From positions 75,578,001 through 75,642,000 of the forward strand of contig NC_043000.1 in assembly GCF_006345805.1 (NCBI RefSeq): a DNA stretch of 64,000 nt, in the 5' to 3' direction. The notes below the pieces were generated by a model that made no database searches, had not been told where the DNA came from, and was given only the letters and a program-made list of their open reading frames with translations. Below are positions 1-64,000 of this stretch, in pieces. Numbering within the stretch: position 1 is the stretch's first letter; each line of letters begins with the position of its first letter. Source of the DNA: Octopus sinensis. Taxonomy: Eukaryota. Position numbers and translations under genes: made by a program.

Positions 1-239
1 CTCTCCTCACTTCTGGTATTTCTACATAAAATCTCTGCCTTCACAGATGCATAAGTAGCGTCTGGACTAGGATCTGTAACGAGATCTCTAGCAGTAATTG
101 CAAGTTGCAGAGGCATACAGCTATAAAGAAGTTGCAATTGTTGCTCAGAAGAAATACTATGAGCTGAAAAATGTGCCTCTAGTTACGCAAACCAAAGTGT
201 TGCATCTCCAGTAAAAACAGGTAATGATGCAAAAGACAT
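1..239 (-). pseudogene. Gypsy gag N-terminus remnant (DUF7041-like)
   Basis: MSFASLPVFTGDATLWFA*LEAHFSAHSISSEQQLQLLYSCMPLQLAITARDLVTDPSPDATYASVKAEIL resembles the LPxF...LWFAQxEAxF gag motif; one in-frame stop. Confidence 0.7.
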
Positions 240-972
240 TTTGTTTTTAATTTTACCAGATGATCCTGTCAAAGGAAGGGAAAAAATCGAATGAAAGTAG
301 AAACTGATGAAAAAGGAAAAGAAACAAAAATAAATTGAAATTAAAAAAGAAGAAAACCAGCAATTGAACCAACAAATGTTTGTGTGTGTCCTAGCAGAGT
401 TGAGTGTGTGAGTGCATGCGACAAGTGTTTGTGTCTATGTGTTCGTGTAAGTGTGTACAAAAGACCAAACAAGGTGTATGCGTGTAAGACAAAATACAGA
501 GCATAGAAAAAATGTCTCAGCGTAGAGTTAAAGATGGAGTTAGTTTACCAGTTCTTGAGGTACACAATATTAAGAGTTCTATAACAAGATGTTGTGGGTC
601 ACGTGGCAGAGCCGGTTACTACCCGTGTAGAAGTTGTGGCTATGATGCTGTGCTGAGTCTCTTGATATAGATAGGTAGACTGCAACTGTTTTCCTCTCAG
701 TGAAAGATTCTCACTCTAACAGCGTGAGTAAAATTGGTCATGTTGGTGAGTACGGGCGACAATAAACTATGATGTCGGTGTTGATGGTGGCGTCAAAGAT
801 GGCGATGGCAGAGAAAGGCGTCATCGAGATGAAGGCGACAGTAGTGGAACACGTCCTGAGTTGCTGGGGTATGTTGGCGTTGTCGTTGACTGGAGCAGGA
901 ACATGGCTGGATCACTGGAACTGTGACAGGAACATAGCTGGGTCGCTGGAACTGGCCTAGTGTTCTTGTTTT

Positions 973-983
973 CGGGGTTACCA
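973..983 (-). promoter_or_regulatory. Primer-binding site, tRNA-Trp type
   Basis: Sense TGGTAACCCCG, 2 nt after the LTR-terminal CA. One mismatch to TGGTGACCCCG, the complement of the tRNA-Trp 3' end (recalled sequence). Confidence 0.7.
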
Positions 984-1319
984 CTTGTAGGATTTCTTCC
1001 TCTTTGTTTTAAAAAATGTATACATAAGGAAACAAGAAAGGCATCCGAACAATATATACAACTCTTTATTCGGGTATATTGTGAAATGTACATTTTGGTC
1101 AGTCAACAACCACACAGCAAATTTGGAGTTAATCAAAAACACGTCTACAGTGTTCAACGGCTGCGTCCCGAGTCTCTGCAAGGAATGCGACAGAACTTTT
1201 TCTGTCAGTCTTTTAGTGTGTGTGCATGAGGGAACCTTTGCAGGCCTTCTAGAAGATTCCAACCCCGCACGCGCACACTGAAAACTGTCAAGATGACTTC
1301 ACTACATATATATATATAT

Positions 1320-1951
1320 GTGATGCCTTTTAACACTTCTGTCATTCTTTTTCTTCACCTCATCCACATCTGCAAATTTTGTAGCACCAGCTTTTGTCAC
1401 CAGTGATAACCTTTGGAAAAAGGTTTGAATCAATTCCAGCTGCTCTTTCAGTTCACAACATGCATTCAGTTGTGACTGCTTTTGATCTTCCATGAGCAAG
1501 CAAGGCACAAATTTTGCTGCAACTCTTTTCATTTGCAATTTCTTGCTCAGAATTTGTTGGTAGGAGCACCAGAACACACTAGTCATATCAACAAGTAGTA
1601 AATTGTTTGGTGATGTGTCCACTAGGATCAGTTCATGAATTTTCATTCATTCAGAAGGTTGATGGTCACCCTGATCAAGGTTGGTCCTCAAGCGACAATT
1701 CCTAAAGCATGAAAACTACTTCTAAACTTGTGTTTTGTCATGGCAGTGGCATTGTAAGCTCTTTGAAGCATGAGAACTGTTTCGGCAGCTGGTTTCCCCA
1801 GCAAAAAACAGAATTTCATGGAAGCACACTGTTCCTTTGTTTCAGCTATAGCAAAAATCGATGAACAGGGGAGAAGCACTGCAAAACAAAGACACACCAT
1901 GTGACAGTACAATCCCACACAATGACGCCAGTCAGCAGACTGTTCCCTGTA
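1320..1951 (-). mobile_element. Degenerate mariner (Tc1/mariner) transposon fragment
   Basis: EQCASMKFCFLLGKPAAETVLMLQRAY (N-terminal HTH) and MKRVAAKFVPCLLMEDQKQ (WVPxxL-equivalent linker); internally deleted. Confidence 0.8.
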
Positions 1952-2245
1952 AGTCACATCAAGTGCTTTCTAGTGGCAGAAGCCTGAAATATGATCTTGT
2001 CCCACAAAGGATGTTTCTGGTTACTTTTGGGTACTCCCTTGGACATATACTCATATTCTGAGTTCTACTTTTCCTTTTTGCATGATACCTGTATATGTGA
2101 TATGTGTATACATTCTGTGCTCCTCCAACAGCATTAAGAGTATTTTTAACTCTTATTTCTAGCCATGTAGGTGCTCTGGCATCCTTAGTCACACTTAGTG
2201 ACGATTGAATTTTTCCTTTATGGTATCACATTGCACCTGACTGAT

Positions 2246-3497
2246 TATATCACATTGAATAAAAAAAGTAAGCAACATTTTGAATCATGAAGAATTTGTA
2301 CCAGATTTTTGCAGAGTTTTGAAATTTTTTAAACATTTTTTGCAACTGTCTGATAAAACAGAGACTTCCCCAAATGCATCAATAAATTAACATTGATGTT
2401 TTTTTTTCACCATTGTTATAACCATCTGAAATGGAACTGTCAAAGCGCAATATTCAAGCAATTTTGCTAGTTAACTTCAAAAAAGGATGTAAAGCAGCTG
2501 AAACTGCTTGTGATATTAATGAAACATTTGGGAATGAGTGGGTCAGATTGAAAATGGTTTAAACGATTTCGCAATGGAGATCTGAGCCTTGAAGATTGTG
2601 AGCATAGTGGATGATGGTCAATTAAAAACCGTCTTTCAGATAGATCCATGTAAAACCACTTGGGTGCTGGGAAAAGAACATCAAGTTAGCCAGAAAACTG
2701 CCTGCAACCATTTGCATGCAATCAGAAAATCAAAAAAGCTTGACATATGGGTACCATACGGTTTCAATGAAAATCAGAAAATGTGCAGATATGAAATTTG
2801 CTCATTGCTTCTTCTCCATAACCAGACCGATCCATTGATTGTATTGTAACTTGCATTGGAAAGTGGATTCTGTACAAGGATAAAAAAAAACATTCTTTGC
2901 AGTGGTTGGATCAAAACGAAGCACCAAAAACCCTCCCCAAACCCGAGCTCTTCAAAAAGAAGGTTATGGTGACTTTTTGATGGTGTACTGCTGGACTCAT
3001 CCACTATAATTTCTTAAAACCTGGAAAAACCATTATTGCAGAAACATATTGCCATGAAATTGCCAAAATGAATAAAAAACTGCTACTCCTCCGTCCCAGA
3101 CTGGTCAACAGGACCAATCATTCTTCATGACAATGCTCAACCACACATTTGACTAATGATGCTCCAGAAGTTGAAGGAACTTGACTATAAAGTTCTTCTC
3201 CATCCAGCTTATTCCCCACACATTTCTCCTACCGACTACCACTTTTTCAAGCCCCTTGATGGTTTCCTGTGACAGGAGTTCAAAAATCAAACAGATGCTA
3301 AAAGTGCATTCAAAGAGTTCATCAGCTCTAGAACTCCAGATTTTTATGTTACCAGATTAAAGAAACTCGTGACTTGTTGGCAAAAATGTGTTGATTGTAA
3401 TGGTACTTACTTTAATGAATAACATTTCCACATAGTTGAAATATATTGTGTTGAATTTCATGTTACAAAATGTTGCTAACTTTTTACTCAGCCTGAT
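2246..3497 (+). mobile_element. Degenerate mariner transposon (Hsmar1/cecropia-like), copy 1
   Basis: TIR-like ends (tatatcacattgaataaaaaaagtaagcaac / gttgctaactttttactcagcctga). KKLDIWVPYGFNENQKMCRYEIC and a YSPxxSPTDYHFF-like region near 3205-3250. Many lesions; paralog of 38142-39405. Confidence 0.85.
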
Positions 3498-3724
3498 GTT
3501 AATTTTTAGTATACGCATTAACATTTTGCTAAATCCTCCATAACTTTTTATGGTAAATACATATATGCTGGCACATATAATTAGCAGATCATGTGCCATT
3601 CAAGCAGTCCTCACTAAGTCTGGCAAAACTAAGTCTGGTCTGGAGATCCTTGAATTTGTCATGGGGTGGTTGCCTTCCCTCTCAGCATGTGTGTATACAT
3701 TCTGCACTCCTGCTATAGCATTAA

Positions 3725-3920
3725 CCTTTTTGTTAGCAACCTGGCTGAAACTGGCTCTGGTTCTGTATTACAACTGTCTTGTTTTCATAAGTTTTGAATT
3801 AAAATCTTCCACTAAACATTAGCTTAATGATAACTAAGTTCTTTTACTAAATTCTTTGTTATATTTAAAACAATTGAAAGAAACACAGAGCATCTCAAAA
3901 TAAATATGGTAAATAAAGGG
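3725..3920. mobile_element. piggyBac-type MITE with TTAA TSD
   Basis: TTAA at 3721-3724 and 3921-3924. Ends cctttttgtta / taaataaaggg resemble the CCCTTTCGTTAC TIR of the piggyBac at 24667. Confidence 0.65.
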
Positions 3921-4139
3921 TTAAGAGTATTTTAACTCTTATTTCTAGCAATGTAGGTGCTTCGACATCCTTAGTCGTCACACTTAGTGATAATTGAATT
4001 TTTCCTTTATGGTAATATCACATTGTACCTGGCTGTTTATATTAATTTATGTAAGTGTGTGTGTATATATATACTAGCAGAAACACTCATCATCAACTGG
4101 GTTAAAAAAAAGCTGCCAAAATTATATTATGAATATTGA

Positions 4140-4880
4140 AAGTTATTCACTTAGGTTGTATTGAATGAGGACCATTGGACCATTATGAATAGCAGTGGCT
4201 GCAGGATAGCGCTCTGTGGAACACCATTCATTATTTGTGATTTCTTGGAGGTGGCCTTTTGACTTCTGTCTTTTAGAAAGTCATGTAGCCATTCTCCAAG
4301 TTTTCCAGATATGCCAATATTTCGGAGCTTGTGATAAATCATACCAAGGTCGACTTTCTCAAAGGTCTTTGCAAAGTTGAGGTATATCACATCCACATTG
4401 GAGTTGTTGAGCAACTGCTTAAGCACCCAGTGGTAATGCTGCAATAGCTGTGTCAGGCAGTTTTTACCTGGTCAAAAACCATGCTGGGTATCAGTCAGTA
4501 AGTCATTCTCTTCAAGGAATGCGATTAATTTCCTTCCAACTATTCATTCCATGACTTTGCTGATGTGTGAGGTGAGAGAGATAGGCCTATAGTTTTTAGT
4601 AGCTCTGAAAAAGTAGCTGCAATGGTTTTGTAAGGACTTGTTTGCTTGACTTGAGGATAATTGCTGGGAATCTGTCAGGGCCAGCAGCTGAGTTTACGTC
4701 TATTGCTAGCATTACAACCTTTTTTCAATGTTGATGTAATCAATTCTTACTACCTCCTGTTCAGCTTCTGTAGCAGTAGAGAATTCTATAGGTTTGTGCA
4801 TATAAACTTCTGATCTATGATCCGTAGTATTTCAGTCTTCAAAGTTATTATTCATTCTGCAAATTTTGGTTTGTTGATCC
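4140..4880 (-). mobile_element. CR1/L2-group LINE reverse transcriptase fragment
   Basis: SAAGPDRFPAIIL, NYRPISLTSHISKVME, QHGF, NVDVIYLNFAKTFEKVD, GVPQSAILQPLLF. Confidence 0.85.
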
Positions 4881-4884
4881 CATG

Positions 4885-5560
4885 CCCAAAACTTCCTTAT
4901 AGACAATGTTTCAGGTTTTATCAGTAGGGATAAAAATGAAGATTGTCCTTGCCCCCACTATGGGGCCCCAACATATATAACTGACTGTCCTTCTCTAATT
5001 GCAAAGCAGTAACTTTCAAAGTCAGATGTTGGGACTTATTAATGGACATCGCAAAAGACAGTTGTATTATTAATTAAAAGTTGTTTGAATTGGAAGGGCA
5101 TATTGGAAGATATTAAAGGTAAGCAAGGAATAAAAACATCTTTGTCTTTTCAACAAGAAAGAATTTATTGTGGACTCTATGACGTTTCTTGCTAATTTCT
5201 TCACAAGTCTAGTGCCATTGCACAGTTTTGTTTGAGGAAGTCCTGCAGAAGCATGATTGGAGTGCCTATTTTCAATGAAAAGTAATGAGGAGGAGCTCCT
5301 TGTGTCTCAAGTGAGTTTAAAGAAGTCAATGGGGTAACTGACAATTTCCGAGTTATCAACAACAGAGTTTATAGATTTGTATGTTAATTTCCTGGAACAT
5401 TCTCGAGTCTTTCTTTTAAATTATTCACAGTAATGTTCTTTAGTGCCAGTTGTTTTATTTAGTTATCTCCCTAAATAAATGACAGAAGCTTAAAACCTGA
5501 AAGAGTGGTAATCTATTTGGGAACTGCAACATCTACATTTTGGAAAAGGGCCACTAGCTC
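4885..5560 (-). mobile_element. Helitron RepHel PIF1-like helicase C-terminal remnant
   Basis: Across frameshifts: [68 protein letters not shown]. Confidence 0.8.
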
Positions 5561-5727
5561 CCTTCAGGACAAACTTCCATTGTCTTCGGTGTAAAATTTT
5601 ACACAACATGTAGCTTTAATTTTTATATAGATGGTGTAGCCTTTTCTTGCTAGAGATGGTCTGATAGACAGACAGAAACAAATTTTCATCTTTATTATAT
5701 ACACACACATATAATATATCCTTATAT

Positions 5728-6262
5728 TCTTTTATTTGTTTCAGTCATCTGACTGCAGCCATGCTGGAGGATCGGCTTTAGTCGAACAAATTGACTCCAG
5801 GACTTATTTCTTGACTTATTCTATCGGTCTCTTTTGCTGAACAGCTAAGGTACAGGAATGTAAACACACCGACATTGATTGTCAAGTATTGGTGGGGGAA
5901 CAAACACAGATACATAAACACACACACATATAATATATATATATAACTAGTAGAGATACCCTGACTTGCTCGGGATTAAAATGGCATAGTTATTTATTGT
6001 TTTACTTTATTATTTCAGTTAGGTGACTGCAGCCATGCTGGAGCACAGCCTTTAGTTGAAAAAAATCGACTACAGGATATTCTTTTTAAGCCTAGCACTT
6101 ATCTATCAGTGTATTTTGCCGAACAGCTAAGTTATGGAAACATAAACACAGCAACATTGGTTGTGAAGCAATGGTGGGGTACAAATAGAGACACACATAC
6201 ACACACACAAATACATACATACATATGACAGTCTTCTTTCAGTTTCTGTGTAATCCACTCAC
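5728..6262 (-). repeat. Two partial copies of the tRNA-derived SINE family (same family as 19017 and 21605)
   Basis: tttcagtcatctgactgcagccatgctggag ... cttattctatcggtctcttttg blocks at 5740-5920 and 6015-6260. Confidence 0.75.
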
Positions 6263-6265
6263 AAT

Positions 6266-9200
6266 ATCATCATCCTCATCATCGTTTAACGTCCGCTTTC
6301 CATGCTAGCATGGGTTGGACAACTTGACTGAGGGCTGACGAACCAGATGGCTGCACCGGGCTCCAATCTTGATCTGGCAGTTTCTACAGCTGGATGCCCT
6401 TCCTAACATCAACCACTCTGAGAGTGTAGTGGGTGCTTTTACGTGCCACCGGCACGGGGGCCAGTCAGGCGATACTGGTAATGACCTCGCTCGAATCTTT
6501 TTATATATGCCACCGGCACAGGTGCCAGTAAGGCAATGCTGGTAACGATCACGCTCGAATGGTGCCTTTTACATGCCACCGGCATGGAAGCCAGCTAGCC
6601 GCTCTGTCAACGATCACACTCGTATGGTGCTCTTTGCACCCTGCTAGCACGGGTGCCAGTCATCAAATTTCACTTGCCTCAACAGGCCTTCGCAAGCAGA
6701 GTTTAGTGTCCAAAGAAAAGAAAAGGTACGCATAAGTGGGCTGGTTACGCCCCTGCCATAAGCCACGAGGTTATGGTCTCATTTGGCTTGCCAGGTCTTC
6801 TCAAGCACAGCATATTTCCAAAAGTCTCAGTCACTAGTTATTTCCTTGGTGAGGCCAAGTTCAAAGGTCGTGCTTCACCACTTCATCCCAGGTCTACCTC
6901 TTCCACAGGTTCCCTCAACCGCTAGGGTGTGGCACTTTTTCACACAGCTATCCTCATCCATTCTCATCACATGTCCATACCAGTGCAGTTGTCTCTTTTG
7001 TACACCACATCTGATGCTTCTTAGGTTCAACTTTTCTCTCAAGGTACTTACACTCTGTTGACTATGCACACTGACATTACACATCCATCAGATCAAACTG
7101 GCTTCATTCCTTGCGAGCTTACGCATGTCCTCAGCAGTCACAGCCCATGTTTCACTGCCATGTAGCATGGCTGTTCATACACATGCATCATACAGTCTAC
7201 CTTTTATTCTGAGGGAGAGGCCCTTTGTCACCAGCAGAAGTAAGAGCTCTCTGAACTTTGCCCAAGCTATTCTTATTCTAGCAGCTACACTTTCAGTGCA
7301 CCTTCCCCCGCTACTGATTTGGTCACCTAGGTAACGGAAGTTTTTCTCCCTGGAATGTGGCGGAAGTTGTTCTTTGCGCATTTTCAGTGTTTATTGCACC
7401 CGAAAATCTGCCACATACAAAAGCTATCTTCCCAGTTAGCCTTTCTTTGATATTACTGCACCCCTTATGTGTCCTTAGCTTACACTGGGTACATCTTATA
7501 GAGTTTCTACCTATGCCTCTACTACAGATCGAGCAGGGCCATCTGAAGGGATTTGTGGTTTGCCTGCCTTCCTACTTATTTGGACTTTGGCTTTAGTTAG
7601 GTTGATTCTAAGGCCCTTCGATTCTAATCCTTGTTTCCACACTTGAAACTTCTCCTCTAGTTCTGATAGTGACTCAACAATTAGAGCAAGGTCATCAGCA
7701 TAGAGGAGCTCCCAGGGGCATCCTGTCTTGAATTCCTCTGTTATTGCCAGGAGGACTATGATAAATAGGAGGAGGCTGAGGACTGAACCTTGGTGGACCC
7801 CTACCTCTAGCCAGAATTCTTCAGTGTACTCATTGCCAACTATCACCTTACTGACAGCGTCCCTGTACATGGCTTGCACAGCTCTCACTAATCATTCATC
7901 TATCCCTAGTTTCCTCATTGACCACCAGATAAAGGATTGGGGGCACCTATCAAAGGCTTTCTCCATGTCAACGAAAGCCAGGTACAGAGGTTTATCTTAG
8001 GTTAGGTATTTCTCCTGCAGCTGTCTTACCAGAAATATAGCATCAGTGGTGCTTTTCCCTGGCACGAACCCAAACTGCATCTCATCCAAACTCATTCTCT
8101 CCCTCATTTGTTGGGCTATGACCCTCTCTGTGACCTTCATTACCTGGTCCAACAGCTTGATACCTTTGTAATTATTTGTATCTAAAGCGCCACCTTTACC
8201 TTTGTAGCTGTTGATTATGCTGTCACACCAGTCATTGGGTATGACTCCTTTGTGTATCACCTGGTTAACTATATGGGTGACTAGGCTATAGCCGACACTG
8301 CCAGATATTTTGAGCATCTCTGTAGAAATTCCTGATGGGCTGGGGGCTTTCCCTGTCTTCATACTTTTAATTGCTTTATCTACCAGATATCTACTCAGAT
8401 AACTGGTCCCAATGTTGGATCAACATTCGGCAGACTCTCTTTCTCCCATTCATTTTCTTTATCCAGCAACCTTTCATAGTGGTGTCTCCAAACCTCTCTC
8501 TTTGCAGCCCCATTTAGTGCAAGAGAACCATCATCCATATGGACACATTTCTCTCCTACAACATCACGATTCTCTCTCACACACTGTCTTGCAACATGAA
8601 ATACCTCAAGTCTTTGATCCTCACGGCGCAGAACATTGGCAAATTTTTTTTCTTATCTGCCTCCGCTCTGGCTAAGTAAACCCATCCCCTAGCTTCTCTG
8701 TCTTCCAAGACTGTCTCTTTTCTCTAATAGCCCTGTCTACAAGATTTGTTCCACCACCACGACGTTATTTTGGGTTGAGAGGGGACTTTGCACCATCCAC
8801 AGATCTGGTCAGTGGCTCTCAGCAGGTTGTCCCGTAGAAACCTCCAGTTGTCTTCTACACTATGTGAAGCTATATCCTCTTCTATTTCGTCAAAGGCTTC
8901 GAGTAATATGTCTCTAAATCTCTGTCCATTCGCATGATCTTTAAGCTTCCAGACCCTTCTTTTCCATGTTGGTCGTCTTCTGGACGTCCACTTAGTCCTG
9001 ATCCTAAAGTCACTAACTACCAGTCTATGTTGTGGGGTACATTCTTCGCCTGGGAAGGTTTTGGCATTTATAAGCAGCTATCTTTCCCTTTTTCTGGCAA
9101 GGATGTAGTCAATTTGGCTGGTATGTTGGCCCGATCAGTAGGTGACTGGTATGTTTCCTGAAGTTAGTATTGCAAGCCATAAGATCATTTGTATCGCAGA

Positions 9201-9760
9201 ACTCCAACGGTCTGGTTCCTTTCTCATTGTGGGAACCATAGCTGTAGCCTCCATGTATGCCATGGAAGCCCCCTGTATGTTGTCCAACATGTCCATTGAA
9301 GTCACCAACCACAAAGAGAAGGTCCCTGTCGTTTGTCAACGAGGTAGTCTGCAGCAGGGTGTCATAGAATCAGTCCTTCTGTCCATCGAGTAGCCCCGAT
9401 ATAATGGTTGCTAACCCATGGTGAAGCACTAATCTAATCTTAAGTATTCTGTCACATACTCTGACTACCTCAATTACTTCATCTACCCATTTTTCAGCAA
9501 GAAGTATACCCACGCCCCCGACCCTGTCAGTGTTCCCTGCCCAGAAAATTCCATCAGTGTTCTTTGCCTGTGAGGAACCTAGCAGAACCTCCTCTCCACC
9601 TTACTTCTTGGATGCAGCACATATCAACACATCTCCGTTCAAGCATCTCAACAATCTCACTAGACCTACCTTTCAGTGTGCCAACGAGTGCCAACCCTGA
9701 GGGTGTGGGAGGTATGGGCCCATGAGACCCTGGGACGGGGGACAGCGGCTTCAGGTACCT
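6266..9760 (-). mobile_element. RTE-clade LINE, near full length, degenerate (APE + RT + 3' UTR with (GAT)n tail)
   Basis: GDFNGHVG, CNTNFRK, KTGKAPSPSGI, QFGFVPGKSTTDAIF, VHQGSVLS, LLYADDLAL, RLYDACV. Tail catcatcgtttaacgtccgctttccatgc at 6266-6305. Confidence 0.92.
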
Positions 9761-11221
9761 GAAAAGAAAACTCGCATTTGGCAGAATTCATAGGCAAACA
9801 ATACAGTAGCCTTCAGTTCAACCTGCACACACTACCCTTTCATATTTTGCACTATATGATCATTACCTTACATAGGAAATAACCCTAGACTAGGCGTGGG
9901 GATGGCATAAAGCCTTTTGAAGTGTTCAGGGAGGCAACTCAGGGATGACAAAGGATAGGAACGATAGGAACTTCCGGTACAGGTGGAGGGGGTGGAAGGG
10001 CGGGAGCACCTCAAACAAAGCATAGTTTAAACAAGACAGCAAATGTTGATAATAGTAAAATAGACTTGAAAAATCTGGGAGTTCTCCGTCAGACATTCTA
10101 AGACAGAATTTAGGGGATAAATAAGTAACTGTATGATAAAACTTTAATAACTGAATGAGTCAATGAATATGTTGTAAGGTTATCTTAAGGGAACAAAAAG
10201 GAAGACGAGACTATTGAAAACTATATTTACATGATGGCATGTTACTGAACTAGACAGAATGATGAACAGAACTAATAGCGGAATGGTTTATGATCTGTGC
10301 AGAAATAGTAAGGTAGATGAAATGAGGTTGAAAAGATGAAAAAATTCTTATCTGTACATCAGGCATCCGTTATTCTTTGGCAGGGGATTGAAAGCGAGTG
10401 GGAGTCTGTGTGCGTGCGCTAGTTTATATAGGGCGGTGGTGGTGGAGGAAGTCTTGGCGAAGCGAGTGGTAATCGAAAGAGGGAGACAGAGAGAAAGAGA
10501 GACAGAGTAAGATAGAGAGAGAGAAGGGGGGAAGTGGTCATATATATATACACACACACATATACATACATACAGACATTTCGCATATATTATTAATTTA
10601 TCAGATATATGTGCTTAATTCCATATATGTAAAATACTCTTTGGTTTAAACCTGTTTAATTCCTTATCATTTATCTCTTATCTTAATCTGCATTGATAAT
10701 ATTTTATTTACAAATTTTTTTCTTATATTATATCATATTATACCATGCATTTATCCCTGTATTGTATTATCAGTACACCCTTTCAATAGCATATTTCTTC
10801 TTTTTTAGGTTTAAGGTTAACTCTTTTATTTTATTTTATTTATGTAACTTATTCTTTCATCTATTTATAATCTTTGTATGAAATTACATTTTGCATGTAA
10901 GTTGATCTACCTAATTAAATGTATGTTAAGTCTTATAATATACTCTAGTTAGCTTATGATAATTTAGAACTTTTGGTAAATCTCATATTAACCCCCACCC
11001 CCAACAACTGTTTTGCACAGTGTTCTATGATTCATGCTTATATATATATATATATAAAAAAGAATGACGGATTTTATGAATTGGCTTCATTGTGTTATTT
11101 TGGTGTATAATTATGCTTATTTCTCAGTTTTATTATTTCGTATATAATACATTTACTTATATATGAACTACATAGTTATGTTTATACCTATTTATTTCCC
11201 CCCACTAATAAGGAATCTATG

Positions 11222-11385
11222 GTAGAAGGAAGACATGGGATGAGGTGGTGGAGCAGAGGCAATGGCGAAAGACTGAGACCTCTGGAGATATGCTGTGATT
11301 GAGAAGACCTGGCAAGGAAAGTGAGATCACAGCCATAGCCTACACTAGTGTCGCATAACCAGCCCATTTAAAAAGTACCTTTGAA
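11222..11385 (+). repeat. RTE LINE 3'-end fragment
   Basis: agaaggaagacatgggatgaggtggtg ... tggagatatgctgtg matches the RTE ORF end at 35500-35620. Confidence 0.6.
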
Positions 11386-11388
11386 TCT

Positions 11389-13215
11389 AGTTCTATATTT
11401 AAGAGATGAGGAATTATGTACATTATTTACATTTGACAGATATTTGCCCTCATCTTGTTTGTTGTTAACACGTTTCAGCTGATATACCCTCCAGCCTTCT
11501 TCAGGTGTCTTGGGGAAATTTCAAACCTGGGTTTTCATTCCTAAGGTATTTTTCGTTGTTGTTGTTATTATTGTTATTATTATTATTATTATTATTCAGG
11601 TCACTGCCTGGAATCGAACACAGAATCTTGGGGATAGTAGCCCGCACTATTAACCACTACACCATATGCCAGTGGGCAATTATAGAGTGAATTTTAGGGC
11701 TTATAAATCTATTTTCCTATCCTTCCTTAATACTGGTTCCCATATGCTACTCATATCTACACCACTCAGTCTGATTAGGAGGTTGTTGTGTCCTAGCATA
11801 TGTGCTGCTTCTTTTAGTTTGCGTATTTTCCAGTAGTGTTCTCTGTCTATTATTTTAACTTCATCCCACAATATCTCCTTGTGTCACAGCTTTGCAATGT
11901 TTGTCTACCCTTATCTTGAGGGGGTGGCATGTTTTGTCTTTGTATAACTGACTACAGCTGCATGGGATGGAGTATACACAGTCTTTGGTCATATTCTCTT
12001 CTATTGGTGGTTTTACTCGAAGGTCGAAGGAGATACTTGCGAAGTGTTGTATTACTCTTGAATACAGTTGTTATGTCATATGGGCCACATATATTTGGTA
12101 TCTTTTCAGAGGCCTTTTACATAGGGTAGACAAACTGTGGACAGTTTATTGGTTTCATCTTCTCTTTTCTTCATAATTGGAGTGGATAGTATGTTTTTGG
12201 GGTAGCTGTTGCTTAATAGATTGTTACTTAACTTGATCATTTCTTCGTGGTGGGTATTACAATCACTTCTTATATTCTTTGCTTGATGTTTTAGGCACTG
12301 AGCAATCCCTCTCTTTACACTGTATGGATGGTGGGAATTAAAGTTGAGGTATTGTCTAGTGAAGGTCAGCTTGCAGTATATGGTGCATGTTATTAATACA
12401 TCCAGGAATGCTAGCTGATTGTCTTTTTCCTTTTCCATTGTGAACTGTATGGGCAGCTTTATTTAGTTTACATGATCTAACAGCATTTGGACATCTTGGT
12501 GGGGCCAGAGTATAAAAGTGTCATCAACATATCACAGCCATATGGTTGGTTTTAAGTATTCCGTGTATATATTGGCTATTATCGGTGATAATGGTGAACT
12601 TATAGCTAAACCCTCTTCTTGTCGATTTATATCAGTGTCCATACTGAAGTAGGTAGTTTCTAGACAGAAGGTTAACATTTCCATCAGGTTTCTTATTGGT
12701 ATACTAATGTGTTCTTATAAATGGATGTCTGTCACTAGTTTTTCTTGAATCACTGATAGTGCTTCACTAGTTGGGACTTTGGTGAACAGACTTATCACAT
12801 CTAGACTCACCATCTGGTTGGATTCAATGGGGGTATCCTCGATCAATTCTGTGAAGTGGGTGGAATTCTTCACATACGATGTTGACTTTCCTGCTAATGG
12901 AATGATTATATCCACAAGGAAGCAGCTTAGTGGATGACATGCTGAACATAGGTCTTAATGGAATACCATCCCTGTGAATCTCAGGGAGACCGCACATGTG
13001 TGGTAGCTTACTGTAGTGTTGAGTCAGTTGTCTGTACTTTATTTGTGTAAAGTGATCCTTGTTCTTGATCAAGATCTCTGACAACTTCCTTTCTGTTTTC
13101 AGAGTTGGGTCTTTCTTTTCTTTGCTGTAGCTACCATCACTTATAAGATTTGCCAATTTTTCAGAGTATACAACAAACAAGATGAGGACAAATATCCGTC
13201 AAATGTAAATACCTT
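11389..13215 (-). mobile_element. Penelope-like element (RT + GIY-YIG, degenerate) with pseudo-LTR
   Basis: LPHMCGLPEIHRDGIPLRP, MVSLDVISLFTKVP, YVDDTF, IQFTMEKEKDNQLAFLDV, YLNFNSHHP, LPYVKGL. pLTR at 11389-11670 and an inverted partial pLTR at about 13168-13212. Confidence 0.88.
11467..11509 (-). ncRNA. Minimal type-I hammerhead ribozyme motif (degenerate) in Penelope pLTR
   Basis: GACAC-CTGAAGA-AGGCTG(GAGGGTATAT)CAGCT-GAAA-CG-TGTT; 3-nt deletion at the cleavage site relative to the 30235 and 30485 copies. Confidence 0.65.
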
Positions 13216-13249
13216 TGAATTGTCAGGCAACATCCCATGCTTGAGGATG

Positions 13250-13665
13250 CCTACTGAGTCAAGTAAATCAAAATCAAATGGAAATTGTAGTTGTGGCTGT
13301 TACCAGTGCTGGTGGCATGCAATAATTCATTCATGTGTGGGTTGCTGCCAGAGATGCCTGACTGGCTCCCCATGCTGGTGGCACATAAAAAGCACCATTC
13401 CAATGTGGTCGATGTCAGCCCCCGCCCCTACTGGCTCCTGTGCTGGTGGCACCAGCCAAATGTGGCTGATGCCAGTGCTGCCTGACTGGCGCCTGTGCAG
13501 GTGGAACGTAAAAAGCACCCACTATACTCCTCTCAGAGTGGTTGGCATTAGGAAGGGCACCCAGCTGTAGAAACATTGCCAGATCAGATTGGAGTCTGGT
13601 GCAGTCAAACTGTCCAACCCATGCAAGCATGGAAAAACGGACGTTAAACGATGATGATGATGATG
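13250..13665 (+). repeat. RTE 3' UTR/tail fragment
   Basis: ggttggcattaggaagggcacccagctgtagaaac ... ggacgttaaacgatgatgatgatg. Confidence 0.85.
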
Positions 13666-13679
13666 TTATTATTGCAACC

Positions 13680-15459
13680 TCAAGCAAAAGATACTCTTAC
13701 ACAATCGGCTACAAGCTACAAGTGATTGAATATGCCAAACAACATGGCAACAGGGCTGCAGAGAGGCATTTTGGAGCACCGCCAACTGAGAAAATGATCT
13801 ACTACTAGAAGAAACAAAAAGACCTGTTGAAGTCTACATCAAGACTTAACATAACCTGCATCAGACTGCAGCTAAGTAGCCAGAATTGGAACAAGAGATG
13901 AAGGAGTGGATAGTTGTGGAGAGAAATTTGGGTCTTGCAGTTACAATAAAAATTATTATTAATGAATCAAAAGTGAGGGCAGCAGCACAAGGTCTGGATG
14001 ATTTTTGAGGCACATCAAGCTGGTGCTACAGATTTATGAAGAGGCAAGGACTGGCAATGGGAATGAAAGCAATGAGAATAGCACAAAAATGCCTGAAGAT
14101 TATGATAACAAAATAATTGAATTTCACAGGTTCATAATCACTGCAAGAAAGAGAGACTTACTATGAATTGGGTCAGATTGGAAACATAGATGAGGTGTCA
14201 CTAATGTTTGATGTGGTATCAAAGAGAACAGTGGATATTAAAGGGTCTAAAACCATAAGTATAAAGACATCTGGACAAGAGAAAACCTAAGATACTGTGA
14301 TATTATCGTGTTGTGCTGATGGAACAAAACTGCCACCACTGCTTATTTTCCCGAAGAAAACTTTACCAAAAGACAAAATTCCATGTGGAATTTTTGTTCA
14401 CATCCACCCAAAGAGGTGGATGGATGGAGAGGGTGGCTTGATAAGGTCTAGTCAAGGCGTTCTGGTGGCCTCCTTAAAAAACCATCTCTTCTTGTGTGGG
14501 ACCAGTTTTGTGCCCACAAAACAAAAGAAAGGGTGCAGAAATTGAAAACAAAAATGGCAGTGATCCCTGGTGGTTTAACAAGCCAATTACAACCACTGGA
14601 TGTATCAGTCAACAAGTCTTTTAAGGCATTTATGAAAGAAGAATGGAATCAGTGGATGAGACCCAAGGACTATGACCTAACACCAACAAGTCATTTGTAA
14701 AGGCCAACAATTCCTCGGGTGTGTGTGGGTCCTGAAATTATGGAACACTGTGAAATTATGGAACACTGTGAAAATTGTAGTAGTAGTAGTAGTAGTAAAA
14801 TCATTTAAAAAATGTGGCATCAGTAATGCATTAAATGGTACAGGAGATGACATTCTGTTTGAAGATAGTGACACCTGGGGTAAGATTGACAACCCTGATG
14901 ATTTTTCTGGTTTTGAGGCTATGGATAACTGCAGTCAGTTTTCAGGATTTGAAGAGTGAAATATTTGCGTGATACTCATATGTTTAATATTTGCACACTT
15001 ATTAGTCTTTTTCCATTGTAATTTAATTGTAACATTTGTTTTGTCATGTCTATGCAAAATTTTACAAATGGTAATAACATGAAATATTACAGTGGGTACA
15101 TAATGGTAGGTGTAAACTTTGAGAGTAAACTTATCATACCAAGATCCGGTCCCACAAAACAAATTGGTAAGGTAGGTGAGTGCTGCTTTTGCTATTTTTA
15201 AAGACACAAGTGTGGGGTCACAAGACAGTCGCAGTTAGCCAATATAAGGGATAGCACAAATAAATATTAGATGAACAGCCAAAATAAATGCTGGAGGTTA
15301 CAGTGATGTTTTTTTTTCATTGCATCTGTAAAGGTAACAAGACCTGAAGTCCTGAAACCTTATTTTTATGTTTATTATTTTTTTGTTTCAAATTTTTGGT
15401 TGTCAAAATTAGGGTGTGTCCTCGAAGATAAAGTGTCTTTGATAACAAGAAATATGGTA
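13680..15459 (+). mobile_element. pogo/Tigger-type DNA transposon (POGK-like transposase), degenerate
   Basis: KRYSYTIGYKLQVIEYAKQHGNRAAERHFG (Brinker-like HTH), SWCYRFMKR (CENP-B HTH), IGNIDEVSLMFD, LSCCADGTKLPPLLIF, VIPGGLTSQLQPLDVSVNKSFKAFMKEEW. Right end near aaatatggta (15459). Confidence 0.88.
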
Positions 15460-15464
15460 TGTAA

Positions 15465-16062
15465 GTTCCACATCTGCTATGTAACATTCTTTTATGGAGA
15501 ATTCTGATTCATTCTCTGATATGAATTTTGCTTTTGTGAAGTGTTTTTTGAAATTTTTTTGGTTGGTGCCTACGGTTTTGTAAGGGGTTTTTATCAATCA
15601 GATTTTTCATTTTGGGACTTTGTAGAAGTATAGGTAGGTTTGATTTTATGATATGAAAGATGTTGGCTACCCCAGGATTGTGCCCATTAATAAATAGAAT
15701 CGTGTGTTCAGTAATTTTTTTCCTTTGGAACATGCAACAACAACAACTTAAAATACTTAGAAAGTGGTTCCCATATAAAATTCAAGAGCAGATTCTCATT
15801 CAAAGTAAATGCAGATATTAACTGCAAGGATAATTACATTGGCGAAACAAACAATTCCCTCTGCCAATGTGCAAGAATCCACAAACAACACACCCAACAG
15901 GAAGAATTGTGCAAGATTCCACTGAGCAAGCATCCAGAAATAAGTGGGAAAGGAAAGTTCAAAATCTTTCCCTTTTTCAAATGTTCAAGAGATTACCCAA
16001 AATTCTGAAAAGCAATGGAGCTACACTTCATCAAAAAATTCTCTCCAAAATTAAATGCTTGA
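15465..16062. mobile_element. Penelope GIY-YIG 3' fragment with inverted 5' segment
   Basis: Minus strand 15465-15731: NLPILLQSPKMKNL, KNFKKHFTKAKF, SRCGT. Plus strand 15726-16062: GTCN...NYIGETNNSL...RIHKQH...FIKKFSPKLNA*. Confidence 0.8.
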
Positions 16063-17685
16063 AAGAGAAGCAGAGGAACTATATATATATATTTTTTTTT
16101 TTTAATAGTAATGATGATGGCTGAAGAGAAAACATTTATATTACAATATTACAGTTGTTTCCGAATGTGGCTCCAATGTTAATAGCGTGATACTCATCTC
16201 TAAAACGATCAGATATATATATAACATTGGGATTTTGACAACTGTTGGTCTTGATAGATTTGATAGATAGAAACTAGATAGAAAGAATACCAGAACCATT
16301 TTGATTGGGAAAGACATCTAATGTAGCTACTTCGCAAAGTAATTCATGAAAAAGATCTTCTTATTTATGATGTTTGATTAAATGTATATAGGGAATAGAT
16401 TGAATTATAAACAGTACCAAATTATTTTTTTTATTTTCTGACTTTATTTTCCTAATTTATGATTATTGTACTAATATTTAATATTTGTTTATTGAAAAGC
16501 ATGGAATTACACAGAATATGGCACTTGACTATACAAGTGTAAAGGAATATGCATTTTCATAGGACTTAGAACTCTTTCTTATTTTTCAGTGATGACTGCA
16601 TCCCTCCCCTCTTTTATTTTTCCCATGCTACTTCCTAAACTTGACATCTTTGATAGGTCACCAGCCCTTGTGAGAAAATGTGTTTATTTACAAATATGTT
16701 GATAGGTATACAATAAAAAAAGGAGAAAGAAAAATGCTTTGTAATGAAATTTCAATTGACCACATCAAATTGAAAAGAAACCTCTCTCTATATATCTCTC
16801 AGTCTGTCTGTCTATCTATATACCTACCCTTTCCCCATCCTTTATTATTTTTTCTTTTCTTTCTTGATTGCCCTGAAACCTCTCCCTCTGTCTATTCACC
16901 ACCCTCTTTGCTTTCTTTCTCTCTCTCTCTCCCCTACCCCCATAAAAGAAAAACGATATTCTCCTCTTCTAAACAAAGCAAAAAAGCATCTGATTCATAA
17001 AAATTAACAATGAAACACTCTGTTTTTACCATTTTGATTTTGATTTTGTCTTGAGTTCGAAAAACAAACGAAAGTGTTAATAAAGAATTACCCAAAATTC
17101 TGACTGCCTTCATTTTCTCAAAATACAATATCTGTACACCACTTCAAACACTCAATACACACACACACACAACACACACACACACACGTTATCATTATGA
17201 TTGTTTTAATGTCCATTTTTCCATGCTCACATAGGTCAACCAGAATTTGTTGAGGTGGATTTTCTACAATTGGATGCATTTCCTGTCCCTAACCCTCACT
17301 TGTTTCCATATGAGGTAATATTTACTCATGACAAGGGAAGTTTCACAGAGTATTGGAAACAAAAGACATTACTTGCATTACGGTAACAAACACAACAAGC
17401 TGCTTTCAGTTTCTATCTATCAAATCTATTCACAAGCCTTTGCTCAAGGTTACAGTAGAAGACACTTACCGAAGGCGCCATGTAATAGAACTGAACCTGG
17501 TACCAAGTGGTTGAGAAGTAAATTTCTTATCACGTATCCATGCCTGCACCTACATGATATAGATATACACACACACACACATTTATGCATACATATATAT
17601 ATATATATATATACTATGTAGATAGGGTTACAATCCAAGCAATGGTAAATAAATAATACCAAATATATATATTAATATATATATA

Positions 17686-18058
17686 TCTCTCTATATATAA
17701 ACGGCAGTTTGTCTGTGTGTGTTTCTGTGTGTCTGTCAGGTTGTACCCTCACCCTGACCACGGCTTTCAACCGATTCTGATGAAACTTGACACACACATA
17801 ACCCAATGTCATAATTCAAAACTAACGCAGCGAAAATTTTGAAAAGTTCCCCCAGTTCTGAAAAAAATCGATAAATTCGACATGGGGTCGAGAATCAGAA
17901 ACATAGACCACAGACTGTCTAGGGGACGCATCTCGACCTTTTTAACAAAAAAAAAAAATTTACCATCATTTTTTTTCCAGTTTTTGGCTATAACTCTCTA
18001 AAAATGCTTTATAGTTATTTCCCTTACAAACCCGAGCAACGCCGGGCGATACTGCTAG
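17686..18058 (+). mobile_element. Non-autonomous Helitron
   Basis: 5' TC, gtctgt microsatellite, 3' hairpin cccgagcaacgccggg (18031-18046), CTAG end, A|T insertion context. Confidence 0.8.
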
Positions 18059-18069
18059 TATAATATATA

Positions 18070-18109
<40 letters not shown>

Positions 18110-18179
18110 TGGATCAAGAGTTCTCAAGTTTTAGCTCATAAGGCCAGTTTATCAAATTCTGTGGTATATATATTTCTCT

Positions 18180-18950
18180 ATATCTTCCTTGGATGGGATG
18201 CTGGTCCATTTGCAAGATTACTCATTTTTGCCAGCTGAGTGAACTGGAGCAATGTAAAATGAAGTGTTTTGCTCAAGGAACACAATGCATTGCTCAGTCC
18301 AGGAACTCAAACCACAAACTTATGATCATGAGTGGAACACACTAACCACTAAGTCACACTCACACATCAGAGTTGTGTACAGGAAATAAAATTCCAACAT
18401 AGTCTGAGTTTCATGTTTTATTTTTATGTGCTTTACAGTTTCACAATATTACATATAATAATACCATATTATGATAATACAAGTACTGTCATGCTTTCTG
18501 CAATTTTCAGATTTATGTTGTAGCAGTATTAAGTTATTTTTTTTTCACAATTGATAACTGTAGTGAAATGACTGAATTTGTCCTTTAAATACCTTCCAAT
18601 ACTGGATTTGTACTATGAAGTGGTTTGCTCAAGAGCACAACACACCACCTGGTTTAGGAATTGAAACCATGGTCTCGTGATTGTGAATGCAACACTCTAA
18701 CTACTAGGCCATGCATCCTCACTTAATAATAATAATAATGGTTACAAATTTTGGCACAAGGCCAGCAATTTTGAGTGAGTCAATTATATCAACCTAGCTC
18801 TCTACTGATACTTATCTTATTGACCCCTAAAAGGACGAAAGGTAAGGTCAACCTCAGTGGAATTGGAACACAAAACACAAAAACAGATAAAATGCCACTA
18901 AGCATTTTGCCCAGCATGCTAATGATTTTGCCAGCTTGCCACCTTTGAAG
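18180..18950 (-). repeat. Cluster of three degenerate SINE fragments
   Basis: ttgctcaag...caacac...gaa(c/t)tgaaacc...aaccact motifs at 18180-18360 and 18615-18722, and a tgacccc...aaaggtaaggtcaacctc block at 18735-18950. Confidence 0.5.
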
Positions 18951-18968
18951 ATGATAACAACAACAACA

Positions 18969-19016
<48 letters not shown>

Positions 19017-19017
<1 letters not shown>

Positions 19018-19378
19018 GGCGCAGGACTGGCTGTGTGGTAAGAAGCTTGCTTCCCAACCATATGGTTCTGGGTTCAGTCCCACCGCATGGCACCTTCAGC
19101 AAGAACCTTCTACTATAGCCTCAGGCTGACCAAAGCCTTGTGAGTGGATTTAGTAGATGGAAACTGAAAAAAGCCCATTGTATATATGTATATATATGTG
19201 TATGTGTCTGTGTTTGTCCCCACAACATCGCTTGACAACCGATGGTAGTGTGTTTGGCAAAAGAGACCGATAGAATAAGTACTAGGCTTACAAAGAATAA
19301 GTCCTGGGGTCGATTTGCTCAACTAAAGGTGGTGCTCCAGTATGGCTGCAGTCAAATGACTGAAAAAAGTAAAAGTAA
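19017..19378 (+). repeat. tRNA-derived SINE, near full length
   Basis: A-box-like tggctgtgtggta, B-box-like ggttcagtccc, body gccttgtgagtggatttagtagatggaaactgaaa, tail cagtcaaatgactgaaa; preceded by (ATT)n. Confidence 0.85.
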
Positions 19379-19392
19379 AAGTGTATTATTAT

Positions 19393-19960
19393 TATTGTGA
19401 AAGTCTTGCACAGAAAGAGTACAAGAGTAGACATGACATGGTAGCCCAAAACCTCCACTGGCTACTATGCTGTAAGTATGGATATGAGGTTACGGGTGCC
19501 TGGTACCAACATACACCGGAAAAGGTAATGGACGAAAAGGGAAAGGCAAACATCTTCTGGGACTTTGACTTCCAAACAGACAAGGTATTAGAACACTGAA
19601 GGCCATATATAGTAACCTTTAGGAGTGACAAACAAGAGTGCCTAATAACTGATGTAGCAGTGCCAGGAGATAACATATCATCATGAAAGAAAGAGAAAAG
19701 GTTTGATAAATATGGAGACCTGAGAATTGAGATCGCTAAGATGTGACGGCTACGAGAGTCAAACAAAGGTTATCATTGCTGCATTAAGTTCAATACTACC
19801 CAATCTGAAAAAAACAACTGAAAACTTTAGAAATACCCTACAATCTAGGCGTATTGCAAAAGTCAGCATTACATGGAACTTCATGCATATTGCGTAAAGT
19901 ACTGTCTCTCTGAGGTCCTTGTTGTGACTTGACAAACAGTACAAACCCTTGGTAGACACA
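19393..19960 (+). mobile_element. R4/Dong-clade non-LTR element, C-terminal RLE endonuclease fragment
   Basis: YKSRHDMVAQNLHWLLCCKY, WYQHTPEKV, IFWDFDFQTDKVLEH*RPYIV, ITDVAVPGDNI, KYGDLRIEI. Confidence 0.85.
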
Positions 19961-19999
19961 ACCTCACAATATTGTATATTGTGTGATGTCTATAATAAT

Positions 20000-21590
20000 A
20001 ACAATAATGGTTTCTTTTATTTGCCACCAGGGTGAAAGATGAGGGAGGGGGGCACTACAAAGACAGATATAAAGTGTGGAGGTTTACATATAATGGAATG
20101 ATAATAAAAAAGGAAGAGTATACATAGCATATATTTAAAGGAAAGTATACATAGTATATGGCACAAGAAAAAAAAAGAAAAAATGTGATAGTAATGGCGT
20201 CCTCCTGATATAGGACAACCTCTAGGAACCCCACCATCCAAGATCGCTCTGAATACCAAAGACAAGTGGCCTCCTGAACTCCTTTCCTCCTACTCACAGG
20301 TAGGTACCATCCACTCTTGCTATTTTAGCATCTTTTGATAAATTCACTTGAGGACAGCACCTCCCTCTCCACCCCTACTTTTCTTTTAAAGCCAAACTTG
20401 TAACAGTCAAGAGGAATGTTTCAGTCCTCATTCCTTTCAGCCTTGTCCACCAAACAATCTCTTTTGCTCCAACCTAATAAAGCAGTAACCGGGGCAAGGC
20501 ATGATGGTCAGAGGATAAATGATGACAGAGGCAATGTAGGCATTCACCACATCTGACTGACCTTTCAGGGACAACTTCCTCTCTGCCAATTTCTGGGTAA
20601 GACAGGCCACCCTGTTTGTCACCTTATCACAGTTCTTATCCACCATAATTGGTTGTTTCTGTGATTTCATGCTGTTGTTGATGATATTGCTGTTTTTGTT
20701 TTTCTTGGAGTGGTTGTGAATTGGGTTGCAATTGCAGATTTTGTGTATCTTTTTGCTGAATTCTTGGAGTGGGGCTATGTACTCTCCTCCTCTTTTGCCT
20801 ACCCTCTTTTGTCAGTGGTCCATTATTCAATCAGTTCTTCTTTCTCCATGTCATTGCTGTTGATGTTGGTTTGGGAGGCAGAGCATTCAGGAGAAGTTTG
20901 CTTTTTTTTATAGCAACTGAGGGTAGACTCCATCTTTGACTTGGTGTTGGTGTGGGAGTTTTGAACATGTCATGATTTTGCAACTGTGGTGTTTAGTGTT
21001 GGCAGCAGTGGGAGTTTAGTTTTTCTTGTTTCAGGACAGAAATCCTTTAAGTGAGCCACAGATCTACATATGTAGCATCTTGGTTTTCCACCCTCCACTT
21101 ACACTGAGAGGTACCATCCATGAGGCTGATTAGATCAGGCAGCTGATTGATATAGGCTTGCGTTCATTGTAAGGTCAATTCCATACTTATACCTGACCAG
21201 TTTTGTTTAGGTATTTTCTTGACCGCCAAGATCTCTTCTTGTAAAAAACTATCAAGACAGCCTAACCATAGCAAGGAGTTGGCTGCAATAGCTGGGGATT
21301 AAGAAGAAGTTTTTATTCTTCAAAGTCATTGCAGAATGACACCTGGTTTCTTCTTCAGTCCGAAATCTAACTTCAATAGTTCCAAATTTCTTCCCTCAAG
21401 TGATGTGGGTCTTCTGTTCCCATATGTACCCAAGGCATTTTTGTATTTGGCTCTCAGAAGCATTTTCCACGCTGGGTGGGAACAGCGATATGTGACTATA
21501 ATATTCTCAATCATGTCAGATGGAAGGTTTAGGACTACCCTTCTCCTCCCATTCCTTTCATCAATTTTCCTGGCCATTTTTAAATCTCCT
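20000..21590 (-). mobile_element. L1/Tx1-like element, internally deleted (ORF1 remnant + ORF2 C-terminal scraps + 3' UTR)
   Basis: CCHC knuckle GGKPRCYICRSVAHLKDFCP near 21040-21100. KLSLKGQSDVVNAYIASVIIYPLTIMPCPG is homologous to the Tx1 ORF2 at 54335. Confidence 0.7.
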
Positions 21591-21604
21591 TTATCTATTC
21601 TCTT

Positions 21605-21985
21605 TTTACACTTTTACTTGTTTCAGTCATTTGACTGCGGCCATGCTGGAGCACCGCCTTTAGTCGAGCATATCGACCCCGGGACTTATTCTTTGTAAGC
21701 CCAGTACTTATTCTATCGGTCTCTTTTGCTGAACCGCTAAGTGACGGGGACGTAAACACACCAGCACCGGTTGTCAAGCAATGCTAGAGGGACAAACACA
21801 GACACACAAACATATACACACACATACATATATATATATACATATATACGACAGGCTTCTTTCAGTTTTCCGTCTACCAAATCCACTCACAAGGCTTTGG
21901 TCAGCCCAAGGTGCCACGCAGTGGGACTGAACCCAGAACCATGTGGTTGGTTAGCAAGCTACTTATCACACAGCCACGCCTACAC
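21605..21985 (-). repeat. tRNA-derived SINE, near full length
   Basis: Reverse-complement copy of the 19017 family. Confidence 0.85.
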
Positions 21986-23029
21986 CTATGCGGAAATCTT
22001 CTAAATTTCTCATAGTAATTGCAAAAGAAATCTCCATTGCAGTGGAGGTGGTTGTGGTGGTGGTGGCAGTGATGATATTTGTGTTTCTAAGTTTCACTCA
22101 GTTGGTATAGTTGCTGCTGTTGCTGTTGTTGTCATCACTGAAAGTTTTGATATAGCTTAGAGACAAAATTGTATTCACCTCGATTATGTCATTAAGTGTA
22201 GTCCATGCTATGTTGATATTCTCTCTTTTCTCTGAAAAGGAATTTGTTGTTGACCATTATGATGACTTCTTTATCAGCCCTCTTTAAATAAATATGGAAA
22301 ATGGCAAAATATTTGCTTTTTCTGTAAGTTTTTGAAATTCAAAAAATACCGATTTTCACTCTCTGCAAAACAGGTGGTGTTTCTAAACAAAAAAACTATC
22401 AGTGCAGTCCAGACAATGTCAAAAATACAATGGTAACAATAAAAATGAAAACACAGGGCCTTAGAAGGCCAAAAAGGTTATAAATATTATTACAACTTAA
22501 GGAGCTTCGAGTTTCTGTTATTTCACAATATGGTGGCCATAATAATAACTAGTGGGACCCGTGAATATTTCACAGAATTAATGCAAAACTTATTGGGTTA
22601 TTTCTGAAAACTTTAAAGCCTGAAAATGTAGCCTGTGTCTGTCTGTATCAAAAGATAGTTGCTGGTCTGCTAATCATTGAAAAGTGAAGGAAATTGGAAT
22701 ATGGTGATTACTTAATGCACTTTATATATACACTTTATATACTTTATGCACAATCTTATAGACTTATGCACAATCTTATAGACTTATACACAACACTTTC
22801 CCTCTTCACCATACCATCTTTTCTCTCTCCTTTTTCTTTCACTCATCATCTTTCCCTTCAATTAATCATGTGTAAGTGTTACACATTGTTAAAAAAAATT
22901 ACACATTTCACTTACCACCACCTCACTCTCCTCCCTTGCCCTTCAACTAATCACATGGAAGTGTTATGAATGGGTTAAGTAATGGAGTGACAAGCAGAAG
23001 CAGCAGCAGAATAATAATAATGTGCCAAT

Positions 23030-23180
23030 TATTGTTGGGACCTAGAGGACAGTGAAGAGGTATTGAGAGGAATATAAAGGAAATGTGAATAGAGTGCCCA
23101 GCAGAGCTGTTGTAAAAAGCTTGCCTCTTAAGCCTGGCCAGAATTATCAGGAAAGTATTAGATAGTTGAAGAGAACAAAT
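23030..23180 (+). repeat. R4/Dong-like 3' end remnant
   Basis: L*KACLLSLARIIRKVLDS*, typical of the LQK..LLGTA.ILRKVL terminus. Confidence 0.55.
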
Positions 23181-24666
23181 AGCATGATACAATAGGCTGC
23201 ATGCAGCAGGCTCACTACTCATGCAAAATTTCAGGAGTTCCAACAAAAGAATAATAATGATAACAATAAGAGTAAGGGTAGTAATAATAATAATAAATGA
23301 TAATACTACCATCATAACAACACTACTGATTTTATCTAAATGTAATTTTACAAAAAAACTCTAAGAAATTTTAACAGTAATATTAAATTCATTTAAGGCA
23401 AGAACCCTGTTTATATTATTAGGTGTTTCTCAAAATCTGAATTTAGACAAATCCTTTACAGATGACTGACTGATGAAAATGTTTCTATGAATGAGCACTG
23501 ACAATGTCTACTATGTTGGTGTGTTCACCAAGTCAAGTTGTCTAAGTCATTTGCTGATTAGTTAAAATGTTCCTATGACTAAGACAGTGACAATATCAAC
23601 TGGGTTGGTATGCTCACCAAACTGTGGCATGTAAGCCATGCATTGATTTCTTAAAATACAATTCATAAGATTCAGTCTGCTGAAACCTATTGGAAAGCAT
23701 CTGATGGACAAATTCAGTCATTTTACTAGTTATTAAATGTGAAACACAGAAGTTGGTTAATACTGCGACAACATAAACCTGAGGATTGCAACAGAAAACA
23801 TGAAAGTGCTTGTATTATCATATGTCATCACCATTTAAAATCTGCTTTCCATGCTGGATTGGGTTATACGTTTAACAGGAACTGGTAAGCCAGAGGGCTG
23901 CACCAGATTCCAGTTTGATTTGGTATGGTTTAAATGGCTAAATGCCCTTCCTAATGCCAAGAATGTAATATTGTAAGACTGTAAAGCATGTAAAAATATC
24001 ATAAAACATGAAACTCAAAATATATTAGAAATTCATTGACTGATTATATATATTTATATATATATATATATATATGTGTCATACATATACATACATACAT
24101 AGTTATATGTATAATCATATTCATCATCATCATCGTTTAACGTCCGTTCTCCATGCTGTACATATGTGTGTATGGGGTATGAAATGTTTTAGCACAGTCA
24201 TTTTAGTATTGCATGTTTGGCATTGCTGATTTGATACTGACTTATTTGACATCAGACATTTTCTCTCCAGTACTTTTTAGCACCATGAAGATTTGGGTTT
24301 TATTCTAGTTGAAATCACAACTATAAACTATAAATTCCTGTTTAGCTTTCTACATCACTGCATTAAGATGATGGTTAACAAAATATTGACAGAATATGGA
24401 AAAGAAAAATTTTCTCAAACTGGGTTTCTGAACATTTTTTACAAAATTGAACTGACAGTAAATTTAAACTTTGGTGCTATGAACAGAAAAATTAGAGAGA
24501 AAGAGAGAAACATTAAAATGGAAATAAATGCCCCACCTCCACCAGATTGATACAAGTATATCTCTCTTTCTCTCTCTCACTCTATTTGTTATGTACGTTT
24601 TTTTTTATGTGTAATGTGAAGAGGAGACTTATCAAAATTGAGGTTAACTTTTAAATTTTCTCTTAA

Positions 24667-26595
24667 CCCTTTCGTTACTAAACCGCCCGAATTTACCTAT
24701 TCATATTTAAATGAGAGTATCAGAGCAAATCTCTTTAGTACATTCGTGAAAATACGTATTATACTTCGTAAAGAGTTCAACTACAGTTTTGTACAAAAAT
24801 CGAAGTGTAATTTTAATTCCGTGAATTTTGGGAGATTTTTTACCGAAATTTGTTCCTATTGTGTTTTCAAAATTTGTAATTCTGACAAAAAATGGATACG
24901 AATTTCATTATATCAAGCAGCGAGTCAGAATTCGAAGGATTTTCTATGAAGACCTTCATAAATCTAACTCTATGACTGAAAAAAAAAAGCACGTGGTATT
25001 TGATAATGAATCTGATGTTTCATTTTCCGAAAGTGAAAACAGTGAATCCGAGAGCTCCGACAGCGATAAAGAAAATGAATTGGCACCTGAATGGAGTGAA
25101 AATTTAAAAACTGTTTCTTTCGGTGATTTTTCTGAAGAAACTGGACCAAGCTACAGACTTTCCCAGAAGAGTAAAGCCTTAGACTATTTCTTTTTACTTT
25201 TCGAATGAGCCTATTTGATATCATTACGGCGGAAACAAACCGTTACGCTAAATGTAAACAAAACAAAAGAAAAGATAGTTAGTGGTTTCCCATAACCTTA
25301 AATGAAATTAAGACTATTTTGCCATAAATATTATTATGGGTATCAGAAAGTTACCCAGAATAACAAATTCTAACGTAAAATTTTGTTGTATACCCAACTG
25401 GGCGATCTTTCATTTGTAGTAGCACGTTTCCGTCGATGATTTCCGTAAAAAACTTTTATTTTTTTACATATGGGCTTGCGGGAACATTTGAAGTAATGAG
25501 AGCGAAAGAGACTAAGAGGAAGCGATTTTATGACGAGGGAATTTCTTTTGAAGTAACCGAAGCATTGATGTACATGTGTGTGTTTGATGGGGTGTGGGAG
25601 ACAGACAGTATGTTGTGTAAGTGAAGTGCTTCTGTTAGTGTGTGTGAAGAGACAGAGAGAGTAATGTGTGAAAGAGAGAGATAACTGAAATTTTACTCGG
25701 TGTATGTGTATATGTATGTATGCATGTATGTGTGTGTATGTATCTATGTATGTGTGTGTGTGTAAGTATGTGTGTGTGTATGTATGTATGTATGGCCGAT
25801 TCAGTGTACACTGAATCGGCCATACATACATACATACACACACACACATTCAGACATACATATACACATACACCGAGTAAATAATTACACTGAATCGGCC
25901 ATACATACATACATACACACATACTTACACACACACACATACATAGATACATACACACACATACATGCATACATACATATACACATACACCGAGTAAAAA
26001 ATTTCAGTTATCTCTCTCTTTCACACATTACTCTCTCTGTCCCTTCACACACACTAACAGAAGCACTTCACTTACACAACATACTGTCTGTCTCCCACAC
26101 CCCATCAAACACACACATGTACATCAATGCTTCGGTTACTTCAAAAGAAATTCCCTCGTCATAAAATCGCTTCCTCTTAGTCTCTTTCGCTCTCATTACT
26201 TCAAATGTTCCCGCAAGGCCATATGTAAAAAAATAAAAGTTTTTTACGGAAATCATCGACGGAAACGTGCTACTATAAACGAAAGATCGCCCCCAATTGA
26301 ATATTAGCTAATAACCCATTTTCTATAGCGATGTTTGAACAAAATTTTAATAATTTTATATTTTGTTGAATTTACCTGTATCTACCTGCAATTAGAGTCA
26401 CTTTGTGACAAAAATTATAGTATAGAATTGGTTGAGAACATTTCATTAAATTATCTTCCAAAATTCACGTTAATATATTGATAAATAAAAAAGTTATAGT
26501 TGTTTAATGAAACCAGACTAAATTTATGATTATGTTAGAAATTAATTGAAACACATAAGGGGTGTATTTTGGTCAGAAATATAGTAACGAAAGGG
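24667..26595 (+). mobile_element. piggyBac transposon, internally deleted, interrupted by a fold-back element
   Basis: TTAA at 24663-24666 and 26596-26599; TIR CCCTTTCGTTACTA / TAGTAACGAAAGGG; acidic N-terminus, then LDYFFLLF...TNRYA...W.PITLNEIK...IIMGIRKLP (PGBD domain). Confidence 0.88.
25401..26291. mobile_element. Fold-back (palindromic) non-autonomous DNA element, 891 bp, 8-bp TSD
   Basis: About 410-bp near-perfect inverted arms; ends GGCGATCTTT / AAAGATCGCC; TSD cccaactg (25393-25400) / cccaattg (26292-26299); empty site at 56160-56167. Confidence 0.88.
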
Positions 26596-27259
26596 TTAAT
26601 CTCTTCATGTTTATGTGTGTGAGCATATTTCGCTATGTGTATGAGTTAAGAAAAAGAGTTTCTATTGATTGGATTCAATACGTTGTAATGTCTTTCTTTC
26701 TCTCTCACGGTATGTGTATATTTTTGCATATGCATGTATTTACATTGAGTACCAAAAAAATACTATAGCCAAAAGAGGCATCGCCAAGACAGGTTCAATT
26801 TCTGGTCAACAGTTCCAGATCGTGAGCTTCCAAACTGTCAAACAATGAGAAAATGTGTGTTTGAATGCAAGTAGGTGCATGGGTGGGTGCCCTAGTACAA
26901 ATGTGTGTTTATATGTGTAAGTAATATGTAGTGGCTGTGTGTTTCAGGGAGACAGCAAGGTGAGAGAATGGCAAATGATATTTGTGTGTGTGTACATACA
27001 TGGGTGGAGAGTAGATATGTATGGGGATATATGCCTTGATGAGATGGTGTAAGAGGGCATGTGGATGTGCTGGTGTATGTAGGAGTGTCACAGATGCAGG
27101 AAGGTGAAAGAAGGGGTGTGTGTAAGTATGTGTGAGAGTTGTAAATGTGTGTAGGGTGGTGGGGTGGGAATGGTGCAGGTATTTTGAGAGTATATGGTAG
27201 GTGACAGGGCGAGATAGGGTAGTTGAGAGGATATAAGTGGGGAGAAAGGATAGAAAAAT

Positions 27260-27900
27260 TGAGGAGGTTGAGACTGAAAGGACTATAGGTTCGGAGAGAG
27301 GAAACCAAATCCTCTTCTCTCTGGAGGTGAAGTGCTGGAGATACAGAAGACCTAGAGGTGTTGGATGGAATGGCTAGTGGAATATAAAATGTTAAGAGAC
27401 AGGAAACCTACTACCAGGTCATACGTCTCAGAGGTGCTCTGTGAGCCTATCAGCCAGTTAGAAACTGGTTTGCCCAATGGAAATGAAATTGCAGAGAAAA
27501 CATTGGAGCGCATATACTAGAGGTGCAGTGGAAGAAGTCCTTAATTGGGGAAGTACAGTAAGGGAGGTGGTGATGGAAAGCAAATAGCAGGTATGAAAGT
27601 GGGGATGGGAGCAGCAAAAGGATCTGGGAAGATGGAACTATGGATGAGGTTGTGGGAGCTGTAGGCATGCTTGAAGAAGGGATAGATGTGAGAGGGAAGA
27701 AGCTGGAGGAGGTGGAAGAGGGAAAAAGCCGGAGGAAGTGGAAGAGGTTGACAATGCTGTGTTCTAGGGACAGGGTAGTAGATAAGAGAATGTGGTGGAA
27801 AGAATTTTGAACATAGGGTGTTCAAAACTGAGGTATGATCAATGGATAAGTGGGTGGGTAACCACATAAACCAAAAATGAAAAATGATAAAACTAGAGAA
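27260..27900 (-). mobile_element. Old Penelope-like GIY-YIG remnant
   Basis: LADRLTEHL*DV...FPVS*HF...SLRTYSPFSLN, matching the Penelope endonuclease C-terminus; highly decayed. Confidence 0.5.
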
Positions 27901-28324
27901 AATCTGTGGAAGTTTCATGGGGAAAAATTAAGAGAGAAAAAGGTGGTGAGTTGTGTGCATATAAAGGAAAGCATCTGTGTAAGGAGATGGGTATAGGAAA
28001 TATGAGCAGTGTTTGGGGTGCAGGTTTTGGCTGGGGGTAAGTGGAGTGAGATGTGAATAAGGTAAAGGTTAGAGGGAAGCAGGAAAATGGGGGAAACAGT
28101 GGAGAAAGTGGTGTGGTGAGACAAAAAAACCTAAAGCAGGTACGGGTAGAGGAAAAGTTACAAAAAGGAAAAATACATATGTAAGAAGGTATCACTACAG
28201 AGCACTGTACAATGAAGACAAGCACAGTTTGAACATGGAAAAACATGTTTTTTACTTTATCATTTTCGTGTCAAAATAATTATATATCATTTGAATTATA
28301 TATTATTTGAATGCTTTGAATTAT

Positions 28325-28810
28325 ATATCATTTGAATGCTTTCACAGAGTGAAAGGCAGATTATGTGATTCATGTGCATGAACAGCAATGCTACTGTTTT
28401 ACTATCATGCAAAGACTAAAAAGAGATTAATTGAGTATGCTCCACAGGATATGCAACATCAATGCACATGCTAAACAAAGGGCAAATGTGTTGGGAGAAA
28501 AATTGGGTATAAGAAGCATCAGATGTAGCATGCAAAAGAGATGATTGCACTGATATGGTCATATAATGCATATGGGTGAGGACAGTTGCAAAAAGAATTG
28601 ATCATGAAATGTGGATGAAACTTGTGGAAGACAGAGACCCAGGAAGATATGGAACAAAGCAGTGACATTCAACCACAGGTTGTTCAACCTTACGGAGACT
28701 TTAATGAACTGAGATGAATGTCAAGAACAATCGTTCATCTCAGTAAAAATATTGAAATATTTCATCATCATCGTTTAACATCCGTTTTCCGTGCTAGCAC
28801 GGGTTGGACA
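28325..28810. repeat. Old RTE fragments (ORF 3' remnant on +, short tail on -)
   Basis: gtgaaaggcagattatgtgattcatgtg (VKGRL.D.C) at about 28330; catcatcgtttaacatccg tail at about 28763. Confidence 0.5.
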
Positions 28811-30182
28811 TTCATGTCTATACAACTAATCTTTATATGTCAAGCCTTCCCAGCAACTCACCTTCATAACACACAGTACTATTTCTCAGCTGTTATAATT
28901 ATATAAAAGCAGAACTGCACATATTTCTTTCCCCTTTTTATGTTACCAATAATCCCTCTTCTTGGAACCACTTCCATTGCCACCTATCCCATACTCACAT
29001 CATCCCTTACCACTATATGTCCACTGAATGCTCCTTTCCCTTGAACATCTGATATCTGTTATTGATGCCTCTTTTTGTAACTCACTCTATCCACCCCTCT
29101 GTACCTTTGCATCTGACACTGTGCACCTTCTATATTCCCAACACTTTACCTCATCTCCCTATTTCTCATCTATCTATGGTTTTATTTTACTGTTGTTCTC
29201 CACCTAGCTTTTTTATGTATGTATTACTACCTATTGCCTCCCACTCAATGACCTACTCTTAATCTCTTTACATTCCTTCAAAACAAGACACACCATTGCG
29301 AACACTTCCATCCATGTTCACTGTTCATGGCTTCCATATCTCTCTTCCTCTCTGTCTGTCACTCTCCATTCACACTCTCGCAATGCTACCTACCTACCAG
29401 AATAAAATGGAAAGAAAAATTAAAGTGAATTAAACTAAATTTGTATAATATCACATCTGGAAGTTCATTTATTTCAGCATGAAGAGGTCATATCAAACAA
29501 CTGAAACAGGTACATACTTTCTTTTCATGATAAAGTTCACTAAGCATTTTCATTTTCTTAGTTTTTCAATATATATTTACTCATGTAACTTCTTAACATT
29601 TTAAATATCATTTACCACAAGAGGAACAGAAAATGCCAATAAAATGAGACATCAATCCTAAGTATTAACGAAGAAAAAAATGAAACAACTAAAGAAAACT
29701 AACACAAACCTAATAATGATCATCAACACGCTCAATACAGATAAAAAGAATGAGGAAATTGAAAACAAGAAACACAATATCCAAAATCAACAAAAATCTT
29801 GGAAAATTATGCAAAACCATTAAAATGTTTTATTGAAACAAAGTAGACAAGGATATCAAAATGACAAAACACATGACATAAATACAATAAAAACAACTAC
29901 ATGTTACAATAATGGAAAATAATGAAAAAAATTCCTTGGGGAGAGAAAAATTTGCATTTTGGAAGATTATTAAAAGATAAAGCAGATATACAGGGTGGCC
30001 CAAAAGTAGGTTTACAGTTATCAAGTAAGCACTTTAAATTTCTTTAAAAACATTTTAATACATTTAAATTTCTATCTTACAAACTGAAAAGAAGTTTGAT
30101 AAAAGTAACTAAATTAGCATAGAATAATGGTATCATATTTTTTTATAATTAAGATCTAAACTGTTAATATATGAATGTGAAA

Positions 30183-32090
30183 GAGATACATTATTTACAT
30201 TTGATGGATATTTGTCTTCATTTTGTTTGTTGTTAACACAACGTTTCAGTTGATATACCCTCTAGCCTACATCTGGTGTCTTGGGGAAATTTCGAACCTA
30301 GGTTCTCATTCCTAAGTTATTTTTTGATGTTATTATTATTATTCAGGTCACTGCTTGGAATCGAACTCGGAATCTTGAGGTTATTAGCCCACATTCTTAA
30401 CCACTATGCCATATGCTGAATAATAATAATAATAGCATCGAAAAATACCTTAGGAATGAGAACCCAGGTACGAAATTTCCTCAAGACACCTGATGGAGGC
30501 TGGAGGGTATATCAGCCAAAACGTTGTGTTAACAACAAACAAGATGAGGACAAATATCCATCAAATGTAAATAATGTACATAATTTTTCATCTCTTAAAT
30601 ATAGAACTGTGAAAGAGATAGTTGAATAACTGTAAACCTTCTTTTGGGCCACCCTATATATATGAAAAATGGGTCAACTCAACACCAATAATTCTACCCC
30701 ACAAGCACCAAATAAAACCTATCCTAGAAAAACCAGAAGCACAAAACCAGCTTAGGGAAAGAAAGGCGCTCTCAAAGTTGACATTACAACTTCCTTCCCA
30801 TAAAGAGAAACAATTAATGAAATTATCAGGATACATACCATCAGAACTTATATTTAAAAAAAAATTGCTGTACAATCTTTTACAACAAACCTATGCCATT
30901 CATACCAACAAACTCTCCCCAAAACACACCAATGGAATGTAAAATTCAGACTCACAGAACAATCCTATACCACAAATCCATGCCATAAATTACAATAAGA
31001 GACACATTAATCACATCAACCAAACTGGCTACGTTAACCATTTTTTAGACCCCATCCACAGAAATTCAAGATAGGCCAAAAATATTTAAAATCATTAATT
31101 TATCAAGCAAAGAATTAACAACACAACAAAGTAGCATACTCTTTAAAGGGCTCAAATTCACAATGACCCAACTATAATGAAATGAAAGATGACATTTCTG
31201 AATTCTGTAGAAAATTAAGACTCACCAAGGAACTGTATGACAAAAACAGTGACGATGAGTGAATAGTAAGAAACAACCGTAACTTTATCACACCAAGGTA
31301 AGAACAAAATCCTTGACAATTTCTGTGGATACATTTTGAATCACCTATATCAACGCACACAAGCAAAAACACAACCAAACTTCAGTAAGAGTGAATGTAA
31401 TGAGCTAAACAAATTAAAAGATGATAAAGAAATAACAATTAAATAGGATGATAAAAATCTTGTGTTAACCATATTAGAAGATGATGCATTACTACAAAAA
31501 GGCCCAACAAAAAATAATGAGGCACATTAGAACATTAATAAGCTTATATTGAAAAAGACTCACTGATAAGGAATACAATTATATAACCAATTTCTAATGT
31601 TGATCTAGTCTGTTCTATGGCATACCACAGGTACACAATAATGAAAAAATAAGAGAGGCATGCAAAGGAGCCACTGACATACACTTTAATGTCCCCTCAC
31701 CTAACAATCTGAAATTAAGACTAATAATAACTGGTCCTGTTTGCAAAACTTATTGCCTGAGTAATTTTTTGGATATCTTGCTCAAGCCATTAGAAGTTTC
31801 ATAAGAGATGACTTAGACATGCTCAACCATCTTCCAAAAAAAGTCAATGAGAAAACTTTAATAGTATCTTTCAAACATCTCCCACAACTTAGGCCATTAA
31901 ACTCCGGTGGGGATAATTATACTAGTGAACTAGAGAATAATTATTTCATATTCAATTACAATTTTTTAGACAGAAATGTAGGATTGTGATGGGAACAAAA
32001 ACCTCTCTCATTTGTGAATCTAGTTATCAGCTACCTAGAAATCAGGCTATACTAAAGAGCACTAGAAAAATACTGAAACTGTTCTGGGAA
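30183..32090 (+). mobile_element. Penelope-like element (degenerate) preceded by inverted pLTR pair
   Basis: Inverted about 150-bp arms at 30183-30330 and 30435-30600. KIINLSSKELTTQQSSILFKGLKFT, CLSNFLDILLKPL, IRDDLDMLNHLP and a GT.MGTK..P-like motif near 31985. Confidence 0.75.
30485..30530 (+). ncRNA. Minimal type-I hammerhead ribozyme motif (core-mutated copy); second copy on - at 30235-30280
   Basis: GACAC-CTGATGG-AGGCTG(GAGGGTATAT)CAGCC-AAAA-CG-TT-GTGTT; stem I gacac/gtgtt, palindromic ACGT stem III. Confidence 0.65.
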
Positions 32091-32550
32091 TGGCCATACA
32101 TCAACAAGAACAAATGATGTAAGCTTTGATTGGTCAAAAGAGCAAGAATATTAAAAACCTCACATGACCTGGAGTTCTTTTTAAACTCCAAAATAGAAAT
32201 GTTTAGTCAGTGTCCTTATCAGGAGAGATTTGTGTTGAAAACATTGGAATTCACCTTTTGCTAATAAGGAAATGCAAGCAGCCTCAGGCACCTCCAGCAG
32301 GACTATCATGAACATAACCAGTACTAGTCTAAGAGGGATAACTCCACCTCACCCGAGGCTTTGCTGGTAAAGTTTTGTCCCAGAATTTGTTTGCTTACTA
32401 AATAAACTGACCATGACATTTTTCTCCCTCCAGTTGTAGAGTGGTTATGTGCCTCTGTCTATTTGAGCCTGATAAGTCGCCTATAAAGCTAAGCACCTTA
32501 TAGGTATGAAGCCAATGGTCACTCTCTGACTGGCCATGACAACCTTCTAA

Positions 32551-32585
<35 letters not shown>

Positions 32586-34284
32586 GACATGCATGTGTCT
32601 GTTAAAATAACTGGAAACATGAAATTCAGTTACAATTTAAGCAGTTGCAGCTGACACATAATAGACATATACATACATAAACATGCACACACACATAATT
32701 GTGAATATTTATAAATGAGGGGAAATACTCAAAATACAGAAGTTCGTGTGTGTATGGTGGATTCTCTCATCGAACACAATGAATGAGGGGTCAGTAAATA
32801 ACCTTCAACAACTCCTAAGCCCTGTGACACCATATGTGTATCTTCAAAAAAAACCAAAAAAACCACACATCGATGCGCCAAACCTCAGGTGTTATTGAGT
32901 GAAAATGGTTTACTGAACAACCGGCACTTTGACAGAGGTACAAGATTTTCTGGTTTGGGAATACTGACGGGGTCGGGAGTGTGGGTATACTTATCGCCGA
33001 AAATTGGGTATATAAAGTAATCGAGGTAGTCAGAGTATGTGACAGAATACTTAAGATTAGATTAGTGCTCCATCATAGACTAGCAACTATTATATCGGCC
33101 TATGCCCCTCAGCCAGGGCTACCCGATGGACACAAAGACCATTTCTATGACACCCTACTGCAGACTACCTCATTGACGAACGACAGGGACCTTCTCTTTG
33201 TGGCTGGTGACTTCAATGGGCATGTTGGACGACATGCTGGGGGCTTCCATGGCGTACATGATGGCTACGGTTATGGTTCCCGCAACGAGGAGGGAACCAG
33301 GCTGCTGGAGTTCTGCGATGTGAATAGTCTTATGGTTTGCAACACTAACTTCAGGAAACCGACAAACCACCTGGTCACCTACCAATCGGGCCGGCATACT
33401 AGCCAAATCGACTACATCCTTGCCAGAAAAAGGGAAAGATGGCTGCTTATAAATGCCAAAACCTTCCCAGGCGAAGAATGTACTCCACAACATAGACTGG
33501 TAGTTAGTGACTTTAGGATCAGGACTAAGAGGACGACCAACATGGAGAAGACCCAAAATAATGTGGTGGTGGAACAATATTGTTGACAGGGCTATTAGAC
33601 AAAAGAAACAGGCTTGGAAGGACTGGAAGAACGGTGGTAGCAGGGAAGTGTATCAGACTGCCAGAAGGGAAGCTAGGAGGCAGGTGTATTTAGCCAGAGG
33701 GGAAGCAGATAGGAAAAAAATGCCAATGTTCTCTGCCGTGAGGATGAAAGACTTGAGGTATTTCGTGTTGCAAGACAGTGTGTGAGAGAGAATCATGACG
33801 TGGTAGGAGAGAAATGTGTTCGCAAGGATGACGGTTCACTTGCGCTAAATGAGGATGCAAAGAGAGAGGTATGGAGACGCCACTATGAAATGTTGCTGAA
33901 TGAGGAAAATGAATGGGATAAAGAGAGTCTGCCGAATGTCGACCCAATAGAGGGACCAGCAATCCGAGTTGACAGTTCCTTAGTAGTTAAGGCAATTACA
34001 AGCATGAAAACAGGGAAAGCCCTAGGCCCATCAGGACTCACTGCAGAGATGCTCAAAATATCTGGTAGTGTCGGCTATAGCCTAGTCACTCGTATAGTTA
34101 ACCAGGTGATACACGAAGGAGTCATACCCAATGACTGGTGTAGCAGCATAATAGTCAACTGCTACAAAGGTAAAGGTGACGCCCTAGATACAAATAACTA
34201 CAGGGGTATCAAGCTGCTGGATCAGGTAATGAAAGTTACGGAGAGGGTTATAGCCCAACAAATTAGAGAGTTAGCTTAGATGAG

Positions 34285-35616
34285 ATGCAGTTTGGGTTCG
34301 TGCCAGGGAAAAGTACTACTGATGCTATATTCCTGGTAAGACAGCTGCAGGAGAAATACCTAGCCAAAGATAAGCCCCTGTACCTGGCTTTTGTTGACAT
34401 GGAGAAAGCCTTCGACAGGGTCCCCCGATCCCTTATCTGGTGGTCAATGAGGAAACTAGGGATAGATGCATGGTTAGTGAGAGCTGTGCAAGCCATGTAC
34501 AGAGACACTGCTAGTAAGGTGAGGGCTGGCAACGAGTACAGTGAAGAATTCCGGGTAGAGGTTGGGGTCCACCAAGGTTCAGTCCTCAGTCCCCTCCTTT
34601 TTATCATAGTCCTCCAGGCAATAACGGAGGAATTCAAGACAGGATGCCCTTGGGAGCTCCTCTATGCTAATGACCTTGCTCTAATTGCTGAGTCACTATC
34701 AGAACTGGAGGAGAAGTTTCAGGTGTGGAAGCAAGGATTAGAATCGAAGGGCCTTAGAATCAACCTAGCTAAAACCAAAGTCCTAATAAGTAGGAAGGTA
34801 GACCAATCACAAACGCCTTCAGGTAGATGGCCCTGCTCGATCTGTAAAAAAGGTGTAGGTAGAAACTCTATAAGGTGCACCAAGTGTAAGCTATGGACAC
34901 ATAAGAGGTGCAGCAATGTCAAAGGAAGGCTAACTAGGAAAATAGTTTTTGTCTGTGGCAGATGCTCAGGAGCAATAAACACTGAAAATGTGCAGAGACC
35001 AACTTCTACCACGTTCCAGGGAGAAAAACTAGAAGTAGTTGATAGCTTCCGCTACCTAGGTGACCAAGTCAGTAGCGGGGGTGGGTGTGTTGAAAGTGTA
35101 ACCGCTAGAGTAAGAATAGCCCGGGCAAAGTTTAGAGAGCTCTTACTCCTGCTGGTGACAAAAGGCCTCTCGCTCAGAGTAAAAGGCAGGCTGTATGATG
35201 CATGTGTACGTACAGCCATGCTACATGGTAGTGAAACATGGGCTGTGACTGCTGAGGATATGCGTAAGCTCGCAAGAAATGAAGCCAGTATGCTCCGATG
35301 GATGTGTAATGTCAGTGTTCATAATCGACAGAGTGTAAGTACCTTGAGAGAAAAGTTGGACCTAAGAAGCATCAGTTGTGGTGTGCAAGAGAGACGTTTG
35401 CGCTGGTATGGGCATGTGACGAGAATGGCTGAAGATAGTTGTGTGCAAAAGTGCCACACCCTAGCAGTTGAGGGAACCTGTGGAAGAGGTAGACCCAGGA
35501 AAACCTGGGACGAGGTGGTGAAGCACGACCTTCGAACTTTAGGTCTCACTAAAGAAATGACTAGAGATCGAGACCTATGGAAGTATGCTGTGCGTGAGAA
35601 GACCCAGCAAGACTAG
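34285..35616 (+). pseudogene. RTE reverse transcriptase C-terminal open frame (443 aa), part of a disrupted ORF
   Basis: ORF track; YADD changed to YAND; upstream frames broken by frameshifts. Confidence 0.85.
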
Positions 35617-35647
35617 TGAGACCATAACCCGTGGCCTCTACCTGGTA

Positions 35648-35915
35648 TGTAGCCAGTCGACTTATACATACCTTTCCTTCTTGGGACACAAAACTCCACT
35701 TGTGAAGACCCGTTGAGGCAAGTGAAAATCAAAAATCAAAATCAAATTTAAACCAAATCAAACCAGATATCAGAAAGCAGAACTAAAGTAGCCAGTCGAC
35801 TTATACATACCTTTTCTTCTTGGGACACAAAACTCCACTTGTGAAAACCCGTTGAGGTAAGTGAAAATCAAAAATCAAAATCAAAATCAAATCAGATATC
35901 AGAAAGCAGAACCAA
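35648..35915 (+). repeat. Tandem duplication of about 135 bp in RTE 3' UTR
   Basis: gtagccagtcgacttatacatacc...gatatcagaaagcagaac occurs twice (from about 35648 and about 35788). Confidence 0.85.
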
Positions 35916-36659
35916 AATTGAAGCCGATCAACATCAATGGAAATTGCAGCTGTGATACCAGTGCCGGTGACAAGTAAGCGAACCATCCGATCGTGGCCGT
36001 TGCCAGCCTCACCTGGCCCCTGTGCCGGTGGCACGTAAAAGCACCATCCGTCCGTGGCCGTCTGCCAGCTCTGTTTGGCACCTGTGCGGGTGGCACGTAA
36101 AAAGCACCCACTACGCTCACGGAGTGGTTGGCGTTAGGAAGGGCATCCAGCCGTAGAAACACTGCCAGATCAGACTGGGCCTGAAGCAGCCTTCTGGCTT
36201 CACAGACCCCAGTTGAACTGTCCAACCCATGCTAGCATGGAAAGCGGACGTTAAATGATGATGATGTACAGGTGCACGGTGTGCCACATGTCAGATGATA
36301 AAACGATCGCAGGATTTTCCTTGTTCTGTCTCCTAGATTAGTTGTGAGAATCAACACTAAAGGGTTTGATCCACCCTGGTAGGCTTTCTGCATGCCTGGG
36401 CACCATACCAGGTATTTCTAGGTCCTCGCATGATACAGCCCTAAGACATTTATTGGATGGCCATTGACTCTCAAGAGTTCCTCCGCCCTTGACGGGTTTT
36501 GTTTTTCATCCCGCAGGGTGTCCAATAAACACCCTCCTCACCAAGCAATCTTGGTAGGGTTGCCAGTTTAGTCGCCGATGACCCGACCATGCAACAGATT
36601 GTACTGGGTTACATGTTACCAGTAGCACTCGAAAGTGACCTGACATATGTGTGTGTGTG

Positions 36660-37165
36660 TATTCGTTGTTACTACGTTTATTCATACATTGTTACGAAAA
36701 TTTAACCTTTTAGGCTACTTTCAAGCCTTCGCCATAACTTGATTTATCTTTCCTATCTCTCTCTCTACAAAATTTAACCTTAGGCTACCTCAAGCCGTAA
36801 TCCCAACTCTTCCCATCTTTCCGCCATTGGCGGTCTTTTTCCTCCTCTTCTTCTTCTTATGCTAAAACTTGAAAATCGCCATTACCATTACGATTCTGCA
36901 ATTTAAATTCCCAATTCAACTTACTTTCTTCTTCAATTTCAACTCTCGATCGATGCCCGCAGCAAGTTCTTAAAAATTTATCTTACTATTTTTATTCGTT
37001 GTTACTACGTTTATTCATACATTGTTACGAAAATTTAACCTTTTAGGCTACTTTCAAGCCTTCGCCATAACTTGATTTATCTTTCCTATCTCTCTCTCTA
37101 CAAAATTTAACCTTAGGCTAACTCAAGCCGTAATCCCATCTCTTCCCATCTTTCCGCCATTGGCG
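36660..37165 (+). repeat. Direct duplication of about 180 bp
   Basis: attcgttgttactacgtttattcatacattgttacg...ccgccattggcggt at 36660-36835 and about 36994-37167. Confidence 0.85.
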
Positions 37166-37194
37166 GTGCGCCCGCCCCCCCACCCCCACCACCA

Positions 37195-37870
37195 ATACCG
37201 ATGAACACTGTTCTCACCCCCACCACCAATACCGGTGAACTCTGTTCTCACCACCACCACCACCAATACCAGTGAACACTGTTCTCACCCCCCACCACCA
37301 ATACCAGTATACCCTGTTCTCACCATCTACACCGGATACGCCTTACTCATCTACACCGGGTACGCCCTACTCCCTCCCCCTCCCTCCCCCTCCCCCCACT
37401 ACCCCTTCTCCTCATATGCTTTCACTGTGAAAAGACAAGCTGCTAGCGCCATAGCTCATCAACTGCCCACCGATCTTACGCTTCCTCCTGACACTGCCTC
37501 ATTCCGACCATCCCCTTTAGTACCCTCCCGCCTCGTAATATCCTACGTTTTTATTTCTTAGGAACCTTCACCAACCCCTTCCTGCCATCGTTCCTCCTTA
37601 CCCCAACCTTCCCCACTGGTTGCTCCCCTATATTACCCGCCTCAACTGGACCCCCCCTCCCCAACTCAACTCTAGAATATCTGTATTTCTTTCCTCTACC
37701 TAATTACGTTACTCAGTGACGATAAATGCTGTGACTACAAAGACCCGGGCTGCTTTCTGCAGCAATTCCACATACCCCCTACCCATTCTAAGTACCCCGG
37801 ATCCCCAAAGTACCCTGGATCCCCAAAGTACCCCGATCCCCAAAGTACCCCGATCCCCAAAGTACCCCGG
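37195..37870 (+). repeat. Two minisatellites (about 33-bp unit x4 at 37195-37330; about 17-bp ccccaaagtaccc(c/t)gat unit x5 at 37793-37870)
   Basis: Repeated units visible directly. Confidence 0.75.
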
Positions 37871-37899
37871 ACCTCGTTGCCCCCGTGCCGCTGACACGT

Positions 37900-38140
37900 T
37901 AAAATGCTCGAACCGATCGTGACGATGCCGGACCCTCCGGCCCCTGTGCAGGTGGCACGTAAAAAGCACCCAATCCACTCACGGAGTGGTTGGCGTTAGG
38001 AAGGGCATCCAGCCGTAGAAACTCTGCCAGATTCAGACTGGAGCCTGGTGCGGCCCCTGGCTTCCCAGACCCGGTCAAACCGTCCAACCCGTGCTAGCGC
38101 GGAAAGCGGACGTTAAACGATGATGATGATGATGATGATG
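37900..38140 (+). repeat. RTE 3' tail
   Basis: ggcacgtaaaaagcacc...ggaaagcggacgttaaacgatgatgatg. Confidence 0.85.
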
Positions 38141-38141
38141 A

Positions 38142-39405
38142 TATATAAGGTTGAGTAAAAAGTAAGCAACGTTTTGAGATTTTTGGAGAATTTTGAAATT
38201 TTTCAAACATTTTTTTGAAAATATCTGATAATACAAAGACTTGCCCAAATGCATCAATAAATTAACATTGATATTTTTTCACCATTGTTACAATCATCTG
38301 AAATTGAAATGTCAAAGTGTTATAGCTGAGCAATTTTGCTATTCAACTTCAAAAATGGAACGTAAGGCAGCTGAAACTGCTTGTGATATCAGTGAAACGT
38401 TTGGTGAGGAAAAACCAGAGGGTGGTCAGCTTGAAAATGGTTTAAACGATTTCGCAGTGGAGACCTGAGCCTTGAAGATCATGAGCATAGTAGACACCCA
38501 TCTGTCATTGATGACGGTCAATTAAAGACCATCATTGAGGAAGATCCACATAAAACTACTTGAGAATTGGCAAAAGAACTTCAAGTTAGCCAGAAAACTG
38601 TCTGCAACCATTTGCATGTGATTGGAAATTCAAAAAAGCTTGACAAATGGGTAGCACACAATTTGAATGAAAATCAGAAAATGTGCATATATGAAATTTG
38701 CTTGTCATTTCTTCTCCATAACCAGACCGATCCATTTCTTGACTGTATCATAACTTGTGTTGAAAAGTGGATTCTGTACAATAGTAAAAAACGTTCTTCA
38801 CAGTAGTTGGATCAAAATGAAGCACCATGAATTCTCCCTAAACTTGAGTTCTTCAAAAAGAAGGTTATGGTGACTTTTTGATGGAGTACTGCTGGACTCA
38901 TCCACTATAACTTCTTAAAACCTAGAAAAACCATTACTGCAGCAACATATTGCCATGAAATTGCCAAAATCAACGAAAAACTGCTACTCCTCCGTCCCAG
39001 ACTAGTCAACAGAAGAGGGCCAATCATTCTTCATCATAATGCTCGACCACACGTTTCCCTAATGACGCTCCAGAAGTTGGGGGAACTTGGCTACGAAGTT
39101 CTCCATCCAGCTTATTCCCCACACATTTATTTCTCCTACCGACCACCACTTTTTAAAGTACATTGATGGTTTCCTGTGACAGAAGTTCAAAAATTAAACT
39201 GATGCTGAAAGTCCATTAAGAGAGTTCATCACCTCCAGAACTCCAGATTTTTATGTTACCAGAATAAACAAACTTGTAACTCATTGGCAAAAATGTGCTG
39301 ATTGTAATGGTACTTACTTTGGTGAATAAAATTTCCGCATTGTTGAAATATAATGTGATGAATTACATGTTTCAAAACGTTGCTTACTTTTTACTCAGCC
39401 TGATA
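38142..39405 (+). mobile_element. Degenerate mariner transposon (Hsmar1/cecropia-like), copy 2
   Basis: TIRs tataaggttgagtaaaaagtaagcaacgttttga / tcaaaacgttgcttactttttactcagcctgata with TA flanks; SKKLDKWVAHNLNENQK, CIITCVEKWILYN. Confidence 0.9.
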
Positions 39406-42004
39406 TATACACACTCACACACACACATACATATACTCACAAACACATATATACATACATATATATTTATATATATACATATACACTAACTCTCACACAT
39501 ATATATATCGAGTGGGAAGAGAAAGAAGATCTTACATAACACGTACACATGTATTAATTCCGACAATTAGGTTTAAAATTGATTATTTTAGAAACACGAG
39601 ACAAGAATATCAGAAAAGTTTGAAAAAAAAAGCATTTAGTAAAAAACTGCAAAAATTTGCATCAGTTGATATGGTGAAATCTTGAAACGAAAAGAAAAGA
39701 AGTTCAAATATAATTAAAGTCTGTGTCTAGTCACGGAATTTTCACATCCAATTGCCTAATTCCGTCGTGACCTACTTTTAAAATAACTCTTCCACATTAG
39801 GGGAGCATTAAACATTCCCAGTGAATACTGATCAATGGTAAAAAAAATATAGAGTTCCAATTTTTAATTGAAGTCTAGAATAAAGTATTCTTAGTGAGAG
39901 AGAGAGAATTGGAGTAGAATATGCATTTGAAATCTTTAATTCTCAGTCTCAGGAAGAGACATAATTAACAATTGTCGAGCGTAGATGTGTCTTTGTTTTG
40001 TTTCTTTGTATGTATCGATGAACGATAATAAAGAATACCTTAGCTGGAAATTTTTCCCAACTCGTGTATTGTTTTATCAATTTACTTTCAGATTGCAAAT
40101 AAAGAAAGGAAAAGAACAATCAAACTGACTGCTTTCTTTTCCTGTTATTTACAAACCGCTTTCTCCAGACTCTCACATATACACCTAACATGAACATTTT
40201 CAACAAAAAATGATATGCATGAATAAAGGTTGAATGAGACTTCAATACTAACGATAGGAACAGATGTGAGCCTTGAGATCAATCAGAAATAACAATCATT
40301 ATTAACGATTCTTTCGGGGACGATACCAACCAGGTACTAGGGTCGATGTAATCGACTAATATCTTCCCACTAAAATTGCTGGCCCTGTGCTAAAATCTGA
40401 AACCATTGTTGATGTTGTTTATTGCTATTTAGTGATTTGAATATCACAAAATATTAGCAGGTATTTTAAAAATTTTCCCATGAAGATTTTTTCAGCTAAT
40501 GGGCTTTTCAGTTGTTCAATACTTCAGTATATGTTATAAAGTAGCAACTATCTCGCGTTTTTTTTTTAGTTGTTGTTCTCGAAGTAGATGGCTTGTATAC
40601 TAATCATAGCATAAATGTTAAGGACATGTTTTGATACAATCTTTGTCAATTAAGATGTGCAAGAAGAGGAAAGATAATGTCAACAATAACAAAATGGAAG
40701 TAACAGAATTCGTCTGCTTGGCTGTGTTAAACATGATATGGGTACAGATAGACACTCACATAGAAATAAAACGACAGATAGAGAAAAAAAAAGAGGTTTG
40801 CTGGAGACATCTGTGTTGTTTTATACATCACATTTAAATAGTTATAGATATAATGCAACCAAATATGCGCAGCGATTAATGCAGCATTTCCTGAGTTTGT
40901 ACCTCTAGTAGTAAGTTCACTGCAAACAAATGACTTACCCGTTCTAATGAATCAGAAAGCTGAACCATTTTCCCCAATATGTACTTCTCAAAAGCATTTG
41001 TCGGCCATATTCAATCATAACTGAATAAGACATTCAAAAATAGGAATGGAAAAAATTAACAAGAAACGACACGAAAAAGTTGAATTCGTGGATGTTTCAA
41101 TGGAAAAGAATAAAAAAAACAAAAAACAAAGAAAACATCGACATTTAATTATTCTTGATATTTGAAAAATATCACTAAACTTAAGAATTTTATAAAATAT
41201 ATGAAAGAAGTTATAAAATATAGAACTATAATTATCAATTAACGAAAAAAATAATGGAACAAATGTTAATAATATTCCAAACATTGTTCTTGTATTTGGA
41301 TTCGAAACCAGACACATTAGACATTGTCGCTTTTCCACCAATAAATCAGTCTTCGTTTCATATTGCCTTGTTTCTCGACTACTAGGTAAAGTAAACCAAG
41401 GTTATTCAGTGCACTGCTTAGTAGAATAGGATGTGGTGAGATGAAACTCAGGAATCTTCGACTGATTTTATCAATTCAGATAGTCAACTGTCTGGTACGC
41501 TTTTATTCTTTTGGTTTGCTATCACAAATAGGAAGTGGAAATATAGATACTATTTGGTAATGTCTAGGTGGACGTGTTGAATGGTACCCCAAAAAAATAA
41601 ACAAAAAAAAACTGCTATTCAAACTTTTCATTCCATCCCATCTCCACAAATTTTTGCTTTTAACTCTTTTTCGGAAATATTTTAGACACCACCCCGCTTT
41701 TAAAAATACGGAGATTACAACTCTGATTTTTTTTTTTTTTTTTGTTCTTATCCAAAATTTCAACGTTTGGGATAATTTTCCACTTTGTGATCATAAACTA
41801 AAAAAATACCGAAAACAAATTAAAGCAGGCTGTTCCTCTTGTGATTGATTCAAAGATCTTTAATAATGTAACCATGACTCAAACTGTACTCTTAACAGTA
41901 AGTTTTTATAAAGTGAATACAACACAAACGTAAGTCAAAGGATGAGGATATGAGCGATCACCAGACGTGCTAAAAATAGCAGTCTCCTTTTCCTTAAATC
42001 ACAC

Positions 42005-42392
42005 CCTATATAAAGCTGAAATTGTCTGTGTATGGCAGGTTTGGTAGCCTTCAACTAACACTATCTCCTCCGAGACCCTGCGGCGCAAGTTGACCAAAAT
42101 TGAAAGTATGATAAAAGAAGGCTTGCTCTTCATTCCGTAGAAGAAAAAATTCAAATCGGACCGTGTTAACACCAAAGATTATTTACATCAAAAAGGTGCT
42201 TTTTTTTTCTATGAAAAACCCTATTTTTTACGATTTTTTGACTGCTGTGTCGCCATTTTTCGGTGTATTTCAATAAGAAAAATGTTCACTTAAAGAGAAT
42301 AACGAGCTACATAATGCAAAATTTTTACTTTTCAAAAATTCCAATTCTAAAGGGTCGAAACAAACCCAAGCAACGCCGGGTGATACTGCTAG
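42005..42392 (+). mobile_element. Non-autonomous Helitron
   Basis: ctatataaagctgaaattgtctgtg head; 3' hairpin cccaagcaacgccggg then gatactgCTAG|t. Confidence 0.7.
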
Positions 42393-43171
42393 TTTAAAAT
42401 ATATCTAAAAATATTACATTGCATTTGTTATATGATACCTAAAAAATTTAAATGATGAAATGGGATACTTTTTATCCTAGCTCTGTTCTTTGAGGGTTAG
42501 CTTAATAGAAACTCTGTTCATTGAATAAAAGCTTTGTCATAATCAACTTTTCTTCCTCTAAATGGGACACTTGTATATCGATATCATTGGTCAACGTAGC
42601 TGCTTCCGCGTCATGCAATGTGTCAATGACAAGTGAAAGTCCACCCCTTTCTGAGTACTCGTTACGATGAAGACAAAGAAAGGAGAAATGGTTCTTCTAT
42701 AGAAGTTAATGAGATTGAGAAATTCTCACAGCTGGATGAACAGGAATATTTGTAATGCCATAGACTTCTTCCTTTAACAGAAGAATCCTATCTTTATCAA
42801 TATGTCCCAAAAATGTAATAGAAGAAAGGCCAAAAAGGACATTTACTGGGATTACACCCACCTATGACAATCTAGTAAAAAGTGCTGTTCATGCTGTTTT
42901 TGCTTAGGACTAGTAATCAGAAAGTTGCTGCAGGCAAAAAAAAAAAAAAAACTAAAGTCAAAACCACAAGTGACTTCCTCGCTAAATTTTTGGATTTCAA
43001 ACACCAAAAGACATTTGAAGAAATTCAAAAAGGATCCACAATATGTTAATATTTGATCCCTTACATTGTATGAAAAGCTGAGTAATTGTGACTGTTTTAG
43101 AAACATCAGCAGGTTTTATGGAAATCTGATTATAAGTGTGTACTAAATAGATTTTAAAAAGTACAACAATG

Positions 43172-43416
43172 TGTGGTGTGAATAATGAAGAGGACAACAG
43201 AAAAGGAGAAAGGAAATATAATTAGGTCTTACCTCGGCGAAGATTAGTCTACCAAACTCAGCGTCCAGTCGCTTCCGCGTCTCAGCTCCAACTGCCCCGG
43301 CTTCGTTGATGCCCCACGTGCGTCGTCCCTCACCGCTTCCGCTTCCTGCCGCGCATGCGCCCTGCAAGCCCTACTTCCGCCCTCCCCTATCTGTCGTCCT
43401 CTCCACCGACACCACA
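43172..43416 (-). repeat. 3' LTR
   Basis: TG...CA termini; direct repeat of 46993-47237. Confidence 0.95.
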
Positions 43417-43482
43417 CGCCCCCCTGATCTACAGATCACTGAACCGGCTTTCTCACTCGCTCCCCGCTCCCGAACTCACACC

Positions 43483-46370
43483 TTAACTGGTTTCATAATC
43501 AGCCAACCAGGGAGGAGGGTGCCGTTCCCTCTGTGGTCGCAGTGCGACCCTAAGACTGGTTCCTGGTATGTTGCTGCTGGCCTCATCATCCTGTCTACTG
43601 GTGTTGTTTTCATCTTGCCCACTGCTGCTGGTCCCATCCTCTGAGGTATGGACAATCCTCCGTATATCCAAAACGTGGCATGGCATACCATCGACCGAGA
43701 TGTTATTCTTTGAATTTACAGAGGTTATTGTCCCCTTTCCCCATTGTGATGTACACCGTGCGTTTGGGAGTTTTACCCAAACTTCTTCCCCGTCCTGCAC
43801 GAAGGCGTGCTCTTCCTCTGCCCCGGGTCGCATTGATGCAGTACACGGATGCCTCTACTCGTACCTGAATATTGCCCTGTGTGGCACCGACTCTTCAGCC
43901 TGTCCTGATCTGGGCGACATATTGTACCAAAATACAACCTCGATTGGTGAAATGTGACCCCTCTCTGCCATGGCCTTGATGGTGCGATGATGCCTTTCCA
44001 CTACCCCATTTCCACTTGGCCGGTATGCCGCCCTGAAGAAGCGGTTGACTTTCCACCCATCAAGCATTTCTTTCAGCACATCTGAGCGAAATGCAGTGCC
44101 ATTATCCAGAAGCAGTTCATCCACGGGGCCTCGTTCCAGGAATATCTCATTCAACACTTTCACAATTTCTTCTGCGGTCCCCGTCTTCATCTCCCTCCAT
44201 ATGGCCAACCGCCCCGGTTCGCAGTCAACCATTGAGAGGTATGTCCCCTGCCGGTAGTGTGTTATGTCCACCGCCAGTCGTTTCCAGTCATGGTCCACTG
44301 GAATACTTCCCGCTTCATGTACGCCCGGAGCAGGGTCGATGGACTGGCACCTGTCACAACTGCTGACCATCCTCTGCACGCTCTGTCTTGTTACATCGGA
44401 GTAAACTTTTCTGGCTAGGAACAATGTCCTGTCCACACCCATGTGATGCATGGTATGCAGTTTCTGCAACTCCGAGTCGCTCAGACGGCATACTGCAGCT
44501 ACAGCCTGCTTCGCATCCTCTGGCACCTGCAACCAGGCTCGCTTTACCCTGGTCAGGACGTCTGCCCTGTTCTCGGAAGGCACAAAGATCATGCTCAGCT
44601 TCAGATTGAACTCAGTGGTTAGTTCACGCAGTATTCCCAATCGACGCTTTACCAGCATCTCTGCAGCCCCTTTGGTCCGCACCCTCCGCTCATTGGTGAT
44701 GACTGCTGTCACCCAGCCAAGTACAGTGGCCAAATCAGTCCTGGTTTCTATGGTGTGCAACCCCCACTTCAAGGCCAGGTTCACCCCCTTCAACACGGCA
44801 TCCAACTCCGCCACATTGATGTGATTGCAGTCATCCGTCTTCCTGAGCCAGGCTGCATCTTCCACCATGACACCTCCCACTTCTAAGACAACCCGTGTTG
44901 CGATGCTGCTGGCGTCACACCATACGATCCCGCTCTTTGATTTGGGAACATACTAGCTGCCCCTCACTGGGTTCTCTGCTCCTACTCTGACCAAGACTTC
45001 CTGCATCATGTCTATCGTCTTCTCCCCCACTCTATCATTCCACTTCACTCCTTCGGCTCAACTCTTGATGAAGCTACATGCTGTCCGGAGCCAACCTGCA
45101 ATCGGGTAGTGTCCCACCAGCTTCCCACACACAGAGAACAGTTCCCGTCTACTCATGCTGGCGCCCAGTTCAGGGACCTCATTCCCTCGCCGGAACACCA
45201 ACGCACCGGCCTTGTCTCTCCATAGCTTGAGGCCCAGTGCAGCACCTCCCTCCATTGCCTCTGGTGGCTTGGCGATCAGTCCCAAACTCTTCAGGTGGCC
45301 TATGACCTCCGTTGCTGGTATCACGGTTTCATCCACCAGAATGTCATCGATGTACGAATTGGTGGCCCTTTTTACCCTGTCCACCTTTCCCAGGATAGCC
45401 TTGAGAATTGTTGCCATAATCTTTGGCGCTGAATTCAGCCCGAACCCCAACCTGGAAAGACAGTAAGTCCGGCCCTTATACCTGACGAGCTGTTACTTCC
45501 ACAATTTCTCAGCCACATGCACCTGTAGGTATGCCGACTTCAAATCAACAATCGTGGAGGCCCCTGTCATCTGTCTCCACTCTCGCAAGGTGTCTCCGCA
45601 GACATCCGTGGCCTCGCCGCCTGTATGACACGATACGTGGTCATTCAGCTCTCGGAAGTCAAGCACTGGCCTGACCTTATGCTTTGTGGGCTGTATCACC
45701 GCCATCAGTTGCAGGACTCCGCTCTCTTCTTTTTCCCAAGGGATTAATATGCCCTCCTTAATCCACCGCTCCACCTCCCCCTCAAACTCGCTTCTGGCAT
45801 CTCCTGCTGATAGCAGCCCACTTTATTCTTTAACATCGGGGGCTCTCCCTTCCAGTGCCACTCCACTGTCCACCTCTTGCCATCAAAGACAGCTCGAAAA
45901 TCCTGGTCTTCAATGGTGTGCACAGCATGCTTTTCCTCACGGTTGTCGCCGGTGCATGGTCTCGCCCTACACGGTTTCCCCGCTATCCCAAATGTTACAC
46001 CAGCCTCGTTAACGGTGACACCTCCCAAGCGGGTGATTGCATCCATCCCCATCACCACGTCGATCACGTCCACCAAGTGACCAACCACAATCGCTCGCAG
46101 CGTCAGCTGTAGTCCCTGCACCACAATCCGCGCATCTGTAACCCCTTCGCAGTGTACTTTTCTTCCGTCGACAGCTCTAACACTGCTTCCTCCACTTCAC
46201 GTCTCTGCCACTTCTGTAGTCATCAGGGTTGTTGTACAGCTCGTGTCCACAAGGGCTCGCGACATCTTCCCCTCCACCAGAATGTCGATCACAGGTAGCG
46301 ACGATAAGCGCGCCTCTACTGATCCGAAGGGACAATTACCGGCGCAGTAGTCTCCCGCAGTCCGTTTCCC
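43483..46370 (-). pseudogene. pol: pol (protease-RT-RNase H-integrase), broken by stops and frameshifts
   Basis: ORF fragments 46197-46418, 45744-46124, 45493-45774, 45058-45450, 43855-44880 and 43483-43833 reconstruct one polyprotein ending RPQRERHPPPWLADYETS. Confidence 0.9.
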
Positions 46371-46939
46371 CGCAGACACTCGCTGGCTATATGCCCCGGC
46401 TCTCGACACCGGTAGCAAATCACCGCTGCTACCAACGTCATCCTACTGCACGAAACTAGTACGCGTACCCGAGATATGATGTCCGCCATCGGCATCGAAT
46501 GCACATTCGGAAGCTGCTGTAGCTCGACCGACATGTTGTCGGGAAAGCCAGTCACGAACGCCAACCTAACCGTCCGGTCCAGCGACTCTCCCTCGTAACC
46601 CGCCAGTTTAGCCAATCTCCTAAGTTCATTGGCAAACACGTCCACCTGTTGCCCAGTCCATCTTGTTCTACCCAGGCGAGCGTATGCCTCGAACATTCCC
46701 TCCGAAAAGGCCTCCATCAACCGGACTTCCACTTTCACCGCGCTGAGTTGGTCTGTCTCTTCCATCTCTAAATACAACGCCAACGCCGGACCATCCAAGT
46801 ACAGCGGCATGAAGCTCGCCAGGTCACTTATACCATGGAGCTTCGCCACTAACTTCACTTTCTTCAGCCAAACGACTACATCCGTGTTGCCGCAAAACGG
46901 TTTTATAATTTCGTGCGAAATACGGGCACTCATCATCAT
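46316..46939 (-). CDS. gag: gag (207 aa, C-terminal CCHC zinc knuckle), open frame
   Basis: ORF track; IKPFCGNTDVVVWLKKVKLVAKL...YLDGPALALY; CX2CX4HX4C motif. Confidence 0.85.
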   Translation of the reverse strand: MMMSARISHEIIKPFCGNTDVVVWLKKVKLVAKLHGISDLASFMPLYLDGPALALYLEMEETDQLSAVKVEVRLMEAFSEGMFEAYARLGRTRWTGQQVDVFANELRRLAKLAGYEGESLDRTVRLAFVTGFPDNMSVELQQLPNVHSMPMADIISRVRVLVSCSRMTLVAAVICYRCREPGHIASECLRGNGLRETTAPVIVPSDQ

Positions 46940-46980
46940 TTTTATTTATAAAACCGTGTGAGAATTGTTTTTGTTTATAT

Positions 46981-46992
46981 GCCGAAATAGCT
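46981..46992 (-). promoter_or_regulatory. Non-canonical primer-binding site complementary to tRNA-Phe nt 1-12
   Basis: Plus strand GCCGAAATAGCT abuts the 5' LTR and equals the recalled first 12 nt of metazoan tRNA-Phe(GAA). Confidence 0.7.
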
Positions 46993-47237
46993 TGTGGTGT
47001 GAATGATGAAGAGGACAACAGAAAAGGAGAAAGGAAATATAATTAGGTCTTACCTCGGCGAAGATTAGTCTACCAAACTCAGCGTCCAGTGGCTTCCCCG
47101 TCTCAGCTCCAACTGCCCCGGCTTCGTTGATGCCACACGTGCGTCGTCCCTCACCGCTTCCGCTTCCTGCCGCGCATGCGCCCTGCAAGCCCTACTTCCG
47201 CCCTCCCCTATCTGTCGTCCTCTCCACCGACACCAAA
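46993..47237 (-). repeat. 5' LTR
   Basis: Direct repeat of 43172-43416; one substitution in the terminal TGTGG. Confidence 0.95.
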
Positions 47238-47550
47238 CAATGTAAAGAAGCCGAGAAATGATTATTATGTGGAACTGAGTAAGTATGTAGCAGAAGCGGT
47301 TACCAGAGGCGTGTGTGCAAGGTTAAAGCTTCAACTGTTTAACATTAAATATCTTCAGTTAGATTATACAAAGCTTCCTCTTTCAGCTGTTACGTGATCT
47401 GGTGATCGGGCGAGTTGGTTGGTCAAGCACAACTATCAAATCGTGTCCCTACAACAAGTCATTTCCCCCATTAGTGGGAAAATCAAGCACCAGGCCACAG
47501 AATATATAAATAGCAGTTTATTCGACTGTCCGGCCTCTTTTTCCTCAGAC

Positions 47551-47751
47551 CAGTGCTTTTCAAACTTTTTGCTGGTGCGGAACCCCAAGGAAACATTTTA
47601 CTGGCTCGAGGAACCCCTGTGCAATAATTTAGTAGTCTTATGCACGCATATCTGCACAAGAGAATAAAAAATTACTGCCGATTTTAGCAGTTTTGTAACT
47701 TCTTGCGGAACTCCTGGACTGTACTGGCGGAATCCTGGTTGAAAACCACTG
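47551..47751. mobile_element. hAT (Charlie-like) MITE
   Basis: TIRs CAGTGCTTTTCAA / TTGAAAACCACTG; perfect 8-bp TSD CCTCAGAC (47543-47550 / 47752-47759). Confidence 0.9.
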
Positions 47752-48207
47752 CCTCAGACCATATGCAGTTACCGTCGTTCTAATGACGTTTGCCTAGCAG
47801 ATTACAGACCACTGTCGTTTTCACGACGAATATTCAACGGCTATCATTATATCCTGCGTTATCATGGCGATTTGTTCAGCAGCTAACTCTACCGCCACAG
47901 CCTACTCGACATTGGCCTCCTGTCGTATTACTAACTCTACTCTACATTGGACAGTCATGTTACCAATTTTGTTGACACCTGCTATGAACTGAATATGTTT
48001 TCTGTCTGATCCTCACACACGACATCGCACACACGTTTCTGATACCCTTCTAATTTTGTCTAACTAGTTAGCATTTACTTGGTATTCAAAAAGGATTCAC
48101 GACATGTTAATATTTGATCCCTTACATTGTATGAAAAGCTGTATTTGTATAATCTATCCCAAATAAATTATTATTGTATAGAGTTTAATCTTCCTTTTAT
48201 GACAGAA

Positions 48208-49014
48208 CTAGCAGCATAGCCCGGCGTTGCCCGGGTATGTAAGAGCCCCTAGTAGGCAACGACTAATCCCAATCTAGTCCTTTCCCTCTAGGGAACGAAG
48301 GCGCATGTGTCGGTTGCAATGTCTTCTCTTCACTCCTAAATAACTATCAAACAGCTATCGATAATTCAACCCAACCAATTCCTACCAGGAAGAAATAACA
48401 TTCGAGACTTTACCCCCAACACCGCCACTTCTGCTAATAGCTGCTGCAGCCGCAAGTTATTCGAATACTTTTTTTGTTTACACTTTCTTTATAACTACCA
48501 CCCCAAACGTTTTACCTTAAATTTTTGATGTACCCTAAGGGTCCTCGGACGCTACTTGCAAACTGTTGGTTTATTATAAACCGCTTTTGTCGTGTGCATC
48601 AAAAAACCTTTTCCATTCGTTTGTTCAGTTTGGTCACTTTTGACTTTTTCGTTGTTGTCACTCACATTGCTGCCCGCTTTTTTGCCGGTTTTGTACATTT
48701 TTATACATTTTGGGATACTTACCCCACGTGTTCCGAGAGTTAAAAAGGTCGAGTCGCGTCCCCTAAACAGTCTGTAGAAAATGTGTTGCATATAAAAAGT
48801 TTAGATTCTCGACCCACGTCGAATTTATCGATTTTTTTTCAGAACTGGGGGAACTTTTCAAAATTTTCGCTGCGTTAGTTTTGAATTATGACATTGGGCT
48901 ACATGTGTGTCAAGTTTCACCAGAATCGGTTGAAAGCAGTGGTCAGGGTGAGGGTACAACCTGACAGACACACAGACACACAGACAGACAAACTGCCGTT
49001 TATATATAGAGAGA
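48208..49014 (-). mobile_element. Non-autonomous Helitron (long variant)
   Basis: Head about 260 bp, near-identical to 17686-17945; different body; hairpin cccgggcaacgccggg and CTAG end at 48208. Confidence 0.8.
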
Positions 49015-49375
49015 TACTGTTATAGTGAGTTAATCACTACTTCAATGAAAGATCTAATGGTCGCCAGTGTAGCTAAAGTCACTTCGTTGCTTGTTGATAT
49101 AACTCAATGGAGTGTCCAATCTAGTTGAAGTGACGACGTCGGCACTGGTAGCTTGTTGATAACTGTCTCTGTGTGTTCGTTCAATAGTAATTGGTATACA
49201 GCGACAGACAGACAAAACCCAACTTGTTCAATAGCAAAGTTTATTCACAGCAGTGGGTTACGAACAATGTAAATGCCTTGTATAAGATTTCTGTTAAGAA
49301 GTAAGTTGAGTTTTATAGAGATGTCTATAGTGTGATAACAGTGAATGAATGCGTAAAGACATTAGATGTACATTG

Positions 49376-50006
49376 GGATCTTTTCGGTTTGAACGGCATT
49401 TTTTAACATAATTTCTAGGTAACTAAAAAATGTTAAACTTCGTATACCGGTAGAATGTGTTTATAAAACATTATTTTCTCTTGGCTCTCTTGAGAAAATT
49501 TTGTAGTTTGTAACATATCTCGTCTTTAATTTCTTGTATTTCGGCAATTTTAACCAATCACTGGCGTCTATTGAGTTAAAAAGCATTCTGTGCCATAAGA
49601 ATATGTCCCTCATTTTAGAAACAGATTGGGTTTATTTACATTTGTGAAGAAATAAAGATACCCTTCCCCCACCCCTAACCCTAATTTAGGGTTAGTTAGG
49701 GTTAGGGGTGGGGGAAGGGTATCTTTTTTTCTTCACAAATGTAAATAAACCCAATCTGTTTCTAAAACGAGGGACATATTCATATGGCACAGAATGCTTT
49801 TTAACTCAATAGACACCAGTGATTGGTTAAAATTGCCGAAATGCAAGAAATTAAAGACGAAATATGTTACAAACTACAAAATTTTCTCAAGGGAGCCAAG
49901 AAAAAAAATAATGTTTTATAAACACATTCTACCGGTATACGAAGTTTAACATTTTTTAGTTACCTAGAAATTATGTTAAAAAATGCCGTTCAAACCGAAA
50001 AGATCC
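49376..50006. mobile_element. Fold-back non-autonomous DNA element, 631 bp, with telomere-like core and 8-bp TSD
   Basis: About 305-bp near-perfect inverted arms; ends GGATCTTTTCGG / CCGAAAAGATCC; TSD gtacattg (49368-49375) / gtactttg (50007-50014); centre ccctaaccctaa...ttagggttagttagggttagggg. Confidence 0.9.
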
Positions 50007-50389
50007 GTACTTTGTGTATATAGAAAGAGACTCGATAGAAATGTTTCTAGTAAACATGAAAAATAACAGCAGTGAGTTCGGTTCGATACTGCTGGCGCAT
50101 GTGGACGAAGAATTGTTCTTGTGTGAGAGACACCAGTGCAAACGCAGTAGAACCAAACTACAAACCGGGAGCCCTTAGAGAAACGAAGTGAAGGAACTCG
50201 ATTAAACAAGGCCGCAGCCACATTTATACATGTGACAATTGGACGCATGTGACAATTACGGTGTTGTTTAAGCCTACTTTGAGATTACAAATGTATGTGT
50301 TAAACTAATGCTAGTACAGACATGTTACACTATTATACAACTTAAATTAAAATTAGGAAAAGTCCAACTTAAGAAAGCGATGGAGATGT

Positions 50390-51715
50390 GCTGCACTAGA
50401 TGAGAAACCTGGCCTTGCGCTGCTGTATAACGATTTGAAGAGGAAATGTCGTTATGTGCAACGACATATCCGCCGATATGAGCGTCGAAAGGAGAGTAAA
50501 AGGACTCGGGGGCAGTTTCTGAAGGACCCGTACGGGTTTACTAAGAAGCTGTTCACTGAACCGAAGAGTGGTACTTTATCGTGCACTAAAGAAGAATTGG
50601 ATGCTCATATCAGCGATCCGCACTGTAACCAGCCGCTGCCACCTCTACATGGGCTAAATCATCTCTCAGGACCTGATATCGAATTCCAGATTGGGGACAT
50701 CAGGGAGAGAGAGGTGAATGAATTCGTAAGAAAAGCTAGAGCAAAGAGTGCCCCAGGAGGTGATGGCGTCTCATATAAAGTCTACAAGTACTGCAATCGT
50801 CTGCGAAAGAAGCTCTTCGTCCTACTCCGACAACTGTGGCGCGAGGAGACTATAGTAGAGGATTGGTGTAAGGCAGAAGGTATATACCTGCCGAAAGAGG
50901 CCAATGCAAAGACCATAAAACAGTTTAGGCCGATTGAATGTGGAAGGCAAGATCTTTATGGGAATTCTGTCGAGGAGAACAGTGACATATTTACAGAGTA
51001 ACGGATATGTTGATGAATCTGTTCAAAAGGCCGGAATCCCCAGGATCCCCCTGGATGCGTTGAACACTGTTTTTTGATTTGGAAAGCGATCCAGGACGCC
51101 AAACAGAACAAGAAAAGTTTGAACGTGGTATGGCTCGACCTAGCTAACGCGTATGGTTCAGTACCACACGAATTACTAATAACAGCCATGGACCACTTCC
51201 ACATTCCTGACAAAGTGATCAAAATAATGAGGATGTACTATGACAGTTTCGAAATGAGGTTTACAACTGGAAATTTTACACCGATTCGAGGTTGGCATTG
51301 CAGCTGGCTGTACAATATCTGTCACGTGGTTTATCTTAGTCATGGAGTTGATTTTGAAAGGTGTAGATTTTTCGGTACAATCGCCTAAGAAAGCCTTCAT
51401 GGATGACATGACACTTCTAGCTACAGATAAACAAATCATGCAGAATGCCCTCTTGAGATTAGACGAACTTGTAAGATGGTCAAGGATGCGATTTAGAGCA
51501 AAAAAGTCGCGTAGTCTGACATTTGTTAAGGGAGTGCAGAAAGAATTTAAGTTTCGAATATCTGAAGAAAGCATTCCAACAGTCAAGGAAGAGCCCGTCA
51601 AGAGCTTGGGACGAGTATACGCTGGAACATTGTCAGAAAGAAGTCGTGGGATTGAAATTATGAAACAGGCCGAGGCTGGGTTATCAGCGATTGATAATTC
51701 GAAGTTAACTATGTC
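50390..51715 (+). mobile_element. RLE-type non-LTR retrotransposon RT fragment (HERO-like)
   Basis: FLKDPYGFTKKLF, KARAKSAPGGDG, PKEANAKTIKQFRPI, QKAGIP, VWLDLANAYGSVPH, AFMDDMT, FRAKKSRSL, EPVKSLGR. Confidence 0.85.
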
Positions 51716-54700
51716 AATGACAAAAGTGTAGAAAAATGTTTAAGGCCAATTTGGAATAACATCAAATATTTGGCCAGAGGAAAAAGATATGCAACTGTTG
51801 AAGTGAGGATGTCAACATTGGAACAGGCGCAAAAGTATTCTGTGGAGCCGCTGCGAACGGATGAGGTGGTACTGTTGCCGATTTATATGGGGGGGAGAAC
51901 CTCCCGAATAAAGATAAGCTGTGTACCACCGGAGGTGGACGCCAAATGGCTTGTAGTGGCAGTACTGTATGACCTAGAGGAAGAAACCACACTTCTTTCA
52001 TCTGTACGAAGGCTTACTTAAAACGACTCCACGAGCTCGAGAAAAAGAAAAAGAGGCGGACCCACCACCACCTTTTAGCGAAGACACAGGAAATTGAGGT
52101 AAGACTTATGGCAGTTCACGTTGGATGTTTAAATGTGTGTGGCCTGACGGCGGGATGGAAGCAAAGTCGCTTCTTAAACGACGTCAGGTCACATAATTTG
52201 GATGTCATTGTTGCTACTGAAACCCGGTTAAAGGGATCAAGAGGACTGCTCCCACTCCTGGACGGATACGAGAAATTTGTTTCTCCAGGTCCGCCGGCAG
52301 GTGGGGGTGGGGTGTTGGTCCTACTAAAAAGAAACCGGGTTTCAGAGAAGAAGTTAATTTTTTCGGACCCAGAAGGTAGGCTGGTCGTCTTAGACCTGAC
52401 TTTCAGATGCGGTAAGAAAATCAGACTGGTGGCAATTTACGCCCGCCACAATGGTCAGTCTGAGTATTTCCGAGACCTAGAGAAGTTTCTTGGTACGGCG
52501 TACCCATTAGTTTTGTTAGGGGACTTTAATGTTATTCACGATGCGCGCATGGATAATGTTGACTCGAACTCAAATAGGATACCTAATGCCGGCTTCTGGG
52601 ATCTACTAAGTCGCTTTCAGCTTGTAGATCCATACAGACTTGAATTCCCGAACACCCCAATGTGGACATGGTTAAGTGGTGACGGGTCTTTTAAGTCCTA
52701 TATAGATAGGATTCTAATTAGAGAAACAGATAGATCCATAGCTAAGTGTCCACATTTCCACTTGGTCAGCTACAGTGATCATAAATTGGTCACTTGTAAG
52801 CTGAACCTAGATAAGTTACAGAGTAGAGGATCTGGTTACTGGAAACTCAATAAGTCTCATTTGGCGAACGAAGAGTACAGAAGCCGGATTAAGTTACTGA
52901 TACTGAGGGCTTTAACAGGTACCATCATTAATAATAAATGGTAGTACACCCTCAAAAGAGCCATTAAATTTGAGTCTGTTAGACATAGCATAGGTTTAGT
53001 GGCTAGAGAGCGTAAGAGAACTGGTTAAGGAATTAGAGGAAGCCGTGTTGACTGGTAGTGCTGCTCAGGCGAAGGCTAAGAGACTGGAATTAAACCAGCA
53101 CCTCGAGGCCAAACACATGGGATGCATTATCAGGGCTAGACTTCGTGCAATGGGGAGTGAGGGGATCAATGCTGCTGGATGGGCTCGGGTGGTGGAAACC
53201 CAACGTGGAAATGATTCCACAATTCGATCTGTGGAGAACCTACAAGGCGAGATTGTGAACGAACCCGATGAGATGTGTCAGGCTTTTCAGGAGCACTTTT
53301 CACAGCTTTTCGGGAAGGGCGATGGACCGGCTGGTAGGTTGGACCTTTCGGACTTCCTTGCCGGGCTGCCGCGTCTCTCGGGGCAGGATGCTGAGTGCTG
53401 TGAAGGTCCGATAACACCTCAGAAGGTGAGAGAGGCTATAACGGACTGTAAAGCTGGTAGGGCGCCGGGACTTGATGGTTTGCCTTGTGAATTATACAAA
53501 AGTATGCCAGATCTGTACGCAGGGGAGTGGTGACTCTGGTCAGGAAGGACCCAAACAAAGGAGATAAGATAGACAACTTTAGGCCCATCACTCTGTTAAA
53601 CGCAGAGGTGAAGATTTTGGCCAAGGAACTAGCAAAAAGATTAAGGCGGGTCGTGAATACTCTGATCGGCAAGGCACAAACCTGTGCCGTCCCCGGCAGA
53701 AGCATTCAGGACAATCTCCATATTCTACGCTATACCTTAGAAGAGTTTGGTAGTGATTCTGGCAAAGGTGGGGCTTTGGTCCATTTAGACCAGTCAAAAG
53801 TATTCGATAGGGTTGACCATCGATACCTGGTGTCCGTGCTGGGTCTTGGCTTTCTTAAGTGGATAATCCAATTATATGATAACATCGATTCGATCGTTCG
53901 GGTGAACGGCTTTCTTTCTAGGCCGTTCTCTATTAAGCGCTCGGTTCGCCAAGGATGTCCGCTCTCGCCGCTTTTGTATGTGATGGCCCTAGAGCCGTTA
54001 CTGCGAAAGTTGAGTGGCAAACCGAGGGGGCCGGCTGTTGGAGAGTCGGTTTCAGCATATGCGGATGACATCACCATTATCGTAACCAAGATGGAACACC
54101 TACAGAGGGTAGGTGAAACCATTAACGTTTACGAGACGGTGGCAAGAGCAGAGATTAATCGGGAAAAGTCAGTCGGCTTGCAACTCGGCACCTGGAGGGG
54201 CAAGTCGATGCCTTCGGATAGCGTCGTGGGACGTTGGACGGAGGGCTCGGTTAAGCTGCTAGGGGTATGGTTTGGACCAGACCTCCAGGTAGAAAAGAAC
54301 TGGGCAGAGGTATTGAGCATGGCGGTGGCTATCCTTGAAAGGGCGGGCGGAGATGGCCGATGTGTTTATCGCATCGGTCATCATTTACCGCCTAACCGTC
54401 GTGCCCTGTCCCGGTTCGTGGTTGAGCAAGCTGGAGAGGCATATCTTCCGCTTTTTGTGGAAGGGCACGACTCCTCTCGTGAGGCGTCCTATTTGCTGCC
54501 AGAAGCCGTTGAATGGAGAACTGGGGATGCTTCGGCTGCTGATGCGCAAACATGCGCTGAGGTTGAGGCATCTCTGGCTACTCCTGAATGGTGAACAGGT
54601 GTGGTCTCCGCTCGCGAAACGAATGTTTCCCAGGTTCACTAGTTTTAGTGGACAAGAAAGCTGGTTCCTTCGTAGATCGAGGTTGGGTACATGGTTTACG

Positions 54701-55600
54701 GAGTGCCGTAAAGCACTCCTACAGTTCCATCGCTCGGGTAATGCTAGCGGTTTTGGTACCACCACATTTTTCTATAGCAGGTTGGTAGAGGCTGGGAACG
54801 ACGATACTCTAGAGGAAACCCTAGGTCTCGGAGATAACCAGTTAGACAGTCTGTTCCGAAGGACGTTCGGGCCAGGGTGTTTGGATAATTTCCAAAAATC
54901 CCTGGCTTGGCAATGTTACCGAGGAGCCTTATCCGTTCGGGATAAGCTCGCATGACACGGTCGAACTACCACTGCCGACTGTCCAAGATGCGGACGGGAG
55001 AGGGAAACTGTCCTGCACGCTATTGTTCAGTGTCCGGGAGTGTCTGAAGTGTGGGCTGATACAGAACATCTGCTGTCAGGTTCAGGAAGAGTACAGCTGT
55101 CGTCTGAGTTAATCGTAAAAATTGACCCGCCGGATTTCCTCACGAAAGAAAGTAAGCAATGTTTTCTCGCAGTAGTAGCAATAGCGAAAGAGGTGGTATG
55201 GAAATCGCGAATGAAAGGTTTGGCGACAGGCAACCTCATCTCCGGTCTCGGGTTGGTGAGATTTTTTATTTTCCACCTTAAAAGGAAGGTGAGGCTGGAA
55301 AGAAGATGCCTGTCAAAGAAAATGTTCAAAGAAAGATGGTTGCATGTTGCGAGGGTGCTGGGAATGAAAGATTCCTCGTGAACATGTCATAAGTCTGCAT
55401 ACAAAAATTCAGTAGGAGAATGGGGCTCGCGGGGTCGGAGCGTAAGCCATCTCTCTGCTTCATCTCATGTTTGTATTTCGTCCTTGTTGTATCTCATTCG
55501 ATTTCATTCGATTTCATTATATTTTGTAAAATTTTAAAAGTCATATAATCATTGTGTGTCTGACCCCAATCAGGCTGTATTGTCCCCCTCTATGTTTGGG
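51715..55600 (+). mobile_element. L1/Tx1-clade LINE (shortened ORF1 + ORF2 APE-RT-zinc finger), degenerate
   Basis: LNVCGL, ATETRL, LLGDFN, SYIDRIL, SDHKLV; NFRPITLLN, DQSKVFDRV, RQGCPLSP, AYADDIT; CPRCGRERETVLHA...C near 54980. Confidence 0.92.
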
Positions 55601-55858
55601 CCCTTAGGATTTCTTCAATTACAATTTACCTAGCATTTTTAAGAGTAGAATGCATCGGGTCATGCCAGGTCCAGTTTTTAAAATTTAAACTCCAATTAAG
55701 CAAAATTTACAGAAAACTCACATTCTGGTGTGTATGTCAAATGTTTTTCTTAATGTGGTTTACACCACACGCAAACGCACACACACACAAAGGGAGCGAA
55801 TTGTTTCACTGACGCTATCACCCTTCTCCTCCTTTGTCTTTGCAAGTTTGCAGCTATT

Positions 55859-56463
55859 AAAGTGAAAACAGTGAATCCGACAGCGATAAAGAAAACGAAT
55901 TGGTACCTGAATGGAGTGAAAATTTAAAAACTGTTTCTTTCGGTGATTTTTCTGAAGAAACTGCACCAAGCCACAGACTTTCCCAGAAGAGTAAAGAGAA
56001 ACGAACTGTTATGCTAAACGTAAACAAAACGAAAGAAAGGATAGTTTGTTATTTCCCACAACCTTAAATGAAATTAAGGCCTATTTTGCCATAAATATTA
56101 TTATGGGTATCAGAAAGTTACCCAGAATAACAAATTCTATCGTAAAATTTTGTTGTATACCCAATTGAATATTAGTTAATATCCCATTTTCTATAGCGAT
56201 GTTTGAACAAAATTTTAATAATTTTATATATTGTTGAATTTACCTGTATCTACCTGCAATTAGAGTCACTTTGTGACAAAAATTATAGTATAGAATTGGT
56301 TGAGGACATTTCATTAAATTATCTTCCAAAATTCACGTTAATATATTGATAAATAAAAAAGTTATTGTTGTTTAATGAAACCAGACTAAATTTATGATTA
56401 CGTTAGAAATTAATTGAAACACATAAGGGGTGTATTTTGGTCAGAAATATAGTAACGAAAGGG
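55859..56463 (+). mobile_element. piggyBac 3' half (5'-truncated paralog of 24667-26595)
   Basis: Aligns with 25030-25400 plus 26292-26595; ends TAGTAACGAAAGGG-TTAA (56464-56467). Confidence 0.88.
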
Positions 56464-56575
56464 TTAAGAAAAACCAAAAAATATTTTATTCTTTATAAAT
56501 GTTGTATTCAAAATAACATTTTCTTTTAAGAATGTGTATATAACAAAGTATGTGTATATAACTACGTGACTTATA

Positions 56576-56971
56576 TCTTTATATATAAGAGTGAAGTTGT
56601 GTGTCTGTCTCCTACGATTTAGATTCCTAACTACTCCCACATTTTGCGGTGCAGTGTAACCAAAACCGGGTATCTTATAGTCGTGAGTCATATCGAGCCC
56701 TTCTGGGTATTAGCGCGCGTCTACGATGAGTCTACGATTTAAAAAAAATTACCATCATATTTTTCCATTTTAATGCATTTTTTTCGCTATTATATAAGGG
56801 AAGTAACTCTCTAAAAATATCTACGATGTGTCAACGATTTAAAAAGAAATTTACCTTAATTTTTTTTCCATTTTTAATGCATTTTTTTCCTATTTTTTGG
56901 CTATAACTCTCTAAAAATGCTTATATAGTTATTTCCCTTACAACCCGAGCAACGCCGGGCGATACTGCTAG
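56576..56971 (+). mobile_element. Non-autonomous Helitron
   Basis: 5' TC; tail ataactctctaaaaatgc...cccgagcaacgccgggcgatactgCTAG shared with the 17686 copy. Confidence 0.8.
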
Positions 56972-57049
56972 TAACATATAAACAAGTACATCTTTTAGAA
57001 CACTGTCATTTTATAAAATTTTGCTGGAAAATTCTTAAATTAACATAAA

Positions 57050-58512
57050 AATTTATTTACATGAAAGAAAATTACCGGAGAACTAATTCTTCCAAATCTT
57101 TCTGTTAAAACTGTATTGAAACCATATGTGAGGAATTTTTTTTATCACAGCAACTGGTCGCGCATCATACGGTTCAATGGAACCTACTGAAGCAAGGCAA
57201 CACGCTTCCAGCATTAGCACGGGTGATGGCGAGGCTAAGGCGTTAGGAAAGCCAAGCGCCCTCACGGACATCACCTGACACCTCGGTGAAACGAGCTACG
57301 AACGTTGACAAGAACTTCACGATTAGTGACCTAGTCCTTCCAAACATCTCAAACGCCACAGGCTGGAAGAGATAGTTCACTGTCAGGTCCCGATACTTCA
57401 GGGTTTTCTTCCGTTCAGCTACGGAAGCAGTGACCCTCCCATTAACTGCAGCGTCCAAGATGTGGGAGGGAACAAAGAAGTCACAGACTGTGGCATCCCA
57501 AATGAGACACTTACCTCTAACCCATGGACAGAGGGTAAGACCATCTGGTTTCTTTTCATCATTTCTAGATAACCCTGACGGTTCCAGAGACCTGAGGGGA
57601 TATTAATCCGAGCTTGGTGTGGCGAGCGAAGCGACCAGCATTTAGGCGGCAAGACAGACCATAAAGACCTGTGGGGTCGGAGGTTTACCACAGCGGCATC
57701 TCAGTCCCCCACAAACGTTAGCTCCCACTCTGAGTGCAATGGAGATCAATCCAGTCTCCCAAGAATCTTGCACTAGCTGAAAGTAGGCGACACCTTGAAA
57801 ATTGATCAGATTGATCAAGGAGAGAGTTGAAAGTGGCACCTGAACACAGATTGTCCCATACTTTGTTTCCGTCTATCCTCCACTGTAACAGGAACTGACG
57901 AATCCAGCTCTCTCCACTGTGATAGAGCTTCATCCTTCTCCCTTTTGGAATTGGTCCATGTTGGCGAGGAGAAGATGTTGCTTACCAAAGGGAAGCAAGC
58001 GTGGATGGAGGAAAGAAAACAGGGAAAAGATAAAGACGAGCACTTGCGCAGACTTAGACACCCCCACCAACCGTTTGGGCAAAGCAGTTTGCTCACGTTG
58101 GTCTGGGGGAGAGTTTGACATTGACTAAGCATTCGAGTTTCCCGAAGATTAGGGCATCCAAGTATTGGAGAGACGACAGGAATCTATTTGAGAGACTAAC
58201 TTTTAAAAGATACAACAGCTTAAGAATTTATAAGTATTAAAAAAAACCTTGGTGGGGCTCAATTACCTCGAGTTTTTTTCAAAGTTGCTCGAGGTTAGCC
58301 ATTTTGAATTTTAAAGATGGACTCGAAGGCTAGGTCAGTAACTAAGGCTCCAAGGGAACACCATGCTGATGAAGGAGGAATCGCGATTGAAGGGAGAGAG
58401 TCAGAAAATAGTTCAGTAGTCTGCTCATGCGAATCGGAGTGGTTGAAGAGCTAGAGCTCGCTTTTGGAGTTGTTAACGATAAGATCTCTACGACCAAGTT
58501 CCTCGATCATCA
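57050..58512 (-). mobile_element. CRE-clade non-LTR element, 3' half (RT C-part, CCHC, RLE)
   Basis: MIEELGRRDLIVNNSKSEL; LRVGANVCGGLRCRCGK; KPDGLTL.PW; IWDATV; ERKKTLKYRDL...FQPVAFEMFG; RLSLAITR.NA. Confidence 0.85.
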
Positions 58513-59315
58513 CCAACTGAGCATCAATATTAATTCATGGTTTGTCGAGAGTGTATTTGGTCTTCACTATATGCGCGGCATTCAATCATTGTGTAAGATG
58601 GCTGTCGAGTGTGAATAGTCATTGTGACGGTGCGTACAAGGTCATCAGTTTTTGTGGTGGTTCGGTCAGGATCACCGGTTTTTGTTCAAAGGTCTAGTGT
58701 CTCCCTTGGTTTTTTCGAAATCTGGTGAATTGGTGAGTTGGTTGGTCAAGTACAACTATCCAATTGTATCCCTACAACAAGTAATTCATAAACAGTGGAG
58801 TATTGGAACCTGTGCATGTTGCTTATTGAGCTGTGTACGTAGAGAGATGGTATTGACGACGTTAAGAAGATGATGGTGGCGACGAAGAAAGAGATTGCCG
58901 TAATGCTATTGGACGAAGTTGGTAAGTCTTAACATGGCTACTGTTATGTTGTCGCTGGAACTGGCTGTGTCTTGTGTGGTCAGTAATAGACCTTAAAAGG
59001 TCTGGAACCTCGAGACGAGGAGTAGCTGGGTTTTTATAAGGAGCTGTAGGTTCAAACTGGGTTGAGAACAGGCTGTCTCACGTGATCATATTTAGAGGCT
59101 CTGATTGGCACTGCATATTGGCGCGGTAGAGTAAGAGACAAATTGCGCCAATACCAACCAATCAGAGTAGTTAACAGAACGGGGTCCAAATAGTGGCCAA
59201 AGGCTAGCTGTTACTTGCTATTTTCGAATGCACGTATATATAATAAAGGGGAGAGAGGAATTTCACTCGAGTGTTCGCTACCCCTCCACTTTTCTATTAT
59301 CTCACTTCTGTTACA
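58513..59315 (-). repeat. LTR-like repeat with CCAAT / E-box / TATA promoter
   Basis: Begins TGTAAC at 59315; CCAAT boxes, CACGTG (59079-59084), TATAAAA (59032-59038). Segments recur at about 47400-47460, 61355-61416 and weakly 900-960. Confidence 0.45.
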
Positions 59316-59408
59316 CAATGGCTTGGCTGGACTTTGCATGGGCGATCTGTTAAAGGGGAGGAAAACAAAGTAAAGTAAATAAATATATAAATTTAAAAGT
59401 TTTGAGCC

Positions 59409-61355
59409 ATGCGACGAGTAATCAGGAGACCAGCATGGTTAAACTATTTCGTCACACCCTACCAGCCTTCGTCTTCTCGCTTCCCATCTCCTCCATCACA
59501 TTCTAGGGGAGTTAACTCGTATCCCGTCTCTCCCCAACCCCTTCCATCGGCTGATATTAGTCACGCTCGTCCTTTTATTCACCCCACAATTCCCGTGATA
59601 GTCAGTTTGCCGTATCCCTTCTGTCTCTCTCCCAGCCGAACCCCACTGCCAGTATTAATGCTCTTCATCCAGCTCCCTTCTCCTCCATCGCTAACCTTCA
59701 TCCACCTCCTCTTATTCACCCCACCCCACCACTCCTGTTACAGCCAGCCTACTTGCATCACCTCCTGCACCCCACCCGAGTCTCACCACCAGAGTTAATG
59801 CTGGTCACTCAGCTACGCTCTCTACCTCCAGCGCCATTCTTTCCCCAACCACCCCTCCCTTCTAATTCTAATACCGACCCCAGTGATACTGCAAGTTCAC
59901 TTCCAAGTTGTGTTCTCTGCACCCATACAAGTTGCTATTTGAAGACCATCAAATGTCACTTGTGTAGTCTAAGTCCCCACAGGAGCTGTGTTACATTACT
60001 AAGGTTCAAGCCAAAAGTTTTTTTAACTGGACATGCACCCGATGTCACTTCAGCTCTGACAGCATTAGTAGGACAGAACCTTGCTCTGAAGTCCAGATCT
60101 TTGTTGAGGATTTTGCTGCCGCCCTCCAGGGCTTGTCCAAGCTGAAGCTCATCAATCGGATCTCTATGGGTGACGGACTCGATTCGCCTGTGTTCTCTCG
60201 AAACTGCTGAAGAACGTCTGCCTATCCAACAACACCTCAGATTGGCAGAAACTGTTCCTGTTCCCTTTGGTCTCCTTCCATGTAACAAATGGAAATAGTG
60301 GACCCCTCACTTCTTCTCCGAAACAGTAGTTTGAGATGTTCGAATCTACCCCAACCACTGTTCATCTCAGGTCGCTGATCACCTCAACCCCGAATAATGG
60401 TCGACCACCTAACTTAAAGAAGGCTGTTAATGCCAAATTCAGCGAATTTGACTTTAAAGGAGCTGTTTGCCTTCTTTCTTTTCTGTCCTCCTTCGTTCCG
60501 TGTACCACGGACTCTCTCAACCATCTGAAGAAGAAACATTCTCTGGCCCTCCCAGATGATCACCTACACTGGCCTGACCCAACATGTTTTCTACAACCCA
60601 TCTTCACCTCTGACAATATCACAAGGGCAATTGCCTCTTTTCCAGTGGGTTCTGGTGCTGGGGTCGATATCTTCGTTAGCTGGTGATGCTGGGCTCAAGG
60701 ATGATATCTCCCTGTTAGCTGGTGATGCTGGGCTCGAACTCCTGGAGAACGTAACACAGTTCATAAACTTGTTCTCGTCCGAGAGTGTCCTTGCCTACAT
60801 TTGTCCACTGTTCTTTGGGGCCAAACTATTTGGTCTCAACAAGCCCAATAGTGACCTCCGCCCATAGCAGTTGGTTGTACTCTGCAACGGCTCACAGCAA
60901 AAGTTCGCAGTTTCTAACTGCTTGCCCAAGGAATTTTCCCCTATTCAGCTAGGATTAGGTACTAAGATAGGTTGTGATACTGCTGCTCATGTCACCAGGG
61001 CTTTCACCAGCTTGCCCTCTGAGTCCTCGAAGATCATCCTCAAACTTGACCTTAAGAATGCTTTCAACTCCATCAGTCAAGACATCATTCTCCGTGTTGT
61101 AAGGGAGAATGTCCCATCACTTAACCACTTTGCTTGGCAAGCCTATCGGGAGCCCTCCTACCTTTCATTTGGTGATCACCTCATCCCATCTGCCTCTGGG
61201 GTCCAACAGGGTGACCCAATTGGTCCTGCCCTATTCACATTGGGTATTGATGATGTTACCAAGATGGGAACAGCTAAATGTCTAGAACCCCAATGGTGCT
61301 TGTTTGAGAGCCCCCCCCCCCGACAAAGTGCTTGCAACTGCGAGGATGATGATCG
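59409..61355 (+). mobile_element. CRE-clade non-LTR element, 5' half (Pro-rich N-terminus, PHD-like finger, RT N-part)
   Basis: CVLC...CHLC...HRSC...WTC..C near 59910-60050; AVNAKFSEFDFKGAV; FFGAKLFGLNKPNSDLRP; IILKLDLKNAFNSIS; GVQQGDPIGPALF. Confidence 0.85.
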
Positions 61356-61705
61356 TCTGTTTTTGTGGTGGTTTGGTCAGGATTACTGGTTTTTGTTCAA
61401 AACTATAGGGTCTCCCATGTTTTTTTTTCTTCTAAAGAGTGCTGTAAATACAAACACAAACCACACGATGGATGCAAATATATTTCTTGGATTGTGTATA
61501 GAAGTAATTGAACAACACTGGGAAACATTTAACAGAAGATTTCATTATCGCACACTAAGACAACTGCGTTGGTCTTTTACAAACAACAACAACAACTGGG
61601 AGAGAGATTATGCTTGAAGTTTACGGCAAGTTGTTGATACAGCAACCTGCGGCTTGCCAACATAATTGGAAACAATTGTGCTATATTCATGGCGGCGGAA
61701 GTTCC

Positions 61706-63999
61706 TGTTATAGATTAGTTAGGCTAAACGTAAATATAATCCGGGACAACAGTATATCGGTGTATTGTTTATTTTGCTTCAGTCACTTACTCACTGTGGG
61801 GACGAGTACGATCGGCTATCTCAATTCCCAGACTTCTCTCCCATCTAACCGGAAAACCCTTTTCTGCGGACTGGCTCACTAGCTAACCCGCAGTGAAGTT
61901 CCTGTCTACAGTTCGTCTGTTATCAGCCTAGGGCAGTGCCCTACATATAGGTGTAAAAACTAGCATTTCATTTTCTGAGCTGAGATTCGAAACCGAATCT
62001 AAGGATTCTCACTAGCCTGATCCATAACTGGCCGAACAGGCACGAGAGAAATTTCTTTGTCTTTATTTCTTTAATTAGGCACAAGGCCTCAAAAGAGAAG
62101 GGACAACACAAAAACAGACAAAACAATACAATGGGATACATAAAAACACATATCGAATGAATTATGGTTATAATGGAAATGAAGATGGAATGGCTTACCT
62201 ACACCCCATAAGCAGGTAGTTCCATTTTACTGTTTTTAAATGAACAGTTCAATATCAATCTTGTATTGGTTGGTTTCCTTTTTTTAAAATTCACACAAAG
62301 TCACTTTTTATAACATATACTCCATTAAATCTTCGAAGACCATCACCTGTGGCAATTCATCGTAACCAATTTCCATCCCTGTCATCTCTATTCTTTCACC
62401 AAACAACTCCTTCAGTCCTCTTTCTTTTCCCAGCAAAACAGCTTTCAACCCTTCATTATTCTCTTTGGCCGCTAATTTCACTCTTATAACGTCCTTCATC
62501 TTGGCAATCTTTTTCTATATCTCTACACTTTTTGGGTATTGCACCATTGTTCTCAGGTTCCTCCCTTTTGGGTGTCACTCTCCTTCTCTCCTCACCAATC
62601 CCCTCCTCTACCGCAGGCTTTTCTATCTCTGTCTGTCTCTTATTCTGTGTTGCTATTATCTCTCTTTCATTTTCCTTTCTCTTTTGTACTCTTTCCTTCT
62701 TGCTAGTTGATGGTCTCTGCGTTCATTCCTCACTTACTTTTGTTGACTTTTCATTTTTCTCTTCTCATTCGTATTCTCTTGTTTTTCACTCTGTTTCGCC
62801 TCTCCACTCGCCTTTCTTTTCTTCCTCGAACTTTTTGGTGGTGAGTCTGTACTCTTCTTTCTTTTTACCACTGTATATTGCTCTTCCATTTTCTCCTCCT
62901 CCAAGGTTGCATCCTCTTCTTCCTGATATTCCTTCTCTACCTCCTCCTCTTTGTATTTCTGGAGAAACTTAGCTTTCATGGTCCCCTTACTCCACATAGA
63001 AAACATACAGGCGGTCTTTCACCACTATTCTTAACTTTGTTTCATCTAGCAGTACTAGTTCTTCCACAATCTTGTGGAGGTCTGGGAGGCTTATATGGAC
63101 CAATACCTCCACCAGTTCACCTCCATAGTTTTCGAAATTTTCAATATTTCAGTATTTTCTGTATTGAAGAGAACGACTGCCACCAGCCATGCCTCATCAA
63201 TTTCTGGGGGCACACTACCTATTCTTACTCTGGCCACACGTTTGCCACAGTAAGTCGGCAGCAGTGCCCACTTCGCTGATCTAAGGCACAGTGGAGTATT
63301 TTCTCGCTTCTTCTTCACTCATGAAGTGTACCTCCATTGTGCTGTATTTCCTTCCTCTGGTGTAGTACGTCGTTACATTCTTAATTTCTCTCAGGCACTT
63401 CTCGACTGCTGCTATTTCCATCTTTTTCGTTACAATATTCAATGTTCTGTATACAATTATTTTCTTTACCATTTATCCTGTCCCTTCCTTGGGAGGCATC
63501 AACCTCAGGCTATCTCCATCCTTTCTCAATAAATCATTATATTTCTTGAAGCTTTTCTCCTGCAATTTAATTTCTCTAACTTGCAGTACCTCTGCAGACA
63601 GTGCCCGCTTGCACTGGTGTACCTTCCATCACAATATTGTTCACAACTTCACTCATAAATGGGAAAGAAAATTAAAAAAAAAACAGGTAACAACAATCCA
63701 ACAATTCAATGAATAACAGTTTAACAATAACACTACTCACATGGAGCGTGAAAGAAATTTCTTTGTCCTGTCAAAAAGTGATTGATGGATTTCCATTCGA
63801 CCTCCGACCTGAGCTGTGTCACCGAAGGTTCATCTGGACAGCAAGTGACCTAGATAGGTAGAAACTACTCCTATGGTATGCCTGTTCTTCTAGCTAAGAT
63901 TACTATTATAAATACAGTTAGATACACGATAGATAGGCAGACAGCTTGCGACAGTGAAGCAGCCAACAGTCACAAAGTCAGCATTAACGACACACTACA
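61706..63999 (+). repeat. Probable LTR (about 590 bp) interrupted by the 62062-63752 insertion
   Basis: TGTTA...CTACA termini and TATAAATA at about 63907; right flank is outside the window. Confidence 0.35.
62062..63752 (-). mobile_element. ORF1-only (HAL1-like) non-autonomous L1/Tx1 derivative, 1.69 kb
   Basis: 15-bp TSD AGAAATTTCTTTGTC (62047-62061 / 63753-63767). ORF1 remnant homologous to the 51715-52020 Tx1 ORF1 (VEKCLR...RG..Y.T.EV; VPPE.D..WLV..VL); degenerate CFLCGVRG knuckle; no APE or RT motifs; ends in aataaa. Confidence 0.75.
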
Positions 64000-64000
64000 A

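Follow-up and report, generated by a model that had tools for sequence, protein, structure and literature searches.

Three modes of minus-strand priming are found in textbooks: LTR elements begin reverse transcription from the 3' end of a tRNA, from an internal position or half of a tRNA as in copia and Ty5, or by self-priming as in Tf1. Sites of the copia/Ty5 type pair with the anticodon-stem region (approximately nt 25-39), and the tRNA is cut in the anticodon loop. For Tf1 and Tj1, a passage in PMC4600332 that cites Levin 1996 describes an 11-nt 5'-terminal RNA primer freed by RNase H cutting of an RNA duplex. The element described here, from the genome of Octopus sinensis, carries at its LTR edge 12 nt complementary to the first bases of a tRNA, which points to an undescribed start of reverse transcription. 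We found no primer site complementary to tRNA nt 1-12 in the full-text literature searched, in which subscription journals are thinly covered; older transposon papers may mention one.

The window, meaning the whole 64,000-nt stretch of O. sinensis DNA analysed, contains a dead LTR element of 4066 bp (~4.07 kb) at 43172-47237 with the minus strand as its sense strand, and all coding ORFs of the element in the ORF list lie on that strand. A direct-repeat search matched 43172-43417 to 46993-47238 at 98% identity, and both ends were then read, giving LTRs of 245 bp. The features of the element in window coordinates are as follows.

43167-43171, no strand: target-site duplication CAATG, left copy; the same pentamer lies outside both LTRs.
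43172-43416, minus: 3' LTR (sense orientation), 245 bp, termini TGTGGTG...CACCACA, 98% identical to 46993-47237.
43417-43438, minus: polypurine tract region, sense TGATCT-GT-AGATCA-GGGGGG-CG, adjoining the 3' LTR; read directly and from the alignment of relatives.
43483-45774, minus: RT (YIDD), connection domain (DUF7047), RNase H and integrase in a single frame, from translation and Pfam.
45744-46418, minus: protease region in a separate frame, from ORF translations against the family consensus.
46316-46939, minus: gag ORF, 207 aa, with a CCHC zinc knuckle (Pfam zf-CCHC, E = 6e-6).
46981-46992, minus: 12-nt putative primer-binding site AGCTATTTCGGC, the complement of tRNA-Phe nt 1-12 (GCCGAAAUAGCU), in the same place in 13 relatives.
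46993-47237, minus: 5' LTR (sense orientation), first bases mutated to TTTGGTG; from the LTR pair.
47238-47242, no strand: target-site duplication CAATG, right copy; pentamer read directly.

The structure is that of an LTR retrotransposon, with TG...CA termini and a 5-bp target-site duplication (the duplications of the relatives are likewise 5 bp), and the domain order protease-RT-RNase H-integrase, the CCHC gag and the polypurine tract before the 3' LTR are all present. On the sense strand the sequence before the 3' LTR is TGATCTGTAGATCAGGGGGGCG, a G-rich polypurine tract. Pfam matches in the pol frame are to DUF7047, RVT_3, rve and Integrase_H2C2, and the frame is collinear with intact pol proteins of 884-1068 aa in relatives; its natural stop is 43483-43485, and four in-frame stops interrupt it (45493-45495, 45058-45060, 44953-44955 and 43855-43857). 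The protease has DTS at its active site in place of the DTG of the family consensus (ALVDTGCST...FDGxxWTVxWxWK), and its frame contains an in-frame stop at 46197-46199 and a frameshift relative to the RT frame at ~45775-45810. This copy is inactivated by the stop codons and the frameshift. Identity of the gag is 69% with an Octopus sinensis protein and 43-57% with the gag of relatives. We also considered the element as a deletion derivative of something larger and rejected this, intact relatives being ~4.2 kb with a gag of ~260 aa and a pol of ~940 aa.

Attention was drawn to the LTR edge by an earlier note made from the window's letters, which had read the sense strand as CACCACA, a 12-mer and then AT, with no TGG. 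Direct reading of the window gives exactly this: the 5' LTR ends ...CACCACA and is followed by AGCTATTTCGGC and by ATATAAAC... leading into gag, and on the plus strand 46981-46992 is GCCGAAATAGCT followed by TGTGGTG, the LTR edge, from 46993. The leader from the LTR to the gag ATG contains no TGG on the sense strand. That U12 of the tRNA falls at the LTR edge, as the same note proposed, is borne out by boundaries set independently by the second LTR copy and the target-site duplication CAATG. Complementarity over all 12 nt to the start of tRNA-Phe also holds, human tRNA-Phe(GAA) beginning GCCGAAATAGCTCAGTTGGGAG with GCCGAAATAGCT as its 5' end (PMC10505166). The 12-mer occurs once in the window, with no second copy at up to 1 mismatch, whereas shuffled sequences average 0.21 matches with 1 mismatch or fewer; the chance of an exact 12-mer at one fixed position is ~6e-8 per tRNA 5' end considered.

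The ALTERNATIVES tested were Tf1-type self-priming, a mirror image of a 3'-end site, and local RNA folds. An ordinary 3'-end site read in mirror image is ruled out by the orientation relative to the LTR and by AGCUA, which lies outside the acceptor stem; the earlier note's statement that the match does not mirror the acceptor strand is correct, because AGCUA is the complement of tRNA nt 8-12.

The conservation that the note suggested checking is present, the 12-mer lying directly after the LTR in 13 further independent copies or relatives. These are two elements from Octopus sinensis, one each from Argonauta, Aplysia, Watersipora, Petrolisthes and Oratosquilla, five environmental elements and one distant relative; their junctions were read rather than the entire elements, with boundaries from LTR pairs and target-site duplications. 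Junctions are given below as the LTR end, the 12 bases and the bases that follow.

Octopus sinensis A (L011), LTR identity 98.6%: ...TTATCACA, AGCTATTTCGGC, aaaa
Octopus sinensis B (L011), LTR identity 97.5% over the 122-bp aligned part: ...CACTACA, AGCTATTTCGGC, acat
Argonauta hians (L012), pol intact, LTR identity 100%: ...GATCAAG, AGCTATTTCGGC, catt
Aplysia californica (L014), LTR identity 99%: ...AAACTACA, AGCTATTTCGGC, gagg
Watersipora subatra (L136), LTR identity 90% over 147 nt: ...ATACCACA, AGCTATTTCGGC, aaac
Petrolisthes manimaculis (L013), LTR identity 100%: ...AAACTACA, AGCTATCTAGGC, ctaa
Oratosquilla oratoria (L015), LTR identity 97%: ...GAATCACA, AGCTATCTAGGC, actg
Environmental element L004, LTR identity 98%: ...TATTACA, AGCTATCCCGGC, ctag

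Contigs without both LTRs (L002/L003, L005 and L006-L009) carry AGCTATCTAGGC at the same distance class from gag. An alignment of 12 independent junctions reduces the invariant positions to the LTR-terminal A..A.A and AGCTAT---GGC and nothing else; the variable triplet, which pairs with tRNA nt 4-6, is TTC, CTA or CCC. Conservation does not extend past base 12, position 13 being A, C or G, and apart from this the U5 ends and leaders cannot be aligned, with no other conserved block between LTR and gag. The 12-mer lies 3-45 nt upstream of the gag ATG at a distance that varies between elements. In the distant relative, with 41% pol identity and located on a contaminant contig of a bacterial MAG, AGCTATCCGGGC stands five bases before the gag ATG and is the exact complement of human tRNA-Lys3 nt 1-12 (PMC8715211). 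Two copies are off pattern, and both are decayed. L010 has lost the 5' LTR end together with AGCTAT, and L001, from Octopus sinensis, reads ATTGGTATTTCGGCAC at the site. The earlier note had held that a normal TGG site in other copies would speak against its proposal; in 12 of the 13 relatives there is no TGG between LTR and gag. The TGG of L001 was considered as a normal site (complement ...GCCGAAAUACCA) in what is an old copy, with LTRs 86% identical and an internal deletion, and was rejected as secondary because the copy is decayed and its close relative L011-B has the normal 12-mer. In L011, two different family members with the same 12-mer lie less than 5 kb apart (2-1749 and 4841-9102), and one of them, with LTRs only ~1.6 kb apart, is probably internally deleted.

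Short motifs such as AGCT are common, and an ordinary leader might by chance resemble a tRNA 5' end. We regard this as a negligible prospect, since the identical 12-mer recurs in four phyla next to flanks that cannot be aligned, and three different variants each equal the first 12 nt of a real tRNA. Pol identities are uniformly 56-58% for all pairs of the Aplysia, Argonauta, Petrolisthes and Oratosquilla elements, so the site variants are not assignable to host as opposed to element lineage.

The complement of the site has the form GCC-NNN-AUAGCU, in which the seven bases of an acceptor strand come first, then U8, A9, G10, C11 and U12, with nt 4-6 variable. In eukaryotic tRNA-Phe, no modification other than m2G10 is known within nt 1-12, and m2G10 blocks neither pairing nor copying. 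In the molluscs and the bryozoan the site is the complement of GCCGAAAUAGCU, the canonical metazoan tRNA-Phe start (with human tRNA-Phe as reference), which begins Drosophila and Bombyx tRNA-Phe as well, and in two crustaceans and several environmental contigs it is the complement of GCCUAGAUAGCU. The predicted 5' end GCCUAGAUAGCU joined to a generic D arm was scanned across metagenome contigs, and the matches were classed by ARAGORN; 90 of 121 are tRNA-Phe(GAA), with 19 Met and 5 Thr, and most are bacterial. The scan also recovered nine metazoan-type tRNA-Phe(GAA) gene copies on eight contigs, reading GCCTAGATAGCTCAGTTGGGAGAGCGTTAGACTGAAGATCTAAAGGTCCC[C/T]GGTTC[A/G]ATCCCGGGTCTGGGCA, with CCA not encoded and a T-run terminator. 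They share the D arm and the anticodon arm of the human and Drosophila tRNA-Phe genes. Their 3' acceptor strand, UCUGGGC, compensates the two changes, which indicates that the GCCUAGAUAGCU form is a real tRNA-Phe variant and not a decayed copy. Another variant is accounted for by GCCCGGAUAGCU, the start of human tRNA-Lys3 (PMC8715211), whose complement is in the distant relative; GCCGGGAUAGCU, the complement of the L004 site, has so far no matching tRNA. Three of the four site variants thus correspond to the first 12 nt of documented metazoan tRNAs, namely two forms of tRNA-Phe and tRNA-Lys3.

Several observations on tRNA genes may be recorded here. On metagenome contigs, metazoan-type GCCUAGA/UCUGGGC tRNA-Phe(GAA) genes lie at L017 423-495, L100 1873-1945, L095 29-102 and 1549-1621 (two copies 1520 bp apart), and L107 4973-5045, and they share a conserved 25-35-nt trailer, possibly a hairpin (...CCCNGGGGGTCGGC...), before the T-run terminator. 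The window gave no tRNA gene with ARAGORN, and ten host loci gave none for tRNA-Phe; the one tRNA gene detected there is a tRNA-Val in L015. The Oratosquilla element in L015 (LTR start 5363) lies ~195 bp from this tRNA-Val(CAC) gene (5095-5167, minus), a single case that consequently says nothing about targeting of pol III genes.

Of the described systems, canonical 3'-end priming (HIV-1 with tRNA-Lys3, HTLV-1 with tRNA-Pro) resembles the present elements in the choice of a host tRNA, in a site directly after U5, and in switching between tRNA species within a lineage, here Phe and Lys. It differs in using the opposite end of the tRNA and a site of ~18 nt rather than 12, and its plus-strand stop is the modified base m1A58, where here it would be the tRNA 5' terminus. 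The site in the window neither starts with TGG nor complements the CCA, acceptor or T-arm sequence of a tRNA 3' end. With copia, 1731, Ty5 and Candida Tca the likeness is to a cut tRNA (iMet or Arg) that exposes a 3'-OH and leaves its CCA end unpaired, but the present site is complementary to nt 1-12, which would place the cut in the D stem, and the primer would be about three times shorter. The site is no complement of the anticodon-stem region of tRNA-iMet, all 12 nt being accounted for by tRNA-Phe nt 1-12.

The resemblance to Tf1 and Tj1 lies in a short site directly after U5 (11 nt there, 12 nt here), the lack of TGG, and a primer that is a 5'-terminal stretch of RNA in need of a cut to provide a 3'-OH, a cut that is presumed in the present case. 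The Tf1 primer is its own transcript with the complement in the LTR, in contrast to a host tRNA that would act in trans through its 5' end, and the pol of Tf1 is chromovirus-like whereas the pol here is retrovirus-like, with a connection domain and a cellular-type RNase H. Tf1 also needs a complex RNA structure, while RNA folds around the site in four of the present elements are nothing special, being no more stable than shuffles and sharing no structure. The length of the site, its place directly after U5 and the missing TGG, all reminiscent of Tf1/sushi elements, would also suit self-priming proper, in which the partner of the 12-mer is the start of the element's own transcript, within the LTR. 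Such pairing would require the LTR to co-vary with the site, yet the site is identical among elements with LTRs diverged past alignment. In the LTRs of five elements (the window copy, Argonauta, O. sinensis A, L004 and L002) even the closest match to the complement differs at 3-4 or more of the 12 positions, and exact runs are 5-7 nt at the longest. Since no complement was detected within these LTRs or elsewhere in the window, we rejected self-priming and consider it highly improbable. From its sequence, the site appears to work like a cross between Tf1 priming and tRNA priming, and it lacks the defining feature of each known class.

What the sequences show directly is the position of the site, its conservation, its pattern of variation, its agreement with the 5' ends of real tRNAs and the lack of a self-primer; from these we infer annealing, cutting and priming. 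The reading that we regard as probable is that the 12 bases after the 5' LTR are the minus-strand primer site and pair with nt 1-12 of a host tRNA, tRNA-Phe in the window element, and that a cut after U12, for which the element's RNase H is the probable enzyme, frees the primer from this tRNA. In the proposed pathway the zinc-knuckle nucleocapsid of Gag would open the acceptor stem of the tRNA and the first part of its D stem, allowing G1-U12 to anneal to AGCUAUUUCGGC on the genomic RNA. A tRNA annealed by nt 1-12 leaves 64 nt on its 3' side, which makes a cut after U12 a requirement, and the rest of the tRNA would be removed at this point, the end of the 12-bp RNA duplex. The likeliest nuclease would be the element's own RNase H, a domain present in its pol (RVT_3 / RNase_H Pfam matches). 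The new 3'-OH would then be extended through U5-R, the primer/DNA junction setting the LTR edge with no spacer; the primer would end at U12 because its 3' end must pair with the base adjoining U5. During plus-strand strong-stop synthesis the polymerase would copy the 12-nt RNA and run off at tRNA nt 1, leaving a site of exactly 12 nt. That the conserved block ends at tRNA nt 1 is expected if a 12-nt RNA primer is copied to the end of its template in each cycle. Against this reading, a 12-bp RNA duplex is short, a tRNA nuclease that cuts after nt 12 is not known, the L004 variant has no tRNA partner so far, and the RNA folds around the site are unremarkable.

The same site and the same tRNA could also be used by a ready-made primer, a 12-nt 5' piece of tRNA-Phe that is produced by a cellular nuclease and packaged. 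The sequence evidence is the same for both possibilities, and reviews report abundant 5' tRNA fragments in animal cells. The 5' fragments described are 14-35 nt long, however, and would have an unpaired 3' tail unable to prime. A cellular nuclease with a cut at 12/13 is not known either. That nt 7-12 (AUAGCU) stay the same in users of tRNA-Phe and of tRNA-Lys fits a cut set by the end of the duplex as well as a fixed cut by the host. A trans version of the Tf1 reaction is favored over the ready-made fragment because Tf1 provides a precedent and because known 5' fragments exceed 12 nt and have an unpaired 3' tail; we consider the fragment an unlikely source of the primer.

The proximity of the site to gag, merely 3-45 nt upstream of the ATG, allows a different function, in which the 12-mer binds the tRNA 5' end or another partner for packaging, dimerisation or translational control of gag and another primer starts the minus strand, priming by the 12-mer being itself a proposal from sequence. 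This alternative is harder to reconcile with a site that is always exactly at the LTR edge, where the 3' end of a primer must sit, while its distance to the ATG varies and neither a TGG nor any other conserved block occurs between LTR and gag. The end of conservation at tRNA nt 1 is, in addition, what a site regenerated by primer copying is expected to show. We judge a purely non-priming role quite unlikely, somewhat more so than a ready-made fragment, and retain priming by a host tRNA cut in place as the working interpretation.

At the other end of the element, TGATCT-NN-AGATCA and a G-run are conserved directly before the 3' LTR in an alignment of 10 relatives. The palindrome or hairpin TGATCT-NN-AGATCA sits directly 5' of the polypurine tract in every family member aligned, as at window 43425-43438 (minus), L002 1-14 and L013 ~10614-10627; in the Argonauta copy the stem is kept by a compensatory change, TGATG...CATCA, and in the distant relative L137 another 6-bp stem, AAGATT...AATCTT, takes this position. 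The palindrome may be a mark for the primer of the plus strand, or it may serve in dimerisation. Elsewhere in the window, approximately 6-10 kb from the element, are a dispersed SINE-like 94-nt repeat with copies 94% identical (36077-36170 and 37939-38032) and local tandem duplications with units of 110 nt and 175 nt (35649-35897; 36660-37167). An Rfam search of the window gave no match.

Relatives of the pol number in the hundreds. Their hosts include the cephalopods Octopus sinensis, O. bimaculoides, Argonauta hians and Acanthosepion, the gastropod Aplysia, the crustaceans Petrolisthes, Oratosquilla, Portunus, Penaeus, Trinorchestia and Amphibalanus, the sea spider Nymphon and the bryozoan Watersipora, and many more copies of ~4.1-4.5 kb are on marine metagenome and transcriptome contigs. 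No relatives were found in a viral contig collection. Some family copies are deposited in bacterial MAGs of Bacteroidota, Pseudomonadota and Granulosicoccaceae (P0146, P0191, P0214, L137 and L138); these are eukaryotic contamination of metagenome bins.

Among solved structures, the sequence matches are to retroviral integrases (MMTV and lentiviruses) and to MLV RT, and an AlphaFold model of moderate confidence (mean pLDDT 66) has its best matches in foamy-virus PR-RT-RH and HIV-1 p66. Judged from these matches and the model, the architecture of the pol, with protease, RT, connection domain and cellular-type RNase H, is retrovirus-like. Membership in BEL/Pao was rejected in the absence of Pfam matches to Peptidase_A17 and DUF1758/1759/5641 and with a pol of ~940 aa; the pol of BEL/Pao elements is roughly twice as long. 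Troyka was likewise set aside, as it requires a 3-bp target-site duplication and CG...CG termini (PMC12440569) and the present elements have 5 bp and TG...CA. As in Odin, lokiretroviruses and Retroviridae (PMC12440569, PMC9040795), RT is separated by a connection or tether domain from an RNase H that is not of gypsy type. Odin is reported from cnidarians, whereas the family here is ~4.2 kb, lacks env and occurs in molluscs, crustaceans, a sea spider and a bryozoan, as far as descriptions can be compared. A relation of the family to the Odin/lokiretrovirus group is possible. The papers on that group contain nothing on primer sites (PMC12440569, PMC9040795).

If the proposed mechanism is true, priming from the tRNA 5' end through a 12-nt site would join the three textbook modes as a fourth and would link tRNA priming mechanistically with Tf1 self-priming, and a Tf1-type cut of an RNA duplex would be able to act on host RNA. 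On this reading, strong-stop cDNA should carry 12 nt of RNA, the cut should fall after U12, and plus-strand synthesis should run off at tRNA nt 1. Annotation tools that match tRNA 3' ends will call such elements devoid of a primer site. Copies of the family abound in cephalopods, gastropods, crustaceans and marine metagenomes. The broader proposition, that a widespread, retrovirus-like clade of animal elements primes from the 5'-terminal 12 nt of host tRNAs (Phe, and Lys in a side branch) released in trans by its own RNase H, is one that we hold in even balance. Because its pol is retrovirus-like, the family bears on the origin of retroviral replication features.
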